A stretch of 63,997 bases of DNA, the filler included, from Squatina squatina (taxonomy: Eukaryota), in the NCBI GenBank assembly GCA_031763465.1. It is 4 parts of 4 records of this genome, joined end to end, with 100 filler letters (N's around TTAATTAATTAA, not from the genome) between each part and the next. Parts side by side here need not be neighbours in the genome. Positions count along the whole stretch, not along the records: positions 51,609 to 63,997 come from JARFOE010000192.1; 3 more parts are not named here. The stretch is one strand, 5' to 3'. Below are positions 1-63,997 of the stretch, piece by piece. Under the pieces are notes generated by a model. That model had not been told where the DNA came from, made no database searches, and was given only the letters and a program-made list of their open reading frames with translations. The stretch's first letter is position 1. Each line of letters starts with the position of its first letter. Position numbers and translations under genes: made by a program.

Positions 1-151
1 ATTCAGATCTAACTTATCATTTTCTGTTTTTATTTCAAATTTCCAGCATGTAGAGTTTTTAATTTTGCTGTCATGTGTTGGATGTAAGGGTAAAGAATGG
101 CACAAATGTAGGCTTGGCGATATTAACTCTTGTTTCTACTTTGCTGGTCAG

Positions 152-258
152 GTATTGTACAAGGAGACTTGCTGGAGGAGATTTACAACCAGGTGAAGCA
201 GATTATTGAAGAGCAGTCAGGGCCTTACATCTGGGTTCCGACCAAGGAGAAACTGTGA
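152..258 (+). CDS. DLG1: DLG1 (SAP97) terminal coding exon, end of guanylate-kinase domain
   Basis: Acceptor ...ggtcag|GT, then [37 protein letters not shown], the typical DLG1 C-terminus. Neighbours MELTF, PIGZ and SENP5 as at the human DLG1 locus. Confidence 0.9.
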
Positions 259-1142
259 AGTTTTTTCATAATAAGCATCATCCATTGCTCATGATGGCTC
301 TGGACCCCCTTCTACAGGATTCACACTCGCTCCTGTTGATCACAGATCTCTCTCTCTCTTTGTGTGTCATGAAAAGTGATTTGTCTTTCACCTGGGGGCG
401 TTCGCATCTCCTGTTTGTGAAAATTGCTTGTACGTGATACCTGATTAAAATTACCACCATCGTTTTTTTTTAAATGAAGAGGAAAGGCCTGACTAACTGT
501 TGAAGGGAGATTCTATGGTACAGTTCCTTAATGTTTAAGGGCAACAATTCTTCAGCAATTTTCAGAGAAGCTTTATATATATTTTTCTTTTAAAAATAAA
601 CTGAAAGAATGGAAAAGTAATCTTCATGTTTAGCATTGGGTTTGGAAAATAAATAACTCTAAGCAGCTTTTTGCACGATGAACTTTGGAAGCATGGTTTG
701 GCAGCGGAAATCCTGATGGCTTTATCGTTTGTCTCCTCCTGCATTACTGGCACAGGCCATGATTTGAGTTGTCTCTGATTTTTCATATTCTGTGCTGGGT
801 CAGTGATCCCCACTTTCATTGAACAAATTATAAATCAGCCTTTAAAGTGCNNNNNNNNNNNNNNNNNNNNNNNNNNNNNNNNNNNNNNNNNNNNNNNNNN
901 NNNNNNNNNNNNNNNNNNNNNNNNNNNNNNNNNNNNNNNNNNNNNNNNNNNNNNNNNNNNNNNNNNNNNNNNNNNNNNNNNNNNNNNNNNNNNNNNNNNN
1001 NNNNNNNNNNNNNNNNNNNNNNNNNNNNNNNNNNNNNNNNNNNNNNNNNNNNNNNNNNNNNNNNNNNNNNNNNNNNNNNNNNNNNNNNNNNAAATCTAAT
1101 TTGAGAAACTACACATCACCCCGAGGTACCTTCTTTCTCCAG

Positions 1143-1328
1143 GTTATTCATCGCCTGCCGATGCCCAACTTGAACGACGAGCTCCACCATTCCGGCTGGA
1201 ATGCTTGCAGCAGTTGCTATGGAGACACATCGAAGATGCGGAACCGGCTGATCTTGCCGTCCCTGATCTCGTCCAGAATTTACGTGGTTGATGTTGGGAC
1301 GGAACCCCGGGCTCCCAGAATTCATAAG
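1143..1328 (+). CDS. SELENBP1: Selenium-binding protein 1 (methanethiol oxidase) internal exon, isolated
   Basis: ttctttctccag|...|gtgacc, 186 nt, [62 protein letters not shown], near-identical to SELENBP1. No other SELENBP1 exon is seen and it is not part of this synteny block. Confidence 0.9.
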
Positions 1329-1983
1329 GTGACCGGTTTGAGTTCTGGACCTCGACCGCCTCTGCTCTTTCCAGGCTGCAGCCAGTGACATAACTTCACT
1401 GCCTAGATAAAAGGTAGGTTCAGAACAAATACTGAATGTTTTCTTCTTTTCTCTCCTTGGTATTCTTATTTTTAAATTCTTTGAATAAAATGATCTCTGA
1501 TAAAAAATTTCCCAAGACCAGTCCTCCCTGCTGCCTACTTGGCTTCTCATCAGTGTGTATTCGACCTTATGGACGTACTTTTAGCCTTTTCAATTAAATT
1601 TTGATGATTTTTTGACATTTCTTAACATTTTCAGATAGCTGCTCTTTAAATCATAAAATAATTTTTACATTTTATGTACGTTTCCCAGTGGGAATTGCAA
1701 AGATGTCATATCTTCCATTGTAGCTCTCAGTCAGAGTTGTACAGGCTTCTGTGTTGAGAAAATATATTTTAGCAGTTATAGAGTATGTTCTCAAATGAAG
1801 CTCTAACTACATTATTAGATGAACTGCCTGGTACCTGAACTTTGCTAGTAATTTGGAGGTGACTTTGTTTTATATAGGAATAATGTGCTTACAAGCAGTT
1901 CAGTACACCTTGACCCTTCTGGTGCTGCAGTTTGTACAGACACTCATCTATATCCATTCCATTGTCAAAAGAGGGGAACAGCT

Positions 1984-1989
1984 AATAAA
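1984..1989 (+). terminator. Candidate DLG1 polyadenylation signal
   Basis: AATAAA followed by GT/T-rich sequence at the end of an AT-rich 3'UTR-like stretch. Confidence 0.4.
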
Positions 1990-2723
1990 CTTTAATGTAC
2001 AATTGACTTCTTTGTGATGTGTTTTTTTTAACATGTTCCAATTCAAAAGCATGCGATGGAAAAAGAAAGCAAGGAAATCCGGTGATACAATGGGGAGTAA
2101 NNNNNNNNNNNNNNNNNNNNNNNNNNNNNNNNNNNNNNNNNNNNNNNNNNNNNNNNNNNNNNNNNNNNNNNNNNNNNNNNNNNNNNNNNNNNNNNNNNNN
2201 ATTAATTTTCCTTTCGATGGAATCCATTTAAGTCCTGCCGGAATATTTGGACATCACTCTTTTTAGCGCCTTCTCCGAATAAGCAATGCACACAGTGATG
2301 TCGCATCTGTTTTTGCAGAAACACTGCCAATAAGTAACAAGAACGGAGTGCAACTAATAAATTACTACATACAATGACCTTCTCTTTAAACAGTCATGAT
2401 CAACCCCAAATCATTTTTCTACCACTTGCACAAATAACATGTTAAAATCTACAAATTACTCTTCTTAAATCAGCTGCTCTGTGGCTTCCTTGTGAGCTGT
2501 CGTAACATCACTGAGCTCAGGGAAACTAAGTGTCCTTTATTGCTTTTAATGTCCGTATTGTTTCAGCTCTGCAGCAGTTTAAATTGAGAACTCATTCGGT
2601 CTGATGCAGATTATTTTTGTTTTTGTTTCAGTTCCTCTCCTCGAATAGTTCGGTTCAACAAGGACGAATTGCCCGCACCTCTCTGATTTGAAATGGGTCA
2701 TGTGGCAGATCACGGACCGGAGA

Positions 2724-2788
2724 TTATATGAAGAAACTATGCAGCATTAAAATGAGCAGAAACAGCAACGACATCGTGGGTGGAATCA
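2724..2788 (-). CDS. MELTF: Candidate MELTF terminal exon encoding the GPI-anchor hydrophobic tail
   Basis: Minus strand tctttcttccag|TG ATT CCA... gives (V)IPPTMSLLFLLILMLHSFFI-TAA in phase 1. Minus-strand AATAAA at 2536-2541. It lies 3' of the other MELTF exons. Confidence 0.6.
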
Positions 2789-4399
2789 CTGGAAGAAAGA
2801 TACGTAATCTGAGAGAAAATTCTAGTTTCAAAAATCAGTAATTTATCAATATAAAAATAAAATTTTCATAGCACCTCATCACATTTTCAAAAGCCCTTCA
2901 CAAAATGAATTATATCTTGGAATAGTATTATGTAAAAATAAAGGGGCAGCTGTGGATCTGAAAATACTAACAGCTTTAATCCCCTCAGCATTATTTAACA
3001 TTTACACAAAGTGCTGTCAATGTATTGCACTGCAACATTCTGTGCAATCACAAATAGTCTGGTATCCTGAGGTCATATTCCATGAAATTCTAAGTCCTAG
3101 ATGCCACATTCTGGGATCTAACATTATATGGCACTAAAGCGCCACAACATCAAATAAATGACTAACGTCAAAGTTGTTTGTCAAAAATTCATTAAATACT
3201 AGACGATTGTCGTGCAATTTATAACACAATTTGATCACAGTCTTATAATTTACAGACAGCTATCCAGTGTCCTTTCTGCAGCCTGCACCAATTTATCTCC
3301 TAATGCACACAGTGTGAAACAGAATATTTACCGAGGTGTATTTCAACGGAATATCTTATGTAAAATATATTTTGATAGGGAGTAGAAATAACATAAGTGA
3401 ACGATTTAAGCCAAATAAATGTGATTTCCCTTAGGCATGCATAAAAGGCTAAAATCTGGCTTTTCTCTTCAGAGACCATCAACAGATTTTTATGTTTCCT
3501 GATCATTTCCATGTACCCAGAAATAGCAGCCCTTACAAATTTTTGTAAGAAAGAAAAATAAGGCAACAAGGAATGAGAATAACAGGAGAGACTGGGTATA
3601 TTGCAATTTCAGTGAGTCATGAAAGTAATCACAGTTACAGTAGATCAAAATGATTTTGTTATATTTGACTGTCCCTATGTTGGATATTGAGTACAGAAAC
3701 AGCAACGTTTCCCCAGCAGGAAGAAAATGAGATGAAATGTTGGAAAATACTTAAAAATTCACCTAGGGGTTGAAATCTTGATGCGTGAGTGTGAAATTCC
3801 TCTGCTACTTAAAGAAAGGCTTTTAAAGGAAATGGGTTAACACCTTTTTTGAAACAATAGAAAAAGGAGTTTCATACACATTAATACATTCATTACCAAT
3901 ATCAGGCAGTGAGATTTTAAACTTTTGCGATTCCTATATTGACTTTGACACGTTGGAGCAGATCTTGACTTGGTGCGATAGTGTTAAACGGGTGTTAGTG
4001 ATTCAGCAGCCNNNNNNNNNNNNNNNNNNNNNNNNNNNNNNNNNNNNNNNNNNNNNNNNNNNNNNNNNNNNNNNNNNNNNNNNNNNNNNNNNNNNNNNNN
4101 NNNNNNNNNNNGTTCCATGACCATTGACTCCATCTGCTAGAAATTAGGAACTAGCCACCTCTTCCATTCTTTCGCAGTGACGGTAGACAGGGTAGTGCTT
4201 CATTTGATGCAGGAAGACTGTCTCACTGCCACACAACAACCCATCCAGCAGACAACAGCAGTTTGCATTTTTAAAGCACATTTAACAAAAGAAAATATCC
4301 CAAGGTGCTTCATGTAGGGGAGAGATGGAATGAATCTTGAGCCCATATTCTCTAGTTCTACAATCTCACACATATTGTCAGGGTTCAATTTATTTATTC

Positions 4400-4640
4400 C
4401 CTGAATAATTTTAATTACTTGAACAATATCTCCGCAGAGCCTGCACTTTCCCAGAGTAAATAAGCCCAAACATAGTTTAGCTGCCTTAGGCTTCGTATCA
4501 GTTTGGTTGCCCTTTTCTGCACAACCTCCAAATGCTTGAATATCTTTATCGTAGCACAACGGGCAGAATCTCACTACTTCTGGTGTGGCCTTACCAGTGC
4601 CTTGTTCAGGCTCACTATCAGCTTCTAGAATTCGTGCTTT
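4400..4640 (-). mobile_element. Degenerate CR1-like LINE ORF2 3' fragment
   Basis: Minus translation resembles the CR1 C-terminal motif region (LGLFTLGK..L.GD..QV.KII.G). Confidence 0.5.
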
Positions 4641-5603
4641 ATACTTGAGGAGGAAAGAAATTGCAGGGCTGTGGGGAAAGGGCAGGGGAATTGGACTAAT
4701 TAGCTCTTTCATACAGGCAGTGCAGGAACAATGGGCCAAATGGCCTCCTGTGCAGCAGCACTTTATGGTTCTATGATCCCCATTGGCTATGCTGATTAGC
4801 TTCCCATACTGCTGCTGCACACCACACTATTGGTTTCAGTGAGGAATCCACCAATACCCCAAGATCCTGTAGCCTAGAATCATTTAGCTTATATTCCTAC
4901 TGTTTACTTCAATCCACTAGTATCACTGCCTTGCACTGATCCACTTTAAATGTCACTCATTAGCCCACATTCTGACCTATCCAGATCCTTTCTACCAGAT
5001 TTGAAGTGCCCTGTTGTTTGAACACCCTGCCCCAAAATTTGGATTCATCTGTAAAATTAAATGGCTTTGTTTCTGTCCCCAACTCCAAATCATTTTTATG
5101 CCCTGTAAGCAGCGCTATTATCTGTGGCAGCCCCACTCGTGATCCTTTGCTATGTCAACATGGCTCCATTCACAGCCACCCTTTGCTTTCCCTGGTTTAG
5201 CCAACTTTCAATCCACCTGAGAAACCTACCTCTAATTCCACAGCTTCCTACCTTTTGGGATTAATACTTTGTGTGACAAGTGTGAAATCTAAACACATCA
5301 TATCCAGAGAATTTCTGCTGTCAACAAGGTCCATTGTTTTCTCGGGGAATTGCAGTAAATTTGTTAGTCTCGATCTCCCTCCCGTAAATGCATGCTGACT
5401 TCCTTTTGCCATGTTTCATTATCTCCTTTAGGATGTCATCTAAAACAGATGTTATGCTCACATGCTTGTAGTTACCCGAGTCATTCCAATGCCCCTTTTT
5501 TAAGATTCATGTTATGTTGGCTACTTTCCAGTCCTGGGGCACTACTCCAGTTTGTAATGATCCCCTATAATGGCCGTATATCAAGGAATATCCTTCCAGA
5601 TTA

Positions 5604-5852
<249 letters not shown>

Positions 5853-8266
5853 NNNNNNNNNNNNNNNNNNNNNNNNNNNNNNNNNNNNNNNNNNNNNNNN
5901 NNNNNNNNNNNNNNNNNNNNNNNNNNNNNNNNNNNNNNNNNNNNNNNNNNNNNNNNNNNNNNNNNNNNNNNNNNNNNNNNNNNNNNNNNNNNNNNNNNNN
6001 NNNNNNNNNNNNNNNNNNNNNNNNNNNNNNNNNNNNNNNNNNNNNNNNNNNNNNNNNNNNNNNNNNNNNNNNNNNNNNNNNNNNNNNNNNNNNNNNNNNN
6101 NNNNNNNNNNNNNNNNNNNNNNNNNNNNNNNNNNNNNNNNNNNNNNNNNNNNNNNNNNNNNNNNNNNNNNNNNNNNNNNNNNNNNNNNNNNNNNNNNNNN
6201 NNNNNNNNNNNNNNNNNNNNNNNNNNNNNNNNNNNNNNNNNNNNNNNNNNNNNNNNNNNNNNNNNNNNNNNNNNNNNNNNNNNNNNNNNNNNNNNNNNNN
6301 NNNNNNNNNNNNNNNNNNNNNNNNNNNNNNNNNNNNNNNNNNNNNNNNNNNNNNNNNNNNNNNNNNNNNNNNNNNNNNNNNNNNNNNNNNNNNNNNNNNN
6401 NNNNNNNNNNNNNNNNNNNNNNNNNNNNNNNNNNNNNNNNNNNNNNNNNNNNNNNNNNNNNNNNNNNNNNNNNNNNNNNNNNNNNNNNNNNNNNNNNNNN
6501 NNNNNNNNNNNNNNNNNNNNNNNNNNNNNNNNNNNNNNNNNNNNNNNNNNNNNNNNNNNNNNNNNNNNNNNNNNNNNNNNNNNNNNNNNNNNNNNNNNNN
6601 NNNNNNNNNNNNNNNNNNNNNNNNNNNNNNNNNNNNNNNNNNNNNNNNNNNNNNNNNNNNNNNNNNNNNNNNNNNNNNNNNNNNNNNNNNNNNNNNNNNN
6701 NNNNNNNNNNNNNNNNNNNNNNNNNNNNNNNNNNNNNNNNNNNNNNNNNNNNCACTGGTATTTCAGGTAAATGTGGACACTTTTAGAATGGAGAAGTTCC
6801 ACAGGACAGCCTGGCATAGTGTTTTTCTATTTATTTTAAAATGGAAGGTTGCAACCCCCGCAGAAATGTTAATATATACGTGCGACATTTGAGAAAATGC
6901 CTATTTTTGGAATGCATGTCTGCCCATTTGACATTCTAATTGGAGTTGTTGGCCTGCATGGAAACACCTGTTTGTCGGAATAAAATAACTGTTTTAGCTG
7001 CATCCAGCTAACTACCATGCCTGATTGAGAAAGAGGCACACTTATGTCCTAAAAGATAACAACAGAACTGTCAAAACACAATGCCAAGCACTTGTGTGAA
7101 AGTCCAAGTACTTGTCTTCATAGTGGAAAGTGGGAATGCCAGTTTCCTTTCTACCTCATGCTCCTTCTCCTGGTGGCACCAATTTAATTTTCCAAGCCAG
7201 AAGCATCTAGTCCTCACCAGATGCACAGCTAACATCCTCATCTCCCACTCTCAACAGCAGTTTGTCGTTGGGCCTGCCAAATCAATATGAAGATTTCCAT
7301 GCTTGCTAAGCCCTGAACTGGACAATCTTAATACTGGCTAAAATCTTAAACACAACAGCTCACAATTTGTGGCATTTTGCCAATATTGTCAGCAACGTGG
7401 CCAAGTGTTTAAACAAGTTGTTCTAAGTAAGAGTATAATCTATTTGGTAACTGGGTTTTATCTGCACAACAATTTAGCCCAAGCCAATAACTGCCCGTCT
7501 CTTGAGATAAAGGCTAGCCACTTTTAAAATCAGTATCTTTATGTGGAATGCACTCATTCAACCTCTACGTGAATCCCTGCATAGAGGACAAAGTGACAAT
7601 TTCATGAGAACTAGNNNNNNNNNNNNNNNNNNNNNNNNNNNNNNNNNNNNNNNNNNNNNNNNNNNNNNNNNNNNNNNNNNNNNNNNNNNNNNNNNNNNNN
7701 NNNNNNNNNNNNNNNNNNNNNNNNNNNNNNNNNNNNNNNNNNNNNNNNNNNNNNNNNNNNNNNNNNNNNNNNNNNNNNNNNNNNNNNNNNNNNNNNNNNN
7801 NNNNNNNNNNNNNNNNNNNNNNNNNNNNNNNNNNNNNNNNNNNNNNNNNNNNNNNNNNNNNNNNNNNNNNNNNNNNNNNNNNNNNNNNNNNNNNCCTCTT
7901 GTATAAAATGTTTCTCACTTTGTTGTTCAAATTGAATTATTGAAGGAATGACTAAAGGGCTATAGAACAGAAATCCATTAGTTATCTGAATTAATCCAGA
8001 TCAGCAAAAGATTCCTTGTTGTGTGCTTGTCAAGACTGGTCTGTGCTATGATGAAATGTATCTGTTAGAGGAAGAGCGCTTTAGCTTTCAAAGGGGACTC
8101 AATGCCCTCTTTGACTCTTATCTTCTGGCCATTATTGTTTCAAGGTTGCACAGCAGTTCCTGAAGTATAAGAGCGAGCCTTAATGTTCCCGCCCATGCAC
8201 CCTTTGAGAGTAGCTCCGCACTGGAAGCACATGATTGTAGAATTACTTGTATATTTTATTTCTTAC

Positions 8267-8363
8267 TGGTATAACTTTCGCCTGCAGCAGGCACCAATCC
8301 ATACAACTTTCCAGCTGTGTATATCTGTCCTGCATCCAATGTAACTGCATCAATGTCCTTATT
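8267..8363 (-). CDS. MELTF: Melanotransferrin C-lobe exon
   Basis: tttacag|[32 protein letters not shown]|gtaag, 97 nt. Matches the MELTF C-lobe motif [15 protein letters not shown]. Confidence 0.88.
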
Positions 8364-10105
8364 CTGTAAAGAAGCAAATGAGCTAATTAGTGCTGTGATT
8401 AATCCAAGCTTTATTAAGAAGGGTAACATAAATTCCATTTCATTATACAGTTTAAAGTAAAACCATTATAGGGGAAGGTACATTCAATATGAAGCCTAGC
8501 CCACATAGTTGGGGGTGCAAGGAAGGAGAAAAATGCTGATATACTCTGGTGGAGTAATTCGCCGACCAGAAGCCCAGTGCAACCTGGACATGGGGAACAA
8601 GTCACTCAATTGATGGATTCATCAGTGAACAGATCTCAGAACGATTATGTGGAGCTGTATTCCTGGTCCAAGATGCTGTCTACTTGTCTGCTATTGAGTT
8701 TTTTTTTTACACTCATGACAGCTCCAGCATCAGCATTTAGGACTAAGGATCCAAGCTGTGTCAATGAATTTCACTCAGCGATTGACCCATTGCTTAAATG
8801 AGTAAAGCTGCTCTTTAAATTACCAATACTCTGAACATAGTCCTGCAATCTTAAATTGCATTGACAAAATTATCATGTGTCTTCTCTTTCCTCCCCTTGA
8901 TTGCTCAAGGCAGTGACTTATTATGGAATATGGNNNNNNNNNNNNNNNNNNNNNNNNNNNNNNNNNNNNNNNNNNNNNNNNNNNNNNNNNNNNNNNNNNN
9001 NNNNNNNNNNNNNNNNNNNNNNNNNNNNNNNNNTCACTGGGAAAGGAAACAAAACAAAGAGGGAGAAAGAACAAGTAATCCTTGAACAAACTCACAGCTG
9101 TCACAGTGACACAATCACAAGCAGTCATTTTCCAGTACCACAGTGTGCCTTGCCTCTCAGCCAGGCACTGCTCCAGGGCTCTTGTGTATGATACTGAAGG
9201 GCTTATATCATCTCTGCCGTATATCAGAGCTGCAGGCTGTGCTAATGCAGATTCTGAATGAGCAGGCAAAGTGCTTTTCTTTCGAGCACTCCAAAAGCAG
9301 GTTCAATCCAGACAATCTTTCACTGGCAGTAACAAGCACCAGGATTCACAGAACAAAATTGCAGATAAGGACCCTACACTTCAAGAATACCAGTCAAAAT
9401 AGGGCCACCATCATGCTTCTGATACTTGTATGTAAAGCAAAGTACAACAGTAACTGTATCAGTACATGTATGAAGGTCCCATGATTTGTTCTTAGCCCAT
9501 AAGGCAATCTTTAATCATACTTTTGCTGTCTTCCATCCACTGAACACATCAGAGTTAAATTGCACTTTGCCCTCCAGGACATGAATTTTAAGCCAGTCAG
9601 ACTGATGGGATGATCTCTCTCTCTATCTCTCCTTCTATATGTGTCTCTTTTATATAAGATAGAGGCCACTGAATGACGTGGTTAGGTGAGGAATGGAGCA
9701 CTGGAAGAGAAACCAAACANNNNNNNNNNNNNNNNNNNNNNNNNNNNNNNNNNNNNNNNNNNNNNNNNNNNNNNNNNNNNNNNNNNNNNNNNNNNNNNNN
9801 NNNNNNNNNNNNNNNNNNNAAGGACAGACAGTTTGGCGATACAAATCCTTCAGAATAAACAAAAACTCCAAATGATAAACATTCAGTGATACTTTCACTC
9901 GTCATTTTTGCAATGCATTTAAAATACACACAGATGTGTTAAAAATTGTGCTCTAATTATTTTGAAACTCTCCACTTGAATTCCTACACATTCGCCTTGT
10001 CCAAACAGACTGAGCATTATCGACTTTCCGAGCAGCCTTATGCCTGTTAGCCTCAAATTACAACCCCTGCGTTTGCCTGGAACTGAAAGAATTTCTTGTG
10101 CTCAC

Positions 10106-10160
10106 CCAAATTGAAGATGCCGACTAAAATGCACACAGCCCATACAGCGGAACTCTGCAT
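10106..10160 (-). CDS. MELTF: MELTF exon 1 (signal peptide)
   Basis: ccATG, MQSSAVWAVCILVGIFNL-G|gtgag, a hydrophobic signal peptide with a phase-1 donor. TATA box about 60 nt upstream of the ATG. Confidence 0.7.
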
Positions 10161-10221
10161 GGTGCGCTCCGTGTTCAGAATCGTGCCAGGCTCTCCGACC
10201 ACCTTGATTTCTTCAGCTCCC

Positions 10222-10227
10222 TTTATA
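10222..10227 (-). promoter_or_regulatory. TATA box of putative MELTF promoter
   Basis: GGTATAAAGG on the minus strand upstream of the signal-peptide exon. Confidence 0.5.
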
Positions 10228-11304
10228 CCTTTTGGTGGTGTCCGAGTTCGTTTTGTCAAGTTAACGATTGTAAGGAGAGGAGGCGTCCGCTGGAGTTAAG
10301 ATTCGGACTTTCCCCGAGTCATACTGCCAGTTGCAAAACCTCCTCCGGTGATTTAGTGATCGCTCCAGGAAAAATTGTGCAACTTTGTTTCTCTATTGCA
10401 CAATTTATAGGACAAGCTTCCAAAAAAACACTATATCCAAAGACAAAGAGTGCCTGGAAGAAGTGCAGTGTATTGCTCCAGGCCAAGTGCTAACACGTAG
10501 CTCTGCTAAGGAGTGAAAGATGATGAATTTCAGCACAGAAATTTAGTATGAGCGAACCCTTGCACATATCCTGTTCATCACAAAATCGAAATATCACATT
10601 AAGCAGAACATAAAATATGACTTCTTGCGAATTTCCATATTGGTGTTCAAGCCCACTGTGCCATGGAGTGGTAGGATGTAGATTCACTCACACCTGTGGT
10701 TCCCCACACACTGAGTCCCGAGTCTCTTGAGAAGGTACTGAGTGGAGGTCAGACACATCTCAACATGGAGGAAAATTTGAACATATGTCACCTTGAGGCA
10801 CCCCTCAGCAACCAATTACAGAGCAGCACAAGTCAATTGAGGAAGTGGGAGGAAAAATCAGAGGGTGAGTCACCCTGATGCGTTCTCATACAACCCTCAG
10901 GGAGAAGTTACAGAGCAGCATGTTACAAAGGAGGAGTTAATATTGGAGGTAACTCACTGATAGACTCACTGATAGGTGCTCACACACCTCTCAGTGAGAA
11001 GTTATAGAAGGACACTTGAAAGGCTTTGGAGCAATTCAATTGCTCACTCCCTCATCCCTGGTGCAGGTCTGAACTAAAATAAGGTGGAAGCAGAAAAATG
11101 GAGTTAACTTAAAAACAAACAGCATTAGAACATGATATTCAAATCTGATGAACATCTCAGTGTTCCCAAAACATCATACCTTGCAATTTACATGAGTTAT
11201 AATTNNNNNNNNNNNNNNNNNNNNNNNNNNNNNNNNNNNNNNNNNNNNNNNNNNNNNNNNNNNNNNNNNNNNNNNNNNNNNNNNNNNNNNNNNNNNNNNN
11301 NNNN

Positions 11305-11750
11305 GATGAAACAGGTTTTTAAGCAAGTGCAGGGGCAGGGAAAGGGGGGAGGGGAGGAAAGAACAAAAGGGAAGGTCTGTGCTAGGGTGGAAGGCAGAAG
11401 AGATTAAGAAACATTAAGAGGATGGTGCAAGACAAAAGGAGATGGTAATGAGCAAGTTAAGAAGCAAAAGATAGGGCGTGTTGGAGAATCAACAGCAGCT
11501 GTGAGGGAAACAAAAACAGAAAATAACTAAATAAATATAAAAATAGGGGCAGAGACTATGGTCTGAAATTGCTGAACTCGATGTTGAGTCCGGAAGGCTG
11601 TAAAGTGCCTATACGAAAGGTGAGGTGCTGTTCCTCGAGCTTACATTGAGCTTCATTGGACAGTGTAGGAGGTCGAAGACAGAGAGATCAGAGTGGGAAT
11701 GAAATGGAGAATTAAAGTGGCAAGTGACCGGAAGCTCAGGGCCATATTTG
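11305..11750 (-). mobile_element. Penelope-like element 3' region (C-terminal end of GIY-YIG ORF plus tail)
   Basis: Minus strand encodes NEAQCKLEEQHLTFRIGTLQPSGLNIEFSNF. Same family recurs at 21165, 22460, 32354 and 33740. Confidence 0.75.
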
Positions 11751-12357
11751 TGGATTTGTAGTAGATATCAGTGGACGTACTATCTCAAGTGAAGACGACA
11801 GAGAAGTCGAAGAAGGAAAGGAAAGAGGTACACGTGTATAAAGAGTTTGAAGATATCAGGGGCATGTTGTGGATTTTGAGCAGGAGATGGAGCAACGAGT
11901 CTTGATCTCATCACACTGAGGACACAAAGAAGACAGTGTAATTGGAGCTTGAGAGGAATAAGAGAGGAAAACTACAGAGTAATGACCATATTAGTTTCAA
12001 AGGCATAGTGACAAATGTTGCACGTGAGAGAGCTTGAAGTCCAGAGGTGAGAGAAGGATCATCGATCAAATGACTAGCACTTTCTTGTACTCTTCAATGA
12101 CTGATAGAGAGGAAAATAAGTGTTTGCCACAGAGGGAAAAAAAACATGTTTCTTCGAGCCAGCTGTAGCAATAGAGGTGATGCACTTCCATTAGAGATCA
12201 GAGGAGATAGTAAGATCAAGCATTGGAAGAGGCTAAGATGAAATCATCAAAGGTAAGAGGTAGTAATTTGTTGGCTGGACTTTGCATTATAGAGTATATA
12301 TAACGCTCAAAATAATTTGTTTTCCTCATTTCGAATGCACCTTTGTTTTCTTTACAG

Positions 12358-13982
12358 GTGACATTTTGAACCTCAAAACATTCCGTACTTGGGAATTCAA
12401 TAATAGCTACCCCAGCAGATCGGTCCTGTTCCCGTTGGTCACAACTGGNNNNNNNNNNNNNNNNNNNNNNNNNNNNNNNNNNNNNNNNNNNNNNNNNNNN
12501 NNNNNNNNNNNNNNNNNNNNNNNNNNNNNNNNNNNNNNNNNNNNNNNNNNNNNNNNNNNNNNNNNNNNNNNNNNNNNNNNNNNNNNNNNNNNNNNNNNNN
12601 NNNNNNNNNNNNNNNNNNNNNNNNNNNNNNNNNNNNNNNNNNNNNNNNNNNNNNNNNNNNNNNNNNNNNNNNNNNNNNNNNNNNNNNNNNNNNNNNNNNN
12701 NNNNNNNNNNNNNNNNNNNNNNNNNNNNNNNNNNNNNNNNNNNNNNNNNNNNNNNNNNNNNNNNNNNNNNNNNNNNNNNNNNNNNNNNNNNNNNNNNNNN
12801 NNNNNNNNNNNNNNNNNNNNNNNNNNNNNNNNNNNNNNNNNNNNNNNNNNNNNNNNNNNNNNNNNNNNNNNNNNNNNNNNNNNNNNNNNNNNNNNNNNNN
12901 NNNNNNNNNNNNNNNNNNNNNNNNNNNNNNNNNNNNNNNNNNNNNNNNNNNNNNNNNNNNNNNNNNNNNNNNNNNNNNNNNNNNNNNNNNNNNNNNNNNN
13001 NNNNNNNNNNNNNNNNNNNNNNNNNNNNNNNNNNNNNNNNNNNNNNNNNNNNNNNNNNNNNATAAGCCAACATTTAGTTTTAACCCCTGTCAATCTCATT
13101 TTGTACAACTTGGATAGAAAAAGCCTTATTGCACATGGTAGTCATCCCTGGTTTACACATCTGACTCTGAACGGTCTTCTGCTGTTTGGTGGTCTTCATT
13201 TGGCCGCTGTTGTAACTGGTGTCAAAACGATGGTCAGCAAGTTTGTCTGCAAAGCCAGCTGTCATACCTCTCACAAAGGCCATTTGGAAAAGAAATTGCC
13301 AGCGCAGCTTCCTGTTACCACTCAAATTACTGAGTATTTATTGTTGGTTTATTTTATCCCCATCATCGTTCTATCATTGTTTAGTCATCAGGAACCACGG
13401 TATATTAGCCCACTCATTGTGCCACTTGTTATTCTCAGTGCTCCAAAATGTGATATGCTCAGGTGGAAAGTTGTAATAGTGCTATTTAATGTATTGGGGT
13501 CCGTGCTCTTTGGTTGTCTGCACCAGGGCGGACTAATTCCTTGTCTATCCTATTTAGAAAAAACTCTGCATTCACAGGATCCTTTGGCTAACCAGTATGA
13601 GCACAGTTTGTTATTTTATCACACCTACATGCCTCCTAGGTATCTCTTGAATGTCAAATCAGACCAAGAGTCTATCAGAATCATTGACCTGGGAGGGTCT
13701 GATGTTTCTGAGCTCAACAAAACAGTGAATGGACTACTTGACAATTTTTCTTCCAAACACATTGGGAGTAACCAAATGAATATCTACATTATTGCACCTG
13801 GTACTGTTGAATACCTTATTAAATACTGTGGTTTTCACTGGACAACTGTGGCATCCTTCTTTCCTCATTTATCTATGGAAGATCCTCCTGTTATTCCTTT
13901 TCTTTTTTCTAAGGATGGATTGAGGCAGCTGAGTCTTCACATTTTCAAGGTGCACATAAGGTCAAAGAATTCAGAAAACTAA
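12358..13982 (+). CDS. PIGZ: PIGZ (GPI mannosyltransferase 4) large terminal exon, copy 1 (gap 12449-13061)
   Basis: tttacag|GDILNLKTFRTWEFNNSYPSRSVLFPLVTT, then after the gap HGSHPWFTHL...LSLFSHQEPRY...GCLHQGGL...HTYMPPRYLL...FFPHLSMEDPP to TAA. These are PIGZ/SMP3 motifs. Confidence 0.9.
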
Positions 13983-15099
13983 TGGCTACTCAATTTGGTT
14001 TTGGTGTCTTTCTATTCCTGCTGTATATTTTGGGTTTGCTGGTCCAGGGCCTGATTGTTAAAGCATTCAGGTCCTGTTACAAAGCTTCACCTGTAACAGT
14101 ATTTATGGTAACTGGAGCCTGAACACAATGACAGACATTTTAAAAAGTCTGTGGTTTTAACAAATCATGGGATTTCAGTCAAAGAAACTTTCAGGAATAG
14201 TGTATCTAAATAGTATAATTACATTTCTCTATCTGCAGAATGAATATCATGGAACCAAAGTCTTCAGAAAACCAGAATAAAATGACAAGTATTACATAGT
14301 GCTCCTGGGTAGATATATAGTAAGAGGATTATGTTTACAGGTTCCCTTCTGTGAGTTGCTGATTTTGGCGATATCGAGCCAAAGTTTAGGCAGATCCCTC
14401 ATGGAAGGGAAAATATCTTGCCCACACCAATAGTCTGTTAATTTGTTACATTGGTGGAAAGGATCAAGGAAACTTTGTCTTCTGCTTTGTAATGGTGTGG
14501 TTGTAATGGTGTGGAGGAATCTTAAAGATAGGAAGAAAACTGGACTTTTATGTGAACAAATTGTAGTAATGTTTCTTATGGTTTGGGAAATAAAATGTTA
14601 CATTACAAAGCCTCCTTGTGATACTGAGTGCATCATCATTATCATAGTTCGTGTGATCAAATTGCGATTGTCGCAATACAGGGAAGACTGACGTCTTATA
14701 CCAATTGCAGTCTATTTCCATCCAACCCCTCAACCTTAGGATATTTTTGGTCACTGAAATTTACTGAAGTATCCAAATAAGATGTGCACACCAGGTAAGA
14801 TCGTTTTTAAATAATATTTATATTTTTTGGTAGGATGAATATGATCCATTTTCTTTCTTTGGTAATAACTATGTTTATTAATTAGCATTGTGGAGCACTT
14901 TATTTGACCAATACTGTTATTCCCACAAAGAAAGAATCATTTCCCTGGTCAGGAAAGTGGCTGAGTGTAGGAGACAGAGAGTCGGGATAATGGGCAGGNN
15001 NNNNNNNNNNNNNNNNNNNNNNNNNNNNNNNNNNNNNNNNNNNNNNNNNNNNNNNNNNNNNNNNNNNNNNNNNNNNNNNNNNNNNNNNNNNNNNNNNNT

Positions 15100-15938
15100 A
15101 GTAAGGGCAATTAAGAGTTTGCAGATATTCCAATTCTGGCATTTTTGGCAGCATCATAACCAGCTACAGTTTGTTGGTATTCCCCAGATCCTTCCTGACA
15201 TGCCTGTCCTTTATATTGGACTACTGTGTATACCATTTAGCCTGTCTCTGGGGAGCAGATCCCTGGAATGCATTAACACTGCTGAGCGGGTCACACGTGA
15301 TGTTGGTTTTTTACACCAGGACATTTTCAAATGTTATAGAAGGAGCTCTGTTTGCATTGCTGCTGCTGTTAGTGGCCGTGGACACAAATCGATCAAATGT
15401 GGTACTGCATCCTGACAAAAAGGAAAGAAGGAACAATAAACATCTTATTGGGATTGTTTTGGTCTCCGGCTTTTTTAACAGACCCACGTTCATTGGTTAC
15501 GCTTTGGTGCCGATGCTCCTGTGGCTTTCTCGTGATCAGAAAGGCACATTTCAATTCAGTTTAAGAACAATATTGAAAAACTCCTTTGGCATTTTTTTAC
15601 CTGCAATTGTAACTACTTTCATTTTTATTATGACAGATACATTATATTTTGATTTATTCTTTTCTGAATTTGACTGGCTTTTGAAAGGTGGAAATGCTGT
15701 ACACAAACACATTGGTAATCTAAGCCAACATCTAGCTTTAACTCCTGTCAATTTCATTCTGTATAACTTGGATCCAGAAAACCTTTCTGCACATGGGAGT
15801 CATCCCTGGTTTTCACACCTAACTGTGAATGGTCTTATGATGTTTGGTGCTCTTCATTTGTCAGCTGTTGTAACTGGTATCAGAATTATAACCAGCAAAT
15901 TTGTCTGCAAAGCTGGCTGTCATGTCCCAAAGAAACAG
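15100..15938 (+). CDS. PIGZ: PIGZ paralog, copy 2 (partial, possible frameshift at 5' end)
   Basis: LLVFPRSFLTCLSFILDY...GADPWNALTLLSGSHVMLVFYTRTFSNVIEG...GFFNRPTF...TPVNFILYNL...HGSHPWFSHL. The overlapping part is clearly diverged from copy 1. Confidence 0.85.
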
Positions 15939-16606
15939 NNNNNNNNNNNNNNNNNNNNNNNNNNNNNNNNNNNNNNNNNNNNNNNNNNNNNNNNNNNNNN
16001 NNNNNNNNNNNNNNNNNNNNNNNNNNNNNNNNNNNNNNCCATTACATCCAAGTTATTTTAGATTGACCAAGCTGCACGATGCACACTCAATTACTGATAC
16101 CTCGGCTGACGTGCAGATTGTGCGCATGTCTGTCATTTTGCATGTGATCTTTCATCTCCTAACCTGTAAAAGACTTGGTGGGGTTCTGGATACAATACAG
16201 TACGAAGCAGCTCTTATAAATATTTAATTGCATCTTTGCATCCTCCTAAAGTAGTATTGGCCATATGATGCATTGCTGTTGCTAAACTCCCATGAACGCA
16301 GGTTCAGTACAACTAAATCACCACCTCAGCGTCTATGAGGGTCTGGAAATTCAGATTAAAAAGCTCCTTCCAGGATTTTGGAATTATGGTACCAAGATCA
16401 GGCCGTTTATTCCCAGAGCCAGAACCTTAACTTCCTTGCGCAAGTTTCCAGAATTAAAAATTGAGGAAAAGATGAATTTCTGACTGAAATACTTAGGATG
16501 CATCAGAGGCATTTAACTATTATAGAAGGAAGTTTTAATCATGTTCCACTTAGATTTGATTTTAAATAACTGGGAAAATTGACTACCCAGCCAATATATA
16601 CATTCT

Positions 16607-16681
16607 TCTAGAAGTCAATATATACATTCCTTCTTTACCAACTTATTGGAATATGAAAGCATGTATATATTGACTTCTAGA
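16607..16681. repeat. Perfect 21-bp inverted repeat (fold-back) with adjacent 14-bp direct repeat
   Basis: tctagaagtcaatatatacat (16607-16627) is the exact reverse complement of 16661-16681. caatatatacattc occurs at 16592 and 16616. Confidence 0.85.
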
Positions 16682-17057
16682 GTTACTGAGTGCAGACTGT
16701 AAAGTTAAGGGACAACATTTTGAAACGACTTAACTATGGGAGAAAAATAATCTAATACTCAGCAATTTCTGAAAACCTAAAATCTATTTGCAATATCGTT
16801 GCAGAGCACAGTATGAGGGTAGCAGTCTACACTTTGCACTATATTTCACTGAGCATTATCTAAAATAATTCTCACCTTCACACACTGGCTCAATTAATTT
16901 TCAAGAATTCCCAAACTTAGTTTCCATTTTTCTTTTAACAAAAAAAAAATTCACACTGGTCAGATATCAGTCTTCTAGGCTCTAAATCACATAATTTGAC
17001 AATTGTGTCAAAAATAATAAAATATCAAAAGGAAAAATGGAACTATAGAAGTAGGTA

Positions 17058-17387
17058 CACGGTACAGTAGTGTAATGGTTGCATTACTGGACTAATAATT
17101 CTGAGAATGTGAGCTCAAATCCCACCATGGCTGTTAGAGAATTCGAATTCAGGATTTTAAAAAATGGTATCAGTAAAATGACCATGAAGATTTCGGATTG
17201 TCGTAAAAAAATAGAAAACCTGCGCGTCCTCACCCGATTTGGCCCACATGACTGCAGTCCCATACCAACATGGTTGACTCAAATCGCTAGCGGTTCAAGA
17301 AGGCCCACCACTACCTTCTCAGGGATTGACGATAAATGCTAACCTTGCCAGCAACGCCCACATTCAAACAATGAATTTTAAAAAAAG
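17058..17387 (+). mobile_element. tRNA-derived SINE (shark family, second copy at 38709-38963)
   Basis: A-box/B-box-like head (gtagtgtaatggt...gagctcaaatccc), body shared with the 38709 copy, A-rich tail. Confidence 0.7.
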
Positions 17388-18763
17388 GCCATGTTTGCAG
17401 TACCCAAGTTTGCAATACCTAGATATGCCACAGGTACTCAATGTTTAATAAATGAATTCCTACACTGAGCCTGATTAGTCCTTCATCTTTCAGAGTAAAT
17501 CTTCCAAAGTTAGCAGCAGTAAGTAAAATNNNNNNNNNNNNNNNNNNNNNNNNNNNNNNNNNNNNNNNNNNNNNNNNNNNNNNNNNNNNNNNNNNNNNNN
17601 NNNNNNNNNNNNNNNNNNNNNNNNNNNNNCAGCAGTAAGTAAAATACCACAAAACTAAAGAATAATATTTTTGTTTAAGCAGAAAGGGAAAGGACTTTCC
17701 ATCACTACTGAGTCAGGCAAACACATACGCCAACTCGGAGAACATATTATAATTGTCACTCCAGCAAATAAAGTCCATTGTTTCACTAATGAAATGGAGA
17801 AGCAACACCGCTCACAGGAGTCCATTATACATATATTTGTGTGAAAAACTCAGAGAAATTAGTAGATGGGAAATATGTTTTGGGTTAAACATGTAAGATT
17901 TATAGTAATAATGTCCAGTGTTACCAGAGCCTCTGACATTCACAGTACTGACCCCCAAAGTTACTGTGTGTTTTGAATGAAACCATTTTCACTTTTAAAC
18001 ATGCTGTAGCTCAACACGATGACCTAATGGTCATTAAACATCTGTGGAGAAAGTGAAAATTTCCCCAGTGGATATGAAGAGGGGGATCTCACTTAATGAT
18101 ACCTGGAACGATTTCTACACTAAGACTTCAGTTTTCCCCCTCCTAAGTTAATGTAAATTTTACTACTTCCTTTACTTAGAGGTTCTCAAAATATGCAGAC
18201 AATAAGGAAGTCTAAATTTATAGTCTACTGCTACATGCAATTCGTCAGCAACAGGCCAATCGAGCAAAGTTGTGCTTTTATTAAGTCTGAAGGTNNNNNN
18301 NNNNNNNNNNNNNNNNNNNNNNNNNNNNNNNNNNNNNNNNNNNNNNNNNNNNNNNNNNNNNNNNNNNNNNNNNNNNNNNNNNNNNNNNNNNNNNACTGCC
18401 CCTCCAGGTGAGATCAGCTAACATGGAAGAGATTGGGAACCCTTCCTGCTATGTACAGATTAGTGACTCATTGCTTCAAACAGCTGAGGTGATGGGGGAA
18501 GTGCCCCTTTGTTTTTTTTTTATAAAAAAGGTGTTTTTTCTCTCTTTATTCCCACTCAATCAGGAAGGTAACCTACACCTAGGGCATTGCTGGAGGTGCA
18601 CAAGGCGGGTGACTCATTCTCACCACTTTGGTTTGTTATAATTGAAAGATATGAACAACCATGAACTTCTATTAATGAAAGAGTGAGGCATGCCATCAAA
18701 ACTAGAATAATGCACCTTCAGCTTCCACCAGATAGCCTTTAGTATCATGGTCCATACACTCAC

Positions 18764-18811
18764 CTTATCTGGTACTGCATCCACAATCAGTTCTCCATAC
18801 ATGTTTATTAC
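18764..18811 (-). CDS. SENP5: SENP5 catalytic-domain exon
   Basis: tttccttgcag|VINMYGELIVDAVPDK|gtgagt, 48 nt. SENP3/5-type motif, and synteny favours SENP5. Confidence 0.85.
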
Positions 18812-18829
18812 CTGCAAGGAAACAGAAGT

Positions 18830-19201
18830 ATGAAAAGAAAGTTGCAAGGGATATCAATCAATACGAAGAATTTTTACAATTACATTAAGAAAAAGTGGAT
18901 AGTCAGGAGCAATGTTGGCCCCTTAAAAACTGAAAGTGGTGACATTATCAATGATAATAAGGAAATAGAAGATTATGTTGAATACTTACTTTGCATCAGT
19001 ATTTACAGTAGAAGAGGATAGCATGCTAGAAATCCCAAGGAAACTAATACTGAATCGGGGACAGGGACTCAATAAACTCAAAGCAATTAAAATAACAGTA
19101 ATAAAGAAAATAATGGCACTAAAGAGTGGCAAATCCCCAGGACCAGATGGTTTCCATCCCAGGCTTTTAAAGGAAGTAGGTGAGCACATTGCAGATGTCC
19201 T
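18830..19201 (+). mobile_element. CR1 LINE ORF2 fragment (frameshifted)
   Basis: NTKNFYNYIKKK..VGPLK / LNTYFASVFT...KSPGPDGFHPRLLKE. Confidence 0.85.
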
Positions 19202-19301
19202 NNNNNNNNNNNNNNNNNNNNNNNNNNNNNNNNNNNNNNNNNNNNTTAATTAATTAANNNNNNNNNNNNNNNNNNNNNNNNNNNNNNNNNNNNNNNNNNN
19301 N
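19202..19301. other. Artificial scaffold spacer (44 N + TTAATTAATTAA + 44 N)
   Basis: Palindromic six-frame-stop 12-mer at 19246-19257 embedded in Ns. Gene synteny changes across it. Confidence 0.95.
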
Positions 19302-19838
19302 ATTGCCCTGCCTGCCCATTGTTCCTAACGATCTGCATCTTACCTCTTTGTGGCCAGATACTAAAGTGCCTCAAGTGGTTTGGGGTGATTCTCTTTCTGA
19401 CTTTTTTCCTCCTCCCATGATAAAATATCTGTCACGCTGTTTGATACCTGTTTTCAATAGCGCTGCTGAGATTGGTGATTCATTCGACAAAGAATCAAAA
19501 ACATAAATATGCCTCTTACAATTGGTGCCTTAATGCACTAAACCACTGGAATTGCTCCAGGGATGCGCTCTGCTATTTGTATAAAATTACTTAATAAAAT
19601 TAAAGTTAAAAAAAGACTTTAAAATAATTCAGAGATCAATCCCTTACCATACCAACTTCATTTGTCACCCCTTCTCCATATCGGATGTTTGAACAAGCCA
19701 TCTGAAATAGAAGCAACATCCATAGAGATCGTCAGCCTTGGAAAAAATGGGTGACTTATTTTTATTATTTTTTTCTACATTATTATCACAACGATTAAGT
19801 TGTGAAAGACCATAGGCCATTAAGTGAAATACATGTAC

Positions 19839-19882
19839 CTCAAAAGCATAGTCTGTTGTTCTGGATGTAACATGTCCTGGAG
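19839..19882 (-). CDS. ADHFE1: ADHFE1 (hydroxyacid-oxoacid transhydrogenase) exon 3
   Basis: tgttccag|(A)PGHVTSRTTDYAFE|gtac, carrying the TDYAFE motif. In phase with the exon at 20790. Confidence 0.85.
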
Positions 19883-20789
19883 CTGGAACACACAAATACC
19901 AACACTGAAATGCATTCACAGCTTCCAATCACCATACCGCATAAAAATGGAAACCTCTAGGTTTCAACCAATTTGAGATGAATGCATAGAGTGTTCCTAC
20001 AGTAGAGGTAGTAACACTAACTGATTGTTGTAAGTTTATCTACACACCTGACCAAAGTTGATGTTTCCCACTTCCATAGAGAAACCATCAAACTGCTTTG
20101 GAGAGATTAGCCAGTTTTAAATACCAGTTATCACACTGTCTGCTAAATACATAGGGAAATTTCAAATTACAACATAGTTAGGCACTTGAATTTGATTTCA
20201 TAAAGCCAGGTGTTGGTGCTTAAAGATAAATGGAGTTTTCTTCTGATTAAAAAAAAAATTCCTAAATTGCAGCAGCATAAAGCAGTGACATTAATTCACA
20301 AGAAAACTGCTTATACGACTGTATCTTCAAATCTTTCAAGAATTATAAAATGTGATGCCTAAATCCAATTTTACACAGGTTTTATAATCTGGGATTTTGA
20401 CCTGTGGTCAGTTTCATGTTCCACTATCGCAGAAAACCACAGGATTGAGACAACAAGGCCTACATTTACCAACCTTCATTGAAGTTAATGCATCAAACTC
20501 CTCTTGCAGTTCAATCATAACATATACACAAAAATACTTGAACTATTTACTTTGGTAAATATGGATCCAGTCATTCACAGCACACAGCTACTTACACAAC
20601 TTTATACTCTTGAACTTAGTAGTGGATCCCCAGGCAACTGCAAGTGTTTTAACTGCTCTGTAATTTTCTACTTGACTGCTGAAATACATTTTAACTAGAA
20701 TTAAGAATTATTTACCACCAACTCGTATTCTAATCTCACCTTCTGCAAGGATCATTACAATTAATAATGTTTTCATAACAGAGTATTAC

Positions 20790-20827
20790 CTTGTGAGTAA
20801 GTGTGAGAGTGAGCAGGACACCGACAT
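20790..20827 (-). CDS. ADHFE1: ADHFE1 exon 2
   Basis: ttgactag|CRCPAHSHTYSQ|gtaat, 38 nt. Matches the ADHFE1 N-terminal CxCPxHSHTYSQ. Confidence 0.88.
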
Positions 20828-21164
20828 CTAGTCAAATAACAAAAGACAAAAGATATTCAAATCACACAACTTTTCTCTACTACAGATAGTATAAAAAACA
20901 TTTACAAAACAGCTGCAGTTAATAATTGTTCTTAAATTATACTGCATTTAAATGTGTCCAATTCTGTTTAACAGTTGAGTTACTGTGCAGGACACCAATG
21001 ACTTAGGCTGCACTTACACTACAACTTCAGTATTGGTGCAAAGCACTTTCAGGTTTGCATCAACNNNNNNNNNNNNNNNNNNNNNNNNNNNNNNNNNNNN
21101 NNNNNNNNNNNNNNNNNNNNNNNNNNNNNNNNNNNNNNNNNNNNNNNNNNNNNNNNNNNNNNNN

Positions 21165-21292
21165 CCTGCACTTGCTTAAAAACATGTTTCATCTCTAACT
21201 TTTTCCAGTTTTGACAAGGGTCATCGACTTGAAACGATAACGGTTTCCTTCTCCACAGATGCTGCCTGACTTGCTGAGTATTTACAGCATTA
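21165..21292 (+). mobile_element. Penelope-associated terminal repeat with decayed hammerhead-like core
   Basis: Start is reverse-complementary to the 11305 repeat edge. Contains ttgacaa-gggtc-atc-gactt-gaaac. Confidence 0.55.
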
Positions 21293-21554
21293 TGGACCAT
21301 CTACATGTAGGGTTGCAGAAACAAGCTTTGAACTACACAAAAAAATTGACTGTGGATACAAATGCAAGTCATTTTCTGCACAAAGTATAATCCTGCACTC
21401 ATATTTATACACAGATACACATGAAATACAATAGTTTATTTCAAATTCTTGAAAAACAAAGCCAAGCACATTTTTCAAAGGATAGATATTTCCCCCCCCA
21501 AACGAGAATGTTCTCTGCAGTCAAAAGTACAATATTGAAACAGTTCTACAAGGC

Positions 21555-22015
21555 TCATTTTCCCTTTCCTCGCTGTTTCATGGCTGATTTTCGATCCTGA
21601 CCTTTTCCACCCTTTCGATGACCTTTTCCTCCTTTCCTGCCTTTTGACCACATTTTCTTTCGCTTCGCCGCCTGCTCCTGATCATCTTCACGAAGCTGCC
21701 TATTTACAGCTTTTGTGAGGTCCAGTTTTGGTTTCTTGCTGCACATGATTTTTAANNNNNNNNNNCCGAAAAATCTCCAATCAGGGGCTGGAACTTCCTC
21801 TTCTTGCCTGCATTCCTCAGCTCCTTTTCTTTAGGTAGCTTATCCTGAAATTTGCCAACTGAAGCAGTAGAGGACTTAGCCAGATGAATGGCTCTGCCTA
21901 GCTCAGCCTTGCTTGGCTGGTTGGTCGGGGTGAGTCCCAAGCCTGGCACTTTAATCTTCTGAGCTCTGGCGATATTACGCAGCCTGTTCAGCTCGTTCTT
22001 CCCCACCCTTTCCTT
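21555..22015 (-). CDS. RRS1: RRS1 (ribosome biogenesis regulator) C-terminal half; 10-N gap inside, 5' half missing
   Basis: KERVGKNELNRLRNIARA...STASVGKFQDKLPKEK...GKKRKFQPLIGDF..SKKPKLDLTKAVNRQLREDDQE... Lies between ADHFE1 and CRH as in human. Confidence 0.9.
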
Positions 22016-22459
22016 TTATACATGACAAGGAATGATCCTTCTAGTCCACCCCAAACTTCAAGTGTGATTCCATTTCTCGAGCCAGCCAAATTTGAGCGGG
22101 AACCGGGCGGGTTTGTGCTGTGACCGCTTGCCTAGATTTTGCGCTCAAGTCCACAGAGGCCCTTGAACCCACGGCCTTCTGATCCAGGGGTGAGGTGCCT
22201 TGGGCCGTTCTCCTGAGTTAAAGGTGCTACCTACAAGTGCAAACTGCTGTTGTTGACAAGACTCGGAGTTGGAGGGGTTAGCGAAGAGTGTTATTCTGGG
22301 GTTGGGGCCTTCACACCTCCCCCCCCCCCCCCCACCCCCCCCCCCCAAAAAAATTGAAANNNNNNNNNNNNNNNNNNNNNNNNNNNNNNNNNNNNNNNNN
22401 NNNNNNNNNNNNNNNNNNNNNNNNNNNNNNNNNNNNNNNNNNNNNNNNNNNNNNNNNNN

Positions 22460-23098
22460 GTGCTCGGGGTGTTGGAAGTGTGGACCAGGGTGTCGCGGAG
22501 GGAGCAGTCCCTTCAGAATGCTGAAAGGGGAGGAGAGGAAAAGATGTATTTGGTAGTGGGATCATGCTGGAGGTGGCGAAAATGGCGGCGGATGATCTGT
22601 TGAACGTGGAGGCTGGTGGCGTGAAAGGTGAGGACAAGGGGAACTCTATCGTGGTTCTGGGAGGGAGGGGAAGGGGTGAGAGCAGAAGTGCGGGAAATAG
22701 AACAGACGCAGTTGAGGATCATGTCAACCACAGTAGAGGGGAATCCTCGGTTGAGGAAAAAGACAGACATGTCGGGAGCACTAGTATGGAAGGTGGTGTC
22801 ATCAGAACAGATGCGACGGAGACAGAGGAACTAGATCCCAGTTCTATGTAGCTCAACATAAGCTCGAGGAACAGCACCTCATCTTTCGTTTAGGCAATTT
22901 ACAGCCTTCTGGACTCAACATCAAGTTCAACAATGTCAAACCATAAACTCTGCTCCTTTATTTTTATTTATTTAGTTATTTTCTGGTTTTGGTTCCCCCC
23001 AACGACAGCTGCTTATTATCCATTCACACCCCATCTAGACTCATCTTTTATTTCTTAACTTGCCTATTATTATCTCCTTTTGTCTTGCATTACCTCTT
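22460..23098. mobile_element. Penelope-like element pieces in opposite orientations (22460-22830 minus, 22850-23098 plus)
   Basis: Minus: FLNRGFPSTVV...RVPLVLTFH...RHFRHLQHDPTT. Plus: KLEEQHLIFRLGNLQPSGLNI. Confidence 0.75.
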
Positions 23099-23198
23099 NN
23101 NNNNNNNNNNNNNNNNNNNNNNNNNNNNNNNNNNNNNNNNNNNNNNNNNNNNNNNNNNNNNNNNNNNNNNNNNNNNNNNNNNNNNNNNNNNNNNNNNN

Positions 23199-24875
23199 AG
23201 GGTAGTTGGCCAAAAGCTTGATCATAGAAGTAAGTTTTAAGGAGCGTCTTAAAGGAGGATAGAGAAGTGGAGAAGCAGAGAGATTTAAGGAGGGAGTTCC
23301 AGAGCTTAGGACCTAGGCAGCTGAAGGCTGAAGGTGGAGCATTTAAAATTGGGGATGTTCAAAAACCCAGAATCAGCAGATTGCAGAAGTCTTGGGGGAT
23401 TATAGGGCTGGTGGAGATTACAGCGAGGCCATGGAGGAATTTGGAAAAAAAGGATGAGAATATTAAATCGAAGCATTGCTTAAGTGGGAGCCAGCACAGA
23501 AAAGATGGATGAGCGGGATTTGGTGCGAGTTCGCAAGCGGGTGACAGAATCTTGGATGACCTCAAGTTTATGGAGGGTAGAACTCGGGAGGACAGCCAGG
23601 GTTGCATTGGAATAGTCAAGTCTAGAGGTGATAAAGGCATGGATGAGGATTTCGGCAGCAGATATGTTGAGGTAAGAGTGGATATGGGCAATATTATGAA
23701 GGTGGAAATGGGCAGGCTTAGTGATAGAACGGATATGAGGTAAGAAGCTCAATTCGTGATCAAACATGACACCAAGGCTGTGAACAGCCTTAGACAGTTG
23801 CTGGGGAGAGAGATTGAATCAGTGGAAAGGGAACGGAGATTGTGGTGAAGACAATGGCTTCCTGATATTTACTTGGAGGAAATTTCTACTGATCCAGTGA
23901 TGGATGTCGGACAAGCAGTCTGATAGTAGAGACAGTGGAGCGATCAAGAGATGTGGAGGAGGGGTAGAGCTGGGGATCATCACCATACATGTGAAAACTC
24001 ATGTTGTGTTGCTGCTAGATGTCACCGAGGGGCAGTATGTATATGAGAAATAGGAGGGGGCCAATGAGAGATCCTTGAGGGACACCAGAGGTGATGGTGC
24101 GGGATTGGGATGAGAAGCCATTGCAGGTGATTCTATGGTTACAGCTGGAATGATAGGAGTGAAACCAGGTAACTGCAGTTTCATCCAGCTGGACAATGGT
24201 GGAGAGGCATTGGAGCAGAATTTTGTGGTCAACCATGCCAAAACCTGCAGACAGGCCCAGAAGGGTGAGAAGGGATAGATTACCTTTGTCTCAGTCAATT
24301 AGGATGTTATTTGTGACCTTGGTAAGAGCAGTTTCAGTACTGTGGCAGAGGCAGAAGCCGAATTGGAAGGATTCAAACCAGGAGTTCTGGGAAATATGGG
24401 CACGGATTTGGGAGACGACAACACATTCAAGGACTTTGGAGAGGAAAGGGAGGTTGAAGATGGGACAATAGTTTGCAAGGACGGAGGGGTCAAGGGTTGT
24501 TTTTCTGAGAAAAGGTGTGATGACAGCAGATTTGAAGGAAAGGGGGACAATACCTGAGGAGGGAGAACTGTTAACAATATCCGCTAACATGGGATCCAGG
24601 AAGGGAAGTTGGATGGTCAGCAATTTAGTAGAAATAGGGTTGAGAGAGCAGGAGGTCAACCTCGTTGTCAAGATTTGCTTTGAAGGGGCAACGGGGAAGA
24701 TAGGAGAGAAATTAGAGAAATATGCAAATTTAGGGTTAGGGCAGAGGGAAGCCACAGAGGAAGTAAAGTCCAGTGGGCTAGGGCAGGGAGGGAATTGAAA
24801 GCAGCAGCAGTTGAATGGATGTTTTTGATCTTTTTAACAAAGAAGTCCATGAGCTCCACACATTTATTGTTGGAG
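23199..24875 (-). mobile_element. L2-clade LINE, degenerate reverse transcriptase and 3' region
   Basis: NLPFLSKVLE...HSTETALTKVTN...VDHKILL...GVPQGSLIGPLLFLIY...LIHAFITSRLDYSN, spread over several frames. Confidence 0.9.
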
Positions 24876-24975
24876 NNNNNNNNNNNNNNNNNNNNNNNNN
24901 NNNNNNNNNNNNNNNNNNNNNNNNNNNNNNNNNNNNNNNNNNNNNNNNNNNNNNNNNNNNNNNNNNNNNNNNNNN

Positions 24976-25350
24976 CAACAGTCAGCTTTACCGCTTTGGA
25001 TTCGCGTTGGAGAGGAATACCTTATGCATCTGGGCAAAGCATACAAGGATCCTTCTCCCGTTGCTCCAAACCCGCGAGAAATGGCACTTTCCCACAGAGC
25101 TTTCTCAATGCAACTGGCCCAGCTCCAGCGCCTTCTACAAGACCAAGTTGGAGGCTTGGGCGATGTTGACAGCAGATACCAGGGTGAAGTGGATGAGATG
25201 CTGGAACGAGGGAAACGGCTGGACGACCCTCCGATTTCCCTGGATCTAACATTCCATCTTCTGAGGGAAGTGCTCGAGATGGCTAGAGCTGAGCAACTAG
25301 CCCAGCAAGCACACAGCAACAGGAAAATAATGGACTTGATCGGGAAATAG
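24976..25350 (+). CDS. CRH: Corticotropin-releasing hormone precursor (5' end lost in gap; mature 41-mer at 25219-25341)
   Basis: WIRVGEEYL pro-region motif, KR cleavage site, LDDPPISLDLTFHLLREVLEMARAEQLAQQAHSNRKIMDLI, then GK amidation signal and stop. Lies between RRS1 and TRIM55 (CRH1 synteny). Confidence 0.95.
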   Translation, partial: QQSALPLWIRVGEEYLMHLGKAYKDPSPVAPNPREMALSHRAFSMQLAQLQRLLQDQVGGLGDVDSRYQGEVDEMLERGKRLDDPPISLDLTFHLLREVLEMARAEQLAQQAHSNRKIMDLIGK

Positions 25351-26369
25351 ATAGCAGTCGCCATAGATCTGACATCTATCCCGTAAAAACCTATATCATA
25401 GCGCTGCTCTGACATTACCTGTTTATTTTTATAGCGCTATCCTATAAAGCTGTTCATTTCAACCAAGTTAACACTGTATTTGTCGATTGATTTACATTGT
25501 AGAATTCTAGATAATAAACACATCGGTGCTCAATCATTTTTCTTGTGTAAGCGAATGTCTAATATTTATATTTTTAATAAAAGACTAAAATGGATGTTTG
25601 ATGTAAATAAGATCTACTCTAATAGTTATTCTTGTACACTATCTAAAATTGCTTTGGTCTCTACTCACAAAACCTAGCCACCCAAATCAATCATTTCTGC
25701 ATTTTTTTTACATTATGAACGAGGTGCCCTATGGATTAAAACAAAAAGCAGTGTAGTGAAAGGGTTAAACAGAACCATCTTTAATTCTGTATAGGAAACA
25801 ATACCCACGCTGGGTGGCATGGTGGCACAATGCATTGGATCATTAGTCTGTGGCACCACATGTTGATGAGATGCTACTTTTTAATGCTCTTCATTCCCCT
25901 GAGTTCATTAATCTGAGCAGAAGCAAGATGTTTCCACAGAGGGAGGGAGGTAAAATGATAGAGTGAGTCACTCCCGTTCACCCACATACACCTCCAAGCT
26001 GCAGATTACATAGCAGTGAAGTCAGAAGTGTGAAATCACATTGTCTACTTGCTCCCTTCCATTGAAAAATGGGGAGTGCTTATGATCTATTATTATATAT
26101 CTATATATTTCTAGTGTAGATTTTTATCTTATGTCTTTTATTAATCTTTTAAAAATAAAAATTCTGCCCTCTGCTCCTTGAGATGCTGATTCGGGTTGGG
26201 GGTACTGTTCCACAGGAACTAATATTTAAGCTTCTAATACCTCATCCANNNNNNNNNNNNNNNNNNNNNNNNNNNNNNNNNNNNNNNNNNNNNNNNNNNN
26301 NNNNNNNNNNNNNNNNNNNNNNNNNNNNNNNNNNNNNNNNNNNNNNNNGCTGCACGGGCTAACACACGC

Positions 26370-26396
26370 ACGCGCACGCACACACACACACACACA
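26370..26396. repeat. (CA)n/(CG) microsatellite
   Basis: acacgcacgcgcacgcacacacacacacacac. Confidence 0.7.
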
Positions 26397-26519
26397 TTCC
26401 CCCATCCCCCTCCATCCCTGCCCCAGCCTCTGGCTCCCTGGGCTTCGAGTTCCCCAGCCGCTGGCTCCCTTGGCTGTGCACTATTGCCTAAGTTACATTG
26501 ATTAAGCCCAACTCAGTAC

Positions 26520-26753
26520 CTGTAGAAAGACTGCAATTTCAGGCTCCTCCATACACTGCAATCCAGACTCAATGACCTTGGATACCCCCTCGAGATGTTC
26601 TCCATATTTCCTAATCAACGAGCGAATATGCTGTGTCTTTTCTTCCTGTTCCACTGTGATATTTTGCAACATGTCCTTTTTCCTTTCCTCCAGCATTGCA
26701 TACAGACCATCAAACTTTTCACACATCAGTTCCTTTTGGCTGCTACTGTTATC
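26520..26753 (-). CDS. TRIM55: TRIM55 (MuRF2) coiled-coil exon
   Basis: ttgcag|DNSSSQKELMCEKFDGLYAMLEERK...MEEPEIAVFLQ|gtac, 234 nt. Confidence 0.88.
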
Positions 26754-27693
26754 CTGCAATATTTAGGCAATAGTCACTTTTCACAAGGTTCAATACTGAA
26801 ATAGCTTCATCTACAAACAGAAAAGCAATGTACAAAAGACTCCTAGCTTTTAGGGCCTTGAAATTATGCTGTCTGAAGATTATCCCTTTGTCTGCAATTT
26901 TAACAGCGGTGTTAGCTTTTTTTATTGTAAACAGGTTAACGACTTTGTTAAGCAGACAAACCAATTTCATGCAAACAGAGCCTTAAGGGCTTGGATGNNN
27001 NNNNNNNNNNNNNNNNNNNNNNNNNNNNNNNNNNNNNNNNNNNNNNNNNNNNNNNNNNNNNNNNNNNNNNNNNNNNNNNNNNNNNNNNNNNNNNNNNCCT
27101 TATTTCCTCATTTGATGCCCACACGAGCCTAATTTCAGTAGGGTGAATCTATCCAAATCTTCAACCGCTACCCTAGCTGAAAGTTAGTGAGAATCACATC
27201 AAGGATCCTCTGCTCTGTATTTTTGAATGGTATTTAAGTTGCTGCCTTTACCCAACAGACCATCAAGGAGAATTGTTGGCCAGTTTCAGAGCAGCATTGT
27301 TGGAGGCCTGGGCACAGGTCTCTGAGGAACAGCTGAACTGTGGCCCAGGAGAGTGGGATAAAAATAAGAGTTTAACTTCTAAAAATAAATACATTTGGTG
27401 AAAACTAAATAATGTATCTTTGCAATACTTCTGGCACATTTGCATTGTGGTTGTTTGTATTTGTGATACAGCTTTACAGATCGGGCCTTGAAATTGTATT
27501 GTGTGAATGTTATCCCTTTGTCTGCAATTTTAACAGAGGTGTTAACTTTTTTTATTGTAAACAGGTTAATGAATTTGTTAAGCAGATAAGCAAAATTCAT
27601 ACAAACAAAGCCTCAAGAGCTTGGATGCTAATATTTGCAATGGATAGCTTCAGGGAATAAATCTTGTGATACAGCTTTAAAGATTGGAAATAC

Positions 27694-27789
27694 CTCAATA
27701 TTTTTGCATGTCTCTTCCATCTGAGTGATTACTGTCTGAATCTGGTCATTGCTTGCTACGAGCATTTCAATCCCATCACTGAACTCAGA
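27694..27789 (-). CDS. TRIM55: TRIM55 exon following the B-box
   Basis: gtgtgcag|[32 protein letters not shown]|gtat, 96 nt. Confidence 0.88.
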
Positions 27790-30705
27790 CTGCACACAAA
27801 ATAAAACAGAACATTCTAAAATTAGCTAAGCAAAATTAGAAGGCCCACCAACTTCAGGAAAGACGACAATTCCTGCAAGACACAATTGAATACAAGGGAC
27901 ATAAAGGTTTTGCCCATAGGCAAGTCTGAGGTCTGGTCTGCAGATCAGCATACCTCACTTCTTGATGGACACGGTGCAAACATCGATAGTGAGGGCCAAA
28001 TTACTGTGCTCTTACTCAGCTTCCTCTTCAGGGGGCATGACGACACCCCCCTAGCCACAGGCTCTCCAGTATCCTCGCTAATTATGCTCCAGCTCCGTTA
28101 ACTCCACAATTCCCCCAATTTTCCACCGTCCCTGTTCCGGTTTGCACTGATGGACGAGAGCTTGGGCCAGGATGTACAAGGATAATTTCATTAATCCCTA
28201 CCATTCACAATAAACTGCCCACCTCATATCATTGCCAGCAGGCGTAGCATGGAGAGTGCAGTTAAATATGTAGATTTTTACTACAAGCAAATAGTTAAAA
28301 ATGTTTTAAAAATTGGACGACACATATCTAACATGTGAAAATTACTTGGCGATTGTTTAAATGGTCAAAGTCAACCTTACAATCCGAGTGAGATCATTAA
28401 ATTTTTTCTGGCACTGAGTCCCACTCCTCGGAGCCACATCAGTGGCTGATACCTGAGGCGACCTCAAACCATGCTGGCGCTGCCCCTTCTTCCTCCATGG
28501 CAAAACAGAGTCTGTGCCCTTCTGGATACTGATGCCACCAGTGTGTCAACAGCTGACTCCAAAAATGTCCGAGCTCGTGGACCTCCTATCTGGCTCAGCA
28601 ACCATTTGACAGTTTGGACTATGCACAATAAAGTTGATTAATCTCTGGTATAAAATCACACTCACCCCTCTCCTACTGACCAAAGCAGTGTCTGGGATTG
28701 AAAAACTGCCACCATTTATGGGATGTGCTGGACTGAGAGTTGATTGCTGCCAATTAGATAGTTTGTGCAATTGGCCTGCTGAAATGTGTCTAAGAGAATG
28801 AGTGTCCATNNNNNNNNNNNNNNNNNNNNNNNNNNNNNNNNNNNNNNNNNNNNNNNNNNNNNNNNNNNNNNNNNNNNNNNNNNNNNNNNNNNNNNNNNNN
28901 NNNNNNNNNAACTGATGAGTTACAATCTAATACTAAGCTATTCTTTTATAGATAACGTTTATAAATGTTATCTTTCTCATTCTTACATAGAACCACACAA
29001 TGTGCATTAAGCAGTGAACAGCAATTGTGATACCACTGATCGTAGCTCATGTATAGTTTATTGAAAGCTTTGCTCATATACAAAGTCCAAATTGAGATGG
29101 TAAATGTATGCCAAAATTGCATTATTCTTATTTTCAACTTCAAGTATCAAGGTTGTAATGACAATTTACAGGACAAGTTGACATTAATACTGGAGCATTA
29201 CCTGATTGACTCCTGCTTGTATAAGTCAATTATATTTTCAACAAGTAGGTTTCTTTGTAGCCCATAGACTCCATGTCTGTCCAGAATCACCTCATGTCGA
29301 CAGGAAGGACAACGAAAACGACCCCCTGATCCGATTGTGGAGCTGCCACGGGTTGACCAGTATGGATTGGATGCCTGATTATAATTGAAAAAAGTACCTA
29401 TTAAAATACAATTTTGACTTTAAAAAAAAAATCTGGGTTTCTTTTGTTCAATTTTACACTTTGTTTGTGATGTGGTCTGCAAAAACAAGAATACCAGACC
29501 AACAATTCTTCACCTACATTTTTTTATCACCATCAACCATTCGGTAGCTGTTAACATTGTACTATATTCATCCAGATACTAGAAAGCGAGTTTTCTGTTT
29601 GAACAAAGACCGTGCTGGCATTGTAAGATCCTTGGGACTATTTAATATGTTAAAGGTGCTATATAAGTACAAATTGTTATTATTGTTGTTGCAGTGTCCA
29701 GATTGTACTCTGAAACTTTCAGGAAAACGCTCATAAAATGGATTTTATTGCCCCAGTTTGCTCTGCTCCTTTTCTGAAAATATTCAATCTTCACAGTTTA
29801 CATTTATGTATGCAGGTCAGGAAAAGGCCATTGGACCTATAGATGCTCGCCCATCATTTGGTTGATTTAGTCGCCTTATTCAAACCCTCCCTCTCCCCAA
29901 CTCTAGGGAGAGGCAACGAAACTAGAGGCTTGTAGCCAATTCCAAAGTCCTGTGTCAAAACTTCCTCTCCAACCTCTGAGAGGATGCTGTAGTGGTCTGG
30001 GCTCGGGTAAGTCAAGGGGTTGTTGAGCGTGGTGATGATGAGGAGTTGGTGCTGCCTCTTACCTAGCCTCATCTTGCTGTGCCCTCACCTCTCTCTGCTC
30101 CAAAAGGAGCCGATCCCTGTGCCTGAGGTATCTCATGTGATGTCGATGGAGCTCCCAGTCCACTGCGAGAGCATCCCCTATGTCTGATGTTTTCCCATCT
30201 GTTGACCACTAAATTGTTCACCCAAAGGCAACTTTCAGTGTGGCAAATGTAGTTTCCGATTTGAGAANNNNNNNNNNNNNNNNNNNNNNNNNNNNNNNNN
30301 NNNNNNNNNNNNNNNNNNNNNNNNNNNNNNNNNNNNNNNNNNNNNNNNNNNNNNNNNNNNNNNNNNNGATCCCTAACACAGGCCCAAATCTCCCAACCCC
30401 ACTGCTCATCATTTCCAATTCTCTAAAAAAGCTTCCTTAAACCGTGTTCACAAGAGAGCTATTTTTCCATTGAATTCTTTGGAAAAAGTTAATTAAGAAA
30501 AGAAATCTTTCACAGAATATAGGGTGACCCCGCTCCAGCCTTTGCTGGGATAAACGTTCATCATGATCCGTTGTCTGATCTCGGAGGCCATTCTTTCCTT
30601 TACATTAACAGTAGAAATCTCATATTGTGATCACAGCTCTATTAGTTAATTTAGTGCTTTGTCATTCAAACAAATTATACATTGTCCCGACAGTCATTAA
30701 CTTAC

Positions 30706-30870
30706 CTGAAACATGTCATTCGCACACTTCCGGCACAGGTTATGCTGACATGGGAGAATAACAACTGGTTTAGAAAACATTTCTAAACAGATCGGGCAAA
30801 TCAGTTGCTTTTCCAAGTTGTCCATGGTTTGCCGGTCATTGGAAAAAAGGTTGTAGTCCATGGAAGTCAT
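30706..30870 (-). CDS. TRIM55: TRIM55 exon 1 (start and RING N-terminal half)
   Basis: [55 protein letters not shown]|gtaag. Paralog assigned by the N-terminus and by CRH/PDE7A synteny. Confidence 0.9.
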
Positions 30871-31106
30871 GGCAGAACGTTTCCGAGATCAGGGCTGACT
30901 CGTAAAGTTACTTTCAGAAATTAAACCGCCTCTAGCTTCTCTTTTTTCTTTCTTCCTGACTAGGACTGAGGTTGTGACCTAATTGCTTAGAACGCTTCTT
31001 GATGTTTCTGCATGGGTAACATTGCCTTGCATTGGGTTGGTGGGTTTGATGTTGTTTTTAGCAGCAGTACGTCAGGCGTTGCTATGTTTGCTGTGCATCG
31101 CTATGT

Positions 31107-31116
31107 CCTTATATGA
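31107..31116 (-). promoter_or_regulatory. Candidate CArG-like/TATA element upstream of TRIM55
   Basis: CCTTATATGA, one mismatch to CC(A/T)6GG and reading TATAAG on the coding strand, about 240 nt upstream of the ATG of a muscle gene. Confidence 0.3.
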
Positions 31117-32353
31117 AACTGACGCTGAATGAGACTGACTGCCAGAGCTGCTGTCTATCTTCTCCCTGTCTCCCCAAATTCCCATCTTTTTAGTTCTTTA
31201 CAGCTTGGCTGCAAAAATCTCCAGCAATCAAAGCCTCTGGCTGTGCGTGACATGTTAGGCTGTGGCACACAGCAGCGGGGTGTNNNNNNNNNNNNNNNNN
31301 NNNNNNNNNNNNNNNNNNNNNNNNNNNNNNNNNNNNNNNNNNNNNNNNNNNNNNNNNNNNNNNNNNNNNNNNNNNNNNNNNNNATGCCTCAGTATATTGT
31401 TCTGAAGCCAAAAAATATACAATCTGATACATCAAACAAAACTTTGGAACAGCATACACACCAATTTTTGATTTATTTACTGTGAGCTTCACATTTGTTT
31501 CAGCAAAACCCAGTCCTTCTGATCGACCAGAAAATTGATTATTTTTGCGTCCGTTTTATGGTGCAACGATGTTGAATTTATGCCCCTTTGTTCCCAAAAA
31601 AGCTGATTAGTGATCCATAATTACTTAATTTCACTTCCTGCAAATAAGACCAAATAAAATTCTAGCAATAATTAATATTCTGTTGTTGATATACATGGTA
31701 AATGTGAGTTTTCATTGTATCAAAAAAAGTCATGCTTTCACTGTGCACTCAAATTATATACAGAGAGAACTGCAAGTACTCAAGGGATGATCTACTGCTA
31801 AACCATTGATAGAATCTATTTCAGCAAGGAGGCAGCTGAAGAAACATTCCCTGGTATTAACCGCTGAGTGAACTGCATATGGTAGAATGGAATGTTGTTT
31901 CTTATTTTAGAAATTCCCACCTGTTTGAAAGTGAATCAAAATCAATTATAGCACTATGCGGTGTCAGAATAAACAAGGGCACTGTTTTCAAGGGGTCCCT
32001 ACACAAAATAAGTTAGGAAAACAGAATTTAAATGCAAGTAGATTTTCAGGAGAGTGAAACATGATCAGTTAAACACTATGATATATGTCTCCAGTGGAAG
32101 GAATATGATAAGCTCCACACAGCAGTCGCTATCTTTAGATGGTGCCTCTTTAAAAATACATTACTTGGCTTCCTCACGTGACTCACCAAGTAAATTCACC
32201 ATCTGATTAGATGCAGACCACCAAATTCCCAGGTTCAAAGTTTGGACTGTTCCNNNNNNNNNNNNNNNNNNNNNNNNNNNNNNNNNNNNNNNNNNNNNNN
32301 NNNNNNNNNNNNNNNNNNNNNNNNNNNNNNNNNNNNNNNNNNNNNNNNNNNNN

Positions 32354-32425
32354 GCGGGTGCCCATAGCAACACCTTTAATTTGGAGGAAGTGGGTGGAGT
32401 CAAAGGAGAAGTTGTTCAATGTGAG
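32354..32425 (-). mobile_element. Penelope-like RT fragment
   Basis: NNFSFDSTHFLQIKGVAMGTR. Confidence 0.7.
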
Positions 32426-33739
32426 AACAATAATAGCATCCTCAATAAGGCAGACTGGGGCTTAAGTTTTTATTTTATTTCCCATGTTATGGAGGCAGCT
32501 TCAATTAAAGTTGTGTGTTTTGAATTAATGATGTGTGAGATCAGTAATGTGATGAAAATTGCTTGTAGGGAATGGCATAGTCAGATTTCTGTGCACTGTA
32601 AATTTATGTGTGTAGGAACTGCAATCACATTCTCATGGGGCAGAGGCTGTGAATTTGTTGCACACTTACCTGCAAAAATTGGGAGTGATGGCAGCATCAA
32701 GGTCATAGCTCCAGGTGAAAGTCTCTATCTCTCAAAACAGTTGCACTAGCTTGGAATTAATGTAGAGTGTATCCATTACTGACAGGCTCTCATAGAAGCC
32801 TGCTAATAGTGGATAAGTATAAAGAATATTCTCGTGGAAGTGTACATGCACTCTTCCTCACCATCTGTTTATATCTGTACCCTTCATGGGCTGGGGAACA
32901 AATGATCCATGACACACAAACCAGATGGATTGTGTGTAGGATTTCAAGACAGTCTGGCGTGCCTAGCTTTCTGGTCACTAATTGAAGCCCTCTTTGTTTG
33001 CTATGGGCAGATGTCATTGCAGTTGTCTCGTGCATAAACAAGGTGCACTGGTTTGTGGAATATTAATTTAGGTGCCTTAGAAACACCACACTGGTTCAGA
33101 AGAATAGACCAGAAGCCCCATGCAAGTTTCTAACAAAAGTAGTGGAGATCCATATGTCTTCTAAAATGGTGATACTGTCCTTCTACCGAGCCCCACACAC
33201 ATCAGGGAAGGAATGTAATTTTTATTGCTGACCACTGGACACTCGCCACTAGTTCATATTACTCGTAGTATCAGGTTATAATTGTACATTTATGTAAGAC
33301 ATGACCATTGGCCTTGGAGTTCCAGTGTGTAAACTTAGACCAGATCATTAACTAGGTGACAGGATTCTGCTGTGCTACTGTTTAGCAGGCAGGAGTCCCT
33401 CAGACATTGGATGATGGGGGGGAAACATTCCATGCACAGAAACATGTTCAATTCAGGAACAGGAAATACAATTTGGCCCTGCCTTTTGCTTATCTAAATC
33501 ACACCTTCCTGTCATTTGAGCTTTAACTCCTCTTTCTCCAGACGTGCACTTTTCTGTTTTTGAACACATTTCTAATATTTTCAGGGCTTTCTAGTGTTCT
33601 GTGATTTTGTGTTCATTGAATTTCTCCCCTGCCACTAGTCCTTTTCATTTCCTTCTCCATTGTAACTAGATGGGAACCATTACCATGTGTTACGATAAAA
33701 TAAATTTCAGCCAAGTATTGAGTAGTAGGATACCAACAT

Positions 33740-34142
33740 CAACAATAAGCTCACTGACTCACACAGCTACATTTCTCCCACCCGCTTCCTGTGAGGACTC
33801 TACTCCATCCTCCCAGTTTCACGGTCTCTGTCTCATCTTTTCTGATGCTTTCCATACTAGTGCTTTTTTCGGCCTTTTTCCTCATCTGAGGATTCCCCTC
33901 TACCGTGGTTGACATGGCACTCGAGCATGTCCATTCCATTCCATTTCCCGCACTTCTGCTCTCATCCATTCCGCTCCCTCCCAGAACCACGATAGGGTTC
34001 CCCTTGTCCCCACCAGCCTCTACATCCAACAGATCATCCTCCGCCATTTCTGTCACCGTCAGCATGATCCTGCCACCAAACACATCTTCCCCTCCCCTCC
34101 CCTTTCAGCATTCCAAAGGGACCGCTCCCTCCGCGACACCCT
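33740..34142 (+). mobile_element. Penelope-like element fragment
   Basis: Homologous (reverse complement) to 22480-22830. Confidence 0.75.
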
Positions 34143-34568
34143 NNNNNNNNNNNNNNNNNNNNNNNNNNNNNNNNNNNNNNNNNNNNNNNNNNNNNNNNNN
34201 NNNNNNNNNNNNNNNNNNNNNNNNNNNNNNNNNNNNNNNNNNGGCCACTTGTGGCATGGCATAAATAGGCAAATCTAACCGCACAATGTTGACTCATGTA
34301 GCCCAGACAGAAATGGAGACTTTCACAGCCATGATTCTATTCCTTTCTAGATTTAGACCCAGTGGTATGTGTTGAATGTTTCAATAGAAAGAACTAGAAT
34401 TTACCTCCAATATCAAACTCGGAAGTGAAAAAGGTTAAGGCCATTTGTACCTCGCCAATTCCAGCTCTACAGGAACGTTTTTTCCCCTCTAGATGTATGA
34501 TTTTTTACGCTTTTGTAAAATGATTACTGTATATCATACAAACAGCATCTACACATTTTTTATTAAAG

Positions 34569-34713
34569 CTATCAAATGGAAAGCCAGTTGGGTTCCCTAA
34601 TTCTAGCCACAGACATAAGCCGCCAGAATGAGTTTCTGTCACAACTCCGAACTCGCTTGGACATGTACGACCTATCTTTAGATGATGTCAGCCATCGACA
34701 TTTCATGCTACAG
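34569..34713 (+). CDS. PDE7A: PDE7 catalytic-domain exon, PDE7A by synteny
   Basis: ttattaaag|[48 protein letters not shown]|gtaacc, 145 nt, with the ILATDI.RQNE motif. Opposite strand to TRIM55 as in human. Confidence 0.85.
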
Positions 34714-35245
34714 GTAACCTTATTTCAAAATTATTTTCTGGAATTAAATATTTAAGTGGTTGCATTTTATTTTCCAAGTGCAGGCTTAACTCAAAAAAAA
34801 ACTATTTTGCTTTGTGTTTTAACAGTTACAATGATGTGTCTGAATTGGACGATGTAGCTTACCACTACAAATGTATCCATATTAATTTTGCAATGGACTT
34901 TGATAGTTTTCAGTTACTGCTAACTCTTGATGAGGAAGTAGTCTTCCAATATTGTTTTTGTGAAGTTGTAATATTGCTTTCAACTCAGTTGTTTTGCAGT
35001 AGAATTAAACATATTTGTAAGAATATTTCAGAATGGTAAATAATCTAGTGCTAATTTTTACATGGATATTTTTTGAACAATTGTGAGTTTTGCAACCTCT
35101 GAGCAACATTTAGTTCCTTGGATTTTTATTTACATGGGAGTTGAGTTTAGTTCCCATATCCCGCTAAAGGCAACCGATACCTCTGTTGAGTGGGCAATCT
35201 GGAAATATTGCAGTTGTTGCCTAGTTGCTGTCTAGTATGTTTTAG

Positions 35246-35345
35246 NNNNNNNNNNNNNNNNNNNNNNNNNNNNNNNNNNNNNNNNNNNNTTAATTAATTA
35301 ANNNNNNNNNNNNNNNNNNNNNNNNNNNNNNNNNNNNNNNNNNNN
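35246..35345. other. Artificial scaffold spacer
   Basis: TTAATTAATTAA at 35290-35301 within Ns. Confidence 0.95.
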
Positions 35346-36219
35346 GGTGTACCTTCATGTGCTATCGGAACAAAGCTATCACACTATCAATTTAACACCG
35401 CTGTGCTTTAAAATTAGGTGGCAAATTGCAGTAGTTTTTTCCTGCTTTTATTTTCTTTGTACCTGCTGTTTTCCATTCAGATTAATGGGGACATGAATGG
35501 ACTGCTTTTTCCATATCATTTAATCCTGAATTACAAGGTAAGCCTGAGGTTCTACATTATTCTGCAGCACTTGGGAGCAGAATTCTGCTTTCTGAACTCC
35601 ATTTTGATCCTCTTGAAGGTCAGAAGATCTTTCTTTATCCTCACTTTGTCTTTCCGCCCAACACGTTCATCCCCAACCGCACTCCCTCCCACCCCCACGC
35701 CCTGCTCCCCCTGCCTCGCTCCCCAGCTCCCTCGTTACCCTATAGAAGCACGCCTGCTTCTCTCTCTGCACCTCACTCTTTCCGAGCAGGCAAGTAAGCT
35801 GTGTATTTGCCACAAGCTCGAATGCTTTTTTTTCTCTTTGCTGCTCCGCAGATTGTCAGGGTGAGTGCATCCTGTAACATGCTGTGCTTCTGTTTAAGAG
35901 AATTGTGTTGCCCTTCTGGAACATCGGAGGCATTTGTGTCTGGTTCATTATGCTTGGCCAGGTGGAACTAGTAGGAGGGGTGCAACATTTGTTGTGTGAC
36001 ATCTCGCTAGTTTAATGGAGTTTCATCGAGCTTTCATTGTTCTCACGATTTCACTCAGCACTTTTTAAAAAAAAACTCCATAAATTATGTACTGCTTTTG
36101 TGGTTGGAAGAGCAACCCTTTTAGATTTGACATTTCAAACCTCCTTGCTGTTGTAAGCTTTCTCTTTTTCTGTCTCCAATTCAACCTTTCTTGTCTGTCT
36201 CTATTTTATCAAAGAATTT

Positions 36220-36441
36220 GCATTTGTATGGCACCGTTCACATCCTCAGCCAATGAATTGCTTTCGAAGTGTAGTCAATGTAATGTAGGTGACTGTGGTA
36301 GCTGAAGCCCCACAAACAGCAGTGAGATGAATGACCAGTTAATCTGTTTCTGATGCTATTGATGGAGGGATAAATTGTGGCCAGGACACCAGTAGAGCTC
36401 TCTGTTCTTCTTCAAAGACTACCATAAGATCATTTACATCT
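36220..36441 (-). mobile_element. DeuSINE (SacSINE1-like) partial copy
   Basis: Homologous to 42612-43040. Confidence 0.7.
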
Positions 36442-37579
36442 ANNNNNNNNNNNNNNNNNNNNNNNNNNNNNNNNNNNNNNNNNNNNNNNNNNNNNNNNNN
36501 NNNNNNNNNNNNNNNNNNNNNNNNNNNNNNNNNNNNNNNNNNGGTTCATAGCCCGGCATGTATATTGTTTGCATTTGTTGAAATATAATCTGGATACTAG
36601 GAACAATACAAATTAACGTTAGCTGCTTTTGTGGCCTTAGGCCCTCGAGACGTTGACAGAGCGAGATTATTGAGACAGGAAATGTGGTGACAGACTGCAT
36701 ACTGCAGAAATTGGACCTCGTTAATCCTGCATGAATCTTCAAGTGATCAAAGTGCCAGCTAATGAGGGAACCACATGCAGGCCAAGTACAAACTGCACCA
36801 AACATCAGCCTCCAGGGCAGGGGCTTTGCAAGGTCAAACGTCAAATGCACGTTTCCTCAGAGTGGTGCCTGCTTGCCTTCAGCTGCAACTAATAAGAACT
36901 TTGAATGTATATGAGCACGTTTTTATTAAAGAGAAGAACTGGCCTTAAATGCTTTTGACTGCAGAGAGCCACAGGCAATTTATTTTTAAAAAAAGGATGA
37001 CAGAGGCAGGTAGGATGATCAAAAGCCACACTTGCTGCAGTTTGCAGGCTCTCAGCTATCGATATGACTGCTGTGTTACAGGAGATGCTCTGCCAGGCTA
37101 ACCACAGCAAGCGAAGCCTAGGATGTCTATTTGAGATTCTTAAGCTGAAAGCTAAAGACTGTCGTGGTTGCACCACAATGCAAGGCAAGTTGTTCACCTC
37201 CCCTCTCTGATACAGACAAGCCTCTACTGTTGGACCTCGAGCACTTTGCTTCTATTCCTCTTGGACCATTTCCAAAGTGGGGAATCTGTATTTTTGTCGC
37301 ATCGCACTCTTGAAGGCCACGAGTACTGCTGGCAAGTGCTGACCTTTGCCTCGCAAAACAAGCCGATGTACAAGTGTGATTGCCACTGATGTAGCTCTAC
37401 TCATAGCCGAGAGGCTATTGTACCAACTGCCTCTGTGAAATTACTGTTTTGAAATGCCCTTATCATCGTAATGGGCTGTGAAAGTATTCTCATTTTACCA
37501 CCCACTATTCACATTTCAACCTGGGGCTCATCCTAAACTCTGCTGCCCATGTCCTGACTCGCACCAAGTCCCGTTCACC

Positions 37580-37800
37580 CATCTTCTCTTCTTTTTAGGC
37601 AGTCCCTCGGTGTCGAGGATGACTTGCTTCCACTCCAGAGTTGTGGGTTCTGAGGTGAATAAATAGTCCTATACTGGATCCGCAAACTCAACCACAGGTG
37701 GGGCAGGTGGTGTTTGGTGGGACGAGTGGATGGGATGCTTGGGTTTCTGCGCGCTCCTTCCGCTGCCTGCGCTTGGCCTCCACGTGCTCCCGCCAGAGAA
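37580..37800 (-). mobile_element. RTE-clade LINE 3' end
   Basis: Minus: REHVEAKRRQRKER...TCP.CG.VCGSSIGLFIHLRTH (C-terminal zinc knuckle), then a GAA-type tail. Confidence 0.7.
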
Positions 37801-37807
37801 GCTCGAA

Positions 37808-38340
37808 GTGTGCAGTTTTGGTCGCCATACCTGAGGAAGGATGTTCTTGCCATGGAGGGAGTGCAGCGAAAATTCACCAGAATGATCCCTGGGATGGCAG
37901 GGATAACGTTGAAAGAGAGATTNNNNNNNNNNNNNNNNNNNNNNNNNNNNNNNNNNNNNNNNNNNNNNNNNNNNNNNNNNNNNNNNNNNNNNNNNNNNNN
38001 NNNNNNNNNNNNNNNNNNNNNNTGCGAGGATAACCCCTGGCTTCTTTCCTCCACGACCAACTGTCTCCCCAAACCCCTTCCCTCCAGTAACTGGATTTCA
38101 GACCATCCATGAGGAAAAACCCTTTTTACTCAACAATGAGCTGCCTGATCGGGCGGTGGAAACAGATTCGATAGTGGCCTTCAAAAGGGAACTGGATGAA
38201 TACTTGAAGGAGAAAAAAATTGCAGGGATCTGGGGAAAGAGCGGGGGAGTGGGACTGACTGGATTGCTCTTCGAGAGAGCCGGCACAGACTTGATGGGCT
38301 GAATGGCCTCCTCCTGTGCTGTACTATCCTATGATTCTGC
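37808..38340 (+). mobile_element. CR1 LINE 3' fragments (split by a gap)
   Basis: VQFWSPYLRKDVLAMEGVQRKFTRMIPG, and a 3' end with gatgggctgaatggcctcctcctgtgctgt...ctatgattct. Confidence 0.8.
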
Positions 38341-38640
38341 TGTTTCCCCTTCCCCTCCCCTTTGCCCTGAACCAGCATCGTTCTCTAGTTTCTCTCCGAT
38401 CTCCACTCATGCTCTCGCTGAGCTCCTCTGGCCCATGAGACCCACCTGCCGCTCCCTCGACCCCCATTCCCACCAAACTGCTGACCACTCATCTTCCATT
38501 CCTGGTCCCCATGTTGGCTGATACTGTGAACGGCTCCCTCTCCTCAGATACTGTTCCCCTCCCTTTCCAAACCACTGCCATCGTCCACCATCCCCGCCAT
38601 CCCACCTCCACCCCCACCCAAAAAAAACTCTCGACCAATG
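38340..38640 (+). mobile_element. L2-clade LINE fragment
   Basis: Homologous (reverse complement) to about 24500-24750. Confidence 0.6.
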
Positions 38641-38708
38641 TTCCCTCTTATTTTTTGGGGGTGCGCTGCCCATTCAAATTTTCACGTCTGCACAGTTTCC
38701 ACCATGTG

Positions 38709-38963
38709 TACGGTAGCACAGTGGTTATGTTACTGGACCAATGATCCAGAGACATAAGTTCAAATCCCACCACGGCAGCTGGGGAATTTAAATTCAGTTA
38801 ATTAATTAAATCTGGAAAAAAAAGCTAGTGTCAGTAATGGTGACCATGAAACGATCAGATTTTTGAAAAAACCCATCTGGTTCACTAACGTCCTTTAGGG
38901 AAGGGAATCTGCCGTCCTTACCCAGTCTGGCCTATACGTGACTCCAGACCCACAGCAACGTGG
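38709..38963 (+). mobile_element. tRNA-derived SINE
   Basis: ggtagcacagtggtta...gttcaaatccc Pol III boxes. Shares its body with 17058-17387. Confidence 0.75.
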
Positions 38964-40409
38964 NNNNNNNNNNNNNNNNNNNNNNNNNNNNNNNNNNNNN
39001 NNNNNNNNNNNNNNNNNNNNNNNNNNNNNNNNNNNNNNNNNNNNNNNNNNNNNNNNNNNNNNNATCACCTTGCTGTCTGTGGGAGCTTGCTGTGTGCAAA
39101 TTGACTGCCACGTTTCCTACATTACAACAGTGACTAGACTCCAAAAGTGCTTTGGGATGTCTGGTAGTCATGGAAGGCGTTATAGAAATGCAAGTCTTTC
39201 TTTCTTCTGGATCACCTGAAGTTTACGCAGAGTAGAGTGTGGGAGGCCAGCCAGGAGTGTGTTGGAACAGTCACTTCTAGAGGTAACAGAGGCACGGATG
39301 CACAGAACATTAAAATAAAACACACGCAATTTTTTTGCGATTATTTTTCTCCTGGCCTTTTGCTCGCTTCAGTGACCTGGAGATTAATCTTCAATTCCTC
39401 AAGACTCCAGGGCAATCCTGGAGTGTTGGCAACTCCTTACAGTGCACTTCCTTACAAATATTTTATCCAGTTTAATCTCACTTACGAGCTTGGTGGCATC
39501 ATGTTCTGTGTTGGACCTTGGTAATGCTCAGGAGCTGAGCCGTATGCACAAAAAAAATCATTCATGTGGGTTAACCTCCTTCCTATATTTCATTTCCGCA
39601 GATGCAGGCACATTCTCCCATTTCCTATCAGGCAATCAGGAGGATGTAAATATTGAAGAGTGACATTTTTAAATATTTATCGCTCCAAGATTAATAGCAA
39701 ACGCAAATTTTAATATTTAATGAGAGTGGATATTTAAGGCTGGCAGTGGGTAGGGCAAGAGGGAACAATAAACTCTGGGGGGAAATGCTGGCCAAAATGA
39801 ATTGTGGGATGCAGCATCTGGGAGTCATCTTCAGAGACAGCTGCAGATGTTAATATATTGAGTCAGGAGACACGACTGCACAGCTCCTGATAGGCCAGAA
39901 TGGGTGGAATGAAGAGGTCAAGGCCAATTCTGTGCTGTAGCTAAGGAACCAGCTTAAAAAAAACGCCTTTTGATCATTCGGTTTAGAAACAGGGCTCCGA
40001 TGTTTTGATAACTGCAGTGGTCGTACTTTCCCAGATTTCAGCACTTACCTCTCCAAGGAATAGATGACTACCGTACAAACCATTCAGTGGCATCCGATTA
40101 GATAGCTTTGATAGTCTTCGAAAACCTATTACCTTTAAAAGCGCAACATGGGGCATGAATCATTCTGCAGTGAATTCTGCCTGAGGGACTGTGGTTGTAG
40201 CCGACCTTTTTTAAGGGTAGTGCTAAGCATCCTGGTATTTGACTGACCTTCAAATATCAGTTTCTGAGACACTTTTCCTTGAAATTCATTATCAGTTTCT
40301 AACCACACCTAAAACCTCTTTGCGCGTGCAGCCCTCAGTGTTCCAGTTGCCCAGCGCAGTTTCCAACATGGCAATTCGCCTGCAGAATTCACCTGGCCCA
40401 TATTTGTCC

Positions 40410-40582
40410 TTCAACCAACATCTGGTTGTCTGGTCATTATTATGCCGCTGTTTGTGGGAGCTCACTGTGCACAATTTGGCTGCCGTGTTTCCCACATTAC
40501 AACAGTGACTACACCGCAAACAGTAAAGCGACTTGAGATGTCCGTTGGCCATGAAAGGTGCTGTATAAATGCAAGTCTTTCT
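40410..40582 (+). mobile_element. DeuSINE 3' part (similar pieces at 39064-39200, 40775-40835, 51410-51508)
   Basis: Reverse complement of 42612-42800, ending ggtgctgtataaatgcaagtcttt. Confidence 0.7.
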
Positions 40583-42611
40583 TCCCCGCTTTCTTTCTTT
40601 CTTTTTTTCTTTCGAACATAAATCTACTTCCCTGCTGGCATAGTGGGTAAGAGGTGTATAAACAAGTCATAGANNNNNNNNNNNNNNNNNNNNNNNNNNN
40701 NNNNNNNNNNNNNNNNNNNNNNNNNNNNNNNNNNNNNNNNNNNNNNNNNNNNNNNNNNNNNNNNNNNNNNNNNCCTGTGAAGCACCCTGGGACATTTTAC
40801 TACATTGAAAATGCTATATAAATACAAGTTGTTGTGCCTAATGCAGTGAGCATAGTGGTTGCTGAGCTGGAGAAGGAATAGATCTGTTTTGTGGCAGATT
40901 CTGGGGTGCGGCAGACACGCACCTTGATCAATATTAAACGCCATATTAATGGTGGTTCCATTATGTGAATCGTTCATTAACACTCAGTAACCGCCTCATT
41001 GATAGTGACTATCCTTGATTATGCTTTTGTCCCTCTCCTGTCCCTTCACGTTACCCACCCCCCAGTATCTGTCTAACTTTGCAGCCCATTTCACAAAGCA
41101 GACCGATTCCCAGCTGTTTTGGATGAGTGGATATCTGCATGTTAATTACCCTGCCACTTTCAAACACGTTTCCTTCTAATTACGGGTGCTCATAACCCAT
41201 TTGCAGCTGTAGCTATTGTGCCGTGCTGCACTATCTGCCCAGCTCTTTTATGTTCCAGTGTTTGCTTTTGAAAAGCCTAATTAACAGTCAGTTATTTTTT
41301 TCCGCATGTTTGTGCTGTGATTGCAAAGACTACACACTCTGTGTGTAAGAGTCTCCTCCACAGTTAACAGCCACCGGAGCGACAACATCATTGACTGGAG
41401 TGATCTTTTGCATAGTGTTGTGGNNNNNNNNNNNNNNNNNNNNNNNNNNNNNNNNNNNNNNNNNNNNNNNNNNNNNNNNNNNNNNNNNNNNNNNNNNNNN
41501 NNNNNNNNNNNNNNNNNNNNNNNGCAGCTCGATCCATTCATTCTGTCCGCATTGATCACAGCCAGAAGGGACTATTCCGATACTTTGGAAGCAATCCAGT
41601 CCCTTCTGTCAAACACTAGACTTAATTGTTTGTCGGAATGCTTTCCTTTTGAACTGTTAACCCAAAAACATGAAAGCAGTCTTATAAGTTTCAAATTATG
41701 CGCCCTTTGTTTCTTAATTATATTCATTCTGGAAAGGGAATCTTTTCATCCCACCATTTGATCTCCCTGCAGCGAGGAAAAGTGAATGTTTGAAGCAGTC
41801 AGGAGCAAAATGACTCTGATTTATACCAGCCATTTAATCCAGGCATAAAAAATTAGGCCTGGGACGAAGCCTTTGTTCCTTCAGTGCTGCTGCCTTCAAA
41901 GCTTTCTTTTCTGTTTGGTTTTATTTTTTGTGTTTCTCCCTGTAGCCCTCTGATGAAGGCTTGTTATCCATGCTGGGAGATGCCCTGCTGTCTTGCCCAA
42001 ATGCCCATTCTTGAGGTGTGAATCTGAACAGTGAGTGCCCACCAAGCTCTTTGATCATGGGGGGTATCACAGCCAAGCCCAATTCTGTTCCCACCCAATG
42101 GCTGCCCATGAGTACTTCCAGCAAGGGTTACTGAATAGTGTTCAGCAGTAGGATCTTTGATCAATCCCCGCCCCCCACCACCCTGTCTGGCGACACTGAG
42201 GCCAATTGAGGCACCCCCTGCTGACTCAGCTGAAATTAAGGACCTTTCTAGTAATAGAGGGCAAGTTGCTAGTTAGAGGAGTTTTCCGGCTATCACAATC
42301 TGCTGGAATCTTCCTTGATTGCCTTATGGAGCTGGAAAGGAATTTTCCAAAGGTTTTCCTGAATTTGCTTTAGGTTTCTTTTCTCTATGTTTTTTGGCCT
42401 CTCCCAGGAGACAGCATGGTTATTTCAAGGGTGGGAATGTATGTGGCAGCCCCGTTTGTGGGTGGGATCAATCTAATGCTCTCTTCTTGTCCTTTTGTAC
42501 GTTCATGTGTAACTCAGTACAGTTCAATTCAATGAGCAAAAGGCTAATTCTTCCCCTTCTCCTCACAAAAGAAGCCATTGCTGCTTTCATATTTGCCCAT
42601 TAAAAGAAAGT

Positions 42612-43040
42612 TTTGCATTTATATAGCACCTTTCTTGACTGTGGGACATCCCAAAGCATTTTACAGGCACTGAAGTACTTTTGAAGTATAATCACAGTTG
42701 TAATGTAGGAAATGCAGCAGCCAATTTGCACACAGCAAGATCCTACAAACAGCGATAGGATAGTGACCAGCTAATCTGTTGTGGTGATATTGGTTGAGGG
42801 ATAAATATTGGCCAGGGCACCAGGGAGAACTCCCCTGCTCATCTTTGAAGTACCTCCACCTAAGAGGGCAGATGAGGCCTCAGTTTAACATCTCATGTGA
42901 AAGACATTACCTCCAACAGTGCAGCATTCCAGCAGTGCTGCACTGGTACAGTCAACCTAGATTATGTCCTCAAGTCTTGGTGTGGGACTTGAACCCATAA
43001 ACTTCTGTCTCAGAGGCGAGGTTGCAACTTACTGAGCCAG
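42612..43040 (-). mobile_element. Near full-length DeuSINE (SacSINE1/AmnSINE1-related)
   Basis: tRNA-like head on minus (ggctcagta...gggttcaagtccc), central body shared with several copies, tail ...gctatataaatgcaa. Family name assigned from memory. Confidence 0.75.
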
Positions 43041-44357
43041 GGCTAATGCCTTGATATATAACACCTTTCCACAGCTTGAACAGCATTCAAAGTATGACTT
43101 GCACTGCTGCTAATATCAAGCATAACATTTTCTGTCATGATTTAAAGAACTTTAAGGCACTTAAACATGCTCCATATTTTACTTTTATTGAATTTACTTT
43201 TTCTTCGTTCTGCTATTGTTAGATTTTCGGTTCAGTGCTTTGTCCCAATGCTAAATAGAATTAAATCACATGGAGAAATAAAATAGAAATGGCGATTTTA
43301 ATTCTGTGGAGGTCTTCACCCATGAAATTGGTTACGTTCAAATCTCCAAGAAAATAAAGTGTGCTACAGTATTCAATTAGCATGACTGTATTCATTGCAC
43401 CAACACTGCAGAGAGGCTGCTGCCTCTGGGTATCCACAGCGTGCTGCAGACAATGCAGATTATGTGAGCTGGTGGTAGCCTCACCAATAATCTTCAGAGA
43501 AACGCCATGAAGCATTTTACACAGGATTTGTTGGGCTAACTGTATATATAAGATTAAAACTATTGATAATGTAATGCTCTGTGGTGATACTGGNNNNNNN
43601 NNNNNNNNNNNNNNNNNNNNNNNNNNNNNNNNNNNNNNNNNNNNNNNNNNNNNNNNNNNNNNNNNNNNNNNNNNNNNNNNNNNNNNNNNNNNNGGAGAGA
43701 GAGAGAATGGTGAGTGTGGACTGTGGGGTCGTCTTGTATTCTAAGTAGTCCATATTAACATTTTCCAGTAAACATGCTTTTTATCATTTTAAGAGCAGAT
43801 TTTAAAAATGGGACATGTTGCAGACACTGACACGTTTGCTATCAATCCTGTTGCTAAGCATTATGGCCTAATAATTTCTAGGGATTTTAAAACATTCTGT
43901 ATGGCGAGTTGTCATTAAAAGTTAATGTACTTTGTAAATGCATTAAGTTGCAATCCAGTGCTTCATACTAATGTGTTAATTACTTAGCACTGGGGCAACA
44001 CTGATGGTTAATCATTGCTAAAATTGAGCGCTGTTTTTCTGTGGATGGATGCCAGTATTTGAAATAATATATATGTATGTATAAAAGAAATGAGTAAACA
44101 AGGTTGTACACGTGTGGTCTGTTAACTGGCGATTTATCCCTTCTGCCAGTACAGCTCTGTATGAAGAATTTAAGTTAAGGGGCAGGCAGTGGGAGACGAA
44201 AACCAGAGTCTTAAAACAAATTAGGTGCAAATAAATTAATGGCATATGCAGAAAAAAATAGGCAAATGGGAAAGAACAGGTGGGAAGGATTTGCAGGGAG
44301 ACTTTTTAAAAAAAACTCAGAATGTAGATTAATGCATTTATGACTTTTTTGTTTCAG

Positions 44358-44402
44358 TATTACGAGATGTCGTATGGGCTGAATATTGAAATGCACAAAC
44401 AG
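44358..44402 (+). CDS. TLE/Groucho-family Q-domain exon (paralog unresolved: TLE1/2/3/4/5)
   Basis: ttttgtttcag|YYEMSYGLNIEMHKQ|gtaagt, 45 nt, the invariant Groucho Q-domain peptide. Confidence 0.92.
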
Positions 44403-46295
44403 GTAAGTGTGCAGGAGGGAAATATGTCTTATCCTTTTTCGGGGTGGGTGTGTTTTTTTTGGGGGGGGTGGGTGGGGGGGATGGTGGAGTTGCTGTGACA
44501 TGTGTTTTGAATAGACATGAAACCAGTGCAGGTATTTCTGCAGATGGAGAGCCTGGTTGGTCTTTGGGTGTATTGTGATTTTTGGAGGAGAGTGAAATTC
44601 TGGGTTTGTTTTGAATGGTTGAGAGTTTAAAAACGTGTTTGTTTGAGAGGTGAAAGCATTTCCAAGCTCTCCCACTAGTTGGTGCTGCCACCTGCTACTT
44701 CTGATTACTCCACCTCTTGCAATATTTTAGTTTTTTTGAAAAAAAAGTACCTTCTGAAATGCTCCTATTCAAACATCTGTCAGTCTCCAGTTCCCAAATA
44801 TCTCTGTGCAGCATTATGTGTTACTAATTAGAGGTAATGTGAAACTTGGGTAATCTAATGTCAGGAGCTTAAAGGGACAGGGCTCCTTTTGTTGTCTTGT
44901 ACAAGCAGGCTTTTGACTGGATCAGTTACCCCCCACCCCTCCCCCTGCACATTCTTCTCGACAAAAGCCCCAGAACCCCTCTCAACGTCAAAGGCATTTA
45001 AAATTAATGAGAGGATGTTCCCTGAATAAAAGGATAAATCAGCTATTTTTGTTGGGACGATTGTTATTGCCCTTTCCTTTCTGCCCTAAAAAGGGAAATG
45101 TATTGTGTGGGTTTTTAAAAAAAAAAAACTATTTTATTGGAGCGTACTTGTGGAATCACACTCCAGTGATGAGTTGATACCTTAAAGGTAAGAGAAGAGA
45201 AAAGTGTATTGAAAGAAAAATAGAAGGAATCTTAAGGCAAACTCATTTCAATTTTCTGAGAGTCTCGCTTTTTAANNNNNNNNNNNNNNNNNNNNNNNNN
45301 NNNNNNNNNNNNNNNNNNNNNNNNNNNNNNNNNNNNNNNNNNNNNNNNNNNNNNNNNNNNNNNNNNNNNNNNNNNGAGGGAAGTGAAGCCTGACTGAAGA
45401 CCCGCCTCCTGAAGGGACACAGCTTTGTGTACGGAACAGTCACCAGACTTCAGAGTAATTCATTGCGTACAGTGCTTTTGAGATTTTTCAACATGAAAGG
45501 ATATCTTTATAGATGCAATTATGGCTGTTTTATTAAAGCAGTTTTCGGAGACTGGCTCTAACTTCACAAGCCCAGAGCTCACGGCTTTGACTTTTCCCCT
45601 TCGTGTCGTCCTAAATGCCAACCACTTAAAAATGACATGCGCACATAAAAACATGTACAAGAGCTATTCAAGTGTACATGTATGCTGGGGGAGGTGTTGA
45701 TGAATGCCTCTGTCTGTCTCCCTCCCTCTCCCTCTTCTCGCCTCCTAATGATAGTGTAAGGGCAAATAGCTTTCAACATGCCTTTGACGGGTGCGCTGAA
45801 GTACGCACTTGAAATGGTGCTAGACAGCTGAAAGTGCTGATAAGTGTGGAGCAGGGGTGTGACCAGCATAGCTCTGGGGGGCTTAGTTTTATTCACTTAA
45901 TGGACAGTGTGGTGTAAAGGCCTTGTCAGCTTTTGGTTTTCTCTCTCGTGTGTTCCCCTTCTTCCAACTCCCCACCCCCCGGAACTAAAACNNNNNNNNN
46001 NNNNNNNNNNNNNNNNNNNNNNNNNNNNNNNNNNNNNNNNNNNNNNNNNNNNNNNNNNNNNNNNNNNNNNNNNNNNNNNNNNNNNNNNNNNAATGGGAAA
46101 TATTTTGAAATATGCAGCGTTTTTGTGCATTGTAACTTTATATAAAAAAAAATAACAAGTTTGTTACAATACTTTTAGTGGGTATCTATTGAGATATGGC
46201 ACCTGAGGAAGTTGAGATGCTAGGAGTTGGTCATGCTTATGACGGATTTTGTCTACATCCTCTTCAGCTAATCATTGTAAAAATTTGTGTCCATG

Positions 46296-46336
46296 CATGG
46301 GTTAATGTACATGGGTTAATGTACATGGGTTAATGT
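46296..46336. repeat. 14-bp tandem repeat x3
   Basis: (catgggttaatgta)3, last copy one base short. Confidence 0.85.
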
Positions 46337-47209
46337 GCAGGCCGTTCAAGTGCCGAGTTTTTATGCTTCTTCTGTCCCCCACCTCATCCCTTAAGCTTAA
46401 AAATAATGGAATTCAAAATGATGGATACATGATTTACAGTTTGTAAGTTGTTAACCCACTGTTTAAAAACCTCATTTTCAGATGAATGGGTCAAGTTGAA
46501 TTTTCACAGAATGAAAGACTTTATTTAAAACAAATTCCAACTCTCTTGTCTTTGAAAAAACTAATCATATTGTCTCCACTGCCAAGTTAAGCTCTTACAG
46601 GGCTTATTTGAATTATTTTTGACACTATTTTGTTTTTTGTAAAGGAATAAAATTGAAATACCACAAGTGACGCTGCTGTTTTCTTTGTAATTCTGCTTTA
46701 ATTTTGATATGTCAGTGGCGCTTTTAATGCAATACGTCTTTTTTAAGTTGAAGACGTTTAGTAGTTTGTACTGTAATATGCTGTAGTCTGTATATAAGTA
46801 ATTGCTTCCTCGAATCTGACTGAATATAACTGTTGGGCTGTCATTAAGCAGGCAGCCATTCAATCAGCTTGTCTGATGAACCGTTGCAAGGCTGGAATTA
46901 TGGGCAATCAAGGAGCACCTCTGCTGTGGTTCTGCGCTTGACGGCACACATTCACAAGGCAGAACCATTCAAGCGTGGGCTTTTTTTATTGTAAAGAGAG
47001 TTGAGACTTCATATGTGGAGGGGGGGGGGGGGGGGGGAATGGCTGGCTAATATGGCCNNNNNNNNNNNNNNNNNNNNNNNNNNNNNNNNNNNNNNNNNNN
47101 NNNNNNNNNNNNNNNNNNNNNNNNNNNNNNNNNNNNNNNNNNNNNNNNNNNNNNNNNCTCTTCCTTCACCAGGCTTCCCTTTACCCCACCTCACCAGCCT
47201 GTTCAATCT

Positions 47210-47560
47210 TGCTTATGAATTACAACCTCTCAGTTCCAGTATCATCCTTGTGAATATTTTTTGCACCCTCTCTGGTGCCTCAATATCCTTTTTATAATAT
47301 GGAGACCAGGACTGTGCCCAGTGCTCCCAGTGTGGTCTAACCAAGGTTTGATACAAATTTAACATAACTTCTCTGCTTTTCAATTCTATCCCTCTGGAAA
47401 TGAACCCCCAGTGCTTGGTTTGTATGTTTCTGGCCTTGTTAACCTGCGTCGCTACGTTTACTGATTTAATTTCTGTGCCCAAAGATCGCTCGGCTCCTCT
47501 ACCCCATTTAGACTCTTATTTTCCAAGTAATATGTGACCTCCTTATTCCTCCTACCAAAA
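47210..47560 (-). mobile_element. CR1 LINE ORF2 C-terminal fragment
   Basis: GFISRGIELKSREVMLNLYQTLVRPH....WSPYYKKDIEA.ERVQK.FTRMI. Confidence 0.85.
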
Positions 47561-47852
47561 ATGCTCAGGAGGAGCAGGTGAGTTTGGGTCTCTGGTTCCC
47601 CAAGCTCTCCACCCCTGGGGGTTTTCCTCACCTCATGACTGGGTCTGTTGTAGACTCACTGATAGAGATTGATCGCTGTGATTGGTCAACAACTCCATTA
47701 TTGTTGTCTCATCCGATACTAGAAGGTGAACGAGGCGGGCCAGGGTCTGTTCTTGTCCTGCGATTCCCGCGTTGCTCCAATTCTTGTCCCAAGAGACTCG
47801 GCTAATGGCCGTTCCCTGTTTTCCTCTTTGTTAACATGTCTTGCTCTCACAG

Positions 47853-47964
47853 TCTGCTCTTCTGGTTCGGGGACCTGAACTTCCGCATCGCCGACCACGG
47901 ACTGCACTTCCTCCGCGAGTCCATCAACAAGAACCGTCTCCATCTGCTCTGGGACAAGGATCAG
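47853..47964 (+). CDS. INPP5K: Inositol polyphosphate 5-phosphatase exon, INPP5K-like, isolated
   Basis: ctctcacag|[37 protein letters not shown]|gtgagg, 112 nt. WFGDLNFRI is the 5-phosphatase motif, and GLHF.RESI favours INPP5K over INPP5J. Confidence 0.8.
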
Positions 47965-48869
47965 GTGAGGGCAAAGGTCAAGGGACCCGAGAGTCCAAGA
48001 GCAGTTTGTGGGTGACCAGCACAGAACCCTCTGGGTTTTATACAACTCAGGTTTGATACAGAGTAAAGCTCTCTCTACACTGTCCCANNNNNNNNNNNNN
48101 NNNNNNNNNNNNNNNNNNNNNNNNNNNNNNNNNNNNNNNNNNNNNNNNNNNNNNNNNNNNNNNNNNNNNNNNNNNNNNNNNNNNNNNAGTGCTGCCCACT
48201 AAGCTATGGCTGACACTGTAGTGTGATGATGGAAAGCTGATGGAAATATAATAGAGAATTGCAGAAGAATAAATGGAAAACATATTGGGCTTATTTGCCA
48301 TGTTGTGTGATTGAATGGGAAGACCTGGCATTGTGTGGCCTACTGTTCTTGCCAAGTGATGACAGCTGTTATTGTAACACTTTCTGTCCCATGGAATTGG
48401 GTGGATTTTTTTTCCCATTTCTCACTTAGCCTTGTGTTGCCAGCAGACTGGAGAGAGCTGGCTGCTGCTCGATGCCACAGGAGACCATTGATACCCCACG
48501 TGATATTAGTTGGCTCATTTGTAGGGGTATATCATTAAGCATGTAAGCTGAGAACCAATCCCACCAGATACTTGAGAGATGAGCTGTGCTTGGTAATGAA
48601 GAAGTGGCTCTTGGGTTGCCTAGTGTCTATTTTCCCCAGTGTGCACCATATAAAGACGTAGGTTCAATCTGCAAAACTCTCATCCTTGTTTTCAAATCCC
48701 TNNNNNNNNNNNNNNNNNNNNNNNNNNNNNNNNNNNNNNNNNNNNNNNNNNNNNNNNNNNNNNNNNNNNNNNNNNNNNNNNNNNNNNNNNNNNNNNNNNN
48801 NCGGAGGGCCTATCTACAGCCCTATCTATTTGATTCGCCAGGACACTGTCCCCAGCCTGGTTTAAGTGG

Positions 48870-49342
48870 AGTCCATCACGATGGAACAGCTCCCTCTTTC
48901 CCTAGTCCTGGTGCCAGTGACCCATTAAATGAAACCCCTTCTTCCCACAACACTCTTTGAGCCACACATTTAACTCTCTGATCCAGTTATCCCTGTGCCA
49001 ATTTGCACGTGGCACAGGTAGTAATCCAGAGATTATTATTCTTGAGGTTCTGCTCATTACTTTAGACCCTAGCTCCTCAAACTCCCTCAGTGAACCTCGT
49101 TCTTGGTTCTACCTATGTCACTGGTTCCCACGTGGACCATGACAACTGGATCCTCCCCCTCTCACTCCAAGTTCATCTCCAGCCGCGAGGAGATGTCTTT
49201 AACCCTGGCATCGGAAAGGCAACACAACCTCTGGAACTCCCTGTCACGGCTGCAGAGAACAGCATCTATCCCCCTGACTATACTGTCCCCTATCACTGCC
49301 ACATTGCTTATTTCTCCCCCCACTTGGATGGTGCCCTGTACC
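48870..49342 (-). mobile_element. CR1 LINE ORF1 fragment (SGNH-esterase-like)
   Basis: VAVIGDSIVRGID...CCL..ARVKDIS.RLE...VVVHVGT.D. Confidence 0.75.
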
Positions 49343-51508
49343 NNNNNNNNNNNNNNNNNNNNNNNNNNNNNNNNNNNNNNNNNNNNNNNNNNNNNNNNNN
49401 NNNNNNNNNNNNNNNNNNNNNNNNNNNNNNNNNNNNNNNNNNCTGTAGACCTGCCCTCTAAGTATAAAACCACCCCAAAATCCTGGACTCAATACTAAAA
49501 CCACCACAGAATTAAGCATAATGGAGGGTTGACAGAAGCGTTATTTGAATACACTTAAACGCTTAGGAAAATTGCCGTTTTGGTTTCTCTCTGCCTTTTG
49601 TTTCCAAAGTGCTTCTCGATTCTATTCATCTGTACCATGAGCAGGGTGATTTCACGCTGAAGGGCTCGAGAGCACTTGATCCTCTGCTGATTATTTGTTC
49701 CCTGGCAAGTTGTATGTATTTAATGAACTGCTTTGCATGCTCGGATTCTGCCCGAAAATTAAGCGAGTCCTTTGTTTTCCCTCTTGGAACCCTCGCTCCG
49801 TGCATTACCTGCAACACTCACACTTGCCAATTGCCACAGGGCGCAGGAACGCCAGTACAATGCAGCTCATTGTTGCTGCCAGAAATGTTTTAGGAATCAG
49901 GCGTTTAACAAGAACAAAGGGAATTAATTGGCGGTTTAGGCCCTAATGAGGCTTGCTGTGCAAAATTAACAACTCTCATCAACAGACACAAACAGAGCNN
50001 NNNNNNNNNNNNNNNNNNNNNNNNNNNNNNNNNNNNNNNNNNNNNNNNNNNNNNNNNNNNNNNNNNNNNNNNNNNNNNNNNNNNNNNNNNNNNNNNNNCT
50101 GGGGACAGATACTCCCAGGGCTCTGTGTGGAGGAAAAGCAGCCCAGGAAGAGTGCCTCCAGTAGTGGACGTGGGGGAGATACCTCTCTTTTATAAAGTTG
50201 TGGCGTAAAAAGAAAGATGTCTCAGGGGACTTGACGGAGAGGAGAAGGAAAAATGGGCACCGAGGCAGTGAGGATGCCAGAAAGCGCGGTCAAATAGAAA
50301 GGTAATTAAGGAGTGTATGAAAATGAGGAGGAAGATAAACAAGACACACACACAAAAAGAATAAAGGTGCAGCGTTCAAACACACCGGGAACAGAACCCA
50401 TCATTTTATTCACTTTTCTCTTTTAACAGGGCAGTGAAATCTATGCAGCATAATTGCTTTGCCCCTGATCAGAATACTAGAACAATTTCAGTCTCATTGG
50501 CTGAAAAAAAACCCTGACACACCCGACAGCTCATAAACTCCTGCAAAGTTATGCATGCAGTGGTACGACACTGGATTAGAACCCAGACATAGCAGCAATC
50601 AATAACATGGGATCTGGGTCACTTGACAAGGTTAGCACACAATTTTAACAGGGGCAGGTCGGTCACTGGGGGTGGTGGGGAAGAGAGAGATGAGGTTACT
50701 GGCGAACCATTTCTCTGTTGTATTAGCATGATGAGTAGGTTGGGGGCACTTGTTCAACCGTGAGCGAACTTCACAAACAGCTTCTGATGATTTTACATCC
50801 TCTGCGATGAAATATTAGTTATTATAAAGCTATTAGAATCATTGCTATCCTAATGAAACCTCAAAATGCGATTCCACCGCTGGTTTAGGTTTGCTGTTAA
50901 ACATGAATAATTCAAAGATTTCCCACTTCTTTCAACTCAGGTCCCTGGAGCTTATTCCATCCATTGTCCATTGTGATGGGTCATTATGTAGCCAGCGAAT
51001 TTAATCTGTCAGGTTACTCAGTAGCATGGAAAAATGTATGAATAACAATTTTTGTGTAATAACCTTCAACTAACCTTTCAACTGAAGTGAATAATTCAAA
51101 TCCTATTTTCATATCAATGGAGGAGTCAAGCCAGGCAATTATCTCTTAACGGCGAGGTAACCCGTCTCTGAAAGGGACATTAAAGTCTTTTTTCCCTGAC
51201 AGTGAGACACAGAATTGGGAGGAGGAAGAGAGGGAGGAGGCGGTGAAGAGGAAGCAGATACACAGCGTGGGCAAAGCAGCTCTTGTCCACTTCAGCACAG
51301 CTCAGTATGGAACAGTACGGTTATTGAGACAGGCCACTATGTACTTTTCTAAAAGGGGAACTCCAGTCTTTTTCACCCCCTCTTGTGTTTTCTCCCTTTA
51401 GAAATAACAAACTTGCATTTCTATAGCACCTTTCACAACCTTGGGATGTTCCAAAGCACTTTACAGCCAATGAAGTACTTTTTGAAGTGTAGTCACTGCT
51501 GTAGTGTA

Positions 51509-51608
51509 NNNNNNNNNNNNNNNNNNNNNNNNNNNNNNNNNNNNNNNNNNNNTTAATTAATTAANNNNNNNNNNNNNNNNNNNNNNNNNNNNNNNNNNNN
51601 NNNNNNNN
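51509..51608. other. Artificial scaffold spacer
   Basis: TTAATTAATTAA at 51553-51564 within Ns. Confidence 0.95.
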
Positions 51609-52606
51609 GTAAACGAACAGTTGGATGTTTTAAAGGAGAAAAAAAAATTCTTTCCTATGTATAAATGGTAAACACACAGGACTAGGCAGTACACAAGTTA
51701 CAGAAATGTGCTGTAACTTGAACTCAACATCAGCGGTTGAGCACATTTGAACTTTGTCTATGGTTTTGAATAATAAATATGGTCATTTAGCAGTTAGAAT
51801 TCTAAAAATACAAAGTCTCCCGGTCGTTGAGAAACAAATCAAATTTAACATTGCAGTTCAAATTATAAGAAAATATCTGTTAGTGTTTTGTGATAATATT
51901 ATCTTGATACTTTATAAAAGAGCAATCATGCAACATCATGCAACAACAGAAATGAAAAAGAATTAAAGGAAAGATAACGGAAAAGCTTAATTCTAGAATG
52001 AAACCTTTCCTTCCTAACGAGCAAATCTGATAGTGTACATTTTATATTGTTACTGTTTTAAAATGTTTTATCGTGATTTATGATATCCTCAAGTTTACAG
52101 TATTGTCTATCGTGTTTTCAAATTCAGTTAAAGTCTGCTGAGTTTGAAATGAAAACCGTGCAGTTCCCCTTTCTTAAGAGTATTTTTTCAGACTAAATAA
52201 AAGCAATTTCAAAAGAAACTTTAAGCTTCCCGTCTTTAATTCTCACATTAACTGAAATATAAAAGCTATGATTTTTCGTTGATAATGGCGTAGTAGCATT
52301 TGTTAAGTGGATTGAAGAGTCTGTAAATTATTGTATGGATTTTGGTCGAATAAAACGTCCATGTCGTATCTACATGGAGTCTGATCACCTACCTTTTGTT
52401 AGCAAACCAGATATTTTGGAGCTCTTTTGAAACATCCCGAACGCATTGGATTTAACTTATCTCTCAAGGATCTGCAACATTCAAATCGGGCTTTAAGTAA
52501 CGAAAATAATTCTTTTGGAACTCTTACTTTTGGATTAGCGATGGACAAAGTATTTTTCCTTCTTGGTTTTTGCTGCCCGACAGCGGCTTTGACATTGATC
52601 TAAATT

Positions 52607-52622
52607 GCGCCACCATGTGGAC
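52607..52622 (-). promoter_or_regulatory. Candidate CTCF site on the HoxA10 side of HoxA11
   Basis: Minus GTCCACATGGTGGCGC fits the CTCF core CCACnnGGTGGCGC. Position matches the known HoxA 10|11 boundary. Confidence 0.5.
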
Positions 52623-55600
52623 TGAACGTCCTATTGAAAGGATTCATTGTCACAACTGCGGTAGCACAAAAACCTAGATCGAACGCAAAAGAGGTATCTA
52701 GAATGTGAGAATAGCTAAAATCGAGTTATTTGATTACGTTCTCCGCATTTGCAATTCTAAATCTACTGCGGTAATCTTGGAAATATGCAGATAGCCACAT
52801 TAAACAGACTTTATGACATGTCCTGCTGTTAGTAACCAGAGCAACAGAGACGAACCCTTGTCATTTGCCTTGAATGCCACAGCCCCATAATCTGGTACAA
52901 CGCTGGTCTCACCTCCCTCTTTCGTACAGCTAAAAGCTACACTCATATCTTTAATCACAGCTAGTATCATTCATTATTAAAAGGACCTCACACGCAACAT
53001 TAAACTTCCGTGATACTAGATCATGACTCGCTAGGAACTCTGCAGTCCTCTTGATCAATCTCTTACAATTTGTATCGGGCTCCCGTCACCCCCGGCGGGA
53101 GTCTAACCAGTATATGGAAGCTTCAGGGCTGATTATCCCTTCACCCCCAAGGTTAGAGGTGACGTCCATGGCGCAACAGAAGTTCAAAGCCAGGAAACAA
53201 GCAGGAAAGCAGAATGCAAACCAGCATTAAATATATTAGAATACAAATGAAAGTTGTTGCAATCACTTCTAAAGTAGATCCCTAAAAATCCAATCAATCG
53301 CAGTGGAATATTTGCCAATCGGAAAGCCTAGATTCGCAATATTATCCAAATTACAGAGTCAATTTTTTGTTTAGACAAAATAAACTAAGTTTAAATTAAT
53401 TCGAAGTCTGACATTCCAACCGATTTTGTCTCTGTCAGCAACATGACACGTTGTGTGGCATGACTTTGACTTGTGCCATGTGAAAGGTAACTGAAGTTGC
53501 ATTGTCTAAAATTTGATTTGAATTTATAGGTTTCCAGAAAATAAACCAAAGAAAAACATACTAATGTATATAGGATGATGTGGAATGTTCTCCAGCTTTA
53601 ATGATTGTTTATTACGTACATGAAACGCACAATAATACAGTACTTTGCAGGTGTTTTAGTTTTCGTCTTGAATACCCGACAAAGTTCAAGAAGCCTACAT
53701 TGATCGACATCAAGAAAAAGCACCTTTTGGTACTTTTCCCACCTTGAATCCCATTGTGCGCTCTCTGAACGTGTACATGCAAATCTTACACCTTTTAGTC
53801 AACTCGATAAATATAAATTATATACAAATGTTAACCAAATGTTGATATCACATTTAATTTAACCGCATTTGATTAAGACTTGCTCTTAAAAGAATTTGTG
53901 TTTCTTTTCAAAATCTAAATGCTTAATGTAAAAAAAACACCACGTTCTGTGGTGCATATTCCAGCCTTTTAATACATTTCAGTGTTTTGCAAATTAAACT
54001 AGAATAACCAAAGAAAGTAACGGCGAGGACTCGACCACTGTCATCTGGCGTTTTNNNNNNNNNNNNNNNNNNNNNNNNNNNNNNNNNNNNNNNNNNNNNN
54101 NNNNNNNNNNNNNNNNNNNNNNNNNNNNNNNNNNNNNNNNNNNNNNNNNNNNNNTTTATGAGAAAGTACAATAAAATCATCTACTTTAATGATGGCAATG
54201 ATAGAGACCACAACGAAACTTTACATTAAATTGGTATAATAAACAAAGCTGTTTTTAAAGGCTGGTATATGTTATCAGGTAACGTGTAGACGATATTTGT
54301 ACAATACGGCCTATATGTATATCGGCCTATAAAAAGCTTATATGGTGAATGTACAGGAAATGTTACCATTGTGCAATAAAACACGTATGTGTTTAATGAA
54401 AATAATTTCTGTCTTTGGTTCACACGGATAAAGATGGCTTCAATATTGTAAATACTGCAGACTTGTCACCTTTTGGAGGAATCCGTGAAAATAATAGATG
54501 CATGAGCAGCAGTTTTTAAACACTATTCCTATTTAAAACTGTCAATACACATTCATATTGTACCAAAAGAGCGATATATTTACAATACTTTGTGCTCAAG
54601 TATGCCATCACGGGTAGCATCTCTTTCCTTTCAAAAGTTAAAAGTAAAAACTGCATTTGCAAATTACGACGCACAATGTGGCAAGTACAAATAAACACCC
54701 ACGGATTGCTTCAGCAAGCACAGAATAGCCTGTTTTCGAAAATCTTAATACTCCAAGCTATGTTTTAAACGGCAAAGTGTTTATATATAGAGCCCCACAG
54801 CTAAAAAGATACAGAATTTTACATTTTAACCAGAATTTAATTACACTTGTTTATTTTGGTGGCGAATATGAATTAAACGCCTTCGATTCCCATTAGCAAC
54901 CGCTTTTTTACTATGAATTTCAGACTGGATATTTACATGCATGCTCTCCGTTTGNNNNNNNNNNNNNNNNNNNNNNNNNNNNNNNNNNNNNNNNNNNNNN
55001 NNNNNNNNNNNNNNNNNNNNNNNNNNNNNNNNNNNNNNNNNNNNNNNNNNNNNNNNNNNNNNNNNATATGCACAAGTTTCAGTATTCTAAGCAGCGATGA
55101 GCAGGCATTGTTTAGAGAATTATCGAGCTAATTTCCCACCTTACGGAAGGTTCAGTTACAAAAGAACGAGGCTGGTTGCTACTCCGTGTAACTGAAGATA
55201 AAAATATATATCCAATAGTTGTGATTGGTAGTGAGGGCCATTGAAAGCTTCCTAATCTAAAGCATGCGCACATTTTATTAGATTATTTTAAAAAATATAA
55301 TCATTTTCTGTCAACATTTTAGTTATATTAGCAGTAAAAATGTTGCCACCGCTCCTACCCAAGCATGGATACTCGAGATGATCAAAGACTGTACTCTGTG
55401 CTGGTGTGACATTGACATATTCACCTGGGACCGTTTTCCAGCCAAGAATCGGTGCTGCGCAGGTAGGGTCTGATGCAACTAAACTCAAAATTGGGCCTCG
55501 GGCCTCGTTTCAATAAGTTTGATGGGGCGCCTGTCTGGCCTCCACAGCTGCCCTCAGCAAAGTGCCGGGAGGAGAGGGGAGGACAGTGGAAGGGAGGTCA

Positions 55601-56899
55601 GGGTGGACAGACTGTGGCCGGCAGTGGCTGACAGGAGAGTTATGGAGCTGAGCATGGAATTTAAAAAATAAATTAAGTTCACCTGTTCTGGTGGTGGCCC
55701 CTTGTAAGGCTACATCCATGCCTAGTTCTGAAGGTTTTTAGGTGTCCTTGAGACACAGGGAATAGTCGTGCAAAATCAGAAATTTTGCCCCCCATCTTCT
55801 GTCCAGAAAACTGGCACAACGATGACCAATTTGTAATGTGAGAAAGGAGACATGAGTCGTTTTTACCTCTCTGCACCAATAGGATACATTTTGACTGGGA
55901 CCAGCTCAAGATGAAAAGCTAGATAGACAGTTACTTAAGCAACTAAAAGAAACTAAATTGTAATGCGATAATTACGGGTATTTAAGCGACCCTGATAGCT
56001 CGGCATGTTCATCCATTGAATAACTGAGGCTCTGCAAGATCTAGAAGGTGCCAGTCTGTCCTGAAACAACTGATCCCATCTCATTGCTCTGAGGTTAGGT
56101 AGGGAAAAGATGGCCACAGCAAATACTATATTAGAGTTAGAAATCGGCAGTCTATTCAGAGTGATTAGTAACCTTGGAAGCAGGCGATTACTTAGATTCC
56201 AGTAATCTCTGAGTGATTTTAAAACCTAATTGAGGCAATGGTTGGAAGTAATGCAGATGGGCAAGAACAAATTTGGAGTAAGGAGGGGACACCTGGCTTG
56301 GGATCCTGCTCTTGGTTGAAAGCATCCAGTATCCACAGGAAAGGATGACACTGGGGAGACATGATCAGATTTGGGTTGTGATCCCCTCCCCGCATGACCA
56401 AATAATTTGCCAATGCTCAAGACTTAGACGTTAGAAATTATAAGATAGGTGAAGTGCCAGAGGGGCACTGGTATCTGTGGAATTGTACTCCAATGTAAAA
56501 GGAGCTGGGGAAGGGAGAAGCAGCATAAACTGGAGAGGGGAAAATTATGTTGGTGCTGTTTCCTTTCCGACCACCAGATGAGAAGATTTGCTCTGTGTGC
56601 AAAATGTAATGAAATCATAANNNNNNNNNNNNNNNNNNNNNNNNNNNNNNNNNNNNNNNNNNNNNNNNNNNNNNNNNNNNNNNNNNNNNNNNNNNNNNNN
56701 NNNNNNNNNNNNNNNNNNNNGTTCATTTTTGTCTGTTCAAATAATTTTTTAAAATAAAGTTAACTAATGACCTCTGATGATGTGGCCGTGACCAGGGGTT
56801 TAAACTGAAGGAGTTGCTGAGCCCGGTGTTCTTAGGGAGCAGGACTGACTCATGCAGTCAGGAACTCCGAGAGCTTCAGCTAATGTCTCACTTATTCAG

Positions 56900-57165
56900 T
56901 ACATAAGAATTAGGAGCAGGAGTAGGCCATACCGCCCTGCGAGCCTGCTTTGCCATTCAATAAGATCATGGCGGAGCTTCAACCTCAACTCCACTTTCCA
57001 GCCCGATCCCCATATCCCTCGAGTCCTTCACTGTCCAAATTTCTATCGATCTTAGCCTTGAATATGTTCAACAACTGAGCCTCCACAGCCCTCTGGGGTA
57101 GAGAATTCCAAAGATTCACAACCCTCTGAGTGAAGAAATTTCTCATCTCAGTCCTAAATGCCAAC
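56900..57165 (-). mobile_element. CR1 LINE 3' end
   Basis: FRTEMRNFFTQRVVNLWNSLPQRAVEA..LN.FK..IDR.L, then a 3' UTR ending ...ttcttatg. Confidence 0.85.
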
Positions 57166-57982
57166 ACCAATTTGACAGAGGGGGCCTAAAGCAGGCATTC
57201 AGCCTGATATATATGTAAATATGGGGCATATTGCCTGTTTTAGGCAGCTGCCAAGGACATCTGAAAGATTAGACGGCAGCGGACATTGGCCTTGTCGTGC
57301 CTGTTTTAAGATTGCAAGGTTCAACTTATATCCCTTAACCTCCAATGCAAATTGCAAACAGAGCATAGAATTGTATTTAATCTTTACCCAGTCCTTGTAC
57401 CTACAATGAGTATGACGATTTGTTAAGAAAGCACTTAAACTCCAAGTTAAATGTCATGTGAAGTGGTTTTGTGTGTACCGGAGTGAATCAGTGCGAAACT
57501 TCATCCGCCACACAGAGTCTCGCTCTGCTTCACTCCAGACTTAGGTTGGGCCTTGACTCCGAATCTCTGTGGCCAGATTACGGTTGATGTGAAGCTGAAA
57601 CCGTTTTATACCAGTATTAAACTTGTAGTGTAAATGCACCCTTGGATTTTGATTTATTTATTGAAAAAAAAAGCCATAAAGAGAGAAAACGTAGCGGGAA
57701 TGAAAGCTCGCTGCTCTCTCTGGCTGTTATAGTGGATGAGAATGAGAGGAAGTTGTATCTCTTAATATCCTGCAATAAAATCCTTTGCACGTGACTCTAT
57801 TCCCTGAATGAATGCACTAAAATGTTCGAAATAAATAGCCGAATTGCGGAATGTTAAAAGCTTACATTCTGGCTATTCTTTGCCGTGGAAGGATGTCGGT
57901 TTTCTCAGAACTACAGTGGTTAAGGATATATTGCAGTGACAGCACTCTGAGCTACGCGCCACAGTCTAACTCCACGAGCGAG

Positions 57983-58200
57983 TCACTCGAACTCTTTAAC
58001 GTGTTCCTTGCTGAGTCTTTTCATCTTCATCCTCCTGTTCTGAAACCAGATTTTAACTTGCCGGTCGGTTAAGTTGAGCATCCGGGAAAGTTGCAGCCGC
58101 TTCTCTTTGTTGATATAGACACTGAAAAAAAATTCCCTCTCCAGCTCCCTGATCTGGTACTTGGTGTAGGGACACCTCTTTTTGCGTGTACGCTGGCCAC
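57983..58200 (-). CDS. HOXA11: HOXA11 exon 2 (homeobox) with atypical C-terminal tail
   Basis: gttacag|[58 protein letters not shown], the canonical A11 sequence, then [16 protein letters not shown]. Confidence 0.9.
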
Positions 58201-59189
58201 CTGTAACAGGTAAACAGTGCGTTAAAACTCTGAGAGTTGGAAATGAGAGGAACCATCATTTTTTTCCGAGCGTTAACATATGCTTTGCTGTGAACACATT
58301 CTCAGGAAAAACTCTCCATGGCTCCTGATTTTCACACGCCGATCTTGGTCAGCAGTACCCAAACTACAGAACTGTTCGCTGCAGCATTAACTCGTTTTTT
58401 TCTTTCATATTGTGAATGGTCCTTGGAACAAAAGATGGCTGCCTGGATCTGCACTGATTCTACTGGTTGTGGAATTCTCAAGTTGACGCTGTAGTACTCC
58501 CATTCCAACGATATACATGAAAGTTACAAATGAGCTTCCCGTAACCAGGGACGAGCTTCAACTTTTAGAAGGGAAATATTTTTGAAAGGTGAACCGTTCC
58601 AGTATGAGCGCATTAAAGGCAGAAAATGGATGAAATGCAAGATGTACAAAGTTTTATTGCATTTGAAAGGGGTTGGGGATAGGGGCACTTGAGCCAGCGT
58701 TTTAAAAGATATTGGGAAGCACGAATTAGTTTCCTTAGGGGAGGGGACTTTATTATGTAGTCATTCCGTGTTGTAAAACTCGACATGGAGCAGCCTTCAG
58801 AAGTAATATTGCAGCGTTCAGACTGCGCTGATCGGATGTCCAGCTATAAAATGTGATTATTAAATAAAATACGGCCGCTCGGTCCTGAAATAAGTTTTAT
58901 GATGGAAAGTTCCACGCTAAAGGTATTCTAGTATTTATGCAGCAGTTAAAAATGTCATTTTACCATATTATGTTTTAAAGCGGTTACTTATGGAACTCAA
59001 TACAACCTATAAATAGAGTTTCTGTGTCAACACGTGTGTTTTATAGAATTGCTGAGCCGTGTTAAGACACGCAAAGATCACAATAGCCAAAAGCAAATTT
59101 TTCATGTATTTACACCTAATAATTTAAATGATCCGATTTTTAACCCCAATCTCACTTTTTGAGGTGCTATTGGAAGTATTTTAATGCAG

Positions 59190-59340
59190 CGATTGGCTGG
59201 AGTTATTTCACGGCCAATTTCAGAGCTGAACACGTGATCTTGTCATTTATGTAAAAAAAAGTTTTGTTGGGAAATCTACAGGCCATCCATAAACCCCCTT
59301 ATATGCTTATAAAACAGCACATAAAAATTTTAACAGCAGC
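59190..59340. promoter_or_regulatory. HoxA11 intronic conserved element with clustered TTTAT (Abd-B/Cdx-type) sites
   Basis: ccataaaccccttatatgcttataaaacagcacataaaa resembles, from memory, the mammalian HOXA11 intron element. A second motif cluster lies at about 58840-58915. Confidence 0.55.
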
Positions 59341-59390
59341 GCGCGAGATCGCAAAACTTTCTCTCATAAGTGGGCACTGATTCTACCTAC

Positions 59391-59995
59391 TGGAGTTGCT
59401 GCCTTTTTCCTCATTGTTGCCGGAAGAAGACTCCGGGCTGCTGCTCCCGGGGCTCGTCTCTTTCTCCACGGACACCCTCGAAGTCTCCGAACTTGAAGTT
59501 GCCGCAGACGGCACTTTATCTGGGCTCTTCTCCCCGCAATACTCCGACTGCTGATTCTCACTGGAACCGTAGGCAGTCTCGAAGAACTGATCAAATCCTT
59601 GCGGCAGGACACCGTTCCTACCCACCGGGTTGTAGAAGCTGGAAGACGCGTTGGAGCTGGGGTGGTAAACGCTGGCGCTATTTTTCATTAACATCTCACC
59701 CATGGTGCTGGCAGGCAGACATTCTCTGTGCATCAGCTCCTCTGCGGAATAGCAATGGGGCAGATTGCCCCTGTGATGCCACTTATTGGAAGGATCGATG
59801 GCATAGTCTCTGAAGGTAACTTCTCGCACAGGTTGAACCTGGGGGATATTAGACGAGTAAGAGTATGTCATGGGGCGAGAAGCCGGTGTTTGNNNNNNNN
59901 NNCAGGCTGGAGAAATCCGGACCCGAGACATAATAGGTGCAGCTAGGCAAATAAAGATTAGAGCCACAAGAAACCCGCTCATCAAAATCCATCAT
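59391..59995 (-). CDS. HOXA11: HOXA11 exon 1 (10-N gap at 59893-59902)
   Basis: [60 protein letters not shown]...[20 protein letters not shown]...SSSPESSSG. Donor a|gtaggt is in phase with exon 2. Confidence 0.95.
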
Positions 59996-60059
59996 CGCTT
60001 TCTTGGGGTCCCCTAGCGCAAGAATAGCTTGCATTCGCACAGCTAAACATGGTCCTTAG

Positions 60060-60300
60060 ATGCTGCTGCCTCTTTGAAGCTGATCCGCGGAGTAAAAATT
60101 TGGAAACGTAAGCTGACGTGGAAATGTATCTCCATACATCGCAGGGNNNNNNNNNNNNNNNNNNNNNNNNNNNNNNNNNNNNNNNNNNNNNNNNNNNNNN
60201 NNNNNNNNNNNNNNNNNNNNNNNNNNNNNNNNNNNNNNNNNNNNNNCGCAGGGACAAGCCAGTCATGTGACCTGCTGCCTGGTGAAATTGACATGCATCA
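60060..60300 (-). promoter_or_regulatory. HoxA11 conserved 5'UTR and proximal promoter (gap inside)
   Basis: Minus tttccacgtcagcttacgtttccaaattt...cggatcagcttcaaagaggcagc and gtcaatttca...ggtcacatgac (E-box) resemble, from memory, the human HOXA11 leader. Confidence 0.6.
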
Positions 60301-63300
60301 CTTTGGATTCCCCCCTCGCACCCGGAGCGCAAATCTCCTTACATCTGAGCTCTGCACGTTTCTAAAGGGGGAAAGGAAAGCTCGAATAATACTGTGAAGG
60401 TGTTCAACCTTCACACCAGACACGCATTTGGCACATTTACTTCACGTCGCTCCAATAAGCTGACTAGAAGCGAGGGTGGACGCAGCAGCAACTGCTAACG
60501 ATTTCCGCAGTGGAAATATATCAAAACCTGTTTCTTTTCTAGAAAGACCTATCACACATGTTTGTTCTGTTGGAATATTGTGGGAATGTTCGGCATTTTT
60601 ATTGGCAAATAATTCCCTTTGCTTTCCCTTACTTGGCATTTTAGTGAGATAAAACCGTGCAACATACCTATTTCCCCTGCACAGAATTTGTGAAATCAGG
60701 GATAAATAATGATCAAAACTCTGTAAGAAATCTTACCGAAATACAGAATGGTGAGAAGGCAATCGTTAAATGGCTAAATCGGGCTTTATATACAATAATA
60801 TCCCCTAACTTCCCTAAAAAAAGACAATGAGAGCACACAATCATCTCTAAACCCCGCAGAGACGTAGGGAAGATAAGTTCGACCGTCCACAATTTCGACA
60901 TAGGCAGAGGCTTGTTTGTGTTTTTGTGAGTGTGTCCATATCGATATAAGATTATTTCTCCCATAAAAACTGAATCTGTACAAATCTGCCAAATGTGTGA
61001 GGTGAACAGGATTTTTTTCTTAAAGTTGTTCTGCTGCTTCTGGCTTGTGGGCAAGCGGGCATGGTCACGTTCAACTCCACCGCACACAAAATCCTCGCCC
61101 TATCAGCAAAATTATATAAATTATATCCGTTTAGGTGGATTTCGAGGAATATGAGCGTTAAAAAAATCCAATGTGCAGCCCAATTTTACATTTAGACAGA
61201 GTTTTTGTGAATGTGTTATTCAAGACAGAACACTTGCCGTCATTCAAAATAAGTTCAGGATGAAACAAACAGAGGTGAACAAAAGCAGGCAAAAGGAATG
61301 TCATTGGCCGTGGACACATTATTTTCATAATTCTATAAAATGTCAGCAAGGACAACTGGATACGTAACCGACTCAGATTTAGATTTTTTTTCAAATAGTT
61401 TAGTTTAGCGAAAGATTTATTCATTATAGAACGTCCAATAAAATGCATTTTATTTAGGTACACGATCACCGTGTAACAAACTCTATAATNNNNNNNNNNN
61501 NNNNNNNNNNNNNNNNNNNNNNNNNNNNNNNNNNNNNNNNNNNNNNNNNNNNCTATAGAAAAAAGTTGAAGTTAAACTTTGCCTTGGAATTTGTCACAAA
61601 TTAGCTTATTGCTGTTCCAAAAATAACTGCGCAGTGCCAAAACAAACAGGTTTCCTGGGAAAAAGAACCTTTGCCATAAACATTTGCCAGAAAGATGTTA
61701 TATTTAAATTAAATTCCACGCACTAAAAATATCTTTACTAGAAACCATTCTAGTTACAAGTTGACAATTTAATCTTGCTTTTTGAATTGCTTCATTAAGA
61801 TAAATGCACAATAACGTTGTGAAAAGTCTGCAAAATGCTTGCATATCAGATTTTATTCATTTTCTGGCCTGCCGTAACCGGACAATTCAATCGCTATAAA
61901 ATAAAGCCAGCATTTGATTATATCCAGTGATTCTGGATACTGAAAACACCGAGAATATAAACGCCATATTTTATAATAAAGCTTGGTAATATTCAGTTTA
62001 AAGACTATTTGTGCACTTCAACCATTGCTCATTACACTTACCCAACGTTTTTATTTAAAGTCTTGCTAGAAAATAAAATGATTTGCATGAAACGGAATGA
62101 CACAGGGAAGCCATAATATGCGAGTGGCTGCAAATTTGACAGTTTAAAAATAAGATATGAATGAAATAGTATAAAATGGCTTTAAAACTGAATAGGACTG
62201 ACTCGCAATCAAGTATGATTAGTAACCTCCGTATGCAAAATTATTTAAGTATGATGTAGAATTTGAAGGTTTACGATTTTGAAAAAGAAAAAAAATCGGA
62301 TAGGACAGTGGTGTGTTCTATCGCTGTATGAATGTGCAAATTCCGACAAAAGTACAGTGTTTTTCTTAATATAATTAAATACAGGGCACCTATGAGAACC
62401 GAAAGCGGTTTAGTTTGACCTGCGGTTTTAATAGCAGCTTTGACAACCAGCTTCACCAGATGCCCGAATAGGCATTATAGTTGACCAGGGTGAGCTAAAG
62501 ACGCCACCTACATGGAATCCCTGACAGTCCCAGCTAACGTGAGCAATCAGGCGTCCCCAAAAAGAGACAAGGACGCGGCCTTTGTCTGTTAAAAGTCGGG
62601 CTNNNNNNNNNNNNNNNNNNNNNNNNNNNNNNNNNNNNNNNNNNNNNNNNNNNNNNNNNNNNNNNNNNNNNNNNNNNNNNNNNNNNNNNNNNNNNNNNNN
62701 NNNNNNNNNNNNNNNNNNNNNNNNNNNNNNNNNNNNNNNNNNNNNNNNNNNNNNNNNNNNNNNNNNNNNNNNNNNNNNNNNNNNNNNNNNNNNNNNNNNN
62801 NNNNNNNNNNNNNNNNNNNNNNNNNNNNNNNNNNNNNNNNNNNNNNTTTCCGATTAAATAAAAGCCGAAAAATGAGCAAAGATCCGTCTTATTTGCTGCT
62901 CCATTTTCTATCCATTTCCCAGTTATCACACTGTTATTGCAGGAAGTATCGCCCTTTTACAGTTGACTTGCAATTACAGATTCTACATCAAATTAACTTC
63001 TGTCGTCATTTTTAGTTTTTAGTTGTAGTCATTTCCAAGAATATGGTCACGGAAAGCTAAAGGGAGGGTTCCAAAAATTAAATATACCTACCTTGTTGGT
63101 GTCATATCAGGCACACACTGCGGGCATTCGGTTGGTATTTGATGTGAATGAAATGTAATGTAAATGCCGAAGTTTAAGGGGATCAGTGAATTATTGCGGC
63201 GCAGGCTATTTTCCTGCAGGAGTCCAACTCAACGGGAGAGATGGGACCCGGATGAAGCTGAATTTCTTCACACTGATATATACTTCGAAGCTTCGCCGCA

Positions 63301-63997
63301 GTTATTGTCAGAAATGAAACTGGATTTAAAACTCTTGTGCTGAAGTTTGAACTTAAAAACAAGCTCAAAATAAGATTGCGGTAAGACAAAGTCTTCACTT
63401 GAGTTATTTGACGACTTTGCAGTTTAAGGATGCACAGCCTGCTTAACATTGAACTTCAACTTTGGAAAATACCGTACACGTAAAAGAAATGTACTTTTTA
63501 AAGATGAGAGTTACACTATGCAAAGTGAAAATTAAGTTATAATGAAAATTGCTTAAATCCAATGTTCCTCTTGAAAAAAAGATAAATAATTGGACGAGCC
63601 CAGCCGACATTTGTAAGTCGATCTTGTTATTAATTGTAATGTAACGGAACAGCGAATGAAAATATAATTCGTCGTGCATGGATTCATTAACTTTAAAGTC
63701 TCACTATCCGCGGGGTAAGAATTAATAACTATATTTGCGGAGAGTACACTTTTATTGTTATCCTCAAGCTATTCAATACGGTATGCAAACCGCCAGCCAT
63801 ATTGTCCTTTACAGGTTTTCCACGAAATTGTATTCACATTAGTTCTTCACTTGCTCCCAGGAATTACACTGCACTTTACTTATCACTCTGCAAATAAAGT
63901 AACATATGTCTTAATTGTGTGCAACCGAAAAAGCACTTCGCTATACTACACCCCAAGCTAAATATTAAATGTGGGATGATTTAATTCATTGCTGCAT

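Follow-up and report, generated by a model that had tools for sequence, protein, structure and literature searches.

The HoxA11 genes of cartilaginous fishes, the HoxB9 and HoxC9 genes of elasmobranchs and the paralogue chimeras that short-read assembly yields through short exact repeats are the closest described counterparts of the locus analyzed here, which lies in a stretch of 63,997 nucleotides (the window) from the genome assembly of the angelshark Squatina squatina (GCA_031763465.1). Chondrichthyan HoxA11 (XP_007898675.1, XP_067858562.1) is located between HoxA13 and HoxA10 and all 15 listed proteins of this type (21 cluster members) carry the same 18-residue end (EKKLNRDRLQYYTTNPLL). 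The gene in the window occupies the same place, its exon 1 is 96% identical over the tested part (residues from 59892 to 59386, compared with P0135) and its homeodomain is identical through RRMK, but the 18-residue end is missing. The window is identical to elasmobranch HoxB9 (XP_041029297.1, CBL59346.1, XP_067825491.1) from helix 3 to the stop codon, whereas upstream of helix 3 it carries the homeobox, intron and exon 1 of HoxA11. Elasmobranch HoxC9 (P0269, P0270, P0299) has in common with the window the PG9-type MKMK motif after helix 3, yet its end, MKKINKEK.. or MKKINREK.., differs from the tail seen here. With short-read paralogue chimeras the locus shares an in-frame switch within a conserved stretch, the loss of the two other arms and a fork in the assembly graphs of relatives; it differs from them in that the fork is known from contigs of related species and not from reads of the sample itself. 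Together, the data indicate that the front of HoxA11 was joined to the back of HoxB9, very probably by the assembler and not by the shark. Literature screened by title and opening of the abstract held no HoxA11/HoxB9 chimera and no homeobox misassembly of this kind.

The part of the window at 51609-63997 maps to contig C192 of the same assembly (1,152,659 contigs), near 12.30 Mb. This locus is the HoxA cluster, with a PG13 homeobox above and PG10 and PG9 homeoboxes below, and beyond the chimeric gene the cluster is normal through HoxA10 and HoxA9. Exon 1 and the homeodomain are both of HoxA11 type and lie between HoxA13 and HoxA10, identifying the front part as the HoxA11 orthologue (Table 1). 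We compared its homeodomain with 267 homeodomains within 314 database proteins. The 41 residues RKKRCPY...LTD were fully matched by 69 of them, every one of which has a PG11 tail, and none of these 69 homeodomains with a complete A11 left part carries a tail that matches at least 6 of the 13 residues found here. In the window the PG11 C-terminus (EKKLNRDRLQYY) is absent from HoxA11, being replaced from 58024 on. Two pattern searches of the shark's own assembly for the native HoxA11 tail found none, HoxD11 being the sole match; searches of this assembly score the best candidates only, and "not found" in them differs from absence.

Table 1. Coordinates of the features at the HoxA11/HoxB9 join, counted along the window
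Feature	Position	Strand	Basis or remark
HoxA11 exon 1, coding part	59391..59995	-	boundaries from the translated window; 10 N at 59893-59902; DUF3528
HoxA11 intron, GT...AG	58201..59390	-	read from the window sequence
HoxA11 exon 2, homeobox to start of helix 3	58057..58200	-	Pfam Homeodomain, E 7.6e-22
Shared helix-3 stretch holding the switch	58025..58056	-	32-bp X2 contig with 0 differences; by protein, anywhere in 58025-58063
HoxB9 C-terminal tail and stop	57983..58024	-	13/13 identical in 15/19 proteins of five clusters
HoxB9 proximal 3' region, likely 3' UTR	57671..57982	-	X20 record 15
Dispersed repeat fragment holding AATAAA	57512..57665		6 other genomic matches, 71-88%
Dispersed repeat	56901..57160		L056, 80% over 262 bases; L053, 76% over 188 bases
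Next contig, possibly more HoxB9-HoxB8 DNA carried by scaffolding	55066..56620		GC 0.437; repeat fragments

A first-pass annotation of this DNA, made from the sequence alone, had described a HoxA11 gene that is normal up to WFQNRRMK and then continues in frame into a foreign tail, with the switch near 58024. Translation of the minus strand from 58210 to 57983 confirmed both points: on this strand the foreign part opens with an M codon at 58024-58022 and closes with a TGA stop at 57985-57983. The switch is located inside one contig (56721-59892 is free of N). Taking shark HoxA11 (P0259) and shark HoxB9 (P0132) as references, 21/21 diagnostic residues before helix 3 are of A11 type, and after helix 3 the 13-residue tail is of B9 type at 11/11 diagnostic positions, a split that lies far beyond chance. 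Given that shark HoxA11 and HoxB9 agree over 13 residues at 58063-58025, the switch is bounded to this interval.

To identify the tail, we searched with the last 40 residues of the chimeric protein and examined the best 120 of 1109 matches. Five shark and ray proteins among the matches listed cover the query fully at 80% identity, and their clusters together comprise 19 proteins. The tail is exact in 15 of the 19, from 14 species; of the other four, one matches at 12/13 residues, one ends in the manner of PG10 and two are alternative isoforms that have no more than MKRL in common with it. Fourteen of the exact-tail proteins are named HoxB9, B9a or B9-like and one Hox-A10-like isoform X2. The next-best tail among the 267 homeodomains is non-elasmobranch and reaches 6/13. 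Furthermore, the HoxB9 names are backed by exon 1 of these proteins, which matches the angelshark HoxB scaffold at a site flanked by HoxB8 and HoxB10. On the evidence of sequence, the tail is the ordinary, already annotated C-terminus of elasmobranch HoxB9. The first-pass annotation had not recognized it as HoxA9, HoxB9 or HoxD9 and had taken it to expose a second, divergent gene, with HoxC9/C10 type as a candidate; the exact match to the known HoxB9 end of sharks and rays overturns both statements and leaves no novelty in the second gene. The record named Hox-A10-like isoform X2 (P0014) is a shark model combining a PG10-type first part with the second exon of HoxB9, a predicted HoxB10-to-HoxB9 splice.

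The DNA on the 3' side of the switch aligns with X20 record 15 (presumed RNA), which covers 57671-58054 and differs there at 27 letters and by 6 gaps. Within the tail, 4/4 of the listed differences between this record and the window are synonymous. Past 57671 the record diverges from the window and extends for about 900 more bases. A single full-length copy of 57400-58020 is present in the shark's own assembly, and the tail DNA was found once. The AATAAA reported at 57653-57658 on the minus strand is indeed present; lying at the margin of a dispersed repeat and beyond the point where record 15 diverges, it has no support as a functional signal. The second dispersed repeat in the table is presumably SINE-like.

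The proposal that the misjoin brought to light a HoxC9/C10-like remnant, or some other posterior Hox gene not known before, as the owner of the tail has next to no probability left. Within the parts of the sources drawn on here, HoxC9 is found in two shark species (PMC13097845) and listed for the white shark and the sharpnose sevengill shark (10.1101/2025.02.26.637739), and HoxC clusters are described as repeat-invaded (10.1101/2025.06.08.657570). Elasmobranch HoxC genes that are variable and invaded by repeats, as these passages have it (PMC13097845, 10.1101/2025.06.08.657570), would suit such a remnant, and the DNA behind the tail does hold repeats. Against this, the tail is exact to HoxB9 proteins of 14 species whose naming has the support of exon 1, the listed differences between tail and relative are synonymous only, as in a conserved gene, elasmobranch HoxC9 ends differently, so that the tail fails as HoxC9, and the shark's own HoxC9 is located elsewhere, in three small contigs. 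The first of these (L063, C916280) is HoxC9 exon 1, with the HoxC9 of two sharks as best matches (67% and 52%), the second (L073, C1053644) is the start of HoxC9 exon 2 and the third (L038, C1024043) carries a HoxC9-type tail (MKKINKEKTDKS), the latter two matching shark HoxC9 and not HoxB9. We infer that the three pieces make up one HoxC9 gene. L073 had been considered as exon 2 of HoxB9 and was dropped since it reads NWIHARS like HoxC9. HoxC10 was also dropped as the source of the tail, as the 13/13 match to HoxB9 leaves nothing to explain and the PG10 tails seen begin with LKKM, unlike this one. Exon 1 of this HoxC9 includes a run of glycines, and a GT-type microsatellite follows the stop. 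Further homeoboxes were seen on the small contigs of L014 (C778479), L039 (C155860) and L040 (C647306), which we take to resemble HoxC13, HoxC12 and a PG6/7 gene without a place in a cluster; the species may keep a fairly full HoxC set.

The first-pass annotation had favored a misjoin through helix-3 DNA common to both genes, and that part of its reading is supported by a fork in the assembly graphs of relatives and by recurrent class-mixed homeoboxes in the angelshark assembly, even though the HoxC9/C10-like second gene it attached to the misjoin proved to be HoxB9. The fork evidence consists of contigs from 8 of 24 listed runs, all of related species and passed through a filter that drops some records; none of the listed runs is of S. 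squatina, the best share of words being 0.23, and none is recorded as RNA. In X2, record 13 is a 32-bp contig that matches 58025-58056 with 0 differences at a depth of 26.8, versus 15.9-18.4 for the three long adjoining contigs. HoxA11 contigs stop at 58027 in X1, X12 and X2, and contigs of relatives span the homeobox into the intron without a break (58027-58694 and 58027-58679; records 8 and 17). A 28,748-base HoxA11 contig (X17 record 4) runs through the stretch and leaves the window at 58025, where its exit letters, a consensus of two contigs with an agreement of 0.82, hand-translate to EKKLNRDRLQ. Both exits are seen in X20: records 15 and 18 start on the same 30 bases (58054-58025) and part at 58024, record 15 continuing into the tail and UTR and record 18 into EKKLNRDRLQ (hand-translated). 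These contigs show that 58025-58056 is a shared node in the assembly graphs of relatives from which the PG11 tail and the HoxB9-type tail both leave; in relatives, the switch falls inside an exact stretch common to the two loci. A PG9 contig reading YEVARVLNL (X18 record 7) also stops at 58025, and a third gene may share the node. X12 record 16 (58003-58069) was considered as HoxB9 and rejected, for it stops at 58003 and the reading of the similar X20 record 16, EVARVLNLTE...RPKDDR-stop, belongs to a different PG9 gene, presumably HoxA9. No contig bridging HoxA11 DNA to the tail DNA was seen in the listed pieces of the 8 runs, a result that weighs little alone given the filter. The contig of tail and UTR is found in X20 only, the filtered records of the other seven runs having no cover there; none of the relatives' contigs seen joins HoxB9 helix 1-2 DNA to the UTR, and annotated proteins provide this link.

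Class mixing at helix 3 was found in 4 of the 26 homeoboxes with a readable helix 3 (30 loci were taken), namely L008 (the HoxA11 gene of the window), L015, L030 and L035, and the error type is thus a recurring one in this assembly. At L015 (also L051; C100:9203585-9203800), a PG13 homeodomain gives way at helix 3 to a PG4 tail (compare L014 and L057). The join leads from HoxD13 into a Hox4 tail and the scaffold reaches HoxD3 20 kb further on. The homeoboxes of D12, D11, D10, D9 and D8 are found on separate contigs of 0.9-2.5 kb, D11 matching named proteins and D12, D10, D9 and D8 being presumed identities; their lack on the L015 scaffold could be misread as a deletion. L030 (C19:1508911) combines an NKX3-type homeodomain with an Msx-type tail (compare L033, L026 and L028) and L035 (C189:5852915) a TLX-type homeodomain with an HMX-type tail (compare L037), the family names at L015, L030 and L035, TLX included, being mostly our assumption. 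When helix-3 sequences of the angelshark genome are compared in pairs, 16 of 496 share an exact match of at least 20 bases, indicating that forks at helix 3 need no special cause. Unrelated homeoboxes share up to 29 bases, and gene conversion is therefore not required to account for the shared stretch. Judging from the sequences at the L015 join, PG13 and PG4 would share about 21 bases at most; because the stretch there is no longer, the assembler likely joins on matches of about 21 bases.

We propose that, in a gappy assembly, the assembler reached the shared helix-3 stretch from the HoxA11 side and would have left it along HoxB9, losing the genuine HoxA11 tail as well as the front of HoxB9 exon 2, and that scaffolding may then have placed HoxB DNA, at least 350 bases and perhaps 3 kb of it, within the HoxA cluster. 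In the animal itself, HoxA11 and HoxB9 are both likely to be normal. A true recombinant, in which ectopic recombination or gene conversion through helix-3 DNA gave HoxA11 the tail and 3' region of HoxB9, is very unlikely. The join is in frame and within one contig, searches of the assembly did not recover the native HoxA11 tail and the fork is known from relatives, with no run of the species itself among those listed, all of which a recombinant would accommodate. However, the HoxA11 tail is invariant in the 15 listed chondrichthyan proteins, the HoxA cluster continues normally to HoxA10 and HoxA9, a copy event should have left a second HoxB9 tail where only one was found, the three other class-mixed homeoboxes would each require an event of their own and the graphs of relatives fork at this site. 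Were the join real, it would represent a natural tail swap between Hox clusters in a lineage with an invariant HoxA11 end, giving a protein with HoxA11-like DNA binding, lacking the PG11 C-terminal motif and under HoxB9 3' control, and the role of that motif would become testable. An artefact of another origin, a chimeric library molecule formed by a template switch in amplification that seeded the contig, is still less probable. The shared stretch of 30-32 bases could prime such a switch, and odd single changes in helix 3 (WFQTRR, WFQHRR, QVQIWF) are as expected at low depth, but four helix-3 chimeras, each displacing the native path, would better fit systematic behavior of the assembler. Under the preferred explanation, a misjoin by the assembler, the odd ending of HoxA11 is not a new gene and very probably not the product of a real fusion. 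The two genes it combines are ordinary and already annotated, and the join has no significance as biology. Since homeobox genes are joined at helix 3 in 4/26 cases, caution is needed regarding the Hox content of this assembly: without reads, neither unusual homeodomain tails nor seeming losses of Hox genes nor the order of these genes can be relied on.

The HoxB9 locus of the angelshark itself is fragmented. Exon 1, flanked by HoxB8 and HoxB10, lies at C235:435253-435363, where it begins at 435363, and has its continuation on C890489; it is followed in the HoxB scaffold by gaps of 3632, 401 and 3006 N. The front of HoxB9 exon 2 (helix 1-2) was not among 53 matches in the assembly. HoxB9 helix-3 DNA was likewise not found there, and how far it matches HoxA11 is judged from relatives. 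No end overlap of at least 10 bases was detected between the contigs of the window and the HoxA and HoxB contigs tested. HoxB9 DNA extends at least to 57671 and may extend to 55066, as the GC content is 0.42-0.45 over 55066-57982 versus 0.34-0.36 over 51609-54954 and as the interval 55066-58024, at 2959 bases, has nearly the size of the 3006-N gap. The contig at 55066-56620, of higher GC and with repeat fragments, sits inside the HoxA11-HoxA10 interval.

At L030, the DNA of the Msx-type tail is unlike that of L026 and L028, and this tail may come from a third Msx gene. Odd helix-3 residues were seen at L024, L038, L027 and L031 (WFQTRR, WFQHRR, QVQIWF and WLQNMR), some of which may be base errors at a motif that is hard to assemble.
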